Source: Eledone cirrhosa (lineage: Eukaryota). From it: a DNA stretch of 64,000 bases. Within the stretch, counting starts at the first letter, position 1. Each line of letters opens with the position of its first letter. Where the stretch lies: contig OZ024745.1 of the NCBI GenBank assembly GCA_964016885.1, positions 133,610,001 through 133,674,000 on the forward strand, written 5' to 3'. Of the stretch, positions 1 through 64,000 are shown piece by piece. Below the pieces are notes generated by a model. The model did no database searches. It saw nothing but the letters and a program-made list of their open reading frames with translations, and was not told the origin of the DNA. Both the position numbers and the translations under genes were made by a program.

Positions 1-1437
1 AAAGCATGTCTTCGATACCCTATGACCATGTTTCTCATAACCAACACAGTGTAGCCTCACTGAAGCGATACCGTTGGTACGTCACCTAATAGAAACGCCG
101 TTAACTGGACAGTCACTGCACTCATCTGAATTAAATTGTTTCTGAGTATAATTTCTGTTAATATGTTAAAATGGAAGCTGAAGTTAGATTTCGATAACTA
201 AACACTTACTAGTGAATCTCTTATCCGCTGCGTATCGGCAAGTCATTGCATATTATTTCCAAATTGAAATTTTCTTTTAGTCCAGTAAAATTTCAGTTTA
301 CACTCCAACCCAAATTATATTTGATAGCAGCCTTTGTCTCTGTAGAACATTGCCGCCTATGAAGTTATCAGTGTTACAGACACTGATTTGAATGACAACT
401 AGATTATCAAGTTGTTTTGTTATCTTCACTACTATTGGAGAGATTTTCACAGCTTTCATAAGTAAAGTTAATTTAGTCTTAACACTTTATATAGAACAGA
501 ATCTTCTGTCAATTTTTCCTAATTTCTAATTGCCAACAACATCTATAAGACGGCACTCTTTCTCTGTAGGGTATCTTCATTCCGACAGCTGTCGTTCATT
601 GCAAGTATCACGTGAAACAAAAGATAAAGGAAAATCTTATTTAATATTATCTCCTATACGCTATCACATAGATTTAATTCCGTTCTTTCTAAAGTTTAAC
701 GTCAGCATTTTGAGAGCAGCCATTCCTCTGTAACGAAATATAACCAAATTTTCGAAACATCGAAATTGTACATTTCCATATTTCTTTGTGTTTAATTACG
801 AACGTAAATAAAATTGGAGTGGGAATAGTACAGAAGATAAGAAAATTGAATTGTTTCAAAATCTGAGTCACGTCATTTCTCACCCTTTATATATAGCATT
901 GTATCGATCTATATTCCTCTTATAATTTACTCCCGTTAATTTGATTTGATCGGTTGAGTGCGTTGTCAGGTCAAGCGAAGTGCTTCTGTTTTTAGCATCT
1001 TTCCGCCAATTTGCCCCAACAACCTACTTCTGTTATACTACTGTAAAATAGTTGCTACTCTAGAAGAATAGGAAGACATCGGTAATCTAGGCTTCGCCTC
1101 TCTATGGAGATGACATAGATTTTTAGTTGTTTATTCTTAAGATAGACAGCAGTAATAGACGAGCCTTAGGCCGAATTTACTGATTAACAATATCTAATAC
1201 GTGTGATTAGCCATTTTTTCAGACGTTTCAAATGTATTTAAACTTTTTTTTGTCTTGAAATGTTAAAGAACTTAGATTTTTTTTTTTTTAAACGCATTGA
1301 TATTTTCTATTAGTATAGATGATCCTATATTGTCTATGCCTTGAGATGTTCTATTGAGTATAGATGATCCACGTCTATATTGTCTATGACTTGATACTTT
1401 CTATTAAGTATAGACGATATATATATGTATGTATGTG

Positions 1438-1447
<10 letters not shown>

Positions 1448-1535
<88 letters not shown>

Positions 1536-1561
1536 TGTGTGTGTGTATGTGTGTGTGTGTG

Positions 1562-1620
<59 letters not shown>

Positions 1621-1642
1621 GTGTGTGGGTGTGTGTGTGTGT
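1448..1642. repeat. (GT)n microsatellite
   Basis: Near-pure GT dinucleotide run; explains the HTHT/CVCV ORFs. Confidence 0.98.
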
Positions 1643-1671
1643 ATATATGTATATGTGTATATATACATAAG

Positions 1672-1887
1672 AGTGGTGACAGTCAAGTTTGCAATTTTTA
1701 ACACAGTTGAAAATTGCAAACTTGACTGTCACCACTGAATATGAACCTGAAGATTGCGAAAGCATGAAAGTACTTGTTCAATTAACATTTAATATTCTAC
1801 CATACTATTTCATTATAATATCATTATAATCTTAAAGGATTGTAAATAAAACGAGTAAATCAGACAAAGTTGGAATTCCTTTTATTA

Positions 1888-1890
<3 letters not shown>
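1672..1890 (+). mobile_element. Short hammerhead-bearing element, family A (probable PLE pLTR/3' end), with 5' fold-back hairpin, ending in (TA)n
   Basis: Hairpin at 1672-1736, then a hammerhead, then an AT-rich tail closely matching 14341-14528. Confidence 0.75.
1742..1780 (+). ncRNA. Minimal type I hammerhead ribozyme (family A)
   Basis: tgaac-CTGAAGA-t tgc gaaa gca t-GAAA-gtac-TT-gttca: stem I tgaac/gttca, conserved core, GAAA-capped stem II, palindromic gtac loop III as in PLE minimal hammerheads. Confidence 0.8.
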
Positions 1891-1922
<32 letters not shown>

Positions 1923-1940
1923 CCTGTGAGTGTGTGTGTG

Positions 1941-1972
<32 letters not shown>

Positions 1973-1975
<3 letters not shown>

Positions 1976-2040
1976 TGAAATAACAGATTAAAGTTTAAGC
2001 AAAGAAACTCTGCTTACATCCTTAACGGGTGTCTTCACAT
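1973..2040 (-). mobile_element. Degenerate fragment of the hammerhead element seen at 19300-19370
   Basis: Reverse complement gtgaagacacccgttaaggatgtaagcagagtttctttgcttaaactttaatctgttatttcaata aligns to 19305-19370; sits within (TA)n. Confidence 0.7.
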
Positions 2041-2053
2041 TTATTATTGTTAC

Positions 2054-2114
<61 letters not shown>

Positions 2115-2700
2115 TCACTTATCAATGTCAATCTTGTTTTTAGTTTCTCAACTCTAAGAAGTACTAGATATTCCCCCAGTCTGCCATTGTTTATGAGCTT
2201 TATACGGACGCTTAAATTGATTAAATACATGATAATAAATAAATAAATATTTGTGTGTGAGTGTGTTTATGCTTGTATCTCAGTGTGTATGCGCAAATTG
2301 TGTCAGATAAATATACATGAACAGGCCAGTGTAACAATATGCAAATTAGAATATGCGTTTGCGTGTTTCAGTGACTGCGTGACTATCCGCTCATTTGCCT
2401 GCCTTTCTACTAATATGCAAGTAAATTTGTATATGGTTATATGAATAAAAGATTTTTAATTTCTAAAATGATTTTAATTAAATTCATAATTTTTTTCTCT
2501 AAAATCAATTGCCTTTATCTTCCAGCATGACAGTATACAGTGGAAATGATTAATCATACATTAACCGACCGACATAATTTACTATCATTGTTATAAGTCT
2601 TGAATGTTCACTGGAGAGATAAGACCAAACTCCACCAGTGGAATAGTTGATTAATATCCTTAAATGAAAAAAAAATATTTATAACTTGGAAAGAGAAAGA

Positions 2701-2779
<79 letters not shown>

Positions 2780-2808
2780 GTATGTATGTCCGTGTGTGTA
2801 TATATATG

Positions 2809-2847
<39 letters not shown>

Positions 2848-2848
2848 G

Positions 2849-2922
<74 letters not shown>

Positions 2923-3179
2923 GAGAGAGAGAGATAACCTAAGTGATATACCATGATGTACACTTTTAATCATTATATCTGAATATATATGTTGCAGCAA
3001 CTTTTAAACATTTTTCAAATCTCAATTACAAAGAATGAAATTGAATGAAAACACAAACTAAGAATAAGCACAAAATTACATGGAGAGAAACCAGGTGAAG
3101 GCAGTGCTGCAGCATGGCCGTCTTCATTATCAGTAAGAACCATTAAAGAACACAGCTTAATAGGGAAATAGCTAACTTC

Positions 3180-3680
3180 TCCGCCTCTGAGACTCAGCCG
3201 ACAAGATTGAGAATACATTGTCCCGGAGGCAAAGGAGACACCCTGGAACAGCCACTCCACCTCGCGGGGCTCGCACCTGTGGGTGGCCAATTCTGCCCTG
3301 ATAGCAGTGAGTAGGGATATGGTCCGGGGCGCAAGAATGTCGGATTCATTCCACTGGCACAGGCTCTACCACAAACCTATCCGAGGGCGGCCAATACTGG
3401 GACAGTTTGCCCCAGATCTGTGGCTAGTAGCCGAACGCACCAGTTGCCCCTTCAATATGTCTCACTTCTTGTGGTATCCAAGATGAGGGGGCCTACCCCG
3501 CGAGACGAGAAGATAATGATGCCGTCTGGCCTTTTGACGTCCTCTCAGACCAGCCAGCCCTGCTGGGTCGAGCTGTAAAAGGAAGCCTGCGCTGTCCGGG
3601 CCGTGCTTCATGGACAAGTTGAGCGCAGCATGGCGTTGGAGTCGTCCAGTAGTGTAAGGGCATGACAGTGGGGGAGACCG
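3180..3680 (-). mobile_element. CRE-clade non-LTR retrotransposon, decayed restriction-like endonuclease/C-terminus
   Basis: Frameshifted minus-strand translation DVKRPDGIIIFS..GPLILDTT, ILAPRTISLLTAIRAELATHRCEPREVEWLFQGVSFA / LRDNVFSILSA matches the CRE-type DGKRPDG and WLFQRISLAxxRGNAFSIL motifs. Confidence 0.7.
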
Positions 3681-3766
3681 AAAGAACTATGAATGAAAGG
3701 AATAAAGTACTGGGGTAAAAGAGAAAAGGAGAAAGTAAGAAAAGAGAAAGAGAAATACGTAAATAA

Positions 3767-3958
3767 ATAATTGTTTGTACTTTTGGCACAAGACCAGCAA
3801 TTACCCAGTACATTACTGGAACCCTATTTTATCGAGCCCGTAAGGATGAAAGGCAAAGTTAACCTCGGTGGGATTTGAACTCAGAAAGGCAAGGGCCGTA
3901 ACTCTATGCGTCAAAGCATGGCGTTCGACCCTCTACCGATACTGCTAATCCATCGCCC
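3767..3958 (-). mobile_element. tRNA-derived SINE (main family)
   Basis: Reverse complement has A-box (tagcagtatcggtaga), B-box (gagttcaaatcc), central gcctttcatccttacggg..cgataaaat and 3' cttgtgccaaaagt; at least 6 copies in the window. Confidence 0.9.
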
Positions 3959-4419
3959 TTACGTAAATAAATAATGAGGAATGTAAGAGTGGAAGAGACA
4001 AAGAATCAATGAACACAAAAAGTGAAGGTGGCAGAAATGAAGGAATTGCATTTCGAAAGAAAAATGTTCTCTAATATCTAATAGTAAATCGACAATGTGC
4101 TTTAACTGTCCTATACACAGCTTGTAGATTTTATTTCTTTTTACAAGACGTCTGAAAGTGTTTTCTATTGTTCTTGATCAATTGGAAAAGAGAAGATAAA
4201 ATATCCCCCTACTACAAGAAACTTGTTTACTGACAACTTACTTTACAATCAGGTTTGTACTTTTTATCAATTTTTGTACTAAAACTGCCTCCTCTCCCAT
4301 CCCTACAATAATTAACCTTCTATCAGGACTTCAAAAATCCAATTAAATAATCGATAGCTATTTTCGATGTAATTTGAGAGAAGTTGCGTGTGTAAGACAA
4401 CTACGAAGTCTTATGTCAG

Positions 4420-5385
4420 TGTTGTTGAGCTTGTTGTTTGTTGTTGTTTGTTGTTGTTTGTTGTTGAGCTTGTTGTATGTTGTTGTTTGTTGTTGTTTGT
4501 TGTTGTTTGTTGTTGAGCTTGTTGTTTGTTGTTGTTTGTTGTTGTTTGTTGTTGAGCTTGTTGTATGTTGTTGTTTGTTGTTGTTTGTTGTTGTTTGTTG
4601 TTGAGCTTGTATGTTGTTGTTTGTTGTTGTTTGTTGTTGAGCTTGTTTGTTGTTGAGCTTGTTGTATGTTGTTGTTTGTTGTTGTTTGTTGTTGAGCTTG
4701 TTTGTTGTTGAGCTTGTTGTATGTTGTTGTTTGTTGTTGTTTGTTGTTGAGCTTGTTGTATGTTGTTGTTTGTTGTTGTTTGTTGTTGAGCTTGTTTGTT
4801 GTTGAGCTTGTTGTATGTTGTTGTTTGTTGTTGTTTGTTGTTGAGCTTGTTGTATGTTGTTGTTTGTTGTTGTTTGTTGTTGTTTGTTGTTGAGCTTGTT
4901 GTATGTTGTTGTTTGTTGTTGTTTGTTGTTGAGCTTGTTTGTTGTTGAGCTTGTTGTATGTTGTTGTTTGTTGTTGTTTGTTGTTGAGCTTGTTGTATGT
5001 TGTTGTTTGTTGTTGTTTGTTGTTGAGCTTGTTTGTTGTTGAGCTTGTTGTATGTTGTTGTTTGTTGTTGTTTGTTGTTGAGCTTGTTGTATGTTGTTGT
5101 TTGTTGTTGTTTGTTGTTGTTTGTTGTTGAGCTTGTTGTATGTTGTTGTTTGTTGTTGTTTGTTGTTGAGCTTGTTTGTTGTTGAGCTTGTTGTATGTTG
5201 TTGTTTGTTGTTGTTTGTTGTTGAGCTTGTTGTATGTTGTTGTTTGTTGTTGTTTGTTGTTGAGCTTGTTGTATGTTGTTGTTTGTTGTTGTTTGTTGTT
5301 GTTTGTTGTTGAGCTTGTTCTATGTTGTTGTATGTTGTTGTTTGTTGTTGTTTGTTGTTGTTTGTTGTTGTTTGTTGTTGTTTGT
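4420..5385. repeat. (GTT)n-derived compound minisatellite with gagctt/gtat interruptions
   Basis: Visible tandem ttgttgtt units with recurring gagc insertions. Confidence 0.95.
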
Positions 5386-5464
5386 GTTTCTCTTAATAAA
5401 ACAATGAAATGACGCCCTACATTTCCCTACAACTTGGGACACAATTCCTGCCTTCGAAGACGTG

Positions 5465-5890
5465 TGTCTGTGTAGCTGTATGAGGTGTGCATTTGTGTGT
5501 ATATGTGTGTCAGTGTAGCTGTATGAGGTGTGCATTTATGTGTATATGTGTGTCAGTGTAGCTGTATGAGGTGTGCATTTGTGTGTATATGTGTGTCAGT
5601 GTAGCTGTATGAGGTGTGCATTTGTGTGTATATGTGTGTCAGTGTAGCTGTATGAGGTGTGTATGTGTGTGTATGTGTGTGTGTCAGAGTAGCTGTATAA
5701 GGTGTGCATGTGTGTGTGTATGTATGTGTGTCAGTGTAGCTGTATGAGGTGTGCATGTGTGTGTATGTGTGTGTATGTGTGTATGATTTTGTGTATGTCA
5801 GTGTAGCTGTATAAGGTGTGCATGTGTGTGTGTATGTCGTGTATGTGTATGTATGTGTGTGTGTGTCAGTGTAGTTGTATGAGGTGTGCA
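5465..5890. repeat. ~43-bp minisatellite (tcagtgtagctgtatgaggtgtgcatttgtgtgtatatgtgtg)
   Basis: Unit starts at 5510 and 5553; decays into GT-rich sequence. Confidence 0.9.
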
Positions 5891-6139
5891 TGTGCTTGTG
5901 TGTGGAAGCTTGTGTATGTGGAGAAACTTTTATGTGTATGTATGCATGTGTGTATGTATATATGTGTGAGTGTGTGTGTGTATGTGTGTATGATTTTGTG
6001 TGTGTATCTGTGTGTGAGTTTGTGTGTATATGTGTGTGTTTGTGTCTGTAAGTTTGTGTGTATATGCGTGTGCGTGTGGGTGGTGGTGTAAATTAAAGGG
6101 GAGATATGAAACTAAGAATGAATAGGGCTTAGAATAAGA

Positions 6140-7657
6140 TTGTATATACAGTTATATGGCTGTATCTACTGGTATATGGTATACACAGCAATATGGCTTT
6201 ATCTGGTGGTATATGTTATATACAGATATATGGCTGTATCTTCTGGTATATGGTATATACAGCTATATGGCTGTATCTACTGGTATATAGTATATACAGC
6301 AATATGGCTTTATCTGGTGGTATATGTTATATACAGATATATGGCTGTATCTTCTGGTATATGGTATATACAGCAATATGGCTGTATCTACTGGTATATG
6401 GTATATACAGCAATATGGCTGTATCTACTGGTATATGGTATATACAGATATATGGCTGTATCTTCTGGTATATGGTATATACAGTAACATGGCTGTATCT
6501 ACTGGTATATGGTATATACAGCAATATGGCTGTATCTACTGGTATATGGTATATACAGATATATGGCTGTATCTTCTGGTATATGGTATATACAAATATA
6601 TGGCTGTATCTACTGGTATATGGTATACACAGCAATATGGCTTTATCTGGTGGTATATGTTATATACAGATATATGGCTGTATCTTCTGGTATATGGTAT
6701 ATACAAATATATGGCTGTATCTATTGGTATATGTTATATACAGCAATATGGCTGTATCTACTGGTATATGGTATATACAGCAATATGGCTGTATCTGGTA
6801 GTATATGGTATATACATCTATATGGCTGTATCTACTGGTATATGTTATATACAGCAATATGGCTGTATTTGCTGGTATATGGTATATACAGCTATATGGC
6901 TGTATCTACTGGTATATGTTATATACAGCAATATGGCTGTATTTGCTGGTATATGGTATATACAGCTATATGGATGTATCTACTGGTATATGGTATATAC
7001 AGATATATGGCTGTATCTTCTGGTATATGGTATATACAGCTATATGGCTGTATCTACTGGTATATGGTATATACAGCTATATGGCTGTATCTTCTGGTAT
7101 AAGGTATATACAGCTATATGGCTGTATCTACTTGTATATGGTATATACAGCTATATGGCTGTATTCACTTAGTATATGGTATATACAGCAATATGGCTCT
7201 ATCTACTGGTATATGGTATATACAGCTATATGGCTCTATCTTCAGGTATATGTTATATAGAGCAATATAGCTGTATCTGGTGGTATATGGTATATACAGC
7301 TATATGGCTGTATCTAATGGTATATGGTATATACAGCAATATGACTGTATCTGGTATATAGTATATACAGGTATATGGCTGTATCTAATGGTATATGTTA
7401 TATACAGCAACATGGCTGTAGCTTCTGGTATATGTTATATAGAGCAATATGGCTGTATCTTCTGGTATATGTTATATACAGCAATATGGCTGTATCTTCT
7501 GGTATATGGTATATACAAATAGATGGCTGTATCTACTGGTATATGGTATATACAGCAATATGGCTCTATCTACTGGTATATGTTATATACAGCTATATAG
7601 CTGTATCTTCTGGTATATGGTATATACAGCTATATGGCTGTATCTGCTGGTATATGT
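6140..7657. repeat. 37-bp minisatellite (ggtatatggtatatacagcaatatggctgtatctact), ~41 copies
   Basis: Tandem unit is directly visible; internal dyad atacagc/gctgtat. Confidence 0.97.
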
Positions 7658-7813
7658 AGATAATGGCGTATATAGAAAGGCATGGCACAGTCATTGATGG
7701 CAGAGAGGGAGGATATTGGCTTTACAACCTGATTACAACTAGTTCAGTCCCATATAGTCTCATGTCGTTTAATGAGGGAAATTAGTAGACCTGTCTTTCA
7801 TATATATATGCGC

Positions 7814-7917
<104 letters not shown>

Positions 7918-8330
7918 ATATATGTAATATACTGAGAATCTCAATATTGATAACTAAAACTAACAGTTAGAGAATTATATATATATATATATATATATTC
8001 AATGTGGTCTACCTTTCGTGGTAGAGTCTATACCGTAGTTCGAACTAACTCAATGTAATCTGTTAGCAAGTAGTTAGGTGAGATCCAGAGATAGGTTCCG
8101 TGTCACCGAGTCAGTCCTTTAGATTCAGTGTATGATCGAACGGTGTGATCGAACCTACATATTATGTCTGATTGTATACAGTTATAGCTCTGCTACAGAT
8201 GAGTCAATATATCAATATGATCAAACCTCTGAAACAATCGTAATGAAATGAATAGGTAAAATAAATTGCCTTCGTTATTATTATCATTGTTAAACTAATA
8301 TCGAATACACACACACACTACACACTCTCT

Positions 8331-8366
<36 letters not shown>

Positions 8367-8367
<1 letters not shown>

Positions 8368-8755
8368 CTTCCTCTTCCCCATTGTATTATTTTCATTCAA
8401 AGCATACATTTACATTCCTCTACTCCTAGCATAAAGTTCTACTACTGTTATTCTATTAACTTGACCTCTAACTTTTTTCTATTGGTCAATTCAAAACCTG
8501 TTTCCAAACAGACTTTTTGTATTAATACTTTGTTTCTTTCAATAAACATACTTCATCATTTCTGAAGATGGCATATATAGGTGAAGGTATGTATATCTCC
8601 TCTGATAATTTGTAATATTTTTTTACATAGATCTTTAACATGATATACATACCAATACACATATATATATCCCAGAAACGATCGTAAAAATGATGATTTT
8701 TTTCAATATAAAGAACCTGTTCTTTGTTTTTATTTCATTGTTTTTATTAATTTAT
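8367..8755 (+). mobile_element. Hammerhead-bearing element between TA tracts (probable PLE 3' end)
   Basis: Contains a hammerhead; its 3' tail recurs at 28445-28517. Confidence 0.65.
8553..8696 (+). ncRNA. Type I hammerhead ribozyme with ~105-nt extended stem II
   Basis: tcatcattt-CTGAAGA-tgg...cca-GAAA-cgatcg-TA-aaaatgatga; stem I ~9 bp with one extra A; palindromic loop III. Confidence 0.8.
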
Positions 8756-9619
8756 ATATATATATATATATATGCCTAACTTTTATAAATTTATCTAAGG
8801 GAGATTAGTGGCACTCATATTTACTAGTCTTCTATTGTTGAGTTGACCGGTGTGTTATATATCTGCTATGACTAGCAGCATTTATACTTGTCTTTGTCTT
8901 GTGTACAAATATTCCTTTGTTTGTCTGATCTACCCACTCCTGTAACTCTACACCATGTTTGTATGGCAATGGGCAGTTCATCCATCTACTAACAGGTGAA
9001 TATTTTCCTTATACACATTATATCAATTCAACTGGTCATTTCAGGTTTTTTCAACTTTCTATATAACATATATAACGTAAATATAGGAATACATATTTTG
9101 TCTAGGGAATCATAGGATAGCTATTCTCTGAGGAGACAAATTACATGAGAATATTCTTATGGATACGAAGGAGTAGTTGCAGGTGTTTCACTACACATAT
9201 CTTACTACTGAGTGGAGGTGCTGTGTGGTGCCAACATGTGGGAGGTTTCCTCAAAATAAACAGTTACATATTAGGTGGGGTTTTTTCAGCTAGCTGTAAC
9301 TCTGTTTTATGGTGGTGACTGGTAATATACAATAAATGATGAACAATTTAGACAAACTTTGAAATTTAGTCTTCCAGTGTTTAAATACTATTTTAGCTCC
9401 AGATACTTACATTTCTGCCTCATCTGTTTCTATCTACGTCCAATTGAAGATGTAAACTACAGAGCTTTCTTTCACTTTCCAAACGTAACTATTTGTTTTG
9501 CTTCGTACGTCTGGGGAAACATGAAGAAGGTTTACAGCAGTTAGGATAGTGTTTATAGTAATTTGTAGGCTGAAGCATTTAAATGTATGTATGATATATT
9601 TTTTCTAGTTTGTCTGTTG

Positions 9620-9900
9620 TGAGTTATTTGGTGTTATTAGAATTATCTGAATCGTCATCTTGGTATAGGCCGAAATACATGGTTGGAAATAAGAATAACA
9701 CGAATAGAATGCGCACGATCACCCCGTCAACAAAGCTCGTGCTGTGGTCAAAGGAGCCGTGCGGGTCGGTCGTGTATAACATTTCAGGGCCATCAATTAA
9801 AAGGAACGTTCTCCTTGCGTGCATCATTACTTTTCGTATCTTATCATCTATGAGGTGGATTCTTTCCGAGATTTCTTGACAAAAGAATCCTGGTCCTTAA
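9620..9900 (-). mobile_element. Decayed Naiad-type Penelope-like RT fragment
   Basis: KVMMHARRTFLLIDG..GSFDHSTSFVDG..YFGLYQDD parallels ILSSRKTL..NFDITMGSSDS..GLYRDD of the copy at 52.5-52.9 kb. Confidence 0.6.
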
Positions 9901-10705
9901 AAATAGTAAAACATTCCATTGGATAAACCGTTTCTTTTCTTGTCATCCCCAGAAGAGAATTAACAGAATTTGAATTGACTTTCTAAATAAATGTATAAGA
10001 AATGTCTGCCAAAGAACAATTCCACTTAAAGTATGTATTTTGTTTTGTTAATAATAAATCTGCAATTCATTTTCTTTTCCTATATCTAACTAGAAAATTA
10101 ATAGGCGTACTCAGCTTTTGAGATTACTCAAAACCCAACCAAATTACCAAGATAGAAGAAAAAGTTAAAGAAGAAATGTATTTTCTTTTACTGAACAATT
10201 CAATGATTGATCGAAGTCAAGATTCTTTACATTTTATAAGGATTTAAATTATGCTAAATGAAGAAATATTCCTCACCTCTTGTCCAGCTATATTCTGTTA
10301 TATACAACAAGCACAGAATAGAAAGGAAAATATAAAACAAAACGAAATATAAAAATGAGGCTGATAATGTCATTTGTTTGGGTAGGATTGTGTGGGGGAG
10401 GGGAGCAAAATTAGCTGATTAGAAGAAAATAGGAGGAGAAACAGAAATATAATTACAGTTTTATGTTATTTTTCAAAACCATCAAGAAAATCAATAAAAC
10501 TCCTTTATATTCTTTCCGTAATATATGAAGCACATTAAATTCAGAGCAACACTGCGTCTCTCTCAGGCTCCATATCAAAGATGAATATATTGTTCCATAG
10601 AAGGTAATGACAGCTAAAAACAATGGTAAATGGATTGATGCGATACTCACGGTGATATATATATATATATGTTTATATATATATATGTTTATATAAATAT
10701 ATATG

Positions 10706-10739
<34 letters not shown>

Positions 10740-10749
10740 CATACATACA

Positions 10750-11000
10750 TGCATTCTGCATCTAATAACTGCATATACACTTGTACAGATACAAAGCATA
10801 TACACATGCACACAAACAACTCAAAACATACACATCCACACATACAATAACATCCATACCTGCACACACACACACATACAGACATGCAAACATAGCTGCC
10901 TAGTCGATGTGTAAATTCCAAATAGAGAGTCTTGTGTCTATGTTAGAAACCGACTCTCTCTCTCTACTGGCAAAAATGTGTGAAATTATAAAACCAGAAG

Positions 11001-11002
<2 letters not shown>
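10750..11002 (+). mobile_element. 5'-truncated 3' UTR of the R4/Dong-type LINE
   Basis: Matches 23475-23722 and 48575-48822; sits between CATA and CA repeats. Confidence 0.85.
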
Positions 11003-11086
<84 letters not shown>

Positions 11087-11122
11087 AACACACACACATA
11101 CACACACACATATATATATATA

Positions 11123-11392
11123 TATAAAGAAAAAGAGATGAAATCGAAAATGCAACTGGAGTCTTATTTTTAAAAAAAATATATATATTTATTTGGTTCC
11201 TTTACCGGTTTCGCAGTTCTTCTGCTTTTCAAAAGCAGAAGAACTGCGAAACCGGTAAAGGAACCAAATAAATATATATATATTTTTTTTAAATAAGACT
11301 CCAGTTGCATTTTCGATTTCATCTCTTTTTCTTTATACTTTCACTCGTGTAGGACACCTCGGTTATTTTTCATTGTGTAAAAAAAAACTCAC

Positions 11393-11398
<6 letters not shown>
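11123..11398 (+). mobile_element. Fold-back element: ~215-bp palindrome (11123-11337) containing the 3' half of a hammerhead
   Basis: Near-perfect inverted repeat centred at 11230; right arm gcagaagaactgc-GAAA-ccgg-TA-aagg; (TA)n on both sides. Confidence 0.8.
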
Positions 11399-11464
<66 letters not shown>

Positions 11465-11509
11465 GGGGGGGCGTATGTATGTATTTCTGTGAATTTGTGT
11501 ACATTACAT

Positions 11510-11778
11510 CTATCGTCAGAACCCAGTACAGATGGAATGGCCCTTACAGCGCATCTCCCTTACCAACCTCCGGGGAAACGCCTTCTCCATTCTGTCCACC
11601 GGGGACGTGGAGCGGCCAACACATGGGACCCCATTTGCTCATAATACAGAGATATGTGGAGGGTGAGAGAGGTGATGGGAGTTCGGCCCTTCTGTGTCCG
11701 GGCTTAGTTTTCATGAGAGATGGGGAGGGTGAGAGAGGTGATGACATCAATTTTATGTTTCTGTTGATACTTAAATAA
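11510..11778 (+). mobile_element. CRE-clade LINE 3' end
   Basis: Translates as QMEWPLQRISLTNLRGNAFSILSTG (CRE C-terminal QRISxxxxRGNA motif), followed by a short UTR and aataaa. Confidence 0.65.
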
Positions 11779-11837
11779 AATGCGGGACGAAAAAAAAAAT
11801 ACATTATAACAGAATTTATTATAGCAGAAACATTGTA

Positions 11838-12195
11838 TGTAGTAAGAGGTCTTATACGTAGTAAGATGTCTTATACGTAGTAAGACATCTTATATGAAGT
11901 AAGACATCTTATATGCAGTAAGACGTCTTATACGTAGTAAGAGGTCTTATATGAAGTAAGACGTCTTGTATGTAGTAAGACATTTTATATGTAGTAAGAG
12001 GTCTTATACGTAGTAAGAGATCTTATACGTAGTAAGAGGTCTTATATGTAGTGAGACATCTTATACGTAGTAAGAGGTCTTATACGTAGTAAGAGGTCTT
12101 ATACGTAGTAAGAGGTCTTATATGTAGTAAGACATCTTATACGTAGTAAGAGGTCTTATATGTAGTAAGAGGTCTTATATGTACTAAGATGTCTT
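11838..12195. repeat. 19-bp minisatellite (tagtaagaggtcttatacg)
   Basis: ~18 tandem units. Confidence 0.95.
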
Positions 12196-12304
12196 CCTCC
12201 AGAAAAATAATCAACGAGGAATTGAAGCGAAGAGAAGAAATTCAGAAAGGTGTGGGCTGGTGGGTGGGAGTGGGGGGTAAATGGAGCACATTTCGAGTGC
12301 CGGG

Positions 12305-12680
12305 GTACTAGGTCATCATGCTTCGATATTTAGTTGATCCGTAGTTGTACAAGGTCATCCATGTTAAGGATTTTAGTTGATCCGTAGTTGTACAAGGTCA
12401 TCCATATTAAGGATTTTAGTTGATCCGTAGTTGTACAAGGTCATCCATGTTAAGGATTTTAGTTGATCCGTAGTTGTACTAGGTCATCATGTTAAGAGAC
12501 TTAGTTGACCCATGGTTGTACTAGGTCATCCTGTTAAGGTATTTAGTTGATCCGTGGTTGTACAAGGTCATCACCTTAAGGTATTTACTTGATCCGTGGT
12601 TGTACTAAGTCATCATCTTAAGGTATTTACTTGATCCTTGGTTGTACAAGGTCATTATCTTAAGAGATTTAGTTGATCAT
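12305..12680. repeat. ~43-bp minisatellite (tagttgatccgtagttgtacaaggtcatccatgttaaggattt)
   Basis: Units start at 12331, 12374 and onward; ~8 copies. Confidence 0.95.
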
Positions 12681-13624
12681 CGACCCCAGTATTTTGTGTT
12701 TCACGTTCGGTACTTATTTAATATATCCTTATTTGTTGAATCGTTGAAGCACAAATGTGAGACGTAAACACAAACATGAACACCCCTCACCACTCACACA
12801 AACACACTCACATACAAACGCGCGCACACACACACACATACCTAAACATACAAACGTAGACGCACAGTTTTCGTCGACTAAATAACACATTGCATAGCTG
12901 AGTCCGAGTCTCTAGAAGAAGACATTTGCCAGTGGGACAGAAACTGAAAGCCTTGACCACATAACTATGTCTACCCCTACCTAACATTCGTATACAAATA
13001 TCTGAGCTTGTAGTAATATGACAAAATATATACCCAGAATATAAAATCATATCTCCTTTGTTACCATATTATAACATATACCTGTGTTAGCAATATAGCG
13101 ATTACCTGGAATAAACAAGCTTTTGCATATGATTTGTTTGTGAAGTGATTAATTGCATTCGTTCCTCGTTAGAATGCAATGTAATATTATCTTAATTAGA
13201 AAATTAATTTTAAAAAAATGACTATGAATAATTTCATTCATATCCAAAACCTAATGGTAAAAACCAATTCCAAATTTCAAAATGTAAACTAAACATCAAT
13301 CCATGCTGGTCTGCCAGAGTATAACTAGATTCTATGTCAGAAATCTTACCATGAAACATGGCTTTCACAGAAACATTTAAAGTCACCTTTAGAAGCTAAC
13401 CAACAAATCAAAGAATTATAGATGCTTGCAGAATTTACTCGGATTTATTTCCTTTGGGATGTTGAGCGCAACATCATCACACTGATAAGAATCGCTCACC
13501 TTGGCGTGTTTGCTATATCAACTGCTTGCTGACACATGTTCAGGCAATATAAGTCTAGTCTCGTTAGCGTTAACTAGTTGAGGGGTCAGTCTTTACGGGA
13601 TATTTCTCAGAGTATTTAACATTC

Positions 13625-13718
<94 letters not shown>

Positions 13719-13743
13719 TGTAATAAACAACATAAGATAATTA

Positions 13744-13817
13744 TTTCATTTACCAAAGGTTTCACGAAGACAGGCGAGCCAGAGATCAGACGTCTGACAT
13801 CGGTCGTCAGAATGAAA
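13744..13817 (-). ncRNA. Type I hammerhead ribozyme
   Basis: Minus strand tttcatt-CTGACGA-ccga...tcgt-GAAA-cc ttt gg-TA-aatgaaa; perfect 7-bp stem I; ~30 nt upstream of a (TA)n tract. Confidence 0.8.
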
Positions 13818-14012
13818 TTTTATTTAAAATGGATGTGAGATATTGATTTCAAAACAAGGTCTAGGACAATTGAAAGCGAGGCTGAAATAAAAAAAACGGA
13901 CGTAATCTAAAGGGGAAAATACTAAATGTATATGTATATATACAAACAGACAAATATACGAGCACATACTCACGCGATTACCTATACTCGCACACTCACC
14001 ACACATATATAT

Positions 14013-14089
<77 letters not shown>

Positions 14090-14257
14090 TATAGATAGGT
14101 AAATATACACGGGTGTGTATGATTGTGTATAGAAGATTATATTAATAAGAGGAATTCCAACTTTGTCTGATTTACTCGTTTTATTTACAATCCTTTAAAA
14201 TATATAATGGTATTATAATGAAATAGTATGATAGAATATTAAATTCTAAGTGTTAAT

Positions 14258-14296
14258 TGAACAAGTACTTTCATGCTTTCGCAATCTTCAGGTTCA
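14258..14296 (-). ncRNA. Minimal type I hammerhead (family A)
   Basis: Reverse complement of 14370-14408. Confidence 0.8.
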
Positions 14297-14369
14297 TGAT
14301 ATGTGGTGACAGTCGAGTTTGCAATTTTCAACTGTTGAAAATTGCAAACTCGACTGTCACCACATATTA

Positions 14370-14408
14370 TGAACCTGAAGATTGCGAAAGCATGAAAGTA
14401 CTTGTTCA
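14370..14408 (+). ncRNA. Minimal type I hammerhead (family A)
   Basis: Identical to 1742-1780. Confidence 0.8.
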
Positions 14409-14578
14409 ATTAACACTTAGAATTTAATATTCTATCATACTATTTCATTATAATACCATTATATATTTTAAAGGATTGTAAATAAAACGAGTAAATCAGA
14501 CAAAGTTGGAATTCTTCTTATTAATATATATATATATATACACACGGGCTGACAAAAGCAAGAACATAATAAATTATA

Positions 14579-14661
<83 letters not shown>

Positions 14662-14805
14662 ATACACATATATACAGGGTCACGCCAACATACACATATG
14701 ACAGATAATATTCACTCACAATACAAACATGTGTACATGCACATACATACACACATACACACACACACATATATATGTATACATACATATACACACACAT
14801 ATGTA

Positions 14806-15365
<560 letters not shown>

Positions 15366-16149
15366 ATATAGATATATATATATATATATACATATACATA
15401 CACATACACATATATATATATAAATACATACACACACAAACACACGCACACGCTTATATATGTGTGTGTGTGTGTATGTATGGGTGTGGGGTGTATGTAT
15501 GTGTGTGCGTGTGTGTGGGGGGGGGGGGGCAACCTCTATTTTCTATTCTGATCATATCATCGTATTCGAGCTATACAGTTCTTGGGTGATTCATATTTTC
15601 GTCTGCTTATTATTCTTTCCAAAATTCTCATTGGATGAACCATATCATCCTTTCCGTGCTTTTCCTTGCTTTTCCTTGCATCACAGACCACCAAAGCTAA
15701 ATATCCATTTATGCCAACAACAACATTCATATCTCTCTCAATATTGTATTCAATAGGGAACACGTTTATTGAAATATAATCGAATATCGACTGTTGCAAA
15801 GCATGTTTGCGAATCTCATGACCTGTTCGCATGGCTTTACTGACCGCAGGCTTTTTCTAGCTGACAGTTTCTGCTGCAGAGACTTAGCCCACTCCTCCCA
15901 CCCAAACACAACAAATGTATTGGAAAAAGCTTTTAAAATCAAGTTATTCCCTACCTTTCTTCCCTAGTTTACTATAGCGGGAATGAAGATATAATTCAGC
16001 AACTGCTTAACACATTCCTCGGTAATATACTGTTCTGTTCATAACGGTAACAGCCAACTTTACTATGGCTCACTCATAAAACTCTATTGATGTATGATTT
16101 ATTTAGTGAAGCTAAATATGAATGCAGCAATGTAACCCTCTCTCTCTCT

Positions 16150-16700
<551 letters not shown>

Positions 16701-17409
16701 GAGAGTATTATTGGAGAAGAGAACAAGAGATGATACATAGTTAGATGAAGTGCTGAATAAATAGAAGGGAAAGATATACCAACAGAAAAGCAAACACATA
16801 GTGATTGGCGGTAGGTCTGGATTCCATGTATGAATATAAATATATTACATAATATACTATGTTACTATATATAAACTTATTTGTAACAAAGTGTAAACCA
16901 GGCATATGAATGCTTCGAGCGAACCACTAAAATATCAATTTCAAATATAGGAAGGTAATCGTAGAAAATCAGCAATACAAATATTAGCTAGAGAAGTACA
17001 ATAAGGAAGAAAAGAAAATAAATTAGCTCAAGCAAAGTATTAGATATATCCATAAAAAGTATAAAAGGAGTATTATTGTATCCTACAAGCAACAACACTG
17101 CTGCCACAAACATAAAACTAAGAGATTATACACATGCACACGCGCCAGTCTGGGTGTAATCTTTTGTGAATATATATATATATATGGGGAGGGTCATATT
17201 TGTGTAATAATATTGCCAGAATTAATAACAGAACACACTCACTGTTTGGTCGGTTTTCGCTTCTCTATCGGTTAATTTAATTTATTCGGTCCTCAATGTT
17301 ACCATTGACTGACCAACGGTCAAAAATACAGATACAATATAGACACAAACACATATATATAGTCTAACAAAGTTCATATCAAAAACCTCGCAAAACTAAT
17401 TCGTCGCCG

Positions 17410-17481
<72 letters not shown>

Positions 17482-17484
<3 letters not shown>

Positions 17485-17808
17485 AAAGTTCTATTTAAAG
17501 TTGTTGGGATACAACAAGTAAATATTTTTATAACTGATATAAAGCACTCGACAAGTATTTGGAGTAGATATACGATATTAATAAATGGAAACTATATTTA
17601 TAAAACCATATTTATTTCATTATACATATTTCAGGGATACCAAATTAAATTATGGTATGCCTTCATCAGACAAAATACAATATATAACAGTTTTACAAAT
17701 AAGCTTTGACGTACCCTTTTAAAATGCAACCATTATTTTGGGAAGCCATCTATCCAGATGGCTTCCAAAAATAATGGTTGCATTTCAAAGGGTACATTTA
17801 TTAATATC

Positions 17809-17810
<2 letters not shown>
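17482..17810 (-). mobile_element. 5'-truncated 3' end of the Naiad-type PLE family (homologous to 50007-50270) with terminal fold-back
   Basis: Colinear with 50007-50270; hairpin at 17711-17795; (TA)n on both sides. Confidence 0.9.
17618..17675 (-). ncRNA. Type I hammerhead (PLE 3' UTR)
   Basis: CTGATGA-aggcatacca taatttaatt tggtatccct-GAAA-tatg-TA; stem I imperfect. Confidence 0.65.
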
Positions 17811-17853
<43 letters not shown>

Positions 17854-17877
17854 GTCTATACATATAAAAATGTGGTT

Positions 17878-17975
<98 letters not shown>

Positions 17976-18590
17976 CTGTGTCTGCGTCTGTGTCTGTGTG
18001 TGTCTGTGTGTGTGTGTCTGTGTGTGTGTATGTGTGTGTATGTGTGAGTCTGCGTGTGTATGTGTGTGTCTGTTTGAAGACAAAACCGTATGGCCAATTC
18101 TTGGTTAAATCATTGCTTATGCTTCACGACAGATTGTTCTCGATCTATCTCTTAATATGTTCACTTTTTATAGCACAGACCTCTTCATATAATATACTTG
18201 AATTTGATGTATAAATTCTCAATAAACAAGATGGAACCGAAGTCATTCATGCTTTACAATCAAATATTGGATAATATCTAATTGTAATTTCACTATAGCA
18301 ATGTCGTTCTATATTTGTAATATATTTCCGTCTGTGGATTTCAAATAACGTTTTTAATCAAAAGTCTATAGATACCTAATTTTATATTTTATATAACATT
18401 GCTTATGACTTAGTTAACAAGAATTGATGGTAAGAGAAGATGATATTCCATTATAGAATTATTTTAATCTCCTATGATAATTTACCTGACAGTGCATAAT
18501 ATCATGTTGCCGAGTGATACTTTAGGGACACAGAAATGTAGATATTATTTCGTATACATGGCGGAAATGTAGATATTATTTCGTATACAA

Positions 18591-18688
18591 GGGCGGTGGA
18601 TTGGCAGTATCGGTAGAGGGTTGGACGCCATGCTTTCCAGCATAGTTACGTCCCTTTACGATCTGAGTTCAAATCCTGCCGAGGTTAA
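18591..18688 (+). mobile_element. tRNA-derived SINE, 5' half only
   Basis: A and B boxes present; breaks off at gaggttaa where the next element begins. Confidence 0.85.
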
Positions 18689-19465
18689 AGACAAAACCAC
18701 GTAAATGGTATAGCAGAAGTCGTAGACTAAAATTCTAACTAGGAGACCAAATGAATCTCCGCAACAGAGTTAAGAACAAGTAAATAAATATAATACAGAA
18801 GTAATAGAAATAAATAAATACATACACGCAAACAAATACGTGCATACACAAGCATACGCAAAACCTTACCATAGGTATACAAAACCACACACATATAAAT
18901 ATGTGTGTGTGTGTATGCGTGTATGCAAATAAATAAATAATTATATAAACGCATATAAATAAATAAATACGTATATATATACGTGGTTTTGTCTTTGCGT
19001 GCTATTGTTCTCCACGGTCCACATATGACGTATTATCTTCGTTTTTTCGTTCATTGTCAGAGAACGTCTCTATGCACCACCTAAGAGAACATTAGTCTAC
19101 GGCCTCTTTTATACCATAAACGTGGTTCTGTCTTTGCGCGTAATTGTTTTTCACCGCTCCTATTAATGACGTATTATATTCGTTTTTTCCCGTTCTTTGC
19201 CAGCGAACGTTTCCACGAACCAACGTATCGTCTTCCTGTCTTCTTCCATTGCAACGTTTTTTGAAATATCCACTTCTGCGTTTACAGATTGACTTTGTTA
19301 GTTTCAGAAGATCCCGTTAAGGGTGAAAGCAGCGATTCTTTGCTTAAACTTTAATCTGTTATTTTAATAAATATTTGCTCTAGGGTTCTTATATATTTGA
19401 TATATATTTATCCTTATCGAGCCCTCTTTGGATTTTAGTCTTCAAATTTATTATTATTACTATTA
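18689..19465 (+). mobile_element. Hammerhead-bearing PLE-like terminal repeat with internal tandem duplication and inverted partial copy
   Basis: acgtggtt(t/c)tgtctttgcg at ~18981 and ~19120; inverted copy at 18689-18735; hammerhead at 19300; ends in TA repeats. Confidence 0.6.
19300..19350 (+). ncRNA. Type I hammerhead with a core substitution (CAGAAGA)
   Basis: agttt-CAGAAGA-t ccc gttaa ggg t-GAAA-gca gcgattctt tgc-TT-aaact; all three stems pair. Confidence 0.7.
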
Positions 19466-19553
19466 TATATTTATATATATATATATATATATATTATTTG
19501 GTTTGTGAATTTGTTTAGCAAGATTCTTTATCTGAAAACGTGTGTTGAAACCA

Positions 19554-19692
19554 ATATTGTTATACTTTGGGAGGGTCATGTTGCCAATAAAAAACACACG
19601 CACCACCAGCTTTCACTCCAATTTATTATAAATTGGAGTGAAAGCGGCTGGTGCGTGTGTTTCTTATTGGCAACATGACCCTCCCAAAGTAT

Positions 19693-19700
<8 letters not shown>
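19554..19700. repeat. 147-bp fold-back palindrome of the gggagggtcat-terminus family
   Basis: Inverted arms centred ~19627; abuts (TA)n. Confidence 0.9.
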
Positions 19701-19783
<83 letters not shown>

Positions 19784-19819
19784 TATATATATATATATAT
19801 GCATATAAATATATACATA

Positions 19820-20540
19820 CATTGCAATACAGGAACAAATATCTGCTACACAAAAGAGGAGGGCCATCAATCGACAATAAATGTAGGCTTTGTAAAATAA
19901 AGATCGAAGATGTTAGCGACATTGTTGCCAACTGTGAAATAATGTCGTCTCGCTACTACCTCCCTATGAGACACGATGTGATAGCTAGAACCATCTGGAA
20001 TGCACATAGGAAAACAAAATTAAAAACAAATGAGGAGGAATATGTTTAGATATATGGCACTAAGGAATATTGGTGGAACCTGAAAATAAAACCTGCTACC
20101 AAATTAAAGCACAACTGGCCTGATATTGTTGTTTAGGACCACACATTGAAAACGTGCTCTGTTGTAGAGATCAGCTGCCCACTTGATGTTAATGTTATAA
20201 GAAAAATACAGGAGAAGGAGGATATCTACGGACCATTGATGAGGAGTTTTCAGATCCAGTATCCAAGATACACCTTCAGCTTCATACCCATCATTATTGG
20301 AGTTACAGGTTATATACCAACCCGCTTGGACATAAGTATGACTGAACTTGGATTTGCGGACAAAGTATGCAGCTCCTAATTCATAGACTATAAATGGCTG
20401 CGATATCTGGCATCTTCAAAATTCGCAAAACATTCTTGCGATTTAAGGGATGACAATTTCTTTTCTGTTACAACCTTGAAACCAGAAAGCTGGCCTGTCA
20501 AAAATGTACTCGAAATTAAGAGAAAAGCAGAGAACAGAAG
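19820..20540 (+). mobile_element. R4/Dong-type non-LTR retrotransposon, 5'-truncated (zinc knuckle + restriction-like endonuclease), decayed
   Basis: [61 protein letters not shown]; internal stops; CATA repeats at the ends. Confidence 0.85.
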
Positions 20541-20625
20541 CATACATACATACAAACATACATAAATACATGCATACATATATACATATTTACATATATA
20601 CATACAAGCATACATACATACATAC

Positions 20626-21264
20626 ATGGTGGCTGCCAACTCGTTTTCGAGTACGGCCACTACTTTACATCCATGTAGGATAACCCCTACCGAAGCGCTG
20701 AACGAGTGTGACTTTTTAGTCCAGCCAGCGACTTGAAACCTCTGGTACAAACACTACACCTGTGACAATCATTGACACATAGTGCTAGGCCCATGGTAGG
20801 ACAATCATTGACACATAGTGCTGGGCCCATGTGAGGACAAGTGCAGAGAGATCTCCAGATATAAAGCAATGCCTGTGCCGTGAAGCTTTTATAGTGAGCA
20901 AAGGCACTGCACAAAGCCAGTCCCACTCTCTTAACCAAGATGCTATCTACCAAAAAGAAGAACAAGTCAACATCATTGGATACCATCAGGGTTGCAGGTG
21001 TTATATCAGAGTTTTCCTTCTCCTAGAATTCTGCCTTGACTAAGGCTAAAGGGGTCATCTCTCCCGGTGATTTTGGATGGCCATTGACTCTTAAGAGCTC
21101 CTTTGCCCTTTGACAGGTTTTGTTTTTAGTCCTGCAGGATGTCCAAAGTCACCCTCCTCACCAAGAAACCTTGGTGGGGTTGCCAGTTTAGTCGCCAACG
21201 ACCCGACCATGAGACAGGTTGTACTGGGATACATGTTACCAGTAGCACCAACTGGTGACCTGAC
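20626..21264 (-). mobile_element. Short RTE-like derived non-autonomous element
   Basis: Minus-strand CSVCTRGFKSLAGLKSHTRS zinc finger typical of RTE-type ORF C-termini, joined to a UTR-like segment; (ATGT)n at both ends. Confidence 0.5.
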
Positions 21265-21309
21265 ATATATACATACATACATACATACATACATACATAC
21301 ATACATACA

Positions 21310-21340
<31 letters not shown>

Positions 21341-21341
<1 letters not shown>

Positions 21342-23724
21342 GACAGTCAACGCGATCAGTCGCATATTTTGGTGAGGTAGACTATTTATTAAATTTAAGA
21401 TGAATACTATCTCCGACAGTAATGCCACAACTACAGTCAGGTTGAATAACTGGTTATTCTTCTAACTATCCCTTCTGAAGACACCTTTTATTCGAATTCG
21501 TAGAGATATCCGACTAAATACATAATTCATTTTACAAGGATTTGCTACAAACAGCATGGCTGAACACAACATCAACAAAATAATTAAGGAAGTACCGAAG
21601 ACAAATAACAAGGAAGGTAATCAAACTTTATTCAGTTGTAGCTAAAGAAGAAACCGAAATTATAAATCGAATTTCTCTTGGAGTTGCGAACTTAATAATG
21701 ATTTATTTAATTGTTATAAAATGACAAAAAACAATCCCTCCATTGGCTATATGAATAGAATGAAGCTACACTGGGACGAAATGCACCCAGAGCTAAATTA
21801 TTTCACAGCGAAACAATTACGCCAACAAGCGACGTTTGGTGAACGTAAAAATAAGATAAATATTATTAATTGTAAGTCCCCAACAACAAACATGTTATCA
21901 ACAACACGTGCTACAGGTCGCCATGCTAGACTTCCTAGCAGCCAGGTCGAACAGCGCCTTGAAACAACTATACCTGTAAGAAACTTGACACCACCTGTAC
22001 CATCTAAGTCTACCTCGAATGCTGGGGAAAACACTATCGATAATAATAATAATCGAAGAAATAATAATAATAATCGAAGAAATGTGACCCCACGTATACC
22101 ATCCGAGTATACCTCGACTATCGATAATGATAATCAAAAGTATAAACAATTGAAAATTTCCCTCAACGAAATCTTCCAGAGAGAAATTAACTCATGTATA
22201 AATATCTCTCTGGCTGAACGTGTTAAAATGACAATGGTGAATAAAAAACCAAATAATGAATTACTACGTGTTGTTGACGGAATAGGGGATGAATATTTAC
22301 GACGGATAAAAACCCCAACATTTTGACAAATCAACGCCTGTTTATATGCCTTAGCAATGACAGTGAAGCATTATCTTGGTGATAGCAGAGATATTAACTA
22401 AGAACAAAACACCACCAAAAATACCATCATGTATAACTAAAATAGAAAAAAAGAGTGCTGACCTACTAAAAAACGTAGGACATGTGACAATGCTCGTTAC
22501 ATGCAAACAAACACAAAAAAACCTCACTCCTCACCAAAAAGAGTGAAAAATAAAATAGAGACGATGTTTGGTAACAGTAGAACCAGAACTCTCCAATATA
22601 AGCTGATCAACCTCAAACAAGAATTGAGAGCTGTTAGCGAAAGACGCCGATACCAAAGAAGGTAGATGAGAGAAAAATGCTTAATAAAAGATTCAGACGA
22701 AACCAAACATCAGTCTATAGAGATATGAAGGGCAAAATAATAAGTGTCACTGAGGCTCCATCCCAGAAAGATATAGATTCCTTTTGGAGAAAAATATGGG
22801 TTGAAAAGAATAATTTCAACCAAGATGCAGTGTGGCTAAGAGAAATCCGAAAGAACTATTGCTCCTACACTACAACAAAAACATACGAAATAAGTGAGGG
22901 TACCCTTGAGACTGTGATAGGAAAACTCCAAGATAAGAAAACACCAGGAAGAGACATGATTGTCGGCTACTGGTACAAAAAACTAATATTCTGACCTCTA
23001 CCAACAAGTTCTTAAGGGAGATACACTTATACCGATAATAAACACATTAAAAGCTACAACAATGTGGAAGACATCCATGTACATAATATGAAAGAGTACT
23101 GGTGGAATGTTCCAGTAAAAACCCCAATAAAATGCAGGCATAGCAGACCAGATATTATGATATGGGACAGGGAGAAGAAAACATGCACTGTAGTGGAAAT
23201 TAGCTGCCCAGCAGATGCCAATATAATATCAAAGATTAGTGAAAAGGAGAATATTTATGCAGAACTGATGAGAAATCTGTAGATACTCCACCCTGATTAC
23301 ACCTTCAGATTTATGCCTGTGATTATTGGGGCACTGGGATATGTTAGTAACTACCTCAATACAAATCTTGAGAAGCTAGGCTTCACAGGAACAGAAAGAA
23401 CACAACTAGTTAGGAAATTACAAGTACAATCAATTAATGGAACTGTAAATATATGTAAAACATTCCAAAAATGTTGCATCTAATAACTGCATATACACAT
23501 GTACAGATACAAAGCATATACACATGCACACATACAACTCAAAACATACACATCCACACATACAATAACATCCATATCTACACATGCATACATGCAGACA
23601 TACATACATATCTACCTAGTTGATGTTGTGTAAATTCCAATGAGAGAGTCTTGTGTCTATGTTATAAACCGACTCTCTCTCTCTCTATTGGTAAAACTTT
23701 GTGAAATTATAAAACAAGAATAAC
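21341..23724 (+). mobile_element. R4/Dong-type LINE with both ends but RT internally deleted, in (CATA)n
   Basis: N-terminal GYMNRMKLHWDEMHPEL..TAKQLRQQA; RT start KTPGRDMIVGYWYKKL at ~22940-22985; then directly the RLE (WWN..HSRPDIMIWD..VVEISCPAD..EKENIY, PVIIGALG); stops and frameshifts; (CATA)n at 21270-21340 and 23724-23812. Confidence 0.85.
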
Positions 23725-23999
23725 ATACATACATACATACATACATACATACATACATACATACATACATACATACATACATACATACATACATACATAC
23801 ATACATACATACATGTAACTACACTTCAGCCTTACAACGTATTCACTTTCCTTCCATGTCTAAAGAAGAATTCAATGTTATTATTTATATCTACTTAGAA
23901 TCTAATCTAAACATTGTAAAATAGTTTGAAACATTCGTGTAAACAGCATTTTATTTGTCTTACACGTGTATCATGTTTGGTGGGTGGGAAGAGCATCTT

Positions 24000-24552
24000 T
24001 GTTTGTATGGGTGTGTTTATATGGGTGTGTTTGTATGTGTGTATGTGCGGGTTTATATGGGTGTGTTTGTGTGTGTATGTGCGTGTTTATATGGGTCTGT
24101 GGGTGTGTTTGTGTGTGTGTGTGTGTACATGTGCGTGTTTATATGAGTGTGTTTGCGTGCATGTGCGTGTTTATATGTGTGTGCGTGTTTATATGGGTGT
24201 GTGTGTTTGTATCAGCGTGTTTATATGGGTGTGTTTGCGTGCATGTGCGGGTTTATATGGGTGTGTGTGTGTGTGCGTGTTTATATGGGTGTGCATGTGC
24301 GTGTTTATATGGATGTGTATGTGTGTGTATGTGCGTGTTTATATGGGTGTGTTTGTGTGTGTATGTGTGTGCATGTGCGTGTTTATATGAGTGTGTTTGC
24401 GTGCGTGTGCGTGTTTATATGGGTGTGTGTGTATGTGAGTGTTTATATGGGTGTGTATGTGCGTGTTGATATGGGTGGGTGTGTGTATGTGCGTGTTTAT
24501 ATGAGTGTGTGTGTATGTGCGTGTACATGGGTGTGTTTGTGTGCATGTGTGT
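24000..24552. repeat. GT-rich degenerate minisatellite (gcgtgtttatatgggtgtgt core)
   Basis: Recurring core with variable GT spacers. Confidence 0.9.
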
Positions 24553-26227
24553 GAATAACTTCATTTTCCCCTAGTAAACGTGTTTGTGTCGTGTGAACAA
24601 TATTGTATTTTATTTTTAGTTAACCTGCTAAAACATTATTATAACTGAAATAAGTTTGTTAACCTTATCATAACTGAAATCAGTTTTTAACCTTATTATA
24701 ACTGAAGTAAATTTGTTAACCTTACTGTATAACGTTTCTCGCTGTTTGGTTCATGATTTAAAATCTAATCCGAATGGTTGCATTTCATTTATTTTCGTAC
24801 TGAAAATAATACAACTAATTATATTGATTAAGAATCCATGTAAGATTGCTCAATGTTAATGATTCAACGAATCTTAATAATGCCTTAGCTGCAGGTTTAT
24901 TGCGCCAAATACTATAAAGCTAGGTGCGTTATTAGGAAATGAATAAATTAAGCTCAATTTCAAGATAAAAGGAAATATAACATCTTCGGCTAACTTATTG
25001 CAAATCAAATAATAGGTATATTATATAAAGAATAAGCGAAGCGGGAAATTAGGAACTTTTAAATTAAATGTATAGAAGATAAAAGATTTTCCTTGATGGT
25101 TTCCCTGGATCCTCACCAAAGATCTCCGATTATTTGATCGTTCACTTCGGCAATTGAAATGAATGTTTTATTTTATTTCAACGATATTCAAAGAGTTCAG
25201 GAAGCTATGGTAAATGAAAAGTTGTGAAAAGAGAATCTGCTAGCCATAGTCATCCGCACGAAAGGCAATATCTAATCCTTCTTTAATACAGCTTGTATTC
25301 AACAGCTGAATAGAATGTCGGAAGCAATGTAATTTTCTTTTCACACAGCAAACCTTGCGAAGCAGCGCTTTCATTAATATAAATGTAACGACGTAAACGA
25401 TGAAATCTTAAGAATAAGATTATAGACGTCTTAGTAGACACAGATATAATTCAATTATATTAGAAAATGTTGAAACAAGCTGTCTGTGACGACTTTATTT
25501 GGTGTTATGTGAATTGAGGTTTAATATTTGGCCGTTGGGTAAAACGATAAATATGAGTAAAATTGAAAAAGTACATATATTGCTGTAAGGTATTGCTGTA
25601 TACTGTATATCCTAACATTAAAACATCATAAACATGTGTTAAGGGAGACATAATTTATATCTATCATAGCAACATATTTATAGATATTGGAGTTTCATTC
25701 CATATTGCACTAAAACGAAGATTTGGTCAATTTTAAAACTAATCCATATACCTTTTCACTGATGCCTGGTGTCTTTGTTCATATATCTGCCAAACCAATA
25801 ATAGTGTAGAAGATAGTAAATATTGTTGCTGGGATCACTTCTCGCAGAATGACATATGCTAGATATGTATAAATCTTAGTGACGCTCGAGAAATATAGAT
25901 GGCAGAATATGCCGATCGTGGAGCAGATGAATACATAGAAATATGGTGAGAAGTTCATTACTATAACAGCAATTCTTTAATGTATCGAGGTATTCTAGTT
26001 TCGTATCAAGGTTATGGCAGCAAAGCTATACTTTAAGCATATTGATATATTAATCTTAACATGAGCAAAGAAATCTCAAATATATTAATCTTAGTGTTTA
26101 ACTAAATACTTTTAGTGTTCCTGCAACGAGAAGTGTGGACTGGTGACCTTCAATACGTAACCGGACATAGGTACGGCAAGATTCTTAAATCTATTGTTCA
26201 CTGCAGCAATGGTATTATTTATTCTTC

Positions 26228-26420
26228 GGCAATGGATTGGCAGTAATGGTAGAGCGCCGGACACAATGTTTTGCAGCATAGAGTTATGTCCCTTTACGTT
26301 CAGGGTTCAAATCCCGCCGAGATTAACTTTGCCTTTCATACTTACGGGGTCGATAAAATAAAGTACCAGTAATGTACTGGGGTAATTTCTGGCCTTGTGT
26401 CAAAAGTAGAAAGAATTATT
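26228..26420 (+). mobile_element. tRNA-derived SINE (main family)
   Basis: Full-length match to the other copies. Confidence 0.9.
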
Positions 26421-26496
26421 TCTATATTGACGATCGAAAAACAGTTTAAGATTTCATTGTGTCTTGGTTTTCATGTTGGTTTCTTTTAATATATCG

Positions 26497-26826
26497 TAAT
26501 ATATAGTACTATATAGTAATATATAGTAGTGTATAGTAGTATATAGTACTATATAGTAGTATATAGTACTATATAGTACTATATAGTAATATATAGTAGT
26601 ATATAGTAGTGTATAGTAGTATATAGTAATATATAGTACTATATAGTACTATATAGTAATATATAGTTGTATATAGTAGTATATATTACTATACAGTGAT
26701 ATATATTACTATATAGTACTATATAGTAATATATAGTTGTATATAGTAGTATATATTACTATACAGTGATATATATTACTATATAGTACTATATACTACT
26801 ATATAATAGTATATAGTAGTCTATAG
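26497..26826. repeat. 10-bp minisatellite (atatagtagt)
   Basis: ~33 units. Confidence 0.95.
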
Positions 26827-26977
26827 TTAGTAACAGATCAGTTGGGCATATTTCCAGTAGACAATCTCTACATTCAAGGAATACTGCTTCTTGAATGTAA
26901 CTGGGTCCCATGACACTAGAAGAATCAACTAAACGTGCAACCCCTTCGAGGATCACTTGAATGTGTATCCTGAACAT

Positions 26978-27175
26978 ATGGGGTGTGGCAGAAATATCGG
27001 GTGGGGCAGAAATATGGGGTGGGGCAGAAATATGGGGCGGGGCAAAATATGGGGTTGGGCAGGAATATGGGGTGGGGAAGAAATATGCGGTGGGGCAGAA
27101 ATATGGGGTCGGGCAGAAATATGGGTGGGGCAGGAATATGGGGTTGGGCAGAAATATGGGGCGGGGCAAAAATAT
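26978..27175 (+). repeat. 18-bp G-rich minisatellite (gaaatatggggtggggca)
   Basis: ~11 units, each with two G-runs. Confidence 0.95.
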
Positions 27176-28403
27176 GACCCATTTAAGCAATTCTCAAGAG
27201 GAAGAAATAGTACTGGAAATATATTTACCATTGACCTGAGAATTTCTCCGACATCTGCTGAGGAATAACTTTTAGGGTGGAATTTTAAGATGGAATAATT
27301 ATATTATGGTGGAATTTGGGAGACAAAACGATTAACCAAGGTATATAACACTTGCATAGACAAACACAATTTGGTAATCAGAACTTTCTGTATGGGACGG
27401 ATACTGTGTTTTCACTCCCAATACTATACAATATTGATTGGAGGCTAATCAATATCCAGGTCATTCATGTTAAAATAATGTTTAGACAACATTAACATCT
27501 ATTCTGCTATTGACCACATATCTCTAAAATGTAATTCATAGAAAAGATAGCCCTCAGTATCAAACGTGACCCTCATTCTGAGGCCGTATTCACTCATAAT
27601 ATGAAAGCCTAATTGAATACTCTCTTCGAACGTTAAGGAACTATAAATATAACAAACCTAACATAATGGGTTGTGACAAAAATGTGTGCACAGATGTGGG
27701 AGGTACTTTGCTTAGTTGAGGTTAAGGTAATGTGACAATGTGAGGAGGAAAAAAAACAATTATGGTAAAATAATCCCAAAACTACAGATACGCTACTATA
27801 AAAACTGGAGTCATGAAACATAACTAATTAATAAGATTTGACAGAGGCTGTCTCTTCTCCTTCTTTTCTCTTCACTTGGCCGCTTTGAAACAATACCAGA
27901 TTGGTAACTGGCCCCAATATGACAACCAAAAATGCAATATAGTGAGAGGTAAGAAAAAGAACCATACTGCATCGACCTTTGCGAGAGTTTCCAAGGGATG
28001 TGTTCAGATCTTAGGTAGAGGGCTCTGTTAGAAAAGCAGTATCATGCCGTAAAAACTGGTCATGGGCCTTCGCCCTGTCCTGGGGGCTGGCAGAGGGTGG
28101 CCTTTACAAAACCAGAATGTATTCAGCTAATTGTTCTATTATGATTACTAGCTTTTAATTGAACTGTGAGAATATGTCAACCATCCGGGACATTTAAACA
28201 ATAAGTGCATATACATACATGTAGACATAAACATATACAAATCTCAATATACACACGTACGTGTATATATATATATATATATACATGTGTGTGTGTCTGT
28301 GTGTGTGTCTGTGTCTGTGTGTGTGTATGTGCCTATATGTGCGTGCATGTGTCTGTGTGTCAGTGTGTGCGCACATATACATACATGCAAATATGTACAT
28401 GAC

Positions 28404-28444
<41 letters not shown>

Positions 28445-28445
<1 letters not shown>

Positions 28446-28512
28446 ATCGTAAAATAATGAATTTTTTTAATATAAGGAACTGTTTCTTTGTTTATTCATT
28501 ATTTTTTTAATA

Positions 28513-28517
<5 letters not shown>
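28445..28517 (+). mobile_element. ~70-bp 3' end of the 8.5-kb hammerhead element, in (TA)n
   Basis: gatcgtaaaataatgaatttttttaatataaggaactgtttctttgttt aligns with 8680-8755. Confidence 0.75.
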
Positions 28518-28575
<58 letters not shown>

Positions 28576-28824
28576 GTTAATGATTCTACTATGCTTATAG
28601 AAGTGCTAAATAGTTCTCACGAAGACGGAAATGATTCGGTGTGGAAGTGCAAATGTATCACGACTTTATATATACAAAAGCAATAAAAAATATTATAGAT
28701 ATTTATTGTATGATACATCATATCGTGATATGACAAATATACATACAAACATCATATATATATATGCACATGAATGTGTGTTTGTGTGTGTGTATGTATA
28801 TATACATATATTTATGTGTATACA

Positions 28825-28877
<53 letters not shown>

Positions 28878-29523
28878 GTGTATATATGTATATATATATA
28901 TATCGTCTGCTGGTTGAGTGATTCCGTAGACTATCGTCATGTGATATGACTGTAAGAATACTATAGACGTTGAATCTAAGAACACATTTATATAACTAGT
29001 CTGTCTAGGTGTCTATCAAGTCGTCTTAACATACCAGGCTTGTGTAGTTGTCCGGTAGGTATACAGACATGTTTAATTCCCACAAACAGTATTATCGTAT
29101 ATTTTTTTATCATATTTAGCATGTGTATAAGTTTGGCCCTGCTTTCTTTTTTCAGTTGTCATATTTTCACTGGGTAATCCTCCTGCGTAACTTAACGAAT
29201 TTCCTTACACCTTTCTTATCTGTAGTCTTTGCTTTTCGATTTGTAAAAGTTCACTACGTAATGTATATACAGTGTCCTGTAGTGTTATTTTCTCTATATT
29301 TTTTATGTATATGTCTGACTTGACAATAATTTCCATATTTTGCAATTGCTCAAATGTTTACCTTCTTCTATACCCACTCTGCTTCTTCCAATGCATAGAA
29401 TATTCCCCTGCTTTCTGGTCGAGTTGTTAGCTATGTTGCCATTTCAATATGTCTACACCTCGATGTGAAAATGTACAAATAAATATTAAGATGTATCGAA
29501 CACGATACATGACAACCACCAGA

Positions 29524-32500
29524 TCACAATTGTCTAACACCAAAACACAATTGGCTAAGATCAGAACACATTTGTCTGAAACTAGAACACAATAGTCTAA
29601 GACCAGAACACAATTGTCTGAGACTAGAACACAATTGTCTGAGACCAGAACACAATTGGCTGAGACTAGAACACAATTGGCTGAAACCAGAACACAATTG
29701 TCTGAGACCAGAACACAATTGTCTGAGACTAGAACACAATTGTCTGAGACCAGAACACAATTGTCTGAGACTAGAACACAATTGTCTGAGACCAGAACAC
29801 AATTGCCTGAGACTAGAACACAACTGTCTGTTGACCAGAACACAATTGACTGAAACCAGAACACAATTGTCTAAGACCAGAACGAAATTGTCTGAGACCA
29901 GAACACGACTGTCTGAGACTAGAACACAATTGTCTGAGACTAGAACACAACTGTCTGAAACCAGAACATAATTGTCTGAGACTAGAATACAACTGTCTGA
30001 GACCAGAACATAATTGTCTGAGACCAGAATACAATTGTCTGAAACCAGAACACAATTGTCTGAGACCAGAACACAATTGTCTGAGACCAGAACACAATTG
30101 TCTGAAACCAGAACAGAATTGTCTGAAACCAGAACACAATTGTCTGAAACCAGAACACAATTGTCTGAAACCAGAACACAATTGTCTGAGACTAGAACAC
30201 AATTGTCTGAAACCAGAACACAATTGTCTGAGACCAGAACACAATTGTCTGAGACCAGAACACAATTGTCTGAGACCAGAACACAATTGTCTCAGACCAG
30301 AACAAAATTGTCTGAAACCAGAACACAATTGTCTGAAACCAGAACACAACTGTCTGAAACCAGAACACAATTGTCTGAAACCAGAACATAATTGTCTGAA
30401 ACCAGAACACAATTGTCTGAAACCAGAACACAATTGTCTGAGACTAGAACACAATTGTCTGAGAACAGAACACATTTGTCTGAGACCAGAACACAATTGT
30501 CTGAGACCAGAACACGTTTGTCTGAGACTAGAACACAACTGTCTGAGACCAGAACACAATTGTCTGAGACGAGACACAATTGTCTGAAACCAGAACACAT
30601 TTGTCTGAGACCAGAACACAATTGTCTGAAACCAGAACACAATTGTCTGAAACCAGAACACAACTGTCTGAAACCAGAACACAATTGTCTGAAACCAGAA
30701 CATAATTGTCTGAAACCAGAACACAATTGTCTGAAACCAGAACACAATTGTCTGAGAGTAGAACACAATTGTCTGAGACTAGAACACAATTGTCTGAGAC
30801 TAGAACACAATTGTCTGGGACCAGAACACATTTGTCTGAGACCAGAACACATTTGTCTGAGACTAGAACACAACTGTCTGAGACCAGTACTCAACTGTCT
30901 GAGACCAGAACACAATTGTCTGAGACCAGAACACAATTGTCTGAGACTAGAACACAATTGTCTGAGAACAGAACACATTTGTCTGAGACCAGAACACAAT
31001 TGTCTGAGACCAGAACACGTTTGTCTGAGACTAGAACACAACTGTCTGAGACCAGAACACAATTGTCTGAGACCAGAACACAATTGTCTGAGACCAGAAC
31101 ACAATTGTCTGAGACCAGAACACAATTGTCTGAAACCAGAACACATTTGTCTGAGACCAGAACACAATTGTCTGAAACCAGAACACAATTGTATGAAACC
31201 AGAACACAACTGTCTGAAACCAGAACACAATTGTCTGAAACCAGAACACAACTGTCTGAAACCAGAACACAATAGTCTGAGACTAGAACACAATTGTCTG
31301 AAACCAGAACACAATTGTCTGAAACCAGAACACAACTGTCTGAGACCAGAACACAATTGTCTGAGACCAGATCACAATTGTCTGAAACCAGAACACAATT
31401 GTCTGAAACCAGAACATAATTGTCTGAAACCAGAACACAATTGTCTGAAACCAGAACACAATTGTCTGAGACCAGAACACAATTGTCTGAGACTAGAACA
31501 CAATTGTCTGAGACTAGAACACAATTGTCTGGGACCAGAACACAATTGTCTGAGACCAGAACACATTTGTCTGAGACCAGAACACATTTGTCTGAGACTA
31601 GAAAACAACTGTCTGAGACCAGAACACAACTGTCTGAGACCAGAACACAATTGTCTGAGACCAGAACACAATTGTCTGAGACCAGAACACAATTGTCTGG
31701 GACCAGAACATAATTGTCTGAGACTAGAACACAACTGTCTGAGACCAGAACACAATTGTCTGAAACCAGAACATAATTGTCTGAAACCAGAACACAATTG
31801 TCTGAAACCAGAACACAATTGTCTGAGACCAGAACACAATTGTCTGAGACTAGAACACAATTGTCTGAGACTAGAACACAATTGTCTGAGACCAGAACAC
31901 AACTGTCTGAGAACAGAACACAATTGTCTGAGACCAGAACACAACTGTCTGAGACCAGAACACAATTGTCTGAGACCAGAACACAATTGTCTGAGACCAG
32001 AACACAATTGTCTGGGACCAGAACATAATTGTCTGAGACTAGAACACAACTGTCTGAGACCAGAACACAATTGTCTGAGACCAGAACACAATTGTCTGAG
32101 ACCAGAACACAATTTTCTGAAACCAGCACACACTTGTCTGAAACCAGAACACAATTGTCTGAGACTAGAACACAACAGTCTGAGACCAGAACACAATTGT
32201 CTGAGACTAGAACACAATTGTCTGAGAACAGAACACATTTGTCTGAGACCAGAACACAATTGTCTGAGACCAGAACACGTTTGTCTGAGACTAGAACACA
32301 ACTGTCTGAGACCAGAACACAATTGTCTGAGACGAGACACAATTGTCTGAAACCAGAACACATTTGTCTGAGACCAGAACACAATTGTCTGAAACCAGAA
32401 CATAATTGTCTGAAACCAGAACACAATTGTCTGAAACCAGAACACAATTGTCTGAGAGTAGAACACAATTGTCTGAGACTAGAACACAATTGTCTGAGAC

Positions 32501-35500
32501 TAGAACACAATTGTCTGGGACCAGAACACATTTGTCTGAGACCAGAACACATTTGTCTGAGACTAGAACACAACTGTCTGAGACCAGTACTCAACTGTCT
32601 GAGACCAGAACACAATTGTCTGAGACCAGAACACAATTGTCTGAGACTAGAACACAATTGTCTGAGAACAGAACACATTTGTCTGAGACCAGAACACAAT
32701 TGTCTGAGACCAGAACACGTTTGTCTGAGACTAGAACACAACTGTCTGAGACCAGAACACAATTGTCTGAGACGAGACACAATTGTCTGAAACCAGAACA
32801 CATTTGTCTGAGACCAGAACACAATTGTCTGAAACCAGACCACAATTGTCTGAAACCAGAACACAACTGTCTGAAACCAGAACACAATTGTCTGAAACCA
32901 GAACACAACTGTCTGAAACCAGAACACAATAGTCTGAGACTAGAACACAATTGTCTGAAACCAGAACACAATTGTCTGAAACCAGAACACAACTGTCTGA
33001 GACCAGAACACAATTGTCTGAGACCAGATCACAATTGTCTGAAACCAGAACACAATTGTCTGAAACCAGAACATAATTGTCTGAAACCAGAACACAATTG
33101 TCTGAAACCAGAACACAATTGTCTGAGACCAGAACACAATTGTCTGAGACTAGAACACAATTGTCTGAGACTAGAACACAATTGTCTGGGACCAGAACAC
33201 AATTGTCTGAGACCAGAACACATTTGTCTGAGACCAGAACACATTTGTCTGAGACTAGAAAACAACTGTCTGAGACCAGAACACAATTGTCTGAGACCAG
33301 AACACAACTGTCTGAGACCAGAACACAATTGTCTGAGACCAGAACACAATTGTCTGAGACCAGAACACAATTGTCTGGGACCAGAACATAATTGTCTGAG
33401 ACTAGAACACAACTGTCTGAGACCAGAACACAATTGTCTGAAACCAGAACATAATTGTCTGAAACCAGAACACAATTGTCTGAAACCAGAACACAATTGT
33501 CTGAGACCAGAACACAGTTGTCTGAGACTAGAACACAATTGTCTGAGACCAGAACACAATTGCCTGAGACCAGAACACAACTGTCTGAGAACAGAACACA
33601 ATTGTCTGAGACCAGAACACAACTGTCTGAGACCAGAACACAATTGTCTGAGACCAGAACACAATTGTCTGAGACCAGAACACAATTGTCTGGGACCAGA
33701 ACATAATTGTCTGAGACTAGAACACAACTGTCTGACACCAGAACACAATTGTCTGAGACCAGAACATAATTGTCTGAGACCAGAACACAATTTTCTGAAA
33801 CCAGCACACACTTGTCTGAAACCAGAACACAATTGTCTGAGACTAGAACACAATTGTCTGAGAACAGAACACATTTGTCTGAGACCAGAACACAATTGTC
33901 TGAAACCAGCACACACTTGACTGAGACCAGAACACAATTTTCTGAAACCAGCACACACTTGTCTGAAACCAGAACACAATTGTCTGAGACTAGAACACAA
34001 CAGTCTGAGAACAGAACACATTTGTCTGAGACCAGAACACAATTGTCTGAGACCAGAACACGTTTGTCTGAGACTAGAACACAACTGTCTGAAACCAGAA
34101 CACAATTGTCTGAAACCAGAACATAATTGTCTGAAACCAGAACACAATTGTCTGAAACCAGAACACAATTGTCTGAGAGTAGAACACAATTGTCTGAGAC
34201 TAGAACACAATTGTCTGAGACTAGAACACAATTGTCTGGGACCAGAACACATTTGTCTGAGACCAGAACACATTTGTCTGAGACTAGAACACAACTGTCT
34301 GAGACCAGTACACAACTGTCTGAGACCAGAACACAATTGTCTGAGACCAGAACACAACTGTCTGAGACCAGAACAAAATTGTCTGAGACCAGAACACAAT
34401 TGTCTGAGACCAGGACACAATTGTCTGAGACTAGAACACAATTGTCTGAGACCAGAACACAATTGTCTCAGACCAGAACACAATTGTTTGAAACCAGAAC
34501 ACAACTGTCTGAAACCAGAACACAATTGTCTGAGACCAGAACACAATTGTCTGAGAACAGAACACATTTGTCTGAGACGAGACACAATTGTCTGAAACCA
34601 GAACACATTTGTCTGAGACCAGAACACAATTGTCTGAAACCAGACCACAATTGTCTGAAACCAGAACACAACTGTCTGAAACCAGAACACAATTGTCTGA
34701 AACCAGAACACAACTGTCTGAAACCAGAACACAATAGTCTGAGACTAGAACACAATTGTCTGAAACCAGAACACAATTGTCTGAGACGAGACACAATTGT
34801 CTGAAACCAGAACACATTTGTCTGAGACCAGAACACAATTGTCTGAAACCAGAACACAATTGTCTGAAACCAGAACACAACTGTCTGAAACCAGAACACA
34901 ATTGTCTGAAACCAGAACATAATTGTCTGAAACCAGAACACAATTGTCTGAAACCAGAACACAATTGTCTGAGAGTAGAACACAATTGTCTGAGACTAGA
35001 ACACAATTGTCTGAGACTAGAACACAATTGTCTGGGACCAGAACACATTTGTCTGAGACCAGAACACATTTGTCTGAGACTAGAACACAACTGTCTGAGA
35101 CCAGTACTCAACTGTCTGAGACCAGAACACAATTGTCTGAGACCAGAACACAATTGTCTGAGACTAGAACACAATTGTCTGAGAACAGAACACATTTGTC
35201 TGAGACCAGAACACAATTGTCTGAGACCAGAACACGTTTGTCTGAGACTAGAACACAACTGTCTGAGACCAGAACACAATTGTCTGAGACGAGACACAAT
35301 TGTCTGAAACCAGAACACATTTGTCTGAGACCAGAACACAATTGTCTGAAACCAGAACACAATTGTCTGAAACCAGAACACAACTGTCTGAAACCAGAAC
35401 ACAATTGTCTGAAACCAGAACACAACTGTCTGAAACCAGAACACAATAGTCTGAGACTAGAACACAATTGTCTGAAACCAGAACACAATTGTCTGAAACC

Positions 35501-38305
35501 AGAACACAACTGTCTGAGACCAGAACACAATTGTCTGAGACCAGATCACAATTGTCTGAAACCAGAACACAATTGTCTGAAACCAGAACATAATTGTCTG
35601 AAACCAGAACACAATTGTCTGAAACCAGAACACAATTGTCTGAGACCAGAACACAATTGTCTGAGACTAGAACACAATTGTCTGAGACTAGAACACAATT
35701 GTCTGGGACCAGAACACAATTGTCTGAGACCAGAACACATTCGTCTGAGACCAGAACACATTTGTCTGAGACTAGAAAACAACTGTCTGAGACCAGAACA
35801 CAATTGTCTGAGACCAGAACACAACTGTCTGAGACCAGAACACAATTGTCTGAGACCAGAACACAATTGTCTGAGACCAGAACACAATTGTCTGGGACCA
35901 GAACATAATTGTCTGAGACTAGAACACAACTGTCTGAGACCAGAACACAATTGTCTGAAACCAGAACATAATTGTCTGAAACCAGAACACAATTGTCTGA
36001 AACCAGAACACAATTGTCTGAGACCAGAACACAGTTGTCTGAGACTAGAACACAATTGTCTGAGACCAGAACACAATTGTCTGAGACCAGAACACAACTG
36101 TCTGAGAACAGAACACAATTGTCTGAGACCAGAACACAACTGTCTGAGACCAGAACACAATTGTCTGAGACCAGAACACAATTGTCTGAGACCAGAACAC
36201 AATTGTCTGGGACCAGAACATAATTGTCTGAGACTAGAACACAACTGTCTGACACCAGAACACAATTGTCTGAGACCAGAACACAATTGTCTGAGACCAG
36301 AACACAATTTTCTGAAACCAGCACACACTTGTCTGAAACCAGAACACAATTGTCTGAGACTAGAACACAATTGTCTGAGAACAGAACACATTTGTCTGAG
36401 ACCAGAACACAATTGTCTGAAACCAGCACACACTTGTCTGAGACCAGAACACAATTTTCTGAAACCAGCACACACTTGTCTGAAACCAGAACACAATTGT
36501 CTGAGACTAGAACACAACAGTCTGAGAACAGAACACATTTGTCTGAGACCAGAACACAATTGTCTGAGACCAGAACACGTTTGTCTGAGACTAGAACACA
36601 ACTGTCTGAAACCAGAACACAATTGTCTGAAACCAGAACATAATTGTCTGAAACCAGAACACAATTGTCTGAGAGTAGAACACAATTGTCTGAGACTAGA
36701 ACACAATTGTCTGAGACTAGAACACAATTGTCTGAGACCAGAACACAATTGTCTCAGACCAGAACACAATTGTCTGAAACCAGAACACAACTGTCTGAAA
36801 CCAGAACACAATTGTCTGAGACTAGAACACAATTGTCTGAGAACAGAACACATTTGTCTGAGACCAGAACACAATTGTCTGAGACCAGAACACGTTTGTC
36901 TGAGACTAGAACACAACTGTCTGAGACCAGAACACAATTGTCTGAGACGAGACACAATTGTCTGAAACCAGAACACATTTGTCTGAGACCAGAACACAAT
37001 TGTCTGAAACCAGAACACAATTGTCTGAAACCAGAACACAACTGTCTGAAACCAGAACACAATTGTCTGAAACCAGAACACAACTGTCTGAAACCAGAAC
37101 ACAATAGTCTGAGACTAGAACACAATTGTCTGAAACCAGAACACAATTGTCTGAAACCAGAACACAACTGTCTGAGACCAGAACACAATTGTCTGAGACC
37201 AGATCACAATTGTCTGGGACCAGAACACAATTGTCTGAAACCAGAACATAATTGTCTGAAACCAGAACACAATTGTCTGAAACCAGAACACAATTGTCTG
37301 AGACCAGAACACAATTGTCTGAGACTAGAACACAATTGTCTGAGACTAGAACACAATTGTCTGGGACCAGAACACAATTGTCTGAGACCAGAACACATTT
37401 GTCTGAGACCAGAACACATTTGTCTGAGACTAGAACACAACTGTCTGAGACCAGAACACAACTGTCTGAGACCAGAACACAATTTTCTGAGACCAGAACA
37501 CAACTGTCTGAGACCAGAACACAATTGTCTGAGACCAGAACACAATTGTCTGAGACCAGAACACAATTGTCTGGGACCAGAACATAATTGTCTGAGACTA
37601 GAACACAACTGTCTGAGACCAGAACACAATTGTCTGAAACCAAAACATAATTGTCTGAAACCAGAACACAATTGTCTGAAACCAGAACACAATTGTCTGA
37701 GACCAGAACACAATTGTCTGAGACTAGAACACAATTGTCTGAGACTAGAACACAATTGTCTGAGACCAGAACACAACTGTCTGAGAACAGAACACAATTG
37801 TCTGAGACCAGAACACAACTGTCTGAGACCAGAACACAATTGTCTGAGACCAGAACACAATTGTCTGAGACCAGAACACAATTGTCTGGGACCAGAACAT
37901 AATTGTCTGAGACTAGAACACAACTGTCTGAGACCAGAACACAATTGTCTGAAACCAGAACACAATTGTCTGAGACCAGAATACAATTTTCTGAAACCAG
38001 CACACACTTGTCTGAAACCAGAACACAATTGTCTGAGACTAGAACACAACAGTCTGAGACCAGAACACAATTGTCTGAGACTAGAACACAATTGTCTGAG
38101 AACAGAACACATTTGTCTGAGACCAGAACACAATTGTCTGAGACCAGAACACGTTTGTCTGAGACTAGAACACAACTGTCTGAGACCAGAACACAATTGT
38201 CTGAGACCAGAACACAATTGTCTGAGACTAGAACACAATTGTCTGAGAACAGAACACAATTGTCTGAGACTAGAACACAATTGTCTGAGAAATTGTCTGA
38301 GACCA
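29524..38305. repeat. 21-bp satellite array (ccagaacacaattgtctgaga), ~418 monomers, higher-order structure
   Basis: Continuous tandem array; 20-bp variant (gagacgagac) at 30566, 32329, 32769, 34574, 34783, 35286 and 36944. Confidence 0.99.
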
Positions 38306-38734
38306 AATATTAAACATTGCTTCGTAAGTTAAATACTCTCTATTAATTTTCATTCAACTACAGCATAAAGTTGCAAGACCAATGAAGCAAGTTATGTTCG
38401 CCATTCTCATCCAACCTTCAGAAAATTCACTGGAAGTCAACATCTGCCCATTTACCCTCACCTTACGGAGTCATTTCCATTTTTCCCCCCGCAGGAAAAA
38501 GATCCACAAAGTGTTGGTGATTAAATCGTCAAATCATTCCTAAAAGATTTAATGCGGGCTCTGTAAGCTCAAATAGCATCAAAGTATAGGTTCCGCTTCC
38601 GCAAATATATTTCCAACCTATGTTTTATCTAAGTTGACTAAACAGATGTGGACACTGAGGCCATGTAAGCAAAACTGTAAGCTTCATGTGTTTCTATAAA
38701 GGCGCCTGCTTTTGTGTTGTCAGTTTCAGCTGAT

Positions 38735-38910
38735 TGCGTCAGATAGTGAGTTCGATTCCTGGAGGCGCAGTGCATCCTTCAATACACTTTATTTCGCGAT
38801 TCTCCAGTCAACTCAGCTGGCAAAAATGAGTTGCACCCGTAATTCGAAGGGCCATCCTTGTTACATTCTGTGCCACGCTGAATCTCCCCGAGAACTAAGG
38901 GTACACGTTT
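38735..38910 (+). mobile_element. Older SINE of a second family
   Basis: B-box gagttcgattcc followed by ccagtcaactcagctggcaaaaatgagt central segment. Confidence 0.5.
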
Positions 38911-39147
38911 TGGTATTATTACAGCTTTATGTCCCAACTTTTATATTTTTTATGAACTTCCCCCACATTTAATTAGAATGAAGGTGAGTTCCACACTTAT
39001 TACTGTGTCGTGTTCTAAAAATGGAAATTATAGACATTTTGATGCAACAGATTATCCCAAAACGGTTGGTAGTTGTAGAAGAAGAAGAAGAAGAAGAAGA
39101 AGTAGAAGAAGAAGAAGGCAAGTTTTGAACTCACATAAACCACACAT

Positions 39148-39335
39148 TGGTGGAAGTAGTGGTCTTGGTGGTAGTAGTAGTAATGGTGGTGGTAGTGGTG
39201 GTGGTGTTAGTGCTGGTAGTGGTGGTGGATGTAATAGTGGTGGTGGTAGTGGCGGTAGTGGTAGTGGTGGTGGTAGTAGTGGTGGTAATGGTGGTAGTGG
39301 TGGTAGTAGTGGTAGTTGTAGTAGTAGTAGTAGTG

Positions 39336-39376
<41 letters not shown>
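39148..39376. repeat. (GGT/AGT)n trinucleotide repeat
   Basis: Simple repeat; explains the poly-G/S and poly-V ORFs. Confidence 0.95.
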
Positions 39377-39377
<1 letters not shown>

Positions 39378-39582
39378 TTAAATATGAAAAATCAATTCTT
39401 CTTCCAACAACAATGAAAGTTGATGAATCTGTTTTCCTCTACACTTGGAAACGTTATTCACATCTACACAACGGTACACATATTTATCATTGCATGGAAT
39501 TTTGTATAGTTTTATACATTCATACATGTACACACATATACATACACATACGCTGTCTCACACACATGTACAATATATATAT

Positions 39583-39780
39583 ATAGGAAAAAGTATGACC
39601 CCGACGGCAGAGCTCAAGCCGTTTCGACGGCTATTTCTGTACCAGAAATAGCCGTCGAAACGGCTTGAGCTCTGCCGTCGGGGTCATACTTTTTCCTATT
39701 TCCCACTCTACTACCCTAAGTATTGAGTAATCTGGTGCGTTATGGTCCATCTGGTTCCTTACCACGATTCCTTTGTTATA
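39583..39780 (+). mobile_element. Fold-back element: perfect 117-bp palindrome (39583-39699) containing the 3' half of a hammerhead
   Basis: Centre ~39641; right arm tagccgtc-GAAA-cggc ttgagctct gccg-TC-ggggtc; ends in (TA)n. Confidence 0.8.
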
Positions 39781-39809
39781 TATATATATTTATATATATA
39801 TATATATAT

Positions 39810-39935
39810 ATAACGAAGGAAATGTGGTAAGGAACCAAGTGGACCATAATGCACCAAAGTACTCAATACTTATTAGTCGTCGAATTAGCCGTCGAAACGG
39901 CTTCAGCTGAGCCGTCGGGGTCCTACTCGTTCCTA
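39810..39935. mobile_element. Second, diverged and rearranged copy of the 39.6-kb family
   Basis: 39810-39872 is the reverse complement of 39717-39780 with substitutions; 39885-39922 repeats the half-hammerhead with loop ttcagctga. Confidence 0.8.
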
Positions 39936-39936
39936 A

Positions 39937-39968
<32 letters not shown>

Positions 39969-40071
39969 ACATATATATATGCATATATACATATATATAT
40001 AGTGAGGGAGAGAAAAAAGTTGAGATAGATAGATAGATAGAAAAAAATATATATATATATATGTGTGTGTG

Positions 40072-40103
<32 letters not shown>

Positions 40104-40619
40104 TATATATGTATGTATATATAAATGTATGTACAAAATATACAAAATACAAAATATAAATCAATCAAATTTTTGCTATATATATATATGTGTGTGATAT
40201 ATATATATATATACACACACACATATATGTGTGTGTGTCTATTAAGTATATTTATAGTGCAAAAGAGAACGTTAGTGGGAATTCAAAATGTCTGTTATTT
40301 GGAAATTGTTGAATATTAGTATTGCTGTAAAAAATATGTTTTATCTCCTCGAAGAGTAAAGGGAATCGATCTGATTAGATTCTCATTTTATTAGATCTTT
40401 ATTGATTAAGGAATCTAGGTTGTGTCCATGCCACGTTATATAAACTCGACTGGTCAGTTTATATATTTATCTTGCTGGTAAAAACTATCAATCGGTCTAA
40501 CGTTGAATGAATGTGTCCATTCCTAAATAATCTGCTTAAGATTTGGATTACCTTCTGATGTCCATTAAACTATATCCCAATGCCGGAGAAGAAAATATAT
40601 TTGAAATACATTATTAATA

Positions 40620-40815
40620 GGGTGGCGGATTGGCAGTATCGGTAGAGGGGCCCGACGCCAAGTTTTGCAGCATAGAGGTACTGCCCTTGACGTTCTGAGT
40701 TCAAATCCCGCCGAGGTTAACTGTGTTTTTCATCCTTATGGGGTCGACAAAATAAAGTACCAGTAATGCAATGGAGGTAATTGCTGGCCTTGTGCCAAAA
40801 GTAGAAACAATTATT
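40620..40815 (+). mobile_element. tRNA-derived SINE (main family)
   Basis: Full-length match. Confidence 0.9.
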
Positions 40816-40899
40816 CATAGTATACATTCAGATATCCGTCATATACGATGGAAGTTTGTTTTAATATAAGAAAAAGTAACACTACAATATAAAGAACTC

Positions 40900-41190
40900 C
40901 ACTATATTTAGTAGGTATAAATACTCACCTGAGAAGGTTATGTTGGATAACTTTGAAAATGATTTGTTTAACACGATGAAAAATATCAAATTTAAAAAAT
41001 AAACCTTTCTATATAACTCGTTCTTGAAACAACTTAATACTACAATTAACTATTTTAAAAAGCACTAAAAAATACGGCTACGTGCAGACAAAACGAGAAA
41101 TATATACAGTATGGACTTTAATTTATATATTCCTTTCATCTACAAGGAACTAAAAAAACTAACAAAGCTAACCTAACGGAAATCAATAGG
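40900..41190 (+). mobile_element. Decayed Naiad-type PLE N-terminal fragment
   Basis: LDNFENDLFNTMKNIKFKK and ADKTRNIYSMD motifs typical of the region upstream of the RT. Confidence 0.6.
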
Positions 41191-42099
41191 CAGGGTAAAT
41201 ATGTGTATGTAGGTATATATAGTTGCATGTGTGTGTGTGTATATATATATATGTAGGTATGGATGTATATATGATTGTAAATGTGTATCTATATAAGTAT
41301 GTAGGTGTGGGTGTATATATGTACGTCCGTTTGTAGGTATGTTTGTCTATATGATTGTATATGTGTGTATGTATGTAGATATGTAAGTAGGTACGTGTGT
41401 ATGTAAGTATGAATGTAAGTGTATATGTAGGTAGGAATGACTGTTTGTTAGTGTATATATATCAAGCGAATTTGAAACCAACATTGCGTGCTTCTTTGAC
41501 AGAAAATGACTGGTTTAAACGAAATATATATAGATTCCATTAACTTCGTTTTTCTATTTCAGACAAAGATTTCAAGAGTAGGAAATTTATTGGGTTTTTT
41601 ATTTTGTTTTTCTTTTTTCGTAGGGGGGATGGGATAATGTTCCAAATTCTTTGTGGGTATTCTATAGTGTTTTATTGTTTTTTCTTGTTGTTGCTTTTCT
41701 TTTAAACTAACGTGTATGAGACGTATGATCACATAGAAAAGGGATGAAGAACAAGGTCAAGTTGATCGAACCCCTTCACATAATTGCAGATTATATTGGG
41801 GGGACATAAGAATTGACTTCCAATAAAATAAAATATATGACTTCTGATGAACATGTGCATCCATATTTTAGCATTTATTATATTCTCAACAAAACGTTAT
41901 CCATCGATCCCATACTCCTGCAGAACCTTCTTCAAAAGAAAAAAAAATCGTGGGACGCAGTCCCCACCTTTTCGGGGTCTAAGAAACAAGCATCTGTTGG
42001 CAATACTCCCTCGATTTTTCACCGACTTGCCGCAGTGTTAATATTTTGTCGTCTGTGATGCGTCGGAGGTGAAACCCACACTTTCCATCAGCTAATTTG

Positions 42100-42375
42100 G
42101 ACTCGACAATCCCCCTAAATCTATTTGCCAGATACTTACCGTAGACGGGGGGATTACCAATGTCTCTTGTCTCCCTTTTTGAACATTGGGATTATCAGTC
42201 CATACTGCCATCGCTTAGGAGCGTTTCCTGAGATCCAGACCAACCGGTACACACGACCTAGCCAGATACCTTTTCTATTATATGCTTTTAACATCTCTGA
42301 CCGAATATCATCCTTCCTAGAGGCCTTGCCACATTTGAAATATTTAATTGCTCAGGTGACCTCAGCCTCTGAGAG
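42100..42375 (-). mobile_element. APE-type LINE (RTE-like) RT fragment, decayed
   Basis: Minus strand AIKYFKCGKASRKDDIRSEMLKA..GIWL..VWISGNAPKRWQYGLIIPMFKKGDK. Confidence 0.7.
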
Positions 42376-43500
42376 GTTACTCTTCGCCCCTAAATATGTA
42401 CATGTAAACATATCATCCGCTTTAATTCTTAATTGTCATAAGGTTATATGGAAAAAGGGAATTCTTTTAAATCAATGAAATCTACACGAGAAATTGAAAT
42501 CGTTCATAGTAATAGGATAGAAGATACTTCGATGGTCTGGGTAGAGCAGATATTTCTACGAATTGAGAGATCTCAGCTCCAATACTATGAGGTTAGAATG
42601 TCTCAGGAATGTCTCAACAGCGATGACGACGACGATGACAACAGAAGAAGAAGAAGAAGAAGAAGAAGAAGAAGAAGAAGAAGATACAAATTCCTTTCTG
42701 GGTATACGTTTTTAAATTGTCAAAATTAAGCATGATCTGCAATTTGAGATGGAGGATCGAAAGTTGAATTCGAAACAATATAGATATCTATGTGGGTTCA
42801 ACATTACCCCCAATAGATCCATATATTTAGAATTCCTTTCAATATAATCGATCTATATCAATCTACATGCGTGAACTAAGTCCTTTCCGAGCAATCTTAA
42901 AATTGTCCTCACAATAAATTTAAATTTAATTTCTTACTTTAAATTACAAATGAATGTGAGATTCGTTTAATGACATTATATAACACTAGCAGAAAAACCA
43001 CCCTTTGGTTGGTTTTTCTGCTAGCATGTGTAGTGTGTATATTGATATTATACGCAAGTATATATGCATGTGGATATGATCAAATAAAATCGTAATTGAC
43101 AATATACACATAAATTGAACGAAGACTGCGTCTTATGTAATCAGTAACGTAATCCATGATACATGAAAAAAAGACGATATTATATATAAACTGCATTAGG
43201 AGAAAATTAGTGACAGAAATATATGAATGTTTATTTAAGCAATCGCTAACCGGAAGTGTTACCATTTGAAAATTTTAAAGAAGTGAATCTTAAAATAAGC
43301 AACAAAATTATTTATATTTAATCAAGAATAACGACATTTGGTAGATAAATTATGTAATATTCATTCATTATTTATTCAAGGTAATCCAAATTATTTTACA
43401 AACGGGATAAAAAATTATATTCTGGACGCAGTCCTACACTCCTTACTTTATTATAGTTTAGATTGACGACGTACATTATGCCTGGCAAATTATTGTGGTT

Positions 43501-43588
43501 AGAGTTACAATGACATGGGGTACATAGAAGCGGGTGTATATATTAGAGTTACAATGACATGGGGTACATAGAAGCCGGTGTATATATT
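43501..43588. repeat. 44-bp tandem duplication
   Basis: agagttacaatgacatggggtacatagaagc(g/c)ggtgtatatatt x2. Confidence 0.9.
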
Positions 43589-43799
43589 AAAATATTAATG
43601 AAATACCAGTGTTCTACTTCACTTTCCGAATCTGCAGAATTCTTGTTTTATAAAAACATGTTTGACCAAAACAGGTTGACCATAACGAGTGAAACATATC
43701 AAATAATACCAAATTTAAATTATATAATTGATAAGGTTATAAAAAGCTTGGCAAAGCTACGCTATGTTCACGGTCCAGTTCACTTTAAATTTATGTACT

Positions 43800-43970
43800 G
43801 CTCAAACTATGTACTGCAGAGCAGTGATTTAAATGGATCAGTTCATCTTGCTAAAACTATGTACTACAGAGATTTAAATGGATCAGTTCACCTAACTAAA
43901 ACGATGTACTACAGTGATTTAAATGGATCAGTTCACCTTGCTAAAACTATGTACTGCAGAGCAGTGATTT
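43800..43970. repeat. ~45-bp short tandem array
   Basis: gatttaaatggatcagttca...aaaactatgtact x3. Confidence 0.85.
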
Positions 43971-45539
43971 ATTGATTCCTGCAACTGAATTCAACTCCTT
44001 CTAAAAAGAGGTAAATGTATTAGATCCACATATGCCCGAATATACTATTACTGAAGCCAATATTTCAATTTTCAGAGGGTTTTCTTAATCAAGTAGAATT
44101 GTGCATGTCAATAGTTGTGTTCGTATAGGTGTGTTTGTGGGGGGGGGGGTACTTGATTTAAGGTATTGATTTATTTAGGATTAACATGTATATTTTCATT
44201 ATTTTCAAAAAATAAAACGCATTACTGACCAGTAAGCCGCTGTAACATAGGTTTGATGAAGAATAATTTCAGGCATTGTGTAAATTCAATTAGACTTAAA
44301 TACTGTTTTAACGTGGTTTTCTACAATTAAGATTTTAAGTAAATTATATCAAGGTTTGATTTATCGGGCTGTGCCAATTCACGTTCTTACTGGTTAACAA
44401 CGTTAATGTAAATCTTAATGCTTCAACAAATACCACTTATTATGAGAAACATTAATTGCTTTTTCTCTCTATATCTACTGATTCTATCAAGAGTAAATTG
44501 TTATAAATTCGCAATCGTACACTGTTTCCAATGTAATTATTTCGTCTGGCTTTGGTTGAAATTTTAATGAGACAGGTTGGGGTGATGGCGCATGGCTCCA
44601 TTAAGGAATTGCTGAAGTATGTGTACGAGTTAATCCTCCTATCAACCTCTCTTGTGCAAACTAAATTATTTTCAAGCGATCTGCTTTTTTTGCCACGTAC
44701 AGGTGGTATATTATAGAAACTGTCAATACCAACCAACAAAATGTAAATCATTAGCAATCTAATGGTTATTTATAAGATAGTTCTACTACTAAAGAAGGGC
44801 AAATAAAGATTCATAAATCAATTGTTTTTATTGTATGTATCGATTAGGGTAAAGCTAAAGTAGATAAAGCAGACATTTGTTTTACTCCTATCATTCCCTC
44901 GAGAAACGACTATTGCTATGGCGACGCTATATATGCCATACAGAATATAGAAAATACTTGAAAAGGTTTAGTCTAAATTGCATCATCCGTATACGTTTGG
45001 AAATGGAATTAAACAAATAATGAATATTTATACTAGGACAATGTGTATATTTCACGATGTAGGGTCAAATTAATGTAGGTATATTTACCAGTGTTTAATT
45101 AGAAACCTTAGCCTACAAGAAGAGAATGAACTGTACAGAGAAAAACAAGGAATGATTCATGTGCCTGCATTTCAGCGAGTTTTGTCACCTCATCATTGAG
45201 TAACTAGCTCTATGGTTCACTCGGAATTAAATCAAATAGTTCAATATTTTACATTAAGATCATAAGACCAACCACCGAGTGAGTCTTCATTTAAATCTAG
45301 CCCCATATTTAGTTAAGGACATTCAACCATTGTGGCAAGCTTCATACGATAGAGAAATATATCCTACAATAAATAATATGAAATATCACAAAATTTACAA
45401 CCCAGTTAAGGAATGAGAGAAAGGCAAATGGATTAATCAAACATATACATTAATATCAGTAGCGGGAGATTTTTCCATTTGATAAAATCTTTCGTTCCTT
45501 CCGGATAAAAATATAGGAACTTTGGAACCGAATTCTCTC

Positions 45540-45660
45540 AAATTTAACTATACAGCACCAACAAATATCACTAACACGCCATTGTTTAATAATAATAATA
45601 AATTTAACTATACAGCACTAACAAATATCGCTAACACGCCATAGTTTAGTAATAATAATA
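45540..45660. repeat. 60-bp tandem duplication
   Basis: aatttaactatacagcac.. at 45541 and 45601. Confidence 0.9.
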
Positions 45661-47027
45661 ACGAACACTTCCTATGTTTCAGAATCCAGAAATCAATAAC
45701 ACCATATATTACATTTGCCATTCATTTAACACAGTTTACGGAGATTTTCAAGAAAAATCAGTAATCTGTGTAGCTAACGACAGCTATGTACCACTCGTTT
45801 CTTATTTCACTATCTCTCAATTGGATGTGACTAGCAGTTCAGGTCACGAATGATGTTAATAACACAGCTGAAAGTTCATTTTAGATCATGATATATACTT
45901 AAGAAGTCATTTCTTTGGCAGTAGATACACACAAATTGGAATGATAAGCTGAAGAGTTATACCTAAGTATACCTAAGAAGTCAGCAGCTTTTATATGGTG
46001 TGCAATTTCCCTTGTAAATTTAAATCCCTACGCACAAATCTAAAGATTCGTGGTTTTACAGTGGCTATGAGAGATATAAACTGACAACTCAACTGTATTG
46101 TTTACGGTTGAAATATTAATGCAGTAAGATAAATATGCATTATATTTGTTTTATGGCGGGTTTACCTACTTCCCCACTTAACTTATGACGGACATCTTAT
46201 AGTATTTGTTGTGTAGTCTGGGACCAAATTTAATCAAGCAAGACCATGGCACTTAAATTATCTGTTAAATAACTAGGTGTGATCTATAGATCTATAACGC
46301 CATTTCCCTGGCTAGGGAAGGACAATATGATACACCAATGGACTGCAAGTCAGAATGTATGTGGTACAGTGCCCTTAGCTGGCTACATCCAGTCTGTTTC
46401 TTTATAACTGTAGGGCGATAAACATGAGACGGTCCGGCAATAAGAAATCGTTTCCAATGCAATAACAACTGTACCCCTGCACTTATTATTGGGGTATAAC
46501 ATCTAAATATTGCTGTTTTTGTCTCTCTGTAGTTTTGTTTGTTTGAACTGATTGTTATAGCTAATGATCGTATGTTGTATTATACTATTAATATTAAATA
46601 TGATTTTGCAAATAGTGACGGATGAAACTTACTACCATAAAGAAAGAAACTGCACCCGTAGTCTCTCTCCGTAGTATTTCAGATTTGCACTATGCTATTC
46701 AACTTGCTAAAAACGAGAAGGTAAATTCTCTTTCGATAGTAATACAGTGCATAACTAATTATAGGATATAATAGACCAGAAAGGAAGATGTTTTTTTCAC
46801 AGCTTGAAAGTTAGTCAGACGACAAATTTCCGCCGCAGATCATGGCAGCTGAACATAAAATAAATATATGGATAATTAGTACCAGGTAGACTTGGTGGGT
46901 TTGCCACATATGCAAATACTTAGAAACGACAATCTGTTGTTTACTAACTACTAACAAATATCTGTAGAAACAGAATGCCTTGCTAACGCGTGAATGTTTG
47001 TGTCTATATCGCAGTAAACAGCATATT

Positions 47028-47080
<53 letters not shown>

Positions 47081-47128
47081 ATACTTGGGGAGGGTCATAT
47101 ATATATATATTGTCATACTTGGGGAGGG

Positions 47129-47161
<33 letters not shown>

Positions 47162-48501
47162 TAGTAATTAATTTATGGGGTCCTGTGCTTTGAAACGAGA
47201 TCTACAGAATTGATGGCTATTTTCCTTTCAAAATTGACATATTGTAACAGTTTGTACAGAGTCAACTTATACGTTATTCCAAACGACTGACCAGATTTCG
47301 ATGATATTGTTCAGTATATCACACTAGTCTAATTTGATAGAATAGATTTTTCTGAACAGAAGCACGTAAAGTCGTGTTCCTTTCTTGTTTATTGTAATTG
47401 CTTTCATTTGCTCTGAAGATTTTGTTTGACTTTCCTGATACAAAGAGTGTAATAATTACATTGATGCTGTTAATGTTATTTACAAAAGAACATGATGCCT
47501 GACGTTGTTAAACACGACTTAGGTATCAAGTTTTAGTGGCGAGGAGACGAGCTGAAATATAATGAGGCTTGACGTTCAAACGCTTTATTTCTTGGTGAAG
47601 GAAGTTCGATCTCCTAGAGGAGGATTGTTAATTCCTTGATAGCTAGACTTAAAAACTGATTAAATAGGGTAACGAAGTAGTAAAACCGATATTGCCATTT
47701 AATCAAACGTCTGTAAATGTCAAGTATTCTAATGTTAATGTGTCTGTGAGAAAGAGAGAGAGAGAGGGGGGGGACAGTTACTGTTCTTTAATTCATTTCA
47801 GCCATATTGGAAGACTGCTTTCGTATAATATATACTTACAGGAGCAGGCACCACTGCTTAATTCAGAAGTTCGCTTCGTAATGACGTAATTTTGTATTTG
47901 ATCCAACTGCACGATAAACTAATGAAATGTCTTTTACTATAGCCTTGGGTCATGATTTTCCTTCTAAATAAAATGTGAGAGAAAGAAATTGTGCACAAGC
48001 CCACGAAGACATCAATCCTGTTTTTGTTGGGTAGATGTGGTCTGTTTCGTAGTTTAGTAGACACAAGTTACCCATTTCTTTATACTATGTTTCAAGTATT
48101 GAAGACTGTTGTTCAGTTTGATGATAAATATCACCTTCCTTCTCCTCAAAAGAAAAACGCTCTGAAACCGATCATTAGACATGTCCAATCACTCTTAATA
48201 ACATATTCAATAACATATTCTAAAATCACTCATACAATAACATATTCTAAAAAATACATGTATATGTGGGAAAAACGTATTTCTAAATTCTTTACCTGCA
48301 ACAGCGGGTTTGTATTTCCATAATGTGAATCTATATTTAGACACATATTTTTCTCTCTGCTATTTCTCTGTATCTCTCTCCACCTCTCTCTCTCCCTCCC
48401 TCTCTCTCCCTCTCTCTCCCCTTCTCTCTCCCTTTATCTCGCTCACTGTATATAAATATGTGTATATGTATGAATGTAAATACACACACACTTAGAAAAT
48501 T

Positions 48502-48822
48502 ACACAACTAGTTAGGAAATTACAAGTACAATCAATTAATGGAACAGTAAAAATATATAAAACATTCGAAAATTTCTGCATCTAATAACTGCATATACAT
48601 ATGTACAGATACAAAGCATATGCACATGCACACATACAACTCAAAACATACAGATCCACACATACAATAACATCCATACCTACACATGCATACATGCAGA
48701 TATGCAGACATAATCTACCTAGTTGATGTTGTGTAAATTCCAATGAGAGAGTCTTGTAACTATGTTAGAAACCGACTCTCTCTCTATTGGTCAAAATTTG
48801 TGAAATTATAAAACCAGAAGAA
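48502..48822 (+). mobile_element. 5'-truncated R4/Dong-type LINE 3' end followed by (CATA)n
   Basis: Matches 23400-23722. Confidence 0.88.
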
Positions 48823-49829
48823 TACATACATACATACATACATACATACATAGATGCAACAGGCATACATACATACATACATACATAGATGCAACATGCA
48901 TACATACATACATACATACATACATACATACATACATACATACATACATACATACATACATACATACATACATACTCGAATGTTGTGATCAAATTGTGTT
49001 TGAGCGAATATTTTAAATGATAACTGTGTGAAAAAGACTATAGTAGCCAGAGGATGTGATTTTGGATGAAAGAGCAAAACGTTAGTTAATATAATGGGAT
49101 ATAATGAAACCGACGGTAGAGCACAGGGGATGTAATTTGTACTGAAGTCCTCCAACGACAGATACCATGGAACTGTGTAGCGAGACAATCAGTTACTCTA
49201 ATGCTGTATGTATAAGTGCAAATATTTTCCATAACCTAGTGGTTTAACAAATGGGGATCGATACCAGACTAGAATACATACGAGCCGATATTACTAAACA
49301 CGTAAAGGAATCCAGATGAATTCCAGTTTAAAAATTGAAACCAGTAAAAGAATAAACAAATAAAATAAAATCTTAAACGAATACAATCCGAGACATTTAA
49401 TAATCAGTAAATGTGAATTCATAAAACACCAGAGGTAATAAATGCAATTTCTTATTGCATAATGTTTTCATATCATTGCATTTAATTTTATAGTTTTTCT
49501 TCTCGATTTTCCATTAGAATCACAACTTTTCTAAACACAAACATCAAAGCATTTTAATCATAGACTACAGATCACTGATTGCAGGACAATATTAGTTTGA
49601 AATACATTGCCATTGGTAACATTTTCAATTTGCAGTACTTCAAATATTTCGTCAATGACTATCTAATTTAATTTCGAAGTCTAAGGTGAAATAAAAGAAG
49701 TGAAAACAAATCTCGATAAGAGAAATGTAAAACCAAATATCATCAAAATTGATGGAAACTAGTAATTGACTTTCGCGTAGTTGACCTTCGTTTTGTCCAT
49801 TAATGTATGTATGTATATATATATATACG

Positions 49830-49909
<80 letters not shown>

Positions 49910-49960
49910 ACTAAATAATCATATATATACGTATACACATACACACATATATATATGTAT

Positions 49961-50009
<49 letters not shown>

Positions 50010-50141
50010 AAAGTTCTATTTAAATTGTTGGGATACAACAAGCAAATATTGTTATAACTGATATAAAGCACTCAACAAATATTTGGAGTAAAAATACGAT
50101 ATTAACAAATGGAAACTATATTTATAAAACCATATTTATTT

Positions 50142-50199
50142 CATTATACATATTTCAAGGACACCAAGTTAAATTATGGTGTGCTTTCATCAGATAAAA
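50142..50199 (-). ncRNA. Type I hammerhead in the PLE 3' UTR
   Basis: ttttat-CTGATGA-aagcacacca taatttaact tggtgtcctt-GAAA-tatg-TA-taatg; stem II covaries with the 17.6-kb copy. Confidence 0.7.
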
Positions 50200-51681
50200 T
50201 ATAATATAGATCAGTTTTATAAATAAATATTGATATACCCTTAAAGAATGCAACCATTGCTGTTGGAAGCTCCCGGATAGTGGAGTTGTAGCTTTAATTA
50301 TATTGGATATTTTTATTTTTAAAATAAGCCGTTGGGTTACGGAGAAAGAGAAAGATATAGAAGGAGAGAGAAAGAAAGAGAGAGAGAAAAAAGAGAGAAA
50401 GACCAGAACAACAGAGAGAGAAAGATAGAGAGAGAGGGGGGAGACAGAGAAAAGGGGAGAGAACGAAAAACTCTAAGTCATATCTTGTTGAGTTAACTTA
50501 ACAATTGAGATGAAATGAATAAATAAAATTAGAAATGTTAATAATCATGAATGGGATATACATATATAATATGAGAAATTTAACCATTGTTTAAATATGA
50601 TTAGATGTTTAGTTAATCATTTAAATATTGAGATCAATTTGGGATCTATATATTAAGAAATCCATATATTATTAAAGATCTATATATTATATAACACGTA
50701 TACACACGCAAAAAATACATACATATAAATATATATACACACTTATAAAATACATATACATATATAATTACGTATATAATATATACACTCAAAACATAAA
50801 GGATTCTTTAATTTAATTTAAGATATAGGAATCTTATAAAATGTTATAATTGTTAAGATATCAAAGGAAATTTTATGTTATACACACTTTGTTATTAAAC
50901 AAATTTTTTTTTAATATAAGTTTTATAAGATTACCTATTATGTATTTATGGCTGTTATTATATGTCTATCTGTCACGAATCTTGGCATAATCTCTATACA
51001 TAAGTGCAATCGAATTGTATGGATATACACGAACATGTACATACACAATTCCCACATATACATACATATATGTACCCTCAACAAATAGGTAGATACGCAT
51101 CTCGTATACATATACATACAGATAGACATACACGCATAAAACATATGTACATGTATGTCAATACACACATATACATATATACACACATATAGAGAGAAGT
51201 ATATATAAATACATTACGTAGTATAATTGAGTACATAAATACAAAAGAATTATATTACAATTTGGAAATATAATTATAAGTAATATAACTTTAAAAACAA
51301 TATAATTTTAAAATATTATAGAATATTTTAAGTTATAATTTCAAAATAATAGTATGTTTAATAGTATAGAAATTTTCTACGTATATTTAACTTAAGTTTA
51401 TATCCATAAGAGAAATAAACAGAAACTTTGAAAGGATAAACTTTCGAAAATAGGAGAAGCTATCAAACAATAAAAGCAATAAAAAATTAAAAAATATAAG
51501 AAATATTTTCTCCTTTCAAGAGCTCTCAATATATTTCTCTAGAATAGTTTATTATATTTATTTATATTTAGGAAGAAAAGTTATTTTTACTTGAGTGTAT
51601 AATCAGTCAAAAAAGATGAAGGAATCTAATGATTTATCGACAGGTTCAATATATTAATAAAATTAATTAATTAATTATATA

Positions 51682-53130
51682 TTACATTTTAAATTTATAT
51701 TTATATTTAAACGTTGAGTTTAATCTATGTTTGCAGCAACTGAATAAATTATTTCTTAAGTTCAGGGAATTTTTGGTCTTTAATATAAAGAATATTTCCT
51801 CTATACAAAGATCACAATTTTCTGAAGAGGAGTTAAAAGGAGTAGCTTTTGAAATAATATTCCAAATCAACGAATATTCAACGTTCTTTAGTTTTAGGTC
51901 CCATAATAGGCTAGATAGAGAAGTTGATTTTTTGTTTGGATCTGTAAAAGAATTTTTATGATTATTGAAGCGGGATTTAAACTCTGTGGAAGTGGATCCC
52001 ACATAATTAAATGAATTTAAATTAGTTTTTACATTACAATTATATACTGTATTTTTAGCTAAGCACAGTTAGATTTATTTCTACAGTTACATTTATCAAA
52101 TTGGATATTGCTTGGGTTATTAGTGGTATTTTGGTTAGGTTTTAAATTTATATTATTAATTTTATTAATATTTTGCGCTAAATTTTTGGTGGAAGAATAA
52201 GTTAATTTTATAGTATGTCTATTAAAAATTGAGTAATATCTATGTGTTCTAGGGAAGCATTTGTCAAGAGCTTTAAAAAAAGTTTAGCAATAGGGGTTTT
52301 AATATTTAATGAGAAAGGAGGAGCGAACCATAATATGTTCCTAGTTCTATTTCTTTTTCGGCTTTCGGAATTAATGTAAGGTTTTCTATTATAGTTGTTA
52401 AAATTGTTACCATAGTTAAAATTGTTACGATTATGGTTAGTTGTTATATTATTATTATTATCGATGTATTTAATTTTATTTCTATACCCAGCTCTACCTA
52501 ACGCTTCGTTGTAATAATGTGTTTTTTCATCAAATATATTCTTACTTTTAGATTAAGGTAATTAAAAAATTGTATAATTTTTTTTCTTTTTCTATTTAGT
52601 TGACAGATATTATTTTCTATAAGTAAAAGCATGTCGTCGCGATATAAACCTCCGGTAATCTCAGGTATTTTTCTATGTAGAGAATTATTTATAAATAGGC
52701 CCACAAGATCCGTTACCTGAGCGGAATCGGATGATCCCATAGTTATATCGAAATTATTATTTCTATCTGCCCCAGTCCAGAGTTGGTTATTAAATTCTAT
52801 TAATGTTTTCCGTGACGATAATATAATGTGCATTTCATTGCTAGTTAGGTCTGTATGTTTAAATGCGTAAGTTAGTGCTTTATTCAGTAGATTAGGAATG
52901 ATAGATGAGTAATAGTTAGCAATATCCAACTGAATAAACTTATTATTATAGTTATATTTAATTTCTTTAAACCAATCGATAACTTCACTAGTTCCTTTCC
53001 ATAATTTTAAATAAGATAAATTCTTAATTTGTGGTATTATTCTGTCTAGAATATTTTTGCTAAGTCTGCCAAGGTCCGATTTAGATGGTGCAATTAATCT
53101 GACTGGTAAATCAGTTTCGAAGTTCCTTTT
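51682..53130 (-). pseudogene. Disrupted PLE RT + GIY-YIG endonuclease ORF
   Basis: ORF pieces 52498-52929 and 51682-52002; frameshifts; apparent deletion of late RT/thumb near 52535. Confidence 0.85.
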
Positions 53131-53135
53131 ATCTA

Positions 53136-53200
<65 letters not shown>

Positions 53201-55938
53201 GTGTGTGTAGACATATATATATGTGTGTATGTGTATACATATATATATGATTATTTAGTTCTCTCGCTCTCTCTCTATATATATATATATACATGCATAC
53301 ATACATATATATTCAGTTGAAAGTTGGTTGATCAAATAATCCTTTTCGTAAAAAGACGTAAAGCACTACACGTTTGTATTCCTTATGATTTTCTTTCTAA
53401 GGTATCAACAGCCGTTTCAATATAATAAGAGAGACAGTTTTATTCGTACACCTTTATTTTATTATCTAATTCCATTATACGTATTTCAAAGATGCAAGGG
53501 TTGTCATATAATAACCCCTAGCATGTTTACTTCAAATGGAGTGAGATGTATTTTCCTATCCATTGATATGTTACTGGTTTAATACGTTAACATCGTTGTC
53601 CAGTACTCATATGAATAATGTTGCTATTATAGCAGTTCTATTTGAAGTGGGAGACAGTATTGTTGCTGGTGTTAGTGACTGAAAGGAACCTATGGTATCA
53701 AATTACCAGAGAGGACATTTATTTCTTAGAATGGCTGGAAAGCACTATTAATTTGTTTCTTATTTCTGGACTTAAATCTATGTACTTGTATTTGTATCGT
53801 AGGTATTAATAATTTGATAATGGAGTTACAGTGTAGCTATGTATTTATGTATGGTTAATTGGTTTAAGGTCTATTTTATATTACTGATGGAAGCGTTAAC
53901 TATATATTCTGTGTGGAGCGGAGTTGGGTAAACAAGAGAATTTGGTTCGAAGAGAATGGTAAAGGACGGAAGAAGTTGGTGAGAAATGACGTTAAAGACC
54001 TGTACAGAATCATAACAAACTGACAACAGCAATAAGGGGTTCAGGTATTCCAATGGTGAAGGGTTGAACATTGGTAATGAGTGAGGAATGACCAGCCAGG
54101 TAGGTGAAATATTTCCATGATGAACTGGATATGGCGGAGCTGAACGTCTTTCATTTTAGCCAGGCTTGGATCACCTGCAGATGGTAACTGGGGGCAACGT
54201 CAAAGGAACTGGTCACGTGAAGAAAAGATTAGTGTAAGGAACAGATTAATCTTATAAAAGATGACATCGTTTAATATTTGCCTCAACTAAGACTGAAACT
54301 ATTAGTGTAAATAGTTATTGTCGAAAGACCTATATTAGATAACTGCTTCGTAGTCTTTCATATTTAACTACAAATTCTACCGGGAGTACAGTATAGATAT
54401 GTCTGGCTCTACAACACGATTCATGAAAATTGGATATTCACTACAACATATTCTAGAAAATCACCTGCAGTGAAAAAAAATGAAAGTAAAATACACGAAG
54501 GTCTAATTACACGTTATGTATATCATGGATTTCCGTGTTTTGTTATATTGTAAACTAAATATTTTCCTAAATAAGTTTGTTGATGAATAATAATAAAGTT
54601 AAGATTATTTTTCATGTTATCTAAATAGTTCTGAGAAAGAATATTATTTATCTTACATTTACTCTTAAGTGATATCAACATTTAATGCTATGTTCGGGTT
54701 TGTTATTAATACTGCCGGGAAAGTAATTTACGTAAATGTACGGCTGTTTATTTCTATTAATTTGTAGCATATTTACTATATGGTTTCATTATCTATAACA
54801 ATATTAGTCACTAGATATTTTGTATCACTAACTGATGATATGATCAAATTATATTTTGAACATCTGGAAATATATTTTCCAATTAGTTCTGTCTAGTGTT
54901 ATATAATAGAGATACGTTTCAGGTGAGCTTATTTCGCAGCATGATTACCATTTCAATGTATATACAATTGCTAACCGCTTATAACATCGAAGATGACTTG
55001 AACATCTCATTTATCGTTATTTTTATAATTATACCTTACAATTCTGAAAGGCCACAAGTACATACTTGGTACTTATTTATCGACCTGTAATAATAGAATC
55101 CAAAGTCGATCTCGATTACATTTGAAATGAAGATATGGATGAACGGACATACTGTAAGGAACATAGTCCAACTCTCATTCACCCATTTCTGAAGCTCTTT
55201 CCTTTCGTCCACATTTTATAGACATTTGTTCTTCTCAAAGAAAAGTAATCTGTATCAATAACAATTATAATTAACTGTCTTTACTGTGCTCCAATAATAC
55301 CGATGTCTCTCTTAAGCATAATGCCAATTATGTCAGAGAATAATCGAATGGCGCTAGTTATACTTCTATTCAGCATGAAATAAAATTTATAATCAATAAA
55401 CTAAGACACCAAATGTGACACTATATAACAGTGAAACCCATAATATGAAATTTGCGCTAATATGAATGCAGTAATAAATTGTAGTAATATAATTCAAATA
55501 GAGTATTGGTAGCCAGGTGAATAGAGTAGTGAACTACTAGTCTACATCTCACAGGTTCTTATCCTTTAACGGTACGCTCCCCAGTTTAAGTAATTAATAC
55601 AGAGAAATCCATGTTAAACCTCCAAAACTTAACAGTGCAATACATTTGTTACCAAAAGAAGTATTGGGGCAGTGGGTTACAATCTATCTCAGTAAAACCA
55701 ACTGCATTCCATGAAGTGAAGGCATTTGTAAGTATGTCTCACCGAATAACAGGACTACCATCCACGGGGAGTAAGACGAATTTTCACAGCACTTTGGTTT
55801 CCAGTTAGGTTTTTCTAACAACACTTGAGATTAACGTCAGGCTTTTTCATCGCCGTTACAATTAAAATGTGTAAGATTCTATTAAGGAAGTAAGAATTTA
55901 TACATATATATATATATGGTGTTTGTGTGTGTGTGTGT

Positions 55939-55998
<60 letters not shown>

Positions 55999-56165
55999 TT
56001 ATGTGGGGGTGTAGGTATATATATGTCCATTACGAGCTGAGGATCCGCTAAGGTGAAACAATTGTTCTCGGTATGGTGAACTAACTGTTGTGTAACCACT
56101 TCTACTTAACTCGTACCATAGACTGAGTGCTCTACCACTACGGATATTACCTTCCAGTGTTCTAC

Positions 56166-56223
<58 letters not shown>

Positions 56224-56399
56224 GAACAACACGAAATATATATTATATGTCGAGGTGTTGGGCCACTTCAATGCGAGTACACACATCATAAATATGGTTT
56301 CTGGTTGGTACACAGCGCATGGAATTGATCCATGTGCCGCTGCTTGGCTGCTAGACAGAGGGGAGGCAGCTGTTGGTGTAAGTAAGCCACAATCAACTT

Positions 56400-56945
56400 G
56401 AAAGTTGACCTGCATTGACGTCACGCCAGTTCTTTGAACATTTGCTTACTGGGATCGCCAAACCATCGTCGATCTATTCGGCCTGAGTTGACTCGAGTTT
56501 CGCGTCCATGTCTTGTTCTGTTATCTTGTAGAGGACTTAACTTGTAAGAGTGTGGCTGGAGAAGATGGAAGATAAGTAAGCCGGGAATGCTAGGTCAGAT
56601 GTAGCTAGGAAGCCAAGGCCACTGAATTCCATGAGGAGTATCGCATGTTGTCAACTGGCGATCTCGCAATTAGCATTGCACATGAGTTCCTCCCAGCGTT
56701 AGATGTGGGGTCGAATTCAATAAGGTCATCCATAGGTTGGTGACAAGCCTTACCACGCAGAGGAGTCGGGGGGGGGGGACTGTCCCTCAGAAGGAAGATA
56801 ACCGGCTGCGCGTCAATGGGTCACTCTTTTTCCATCATTCTTTTCAGGTCAGTATACGTGGTTTTCAGGCATAATATGTGGCTTTAAAGGAGGTTGGAGA
56901 GCCAAGAATGTAGTCGTCGTCTTTCAGTGCCAGCCGTGACCCAGT
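56400..56945 (-). mobile_element. Possible decayed Gypsy-type gag remnant
   Basis: GC-richer island; TTYTDLKRMM..GKACHQPMDDLI loosely resembles YxxLK..GDRKPSQLMDEM; weak match. Confidence 0.3.
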
Positions 56946-57449
56946 CAGGTGTCTGAAATTCAGTTACACTCTAGTTTAGATTTATCACTTTAGACTTAAT
57001 TTTAGAATTATTTTCTTACGTTCAGTGGCTACTTCTACGTATCTGGGTGTAAATACACTGTACGTAAAGTGATGTTGTTTCTCCTCATTGACACAGCGCA
57101 GAGCCGGTAAATATGAAGGGTGTGTACTAACAACTTGGTGCGTACTAACAACGTGTACTAACAACTTTCTCTTCTGTAGTCCTTTTAGCTCATCATATCT
57201 ATATAAAATTATATAACGAGAACAGAAATAATTTTCTCGTCACGAATTCGGAATTATAATTGAAACTACTAAATCTTCGACCAAACCTGATTCAATCGAT
57301 TTAGCCAACTGCTCTATAATTATTAGTATATATTTATATATGTGTATACAAGTATGTCTGTGTATGTTTACTTATGAACAAAAATGAATTCATAACTTAC
57401 GGAATATTGTTAAGTTGATGAAGCAGAATATGTTATCATCTTCTCCAAC

Positions 57450-57830
57450 ATCTGATCAATATTATACTCTACTTTTGATATGTTCTCATGATTGGTATGT
57501 AAGGAAGGACACATCATTCTTCTTCATTGAAGGACATATTGTTCAAGATGGTTCTAGCTGAGTAAGGTGGGTAGGAGATATTGATTAAATTCTCATGGGA
57601 TATTGTGTACGTTCTTCCGCCGCCAATAATCTCAAAATTTCATTATACTTACACACTCAACTGTTCTGAAAATGTGTTTCTCTATGATTGGAAATAATAC
57701 TATTTGTAGATTTCTCTCTCATCTGGCCTTCGGTCTGTGTTATACTGGAAAATTGTGTAATTCCATTAGCTTTCACCTCTGTATCTGAACTATGACATCA
57801 ATTATTAGTTTGCTCTCTAAGGAGTTATTG
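57450..57830 (-). mobile_element. Possible decayed Penelope-type thumb/linker remnant
   Basis: Fragments FRTVECVS, LINISYP and VLPYIP in mixed frames. Confidence 0.3.
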
Positions 57831-58722
57831 AGATCAATTTATTTCGTTTGAGATACAGTAAATTTCTTTCTCTGCAGGATACCGTTAAGTGAAATATTTA
57901 CACGTGAATGTATACTTATTTATCCTACGGTGAAGAATTCTATATTTGTACATATGAAACAAAAGTCGTGATGCGCATTCAAAGGCGTTTATGAGCGCCT
58001 ATATCTATTAGGAAGCGTTTGTTTTTTTCTCAGACGAGCTAATATAATATGCGGCACATGATCAATAAATTTATATGAAGTTACATTGCAGGATAGAGCA
58101 TATCCCTTCGTCTTCAGCAACTAGGTTCAATTCCCGACATTATTATAGTCTATCTACTTTCTTTCATTTTTAGTCATCGTCAAGGAAACAAATACAGGTA
58201 GCATACTAGAGTTACTTTACTCTGGCATGTATTCTAACATCTATACTTAAAACATTGTTACTGCGCTTGATCATGATTATTCCATAAGGTTGCTTAAGTG
58301 TAAGGACATATAACATTGAGGGAAGTGAATGATTTGTAACTGTAATTCAGTTTCAATTTACAGGATGTGTATTCCTATCAATGGTTAATAGTTATTATTT
58401 GTGGTAATATTTCCATTCTAGGATATATTCCATCATAACAGCACATTCTGCTTCCCAGCATCATGTATTAAACTGTGAATTAAAGCCGCGAATATTTGGA
58501 ACGAAAGAATATTTGACTATTGACTATGCAGATAATCCAAGCGTAAAAATCATCAATGTAGAGTAAACAAATCTTAAATAGACCTTGGAGCAGATGTTAC
58601 GTTAAGAGAACATTCGGACAGAATAGATATGGATAGAGTCTAGTAGATTTAAGGATATGTTAGAACTGATTTAAGGATATGTTAGAACTGATGAAGATAA
58701 ACGTTCATTATAAACTAACCTT

Positions 58723-58903
58723 GGTGGATTGGCAGTATCGGTAGAGGGTCGGACGCCATGCTTTCCAGCATAGTTACGTCCCTTTACAATCTGAGTTCAA
58801 ATCCCGCCGAGGTTGACTTTGTCTTTCATCCTTACGGGGTCGATAAAATAAAGTACCAGTAATGCACTGGGTAATTGCTGGCCTTGTGCCTAAAGTAGAA
58901 ACA
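58723..58903 (+). mobile_element. tRNA-derived SINE with perfect 16-bp target-site duplication
   Basis: attataaactaacctt at 58707-58722 and 58904-58919. Confidence 0.95.
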
Positions 58904-59049
58904 ATTATAAACTAACCTTAATCTTTTTAACTCAAGTATCAGATGGTATCAGATGCAAGCAAATTTCCTTCGTCGACGTCAAGCTTACCGCACTTACTGA
59001 AACAGTGCTCACTGGGCTACTAGTTACACGTGTATTTGTTAACTAAATG

Positions 59050-59108
<59 letters not shown>

Positions 59109-59303
59109 TTTTTTTTCAATCATATATTTTTTTATTTGTTTGACCCGAATTACTTGGTCGTTTCTATAGCTGTGCGGCTAATGGTTTAACCATCGTCTCA
59201 GTGTGTTTGGCCTTTTAACGTTCGTTAGAATTATTGAGCGCTTGCCACACATCTCGGAAGTTGTTTTTCGCTAATTTCCAAAGCCGAAATACGATTCTCG
59301 CTA

Positions 59304-59339
<36 letters not shown>

Positions 59340-59341
<2 letters not shown>

Positions 59342-59600
59342 GTGGGAAAGTAAAAAATCGGAGAATAGACCGTTAAAACATGTTATTTTAAATAAACATG
59401 TTTTAACGGTCTATTCTCCGATTTTTTACTTTCCCACGTGCTTACGCTCTGCTAACTCTCTAGCCCACTAAATATTAACACTTCGAATATTTAATACTGC
59501 CGGCACTAGTATCGAGCACCTTTGGCATACGCTACTTGGCAAATAACTATATGTATCACCTATCCCTCCTTTTTCTCTCTTTCTCGATACGTAAATACTA
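59340..59600 (+). mobile_element. TA-flanked element with 100-bp fold-back palindrome (59340-59439)
   Basis: acgtgggaaagtaaaaaatcggagaatagaccgttaaaacatgtt / aacatgttttaacggtctattctccgattttttactttcccacgt. Confidence 0.75.
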
Positions 59601-59748
59601 TATATATATATATATATCTTTTTCCCACTCAACATCTCCTCCCCTCTTTCTGTCTCGCTTTCATTCTGTAAATCGACAGCGTGACAGGGCCAATGGAGAA
59701 GGGTCCAAACTGCCAGCCCACCAATCATTTCAACACCACTCTGTGAAC

Positions 59749-59749
59749 A

Positions 59750-59817
<68 letters not shown>

Positions 59818-59832
59818 AGGAAAGAAAGAAAG
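59749..59832. repeat. (GAAA)n microsatellite
   Basis: Simple repeat. Confidence 0.97.
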
Positions 59833-60429
59833 AACTAAAGAACCAATCAAAGAAAGATCTCACCAAATGCAGGCAGAATTAAGACGCTAAAAAGAAATAA
59901 CTGTGACGTGAAGAAAAATCAATAGTATTGAATAACTAATATTATTCTCATTTTTCCGGCAATTACTGAACAAGATTTTGCAAAACGTCTCGTGAGAATG
60001 TATGAAAAAACACGAGAGAAGAGTATGCTACATATGCATATATTAGCATATATTAGCAACATATATCAATCTACACATTGGCACGTTTAATCGCTCACTC
60101 GCTGATGCTGATAAATATTTACCTGATGCACACTCGTGTGAATGTTTATATTTTATATATAGTGAGTACAGTGTTATATATGCATTGTTTCATACACAAT
60201 CGACTTTATCTTACACACCTGTTCCAGTGGATGTTTATTTTTCTCCGACGTTGGCATCGGGGTCTCTCGTTAGTCTTATTACTTGCATTGATTTCGTGGA
60301 AGGTTAACATGAATAAATGATTTTGAACGAATGCCTGCTGGAGAATTTACTATAGCTATGTTGTGTAGTGGACGAAAATCTTTGTCCACAAAGTTTAGAA
60401 ATTATTTTTTTACTTACGTTGTGTTTTAT

Positions 60430-61075
60430 ATTTAAAATGAAAGGAATATAAACCAGGAAATCTTCCAGAGTCAATACTTAGACCTTGTTTGTTGGGATAT
60501 TTTGTATATATTGGATATTATCTTCGTAACAGCTGTAAAGGAATCCTCCGTTATAATAGAGGGCTCATTCAGCAAACATTTTCTTAGAGAATATAGATTG
60601 GAAATTCTACGGTCTATGTTAGGAATTAGATTTACATTTTAAAGACAATACTTGGTGGAAAACACTTTATGTTTATGTCTATTTGTTTTTCATTTTGCTC
60701 ATAAAAAGACCTGTATCTGTAGTTAAATCGATGGTACGTTTAGAAAATTAGGTGTAGGAATGTCAGTATATTCAGTCTTATTGAAATTTTAGTTCTATGT
60801 TATAGAATATAACTAAAGTAATTTATTCTGTAATATGTCAAGAATATATAAACCAACTAGATCACACATATCATCGCTGCCGTATAGCCTCATCGAGATA
60901 TCAAATTGATCCTCTGTTTTAGATTTGTTCAACCAAATAGACTGCCTATTGAAAAGCAGGGATTTGAGTGTGTCTATAATAATTCCTATATCGTAATTAT
61001 TAACATCAATAAACCTACGGGTGTAATCTAAAACGTTAAGAGGCCTCAAAATACGTGCAATACTTTATCTGTTGC
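60430..61075 (-). mobile_element. Decayed Naiad-type PLE RT
   Basis: IIIDTLKSLLFNRQSIW..QFDISMRLYGSDDMCDLVGLYILDIL. Confidence 0.75.
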
Positions 61076-61080
61076 TTGGT

Positions 61081-61375
61081 GGGAAGATATCGCTGAACCA
61101 GGATATGGCACATGCGAGAGGAAGATATCGCTGAACCAGGATATGGCAGCGAGAGGAAGATATCACTGAACCAGGATATGGCATAGGTGAGAGGAAGATA
61201 TCACTGAACCAGGATATGGCATAGGTGAGAGGAAGATATCACTGAACCAGGATATGGCATAGGTGAGAGGAGGATATCACTGAACCAGGATATGGCACAT
61301 GCGAGAGGAAGATATCACTGAACCAGGATATGGCACATGCGAGAGGAAGATATCACTGAACCAGGATATGGCACG
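61081..61375. repeat. 38-bp minisatellite (gagaggaagatatcactgaaccaggatatggcataggt), ~8 copies
   Basis: Tandem units adjoining the PLE fragment. Confidence 0.95.
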
Positions 61376-62451
61376 TGTGAGATTATTCCATTATAAAAGG
61401 TTAGTTTTTTTCATAATATACATAATTATATCTCTTAATATTTTCTTACTGGTTAGTCCTAACTCAGTTCTGGTGGGATTCAGTAATCTATAACTAGTTT
61501 TGCTGGTGAAGTCAGTCTTGTAGTCTTTCAGTGTGATAAAGGTTTTGGGGTTGTCTAGGCGTTCCACCCGCGTCTCGATGTTTCTAAATTCCCACCAGCG
61601 ATAGTCTTAGCTTCGTTTTTTATAGTGATATACATATCTAAGCAGGCTTTTTGATATTTATTAATAATATTATTTAAGATCAGTTAACTATATTTGTCTT
61701 TATCCACATCATACATGTGATTTATCCTATCAGAGAAAGGAAATGTTTTATTAGAAGATTTTGTCTTTTTATATATCGTTACTTTGAAAATAATTATATA
61801 TTACATATCATATCATTTCAAATGTTAAATCTGTAGCTCCTGGAAGGTATTTACGCGAGTTGATATTAACAGGGTTAGGGACAGTGATGGCAATTCCTAT
61901 GTGAAACACAATTGCTTTCCAGAGCAACCACCTCAAATCATATTTCACTTTATTCATTGGAAATTTACGATTGAGTCTGTTGGTTGATGTAGGTATATAA
62001 TTTCTATAATAGTCTATATAGAACACTTCCATCGTATTGTGACATTGAATGTCATTGTATTCGTAGAATGTTCACCTTTCTTGGCTAATTAATATCAATC
62101 TCTCGAATGAAGAAAGACTCTGTATCCAAACAAACCGGGCGAAGGGCTATATGTTTAGCGAAATGTTAGATACATCAAATATTTTATATTATAATGCGTA
62201 CACATATTACATTTGCCACAAATTCAAAATTGGTTTCATGAGTTAACAAACCCTCCCAAATTAAAAGTGATGGCTCATAGTCATATGGCCAGTCAAATGT
62301 CAATGCAAATAGCTGAACGGTATTTTGCAAAATATCTTTTGGGAAAGTATGAGAAAATATTAGAAACTAAATCATGAAACGAGAGAAGTAACAGATAAGA
62401 TATATTTCTGGTATGAAATACATTCACTTAAGCATTGCTGGAGGAAATAAT

Positions 62452-62636
62452 TATTTCTACTTTTGGCACAAGGCCCGCAATTACCCAGTGTATTACTGGT
62501 ACTTTATTTTATCGACCCCGTAAGGATGAAAGGCAAAATTAACCTCGGCGGGATTTGAACTCAGAAGGCACGGGGTGTAAGTCTATGCGTCAAAGCATGG
62601 CGTCCGACCCTCTACCGATACTGCCAATCCACCGCC
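62452..62636 (-). mobile_element. tRNA-derived SINE with ~19-bp target-site duplication
   Basis: cattgctgg(a/c)ggaaataat at 62433-62451 and 62636-62654. Confidence 0.93.
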
Positions 62637-62696
62637 ATTGCTGGCGGAAATAATGAAATTTAGTATGTCTGCTACATATACATATATTATAAAGAA

Positions 62697-62897
62697 GGGT
62701 GTTGGATTGGCAGAAATGGTAGAAAATGGGATAAAATATCATTACTTTGGCTCTCTACATTCCCAGTTCACATTTCGCCATGATCAACTTTTACTTTCAC
62801 CCTTTGTTGGTCGATAAAACATGTCAAGTATCGGGGTCGATGTAATCAACCATTCCTTTCACCATAATTTGTTGGCCTTAAGTCTAACATAGAAATC
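62697..62897 (+). mobile_element. Older, diverged related SINE
   Basis: ggattggcagaaatggtaga head, ggtcgataaaa core, ggggtcgatgtaatc segment. Confidence 0.7.
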
Positions 62898-63221
62898 AAA
62901 ACACATCAATTTACGCTTTCACATAAACATACAAACGCTTGTGTTGAGACACATGTATCTGTATACGGCACAATCGAGTACTCACGTGAACTTTCATATA
63001 CCTATACAGAAGGATAGTCGATATCGACAGAACGGGCAGACGATTGGGTAAGAATTACATTGAGTGGGGGGAGTAGTCGGGAAGAAGGAGGCGAGAAAAG
63101 CAACAGGAGAATATAAAGATATGTTCCAGGTGAAACTAATAATTACATTCGATAATTAGCAACAGATAAAATTGGTTCACTCTCTTCTCTCTCTATCTTC
63201 TATTCTCTCTGTCTCTCTCAC

Positions 63222-63262
<41 letters not shown>

Positions 63263-64000
63263 TATCTCTCTCTCCATTCTTTAAATATTTTGCCTCATCG
63301 TTGTGAAAACCTTCAAGCAATATGTTTCTCTATTCACAATAAGCTTAGTTTTTAATAGAAATCGTAGCCACAACTAAATATAATGATATAACAGATTATG
63401 ATAAAATTCTTTAGTATAAGCTAATGATGAAATTAAGCTAATTATAAGTTATATAACATTTGTCTGTGGCTTTGCATATTTTATCTTATTATGACAGATT
63501 ATATGCGATAACAACAGTAAATAAACTGGTGTGATTTCCAGAAGTTGTTCAATACTTACAGTTAAGTGTGAACCATGTAGAGTTAGTAAATACATCGGAT
63601 GCCACCGTGATATTACTTTAAATAAGACCAATCCTAAAACTAAAGAGGTAAATGTGTGTATACAACAGTTTTGACAAATTTATAACAAGACTACGGTCTT
63701 TGGTAAGAAGTTCCCATGTTCTCTGTGGTTTGATTTAGAAATTAATGCTTAACTATTCTTTAATTGTGTGAAAACCCAGCCCAATATCGTCATGTGTGAC
63801 TACACGAAACATATATTACAATTTCATTTGAATGAATGATGAAGGCTTTTATAAACTAAGGTTCTCAATCTCGTGACACTGCCCAAAATCAGTAATCTAC
63901 TTGCAAATCTAATTGAGATTTGTAAACTATACTGCATAGTCATTGTTAGAATGTGTATATCTCTAGCCGTTTCCATTTGGTAGATAGGTTACTCTCAATA

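What the first reader, a model, noticed from the sequence alone, without database searches (positions are those of the whole stretch)
39583..39699. Second case of fold-back centred on a putative hammerhead stem II
Seen: a perfect palindrome centred in gacggctatttctg-tac-cagaaatagccgtc, directly followed by GAAA-cggc[loop]gccg-TC-ggggtc (GUC triplet). The family is unrelated to that at 11.2 kb but has the same geometry, which strengthens the ribozyme-guided snap-back model. Perfect arm identity suggests a young insertion.
Basis: inference. Interest (0 to 1): 0.7.

Follow-up and report, generated by a model that had tools for sequence, protein, structure and literature searches.

The report
Penelope stub folded inside variant hammerhead
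This palindrome is one of tens of thousands of short back-to-back stubs of a Penelope-like jumping gene, whose full-length copies carry a predicted self-cutting hammerhead with a rarer core; the stubs likely meet where the element's RNA begins, not at a point set by the ribozyme.

Summary
The palindrome is real: 57-bp perfect arms around a 3-nt spacer. It is a ~195-bp head-to-head stub of the pseudo-LTR of a ~3-kb Penelope-like retroelement with Hydra-clade motifs, inserted in (TA)n; at least 47,693 such arms exist. The window copy has only the 3' half. Ribozyme-guided snap-back is not supported: 0 of 379 inverted-arm contexts keep loop II, and the 11.2-kb and 14.3-kb families usually fold 40-45 nt upstream of their cores. 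95 of 103 arms stop within 13 nt of one Inr-like edge, and 46 of 46 pairs carry exactly one tail. Most likely both nicked target strands prime copies that run off a short RNA's 5' end and are end-joined (inferred; no RNA data). Inverted truncated copies with a tail are known for this class, and the scan has reported this pattern on other DNA of the same genome.

The parts
39573..39585 (.). (TA)n target, left side (overlaps the first three bases of the palindrome)
   Evidence: 42 of 46 tailless arms run into TA repeats
39583..39639 (-). Inverted, tailless pLTR arm; its outer end is the first of two fixed 3' ends of the element
   Evidence: 9 of 13 downstream pLTRs of long copies end at the same site
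39640..39642 (.). Junction spacer TAC, a one-base variant of the common CTGG-A/T-CCAG centre
39643..39699 (+). Forward pLTR arm, starting a few nt inside the family's upstream edge (TTAGTC, in hammerhead loop II)
39646..39684 (+). 3' half of a predicted type I hammerhead: stem II 3' strand 39646-39656, GAA 39657-39659, stem III 39660-39678, predicted cut after C 39679, stem I 3' strand 39680-39684; the 5' core half is absent
39700..39777 (+). 78-nt tail, ending at the second fixed 3' end; in long copies it leads on into the 5' leader of the ORF
39778..39811 (.). (TA)n target, right side, shared with the next insertion
39812..39935 (+). Second, independent insertion of a sister subfamily: inverted partial tail 39812-39872, filler, tailless forward arm 39882-39935. 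The two facing tails make the imperfect hairpin 39717-39872 that scores below threshold on miRNA models

Best explanation
The palindrome is a short head-to-head insertion of the pseudo-LTR of a Penelope-like retroelement with Hydra-clade motifs, likely made when both nicked strands of a (TA)n target each prime a copy of a short element RNA, both copies run to that RNA's 5' end, and the two ends are joined. Shown: the parent element, the intact hammerhead-shaped pLTR with a U3-A8 core, two fixed 3' ends, exactly one tail per pair, a sharp upstream edge and heterogeneous junctions. Inferred: the two 3' ends are internal priming sites of the RT (by analogy with PAc); the edge is a promoter start site (TATTTA-like word 29-31 nt before an Inr-like TTAGTC); joining is by microhomology or filler. 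If the RNA starts there it lacks the 5' half of the core and could not self-cleave in cis, so the centre falls in loop II only because the predicted start site lies there in this family.
For: Parent: 20 of 20 fetched copies of the ORF region carry this arm nearby; RWR 18, DKT 18, YRD[DN]G 14, VIY..YIG 12 of 20. Tail: one tail in 46 of 46 unselected pairs and 89 of 92 in all; 9 of 13 long copies end at the tailless site, 3 at the tail end, 1 shorter. PAc cleaves and extends both strands and primes at two internal sites separated by the tail (PMC11167929, parts 1-2 of 4 read). Edge: 95 of 103 arms stop within 13 nt upstream of GAAWTAG, 8 continue into the parent. Contigs of 4 public runs (1 study, kind unrecorded) show a roughly 20-fold depth step and loose ends at the A/G of AGTCC (rough, not a copy number). 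TATTTA/TATTCA sits 29-31 nt upstream in 40 of 42 intact contexts. Junctions: 40 distinct strings in 46 pairs, 4 with zero spacer, several with templated-looking filler; either arm can be the longer. One pair (L160) joins two recurrent subfamily variants, and L118/L125 carry one variant on opposite single arms.
Against: No RNA evidence for a start site. Arms share a subfamily segment in 33 of 46 pairs (shuffle mean 6.4, max 14) and some share rare variants, which fits one template or cDNA fold-back equally well. A cap-derived G was not evident: the base before AGTCCA was C 9, G 4, A 1 of 14; only the loose-end consensus hints at G. The edge coincides with the 3' strand of an inner loop II hairpin, so an RT stall is not excluded. 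The TATA-like word is also the 5' strand of stem II, so its conservation is not independent evidence; the D. virilis Penelope promoter is TATA-less (PMC2377424, abstract). The samples are the first hits on one contig.
Confidence: 0.58

Rival explanations
1. One priming event; the cDNA runs off the same RNA 5' end, folds back on a micro-palindrome, copies itself and joins the second target end at the TAT microhomology (self-priming, related to the proposal of Arkhipova et al. 2013).
For: Arms usually match in subfamily (33 of 46) and share rare variants; some junctions are micro-palindromes; palindromes at inverted junctions were read as self-priming in PMC3846280 (passages).
Against: The tailless end is also the commonest plain 3' end of long copies (9 of 13); zero-spacer junctions (4 of 46) and filler; discordant recurrent variants in L160, L118, L125.
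Confidence: 0.22
2. The edge is not a start site: RT stalls on full-length RNA at the inner hairpin of loop II, or the RNA is processed there, and the stalled cDNAs are joined.
For: The edge lies on the 3' strand of a predicted 6-7 bp inner hairpin.
Against: RT passes stems III and II in most tail arms (read by eye); thousands of copies read through the hairpin (5,626); the other two families have edges away from their hammerheads.
Confidence: 0.14
3. One reading: hammerhead stem II guides a template switch from RNA to nascent cDNA.
For: The centre does lie in loop II of a predicted hammerhead.
Against: The predicted product keeps loop II; 0 of 379 inverted-arm contexts do. The 11.2-kb family mostly reaches an edge about 45 nt upstream of its core, and the 14.3-kb family about 40 nt upstream.
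Confidence: 0.05

Closest known systems
Hydra clade of C-terminal EN+ Penelope-like elements (Craig et al. 2021, PMC8557442; section 11 and passages read)
   Same: About 3 kb, single RT-EN ORF, DKT, CxCX5C linker, CxxC and CxH near the EN E and N, (TA)n insertion, hammerhead in the pLTR.
   Different: RWR in place of RWK; hammerhead core U3-A8 or C3/A8 rather than canonical; short stubs outnumber intact pLTRs several-fold. No tree was built.
PLE insertions with an inverted 5'-truncated copy and optional tail (PMC8557442 passages; PMC3846280 passages; PAc, PMC11167929)
   Same: Head-to-head inverted copy, tail on one end only, AT-rich targets, palindromic junction.
   Different: Tail is 78 nt against 30-40; both copies are cut to about 55 nt at one edge, so the whole insertion is a ~195-bp stub.
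PLE hammerheads with U3-A8 core (Cervera and De la Pena 2014, PMC4209133, parts 1-2 of 4 read; Perreault et al. 2011, PMC3088659, passages)
   Same: Type I, in the pLTR, long helix II, short helix I, U3-A8 covariation.
   Different: Closed 5-bp helix III with a 9-nt loop holding a palindromic hexamer instead of a minimal helix III; a subfamily of 1,786 copies has a C3/A8 mismatch.

Membership tests
Hydra-clade PLE | Single ORF with RT and C-terminal GIY-YIG endonuclease, about 3 kb, between pLTRs | tested here: met
   motifs in order across broken frames; no intact ORF among 20 copies
Hydra-clade PLE | DKT in place of DKG | tested here: met
   18 of 20 loci
Hydra-clade PLE | N-terminal RWK motif | tested here: inconclusive
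   RWR (KWR in P0001) at the matching place, 18 of 20 loci; a conservative change
Hydra-clade PLE | CxCX5C linker, CCHH absent, CxxC and CxH around E and N | tested here: met
   The CxCX5C pattern hit 16 of 20 loci, 13 at the linker and 3 only in microsatellite frames; one Cys inside the GIY-YIG core; CNLC and CKH seen in the 3 copies printed
Hydra-clade PLE | Insertion into (TA)n | tested here: met
   42 of 46 tailless arms
Hydra-clade PLE | Canonical hammerhead in the pLTR | tested here: inconclusive
   Hammerhead-shaped motif present but with a variant core
Hydra-clade PLE | Phylogenetic placement of the RT | not tested
   No reference set at hand; supplementary files of PMC8557442 not opened
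Type I hammerhead (intact pLTR) | Three stems around the core | tested here: met
   94.8% of 498 cells paired in 25 copies, slid controls 29-58%; unconstrained MFE is the three-way junction in 3 of 4 copies, z -2.2, -2.2, -0.7
Type I hammerhead (intact pLTR) | Canonical CUGANGA core | tested here: not met
   11 of 7,159
Type I hammerhead (intact pLTR) | Watson-Crick 3-8 pair, free N7, GAAA, UH | tested here: met
   U3-A8 in 5,338 of 7,159; N7 takes all four bases; not met in the 1,786 C3/A8 copies
Type I hammerhead (intact pLTR) | Compensatory changes in stems | tested here: inconclusive
   0 pairs changed on both sides; copies are 90% identical
Type I hammerhead (intact pLTR) | Self-cleavage | not testable with these tools
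   Needs an in vitro assay; genomic trace at the cut site is confounded by microhomology
Type I hammerhead (window copy) | Complete core | tested here: not met
   5' half absent; the palindrome folds as one 57-bp hairpin; no Rfam hammerhead among the 150 best of 220 hits shown

The most novel reading that the evidence does not exclude
This element's promoter fires inside its own hammerhead, so the short RNA is a half-ribozyme that cannot cut itself while read-through RNA carries the whole one; twin priming on that short RNA has written tens of thousands of palindromes that map the RNA's start and both RT priming sites in the genome, and a subfamily with a broken 3-8 pair spread anyway, showing cleavage is dispensable for PLE mobility in vivo.
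Probability: 0.35. Interest if true: 0.6.

Novelty: new member of a known kind. Interest (0 to 1): 0.33.

Why it matters
How Penelope-like elements build their inverted ends and what their hammerheads do are stated open questions (PMC8557442, passages). This family gives a small testable substrate: two fixed 3' ends, one upstream edge, and natural U3-A8 against C3/A8 cores. The single palindrome itself is an ordinary, likely inert copy among tens of thousands.

Tried and rejected
Searches (CTGANGA within 30 nt of the arm, 39 hits; 19 hits, control 5) gave junction or chance sequences, not intact cores; the gap was too short for the real spacing. Cap-G idea: suggested (conditioned on G), not supported in the unselected sample (G 4 of 14); left open because of the loose-end consensus. 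Fossil of self-cleavage: about 8 of 100 tail arms start at or 1 nt after the cut site (counted by eye); in a targeted sample 12 of 100 did, but 9 of these overlap the partner arm's end, and spikes of 5 and 6 occur at other microhomologies (by eye); not accepted as evidence. A-to-G editing: A>G 2 of 198 variant calls in RNA sense; T>C 34, many of them from misassigned subfamilies; not pursued. No RNA holder listed. Pfam found nothing for the N-terminal piece. Rfam gave only sub-threshold miRNA hits among the rows shown. One search used a mis-registered structure and was replaced. One search contained duplicate loci and was replaced for pair counts. A paper on tolerance of the 3-8 pair was not held and one search found none; that a C3/A8 mismatch lowers cleavage is recalled, not read. 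Splice acceptor at the edge rejected: no shared upstream exon in short copies. Paper searches listed no description of this family or of start-site-bounded stubs; the library lacks most subscription journals and Repbase.

Full report
Observation. The window holds a perfect inverted repeat at 39583-39699 with 57-bp arms and the spacer TAC. It continues into a 78-nt tail (39700-39777), and both ends run into (TA)n. A second copy from a sister subfamily follows at 39812-39935.

Family. A DNA search of the own genome (3.0 Gb) returned 40 of 40 scored candidates as full-length palindromes at 96-100% identity, out of 1,229 candidates. An exact 20-nt arm pattern has 47,693 hits and a tail pattern 35,480, with reversed controls at 0. 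Each insertion is (TA)n, inverted tailless arm, variable junction, forward arm, tail, (TA)n.

Parent. One locus showed the tail running on into a leader and an ORF start. Twenty copies of that region were fetched. They are ~3-kb elements with broken frames holding RWR (18 of 20), DKT (18), an FDI.S motif (12), YRD[DN]G (14), a CxCX5C linker and a C-terminal VIY..YIG endonuclease (12), flanked by this arm. These fit the description of the Hydra clade in PMC8557442, section 11, except RWR for RWK. No tree was built, so the clade call rests on motifs.

Hammerhead. In 13 of 13 downstream pLTRs aligned, the arm is preceded by a stem I 5' strand (ACCCC or a close variant), a UUGANAA core, G, two bases, the stem II 5' strand and a ~33-nt loop II extension. 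At least 5,626 intact contexts exist. In one fixed context the core is U3-A8 in 5,338, C3/A8 in 1,786, U3/G8 in 24 and canonical C3-G8 in 11. N7 takes all four bases. The three-stem structure is paired in 94.8% of cells in 25 copies, with no double-sided change, and is the unconstrained minimum-energy fold in 3 of 4 copies tested; the C3/A8 copy folds otherwise. U3-A8 is a natural covariation reported as active in vitro (PMC3088659, passage) and found in schistosome PLEs (PMC4209133). Activity here is untested. The window copy lacks the 5' half and would fold as one long hairpin.

Where the centre comes from. In the first 100 hits of the arm pattern plus neighbours (103 arms), 95 stop within 13 nt upstream of GAAWTAG and 8 continue into the parent. 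This sample cannot see arms cut further downstream; those form a minority in a tail-anchored sample (by eye). Contigs of four public runs of one study show a ~20-fold depth step and loose ends at the same two bases. The edge reads TTAGTC, Inr-like (consensus recalled), 29-31 nt after TATTTA/TATTCA in 40 of 42 intact contexts; a TATA plus Inr arrangement in a pLTR was noted in PMC3846280. A template switch guided by stem II would keep loop II between the arms; 0 of 379 inverted-arm contexts do (contexts from overlapping loci are not fully independent). In the 11.2-kb family most short copies in hand reach an edge about 45 nt upstream of a UUGAAAA core, and the window's copy is an exception folded at a micro-palindrome inside the core. 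The 14.3-kb family folds about 40 nt upstream of an intact CUGAAGA core. So the centre does not track the ribozyme.

How the pair forms. Exactly one arm has the tail in 46 of 46 unselected pairs and 89 of 92 overall. The tailless end is also where 9 of 13 long copies end. PAc primes at two internal sites that bound the tail and extends both target strands (PMC11167929). Junctions are 40 different strings in 46 pairs, some with filler, 4 with no spacer. I infer twin priming followed by end joining. Against this, arms match in subfamily in 33 of 46 pairs against 6.4 by shuffling, so both come from one RNA or one source locus, which fold-back of a single cDNA also explains. One clear chimera (L160) and two pairs with a variant on opposite single arms (L118, L125) favour two templates but are few.

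Negative results. No clear cap-derived G, no cut-site signal beyond microhomology, no RNA holder listed.

Age. The window insertion differs at 4 of 196 positions from the nearest of 19 relatives; its arms equal the commonest haplotype (41 of 184 arms); 11 of 46 unselected pairs have identical arms. It is recent but typical.

Verdict. A new member of a known kind: the inverted, truncated, tailed PLE insertion (PMC8557442; PMC3846280). The variant core, the mismatch subfamily and the sharp edge add modest interest. My reading was recorded before the look-up; earlier notes of this scan on other DNA of the same genome reach similar readings and are not counted as support.

Noticed in passing
window 11129-11398: Stub of a second PLE-like family; intact relatives carry a minimal hammerhead, also with a UUGAAAA (U3-A8) core; usual edge about 45 nt upstream of the core.
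   Followed up: partly
window 14124-14542 and 1672-1800: Third family; palindrome with an intact CUGAAGA hammerhead-like motif on both arms, centre about 40 nt upstream of the core.
   Followed up: partly
window 59340-59540: Fourth palindrome with the same (TA)n, short arm, long arm layout; no relative in the 0.85 Mb in hand and no hammerhead seen.
   Followed up: no
window 29518-38290: 8.8-kb array of a 21-bp unit, 418 copies, 91% matches, with long open frames on both strands.
   Followed up: no
genome-wide, e.g. L191, L207: A subfamily with a C3/A8 mismatch in the hammerhead core has 1,786 copies; its tested copy does not fold into the hammerhead by default.
   Followed up: partly
L047:-, L089:+, L125:-, L085:+: Other type I hammerhead-like motifs with closed stem III, two with U3-A8 cores, from unrelated repeats.
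   Followed up: no
L035: A chimera in which an arm of this family is joined directly to the 14.3-kb family's palindrome, suggesting joining across families.
   Followed up: no

What the first reader, a model, noticed from the sequence alone, without database searches (positions are those of the whole stretch)
49803..53310. Penelope insertion bracketed by an inverted duplication of its flank
Seen: the left flank (49803-50006; TA/GA runs with unique aactaaataatc at 49909) reappears reverse-complemented on the right (53131-53310; gattatttagtt at 53249), including the order of microsatellite blocks. Established: retrotransposition normally leaves direct target-site duplications. Inference: after 5' truncation the nascent strand switched onto flanking DNA via TA microhomology and copied ~180 bp backwards, which is the long-range version of the fold-back mechanism and a way to propagate microsatellites.
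Basis: partly seen in the sequence, partly recalled or inferred. Interest (0 to 1): 0.75.

Follow-up and report, generated by a model that had tools for sequence, protein, structure and literature searches.

The report
Penelope element inside TA fold-back palindrome
A broken jumping gene sits between two mirror-image copies of a short repeat-rich stretch found nowhere else in the genome, but the same mirror duplications also occur around TA repeats with no jumping gene inside, so the element likely landed in a ready-made palindrome rather than creating it.

Summary
The arms are 96% complementary over 115 nt and their core occurs exactly twice in the 3.0-Gb genome. The element is a 5'-truncated Penelope-like element of the Hydra clade (C-terminal GIY-YIG, CxCX5C, DKT), not a Naiad. 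The duplication is not family behaviour: 0 of 156 other copies have a unique flank duplicated in inverted form; their usual 5' junction is an inverted piece of the element itself or plain (TA)n. In 800 kb taken at round coordinates, 2 of 356 (TA)n clusters are centres of genome-unique inverted duplications with 130-190-nt arms that end in outer TA runs and hold no element (L140, L223). That 0.6% matches 1 of 157 insertions. Best reading (0.5): a TA-primed fold-back made the palindrome and the TA-targeting element later split it. No empty allele could be read, and arm divergence does not date the order. Earlier notes of this scan report Hydra elements and TA foldbacks elsewhere in this genome.

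The parts
49803..50006 (+). Left arm: compound microsatellite (TATG)n-(TA)n-(GA)n-unique 11-nt core-TA/CA blocks-inner (TA)n
   Evidence: core unique in genome; flank 49200-49803 single-copy
50007..53130 (-). 5'-truncated, decayed Hydra-clade Penelope-like element; about 590 nt of the 5' end missing relative to long copies
   Evidence: nearest of 17 relatives 2.5% apart in the coding part
50007..50093 (-). 87-nt one-sided tail, between the two recurrent 3' end points of the family; joins (TA)n
50135..50205 (-). Minimal type I hammerhead-like motif in the pseudo-LTR (CUGAUGA, stem II, GAAA)
   Evidence: sequence and fold, z -2.28; no Rfam hammerhead hit at E<=1; activity untested
51682..52100 (-). 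C-terminal GIY-YIG endonuclease region with CxCX5C linker, CxxC and CxH; frameshifted
   Evidence: Pfam PF01541 E 0.0023, below its curated cut-off; translation
52537..52544 (-). Junction of an internal deletion of about 185 nt in this copy, with short microhomology
52498..53130 (-). Reverse transcriptase fragment (YRDD motif), 5'-truncated at 53130 and joined to (TA)n
   Evidence: no Pfam hit for this piece; like Hydra-1_Obim by eye
53131..53310 (-). Right arm: reverse complement of the left arm, with a shorter GA run
53311..53911 (-). Older dispersed repeat, likely the pseudo-LTR of another Penelope-like family; its tail end abuts the right arm
   Evidence: 40 candidates scored, best other copy 86% identical, two recurrent 3' ends and inverted pieces; high depth in runs

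Best explanation
A short inverted duplication centred on a (TA)n run likely formed first, by fold-back copying, and a TA-targeting Hydra-clade Penelope-like element likely inserted later into its central (TA)n and pushed the arms 3.1 kb apart. Step 1 (inferred): a 3' end in the self-complementary (TA)n annealed back on its own strand or the sister strand, copied about 130-200 nt of neighbouring DNA backwards, and returned to the normal template at the next TA run. Step 2 (shown for the family, inferred for this site): the element's endonuclease cuts (TA)n, cDNA starts at the tail end point, stops early at 53130 and joins the other half of the TA run through TA microhomology. Step 3 (shown): slippage, substitutions, frameshifts and a 185-nt deletion followed.
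For: Two element-free twins, unique in the genome, with arms that start at a central (TA)n and end in an outer TA run: L223 (C8:20,006,9xx; one substitution in the unique part) and L140 (C9:30,001,3xx). They are 2 of 356 TA clusters in 80 stretches of 10 kb; 0 of 5815 cross-paired controls gave a low-copy core. The 5' junction is ordinary: 29 of 52 copies without an inverted arm join (TA)n directly, and 9 of 20 in the last batch. TA repeats are known cruciform and break sites repaired by microhomology joining (PMC13645644, passages), and local template switches make inverted repeats in AT-rich DNA (PMC7954356, passages).
Against: The empty allele was not seen, so the order of events is not shown. 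Arm divergence gives no sign that the arms are older than the element: 5 of 115 nt, against 3.7% (unique) and 6.4% (microsatellite-like) pooled over 52 pairs of element arms born together (noisy, some pairs misassigned). An uncalibrated comparison with this copy's own branch (0.7-1.2%) leaned towards older arms (p 0.03-0.3 for the core), but the calibration removes that lean. This copy lacks an inverted element arm, as only 72 of 157 do, which fits fold-back at insertion about twice as well; within the TA-joined subclass the rate was 1 of 29 versus 2 of 356 (p 0.21), 1 of 38 with the last batch. The background rests on two events. The element-free twins could themselves be scars of failed insertions.
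Confidence: 0.5

Rival explanations
1. Fold-back during insertion: the truncated cDNA end annealed to the (TA)n on its own primer strand, copied the left flank backwards, and rejoined the other end at the TA remainder next to the older repeat.
For: The geometry fits: the cDNA is the + strand primed from the left, and the right arm is the reverse complement of that strand. The copy has no inverted element arm. Arm divergence is compatible with the age of the insertion. LINE-1 experiments report self-annealing of cDNA ends, inverted duplications at the target site and 3 insertions with sequence templated from nearby DNA (PMC11702581, section 7 and passages).
Against: 0 of 156 other insertions, including 37 of the same TA-joined subclass, show it. 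The background of element-free palindromes already predicts about one such case in 157.
Confidence: 0.38
2. 3' transduction plus normal two-ended priming: a read-through RNA carried the arm as the flank of a source copy; both cut ends primed on it, and the second cDNA stopped before reaching element sequence.
For: Two-ended insertion is the family's main mode (65 of 117 copies have an inverted 3' arm), and a Penelope-like protein extends both strands in vitro (PMC11167929, passages).
Against: It needs a source locus with a third copy of the core; none exists in the assembly. L140 and L223 also have no third copy.
Confidence: 0.06
3. Later long-range template switch or gene conversion across the element, between its two flanking TA runs, or an assembly artefact.
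For: TA runs on both sides give microhomology; raw reads could not span the arms.
Against: The arms differ by 5 substitutions and by repeat lengths, and no element sequence is mirrored. Unique sequence right of the locus matches a 2-kb contig of run X3 without a mismatch.
Confidence: 0.06

Closest known systems
Hydra clade of Penelope-like elements, including Hydra-1_Obim (Craig et al. 2021, PMC8557442; sections 6 and 11 read, passages, supplement searched)
   Same: C-terminal GIY-YIG, CxCX5C linker, CxxC and CxH, DKT, RWK-like motif, hammerhead-like core, insertion into (TA)n, inverted 5'-truncated arm and one-sided tail.
   Different: Unit about 4 kb rather than under 3 kb (long microsatellite-rich 3' region); tail 87 nt rather than 30-40. 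The parts read describe inverted copies of the element, not of the flank.
Short-range template switching (Walker et al. 2021, PMC7954356; passages read) and fold-back inverted duplications (PMC3907307, PMC10622511; search listing only)
   Same: Local reverse-complement copy of neighbouring DNA that makes an inverted repeat, enriched in AT-rich DNA.
   Different: Here both switch points lie in (TA)n and the copied tract is 130-200 nt of mostly microsatellite, a class that the Walker pipeline filters out as low complexity or masked.
LINE-1 fold-back junctions and target-site inverted duplications (PMC11702581; section 7 and passages read, supplementary figures S9 and S10 not seen)
   Same: An insertion bridging two inverted copies of the same flank, explained by self-annealing of the cDNA end.
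   Different: Those are somatic, often chromosome-scale, APE-endonuclease events; this one is a small heritable duplication around a GIY-YIG element, and coupling to the insertion is not shown.

Membership tests
Naiad PLE | N-terminal GIY-YIG before RT | tested here: not met
   GIY-YIG lies downstream of RT; long copies start the ORF without an endonuclease
Naiad PLE | No canonical hammerhead; DKA motif | tested here: not met
   Hammerhead-like core present; long copies have DKT
Hydra PLE | C-terminal GIY-YIG with CxCX5C linker, CxxC and CxH | tested here: met
   CNCRNKSNC, CDLC and CKH in the translation; definition; Pfam hit weak
Hydra PLE | DKT and RWK motifs | tested here: met
   DKT and RWR in long copies L043, L056, L060; this region is truncated in the window copy
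Hydra PLE | Insertion into (TA)n | tested here: met
   117 of 122 loci passed a filter for a TA (or AC) run at the 3' end with readable flanks; 49 of the loci were found with a TA-bearing pattern, so the share is biased upward
Hydra PLE | Canonical hammerhead in the pseudo-LTR | tested here: inconclusive
   Core motifs and stems present, but no Rfam hammerhead hit; cleavage untested
Hydra PLE | Placement in the Hydra clade by RT phylogeny | not tested
   Only a by-eye comparison with Hydra-1_Obim
Hydra PLE | Generally under 3 kb | tested here: not met
   Unit of L056 is 4037 nt; the paper gives this as a tendency, not a rule
DNA transposon or foldback element with terminal inverted repeats | The terminal repeat recurs at other loci | tested here: not met
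   Core only at this locus
Canonical PLE inverted 5' arm | The inverted piece is element 3' sequence | tested here: not met
   The right arm holds no element sequence
Insertion-generated flank duplication | One copy at the empty site | not testable with these tools
   No relative genome, no second haplotype in the assembly, runs uninformative

The most novel reading that the evidence does not exclude
Penelope endonuclease cuts in (TA)n set off fold-back copying of the neighbouring 100-200 nt. The thousands of element-free TA-centred palindromes in this genome are then scars of failed insertions, this locus is the rare case in which the cDNA was kept, and the elements are a genome-wide engine of palindrome formation and microsatellite growth.
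Probability: 0.2. Interest if true: 0.62.

Novelty: new member of a known kind. Interest (0 to 1): 0.3.

Why it matters
As a single locus it is a curiosity made of two known things: a TA-targeting Penelope-like element and a TA-primed fold-back duplication. The by-product is more useful. Unique palindromes centred on (TA)n occur here at roughly 2 per 0.8 Mb, which extrapolates to several thousand in the genome (about 900 to 27,000 on a Poisson interval; my arithmetic, stretches not drawn in proportion to contig length). They double compound microsatellites and could be counted genome-wide. If they proved to depend on the Penelope endonuclease, they would record an unresolved step of Penelope insertion, the handling of the second DNA end.

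Tried and rejected
Terminal inverted repeats of a DNA transposon: rejected, the core is unique. L107 looked like a second case but its duplicated flank is a dispersed repeat with 111 exact matches; dropped. L067, L047, L164 and L182 score only through simple TA variants and fail the strict core rule. L102 has a direct, not inverted, duplication. L091's 25-nt palindrome has 4 matches in the genome, so it is not counted; L221 was not checked for uniqueness; L230, L126 and L243 are repeats or periodic; L206 is a two-armed Penelope insertion. Five of 122 loci were dropped for disrupted or gapped ends, and four pattern loci earlier (two duplicates, one cut off, one with no mapped block); L086 and L087 are two copies of one duplicated locus. 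Empty-site test with runs: X1, X2 and X6 do not cover the unique right flank, X3 contigs end at the repeat; the copy-specific depth test in X3, X4, X5 and X7 was swamped by family copies. The small shares of X1 and X2 are no evidence of an orthologue. Rfam gave only microsatellite-driven miRNA matches below gathering scores. Dating by arm divergence was inconclusive. Literature: six searches listed no paper on inverted flank duplication at Penelope insertions or on TA-centred palindromes in octopus; most hits were seen as listings only, and supplements I did not see (PMC11702581 figures S9 and S10) may bear on precedent.

Full report
Observation. The stretch 49803-50006 reappears as its reverse complement at 53131-53310. 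The ungapped core is 115 nt at 96% complementarity, with 5 mismatches; the GA run differs in length and the outer ~50 nt align loosely. The core matches exactly twice in the 3.0-Gb genome with three different patterns, controls 0. The left flank is single-copy. The right neighbour, 53311-53911, is an older dispersed repeat, at best 86% identical to its other copies, with the two-end-point, inverted-piece layout of a Penelope pseudo-LTR. No further part of the left flank recurs in the window.

The element. It lies on the minus strand from 53130 to 50007, 5'-truncated inside RT, frameshifted, with a deletion of about 185 nt. GIY-YIG is C-terminal (weak hit), preceded by CxCX5C and followed by CxxC and CxH. 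Long copies carry DKT and RWR, and the 3' region has a hammerhead-like core (no Rfam hammerhead hit). These are the Hydra features listed by Craig et al. 2021 (section 11), and the ORF resembles Hydra-1_Obim by eye. It is not a Naiad. The host is probably an octopus (inference from this likeness and from earlier notes).

How the family inserts. In the first 117 loci with readable junctions, 65 have an inverted 3' piece of the element at the 5' side, and in 58 of these one arm ends with the 87-nt tail and the other without; 52 have no inverted arm, and 29 of those join (TA)n directly. Forty more loci gave 20 with and 20 without an inverted arm. This is the known architecture (PMC8557442 section 6) and fits cleavage and extension of both strands in vitro (PMC11167929, passages). 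The sample is not random: it comes from best-scoring DNA hits and from patterns that require the tail and a TA run.

Is flank duplication part of it? With one strict rule (alignment score at least 22 after collapsing simple runs, and a shared non-periodic word of at least 14 nt), only the window copy and L107 pass among 157 loci. L107's flank is a dispersed repeat with 111 exact matches. So 0 of 156 other insertions duplicate a unique flank in inverted form, which bounds the rate at about 2%.

Background. The same rule applied to (TA)8+ clusters in 80 stretches of 10 kb at round coordinates found 356 clusters. Two are clear, genome-unique palindromes with nothing in the centre but (TA)n: L223 (arms about 130-150 nt, one substitution in the unique part) and L140 (arms about 190 nt, several substitutions, nested inversions at the centre). 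In both, the arms end in an outer TA run, as here. L221 may be a third but was not checked. Cross-paired controls gave no low-copy core in 5815 pairs. The background rate, 0.56% (95% interval 0.07-2.0%), predicts about one such case among 157 insertions.

Order of events. The window copy's terminal branch is 1.2% and its private substitutions 0.74%. The arms differ by about 4%, which at first leaned towards older arms. But element arms born in one insertion differ by 3.7% in unique and 6.4% in microsatellite-like positions, pooled over 52 pairs, so the test does not separate the models. The window copy has no inverted element arm, which favours fold-back at insertion about twofold; the subclass rate of 1 of 29 is not significantly above background (p 0.21). 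Sequencing runs did not reach the arms or an empty allele.

Mechanism. Shown: the unique inverted duplication, the element-free twins, the family's TA targeting and junction types. Inferred: a 3' end in self-complementary (TA)n folds back, copies the neighbouring DNA and returns at the next TA run. TA repeats are known cruciform and break sites repaired through microhomology (PMC13645644, passages), and local template switches generate inverted repeats in AT-rich DNA (PMC7954356, passages). Whether the 3' end was genomic (palindrome first, 0.5) or the element's cDNA (at insertion, 0.38) is open; LINE-1 offers a precedent for the latter (PMC11702581). Transduction with two-ended priming (0.06) lacks a source copy.

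Verdict. A real, unique structure, but most simply two known processes meeting at one TA run. New member of a known kind, interest 0.3. The boldest open reading, that Penelope cuts drive TA fold-back palindromes genome-wide, has probability about 0.2.

Noticed in passing
L140:1107-1650 (G000:C9:30,001,1xx-30,001,6xx) and L223:6782-7127 (G000:C8:20,006,8xx-20,007,1xx): Element-free, genome-unique palindromes centred on (TA)n with arms of 130-190 nt ending in outer TA runs; possibly thousands in the genome.
   Followed up: yes
L102, 5' junction (G000:C11:48,250,9xx): Direct duplication of about 75 nt of 3' flank together with the last ~12 nt of the element, placed before the 5' end; too long and oddly composed for a target-site duplication.
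   Followed up: partly
L039 and window 53130: Two independent copies are 5'-truncated within a few bases of the same position and joined to (TA)n; a possible truncation hotspot.
   Followed up: no
window 17414-17746: Short copy of a sister subfamily's 3' end with tail in (TA)n, followed by a small inverted piece.
   Followed up: partly
window 53311-53911: Older Penelope-like pseudo-LTR remnant with a degraded hammerhead-like end and two recurrent 3' end points.
   Followed up: partly
L180:544-1179 and L053:2144-2743: Head-to-head palindromes of about 600 nt with TA at the outer ends and no obvious element sequence; possibly two-ended insertions of other RNAs.
   Followed up: no
window 29518-38290: Tandem array of a 21-nt unit, about 418 copies at 91% match; coding potential not examined.
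   Followed up: no
L107 flanks: Four alternating copies of the end of another repeat family (111 exact matches in the genome), two of them split by this family's insertion.
   Followed up: partly
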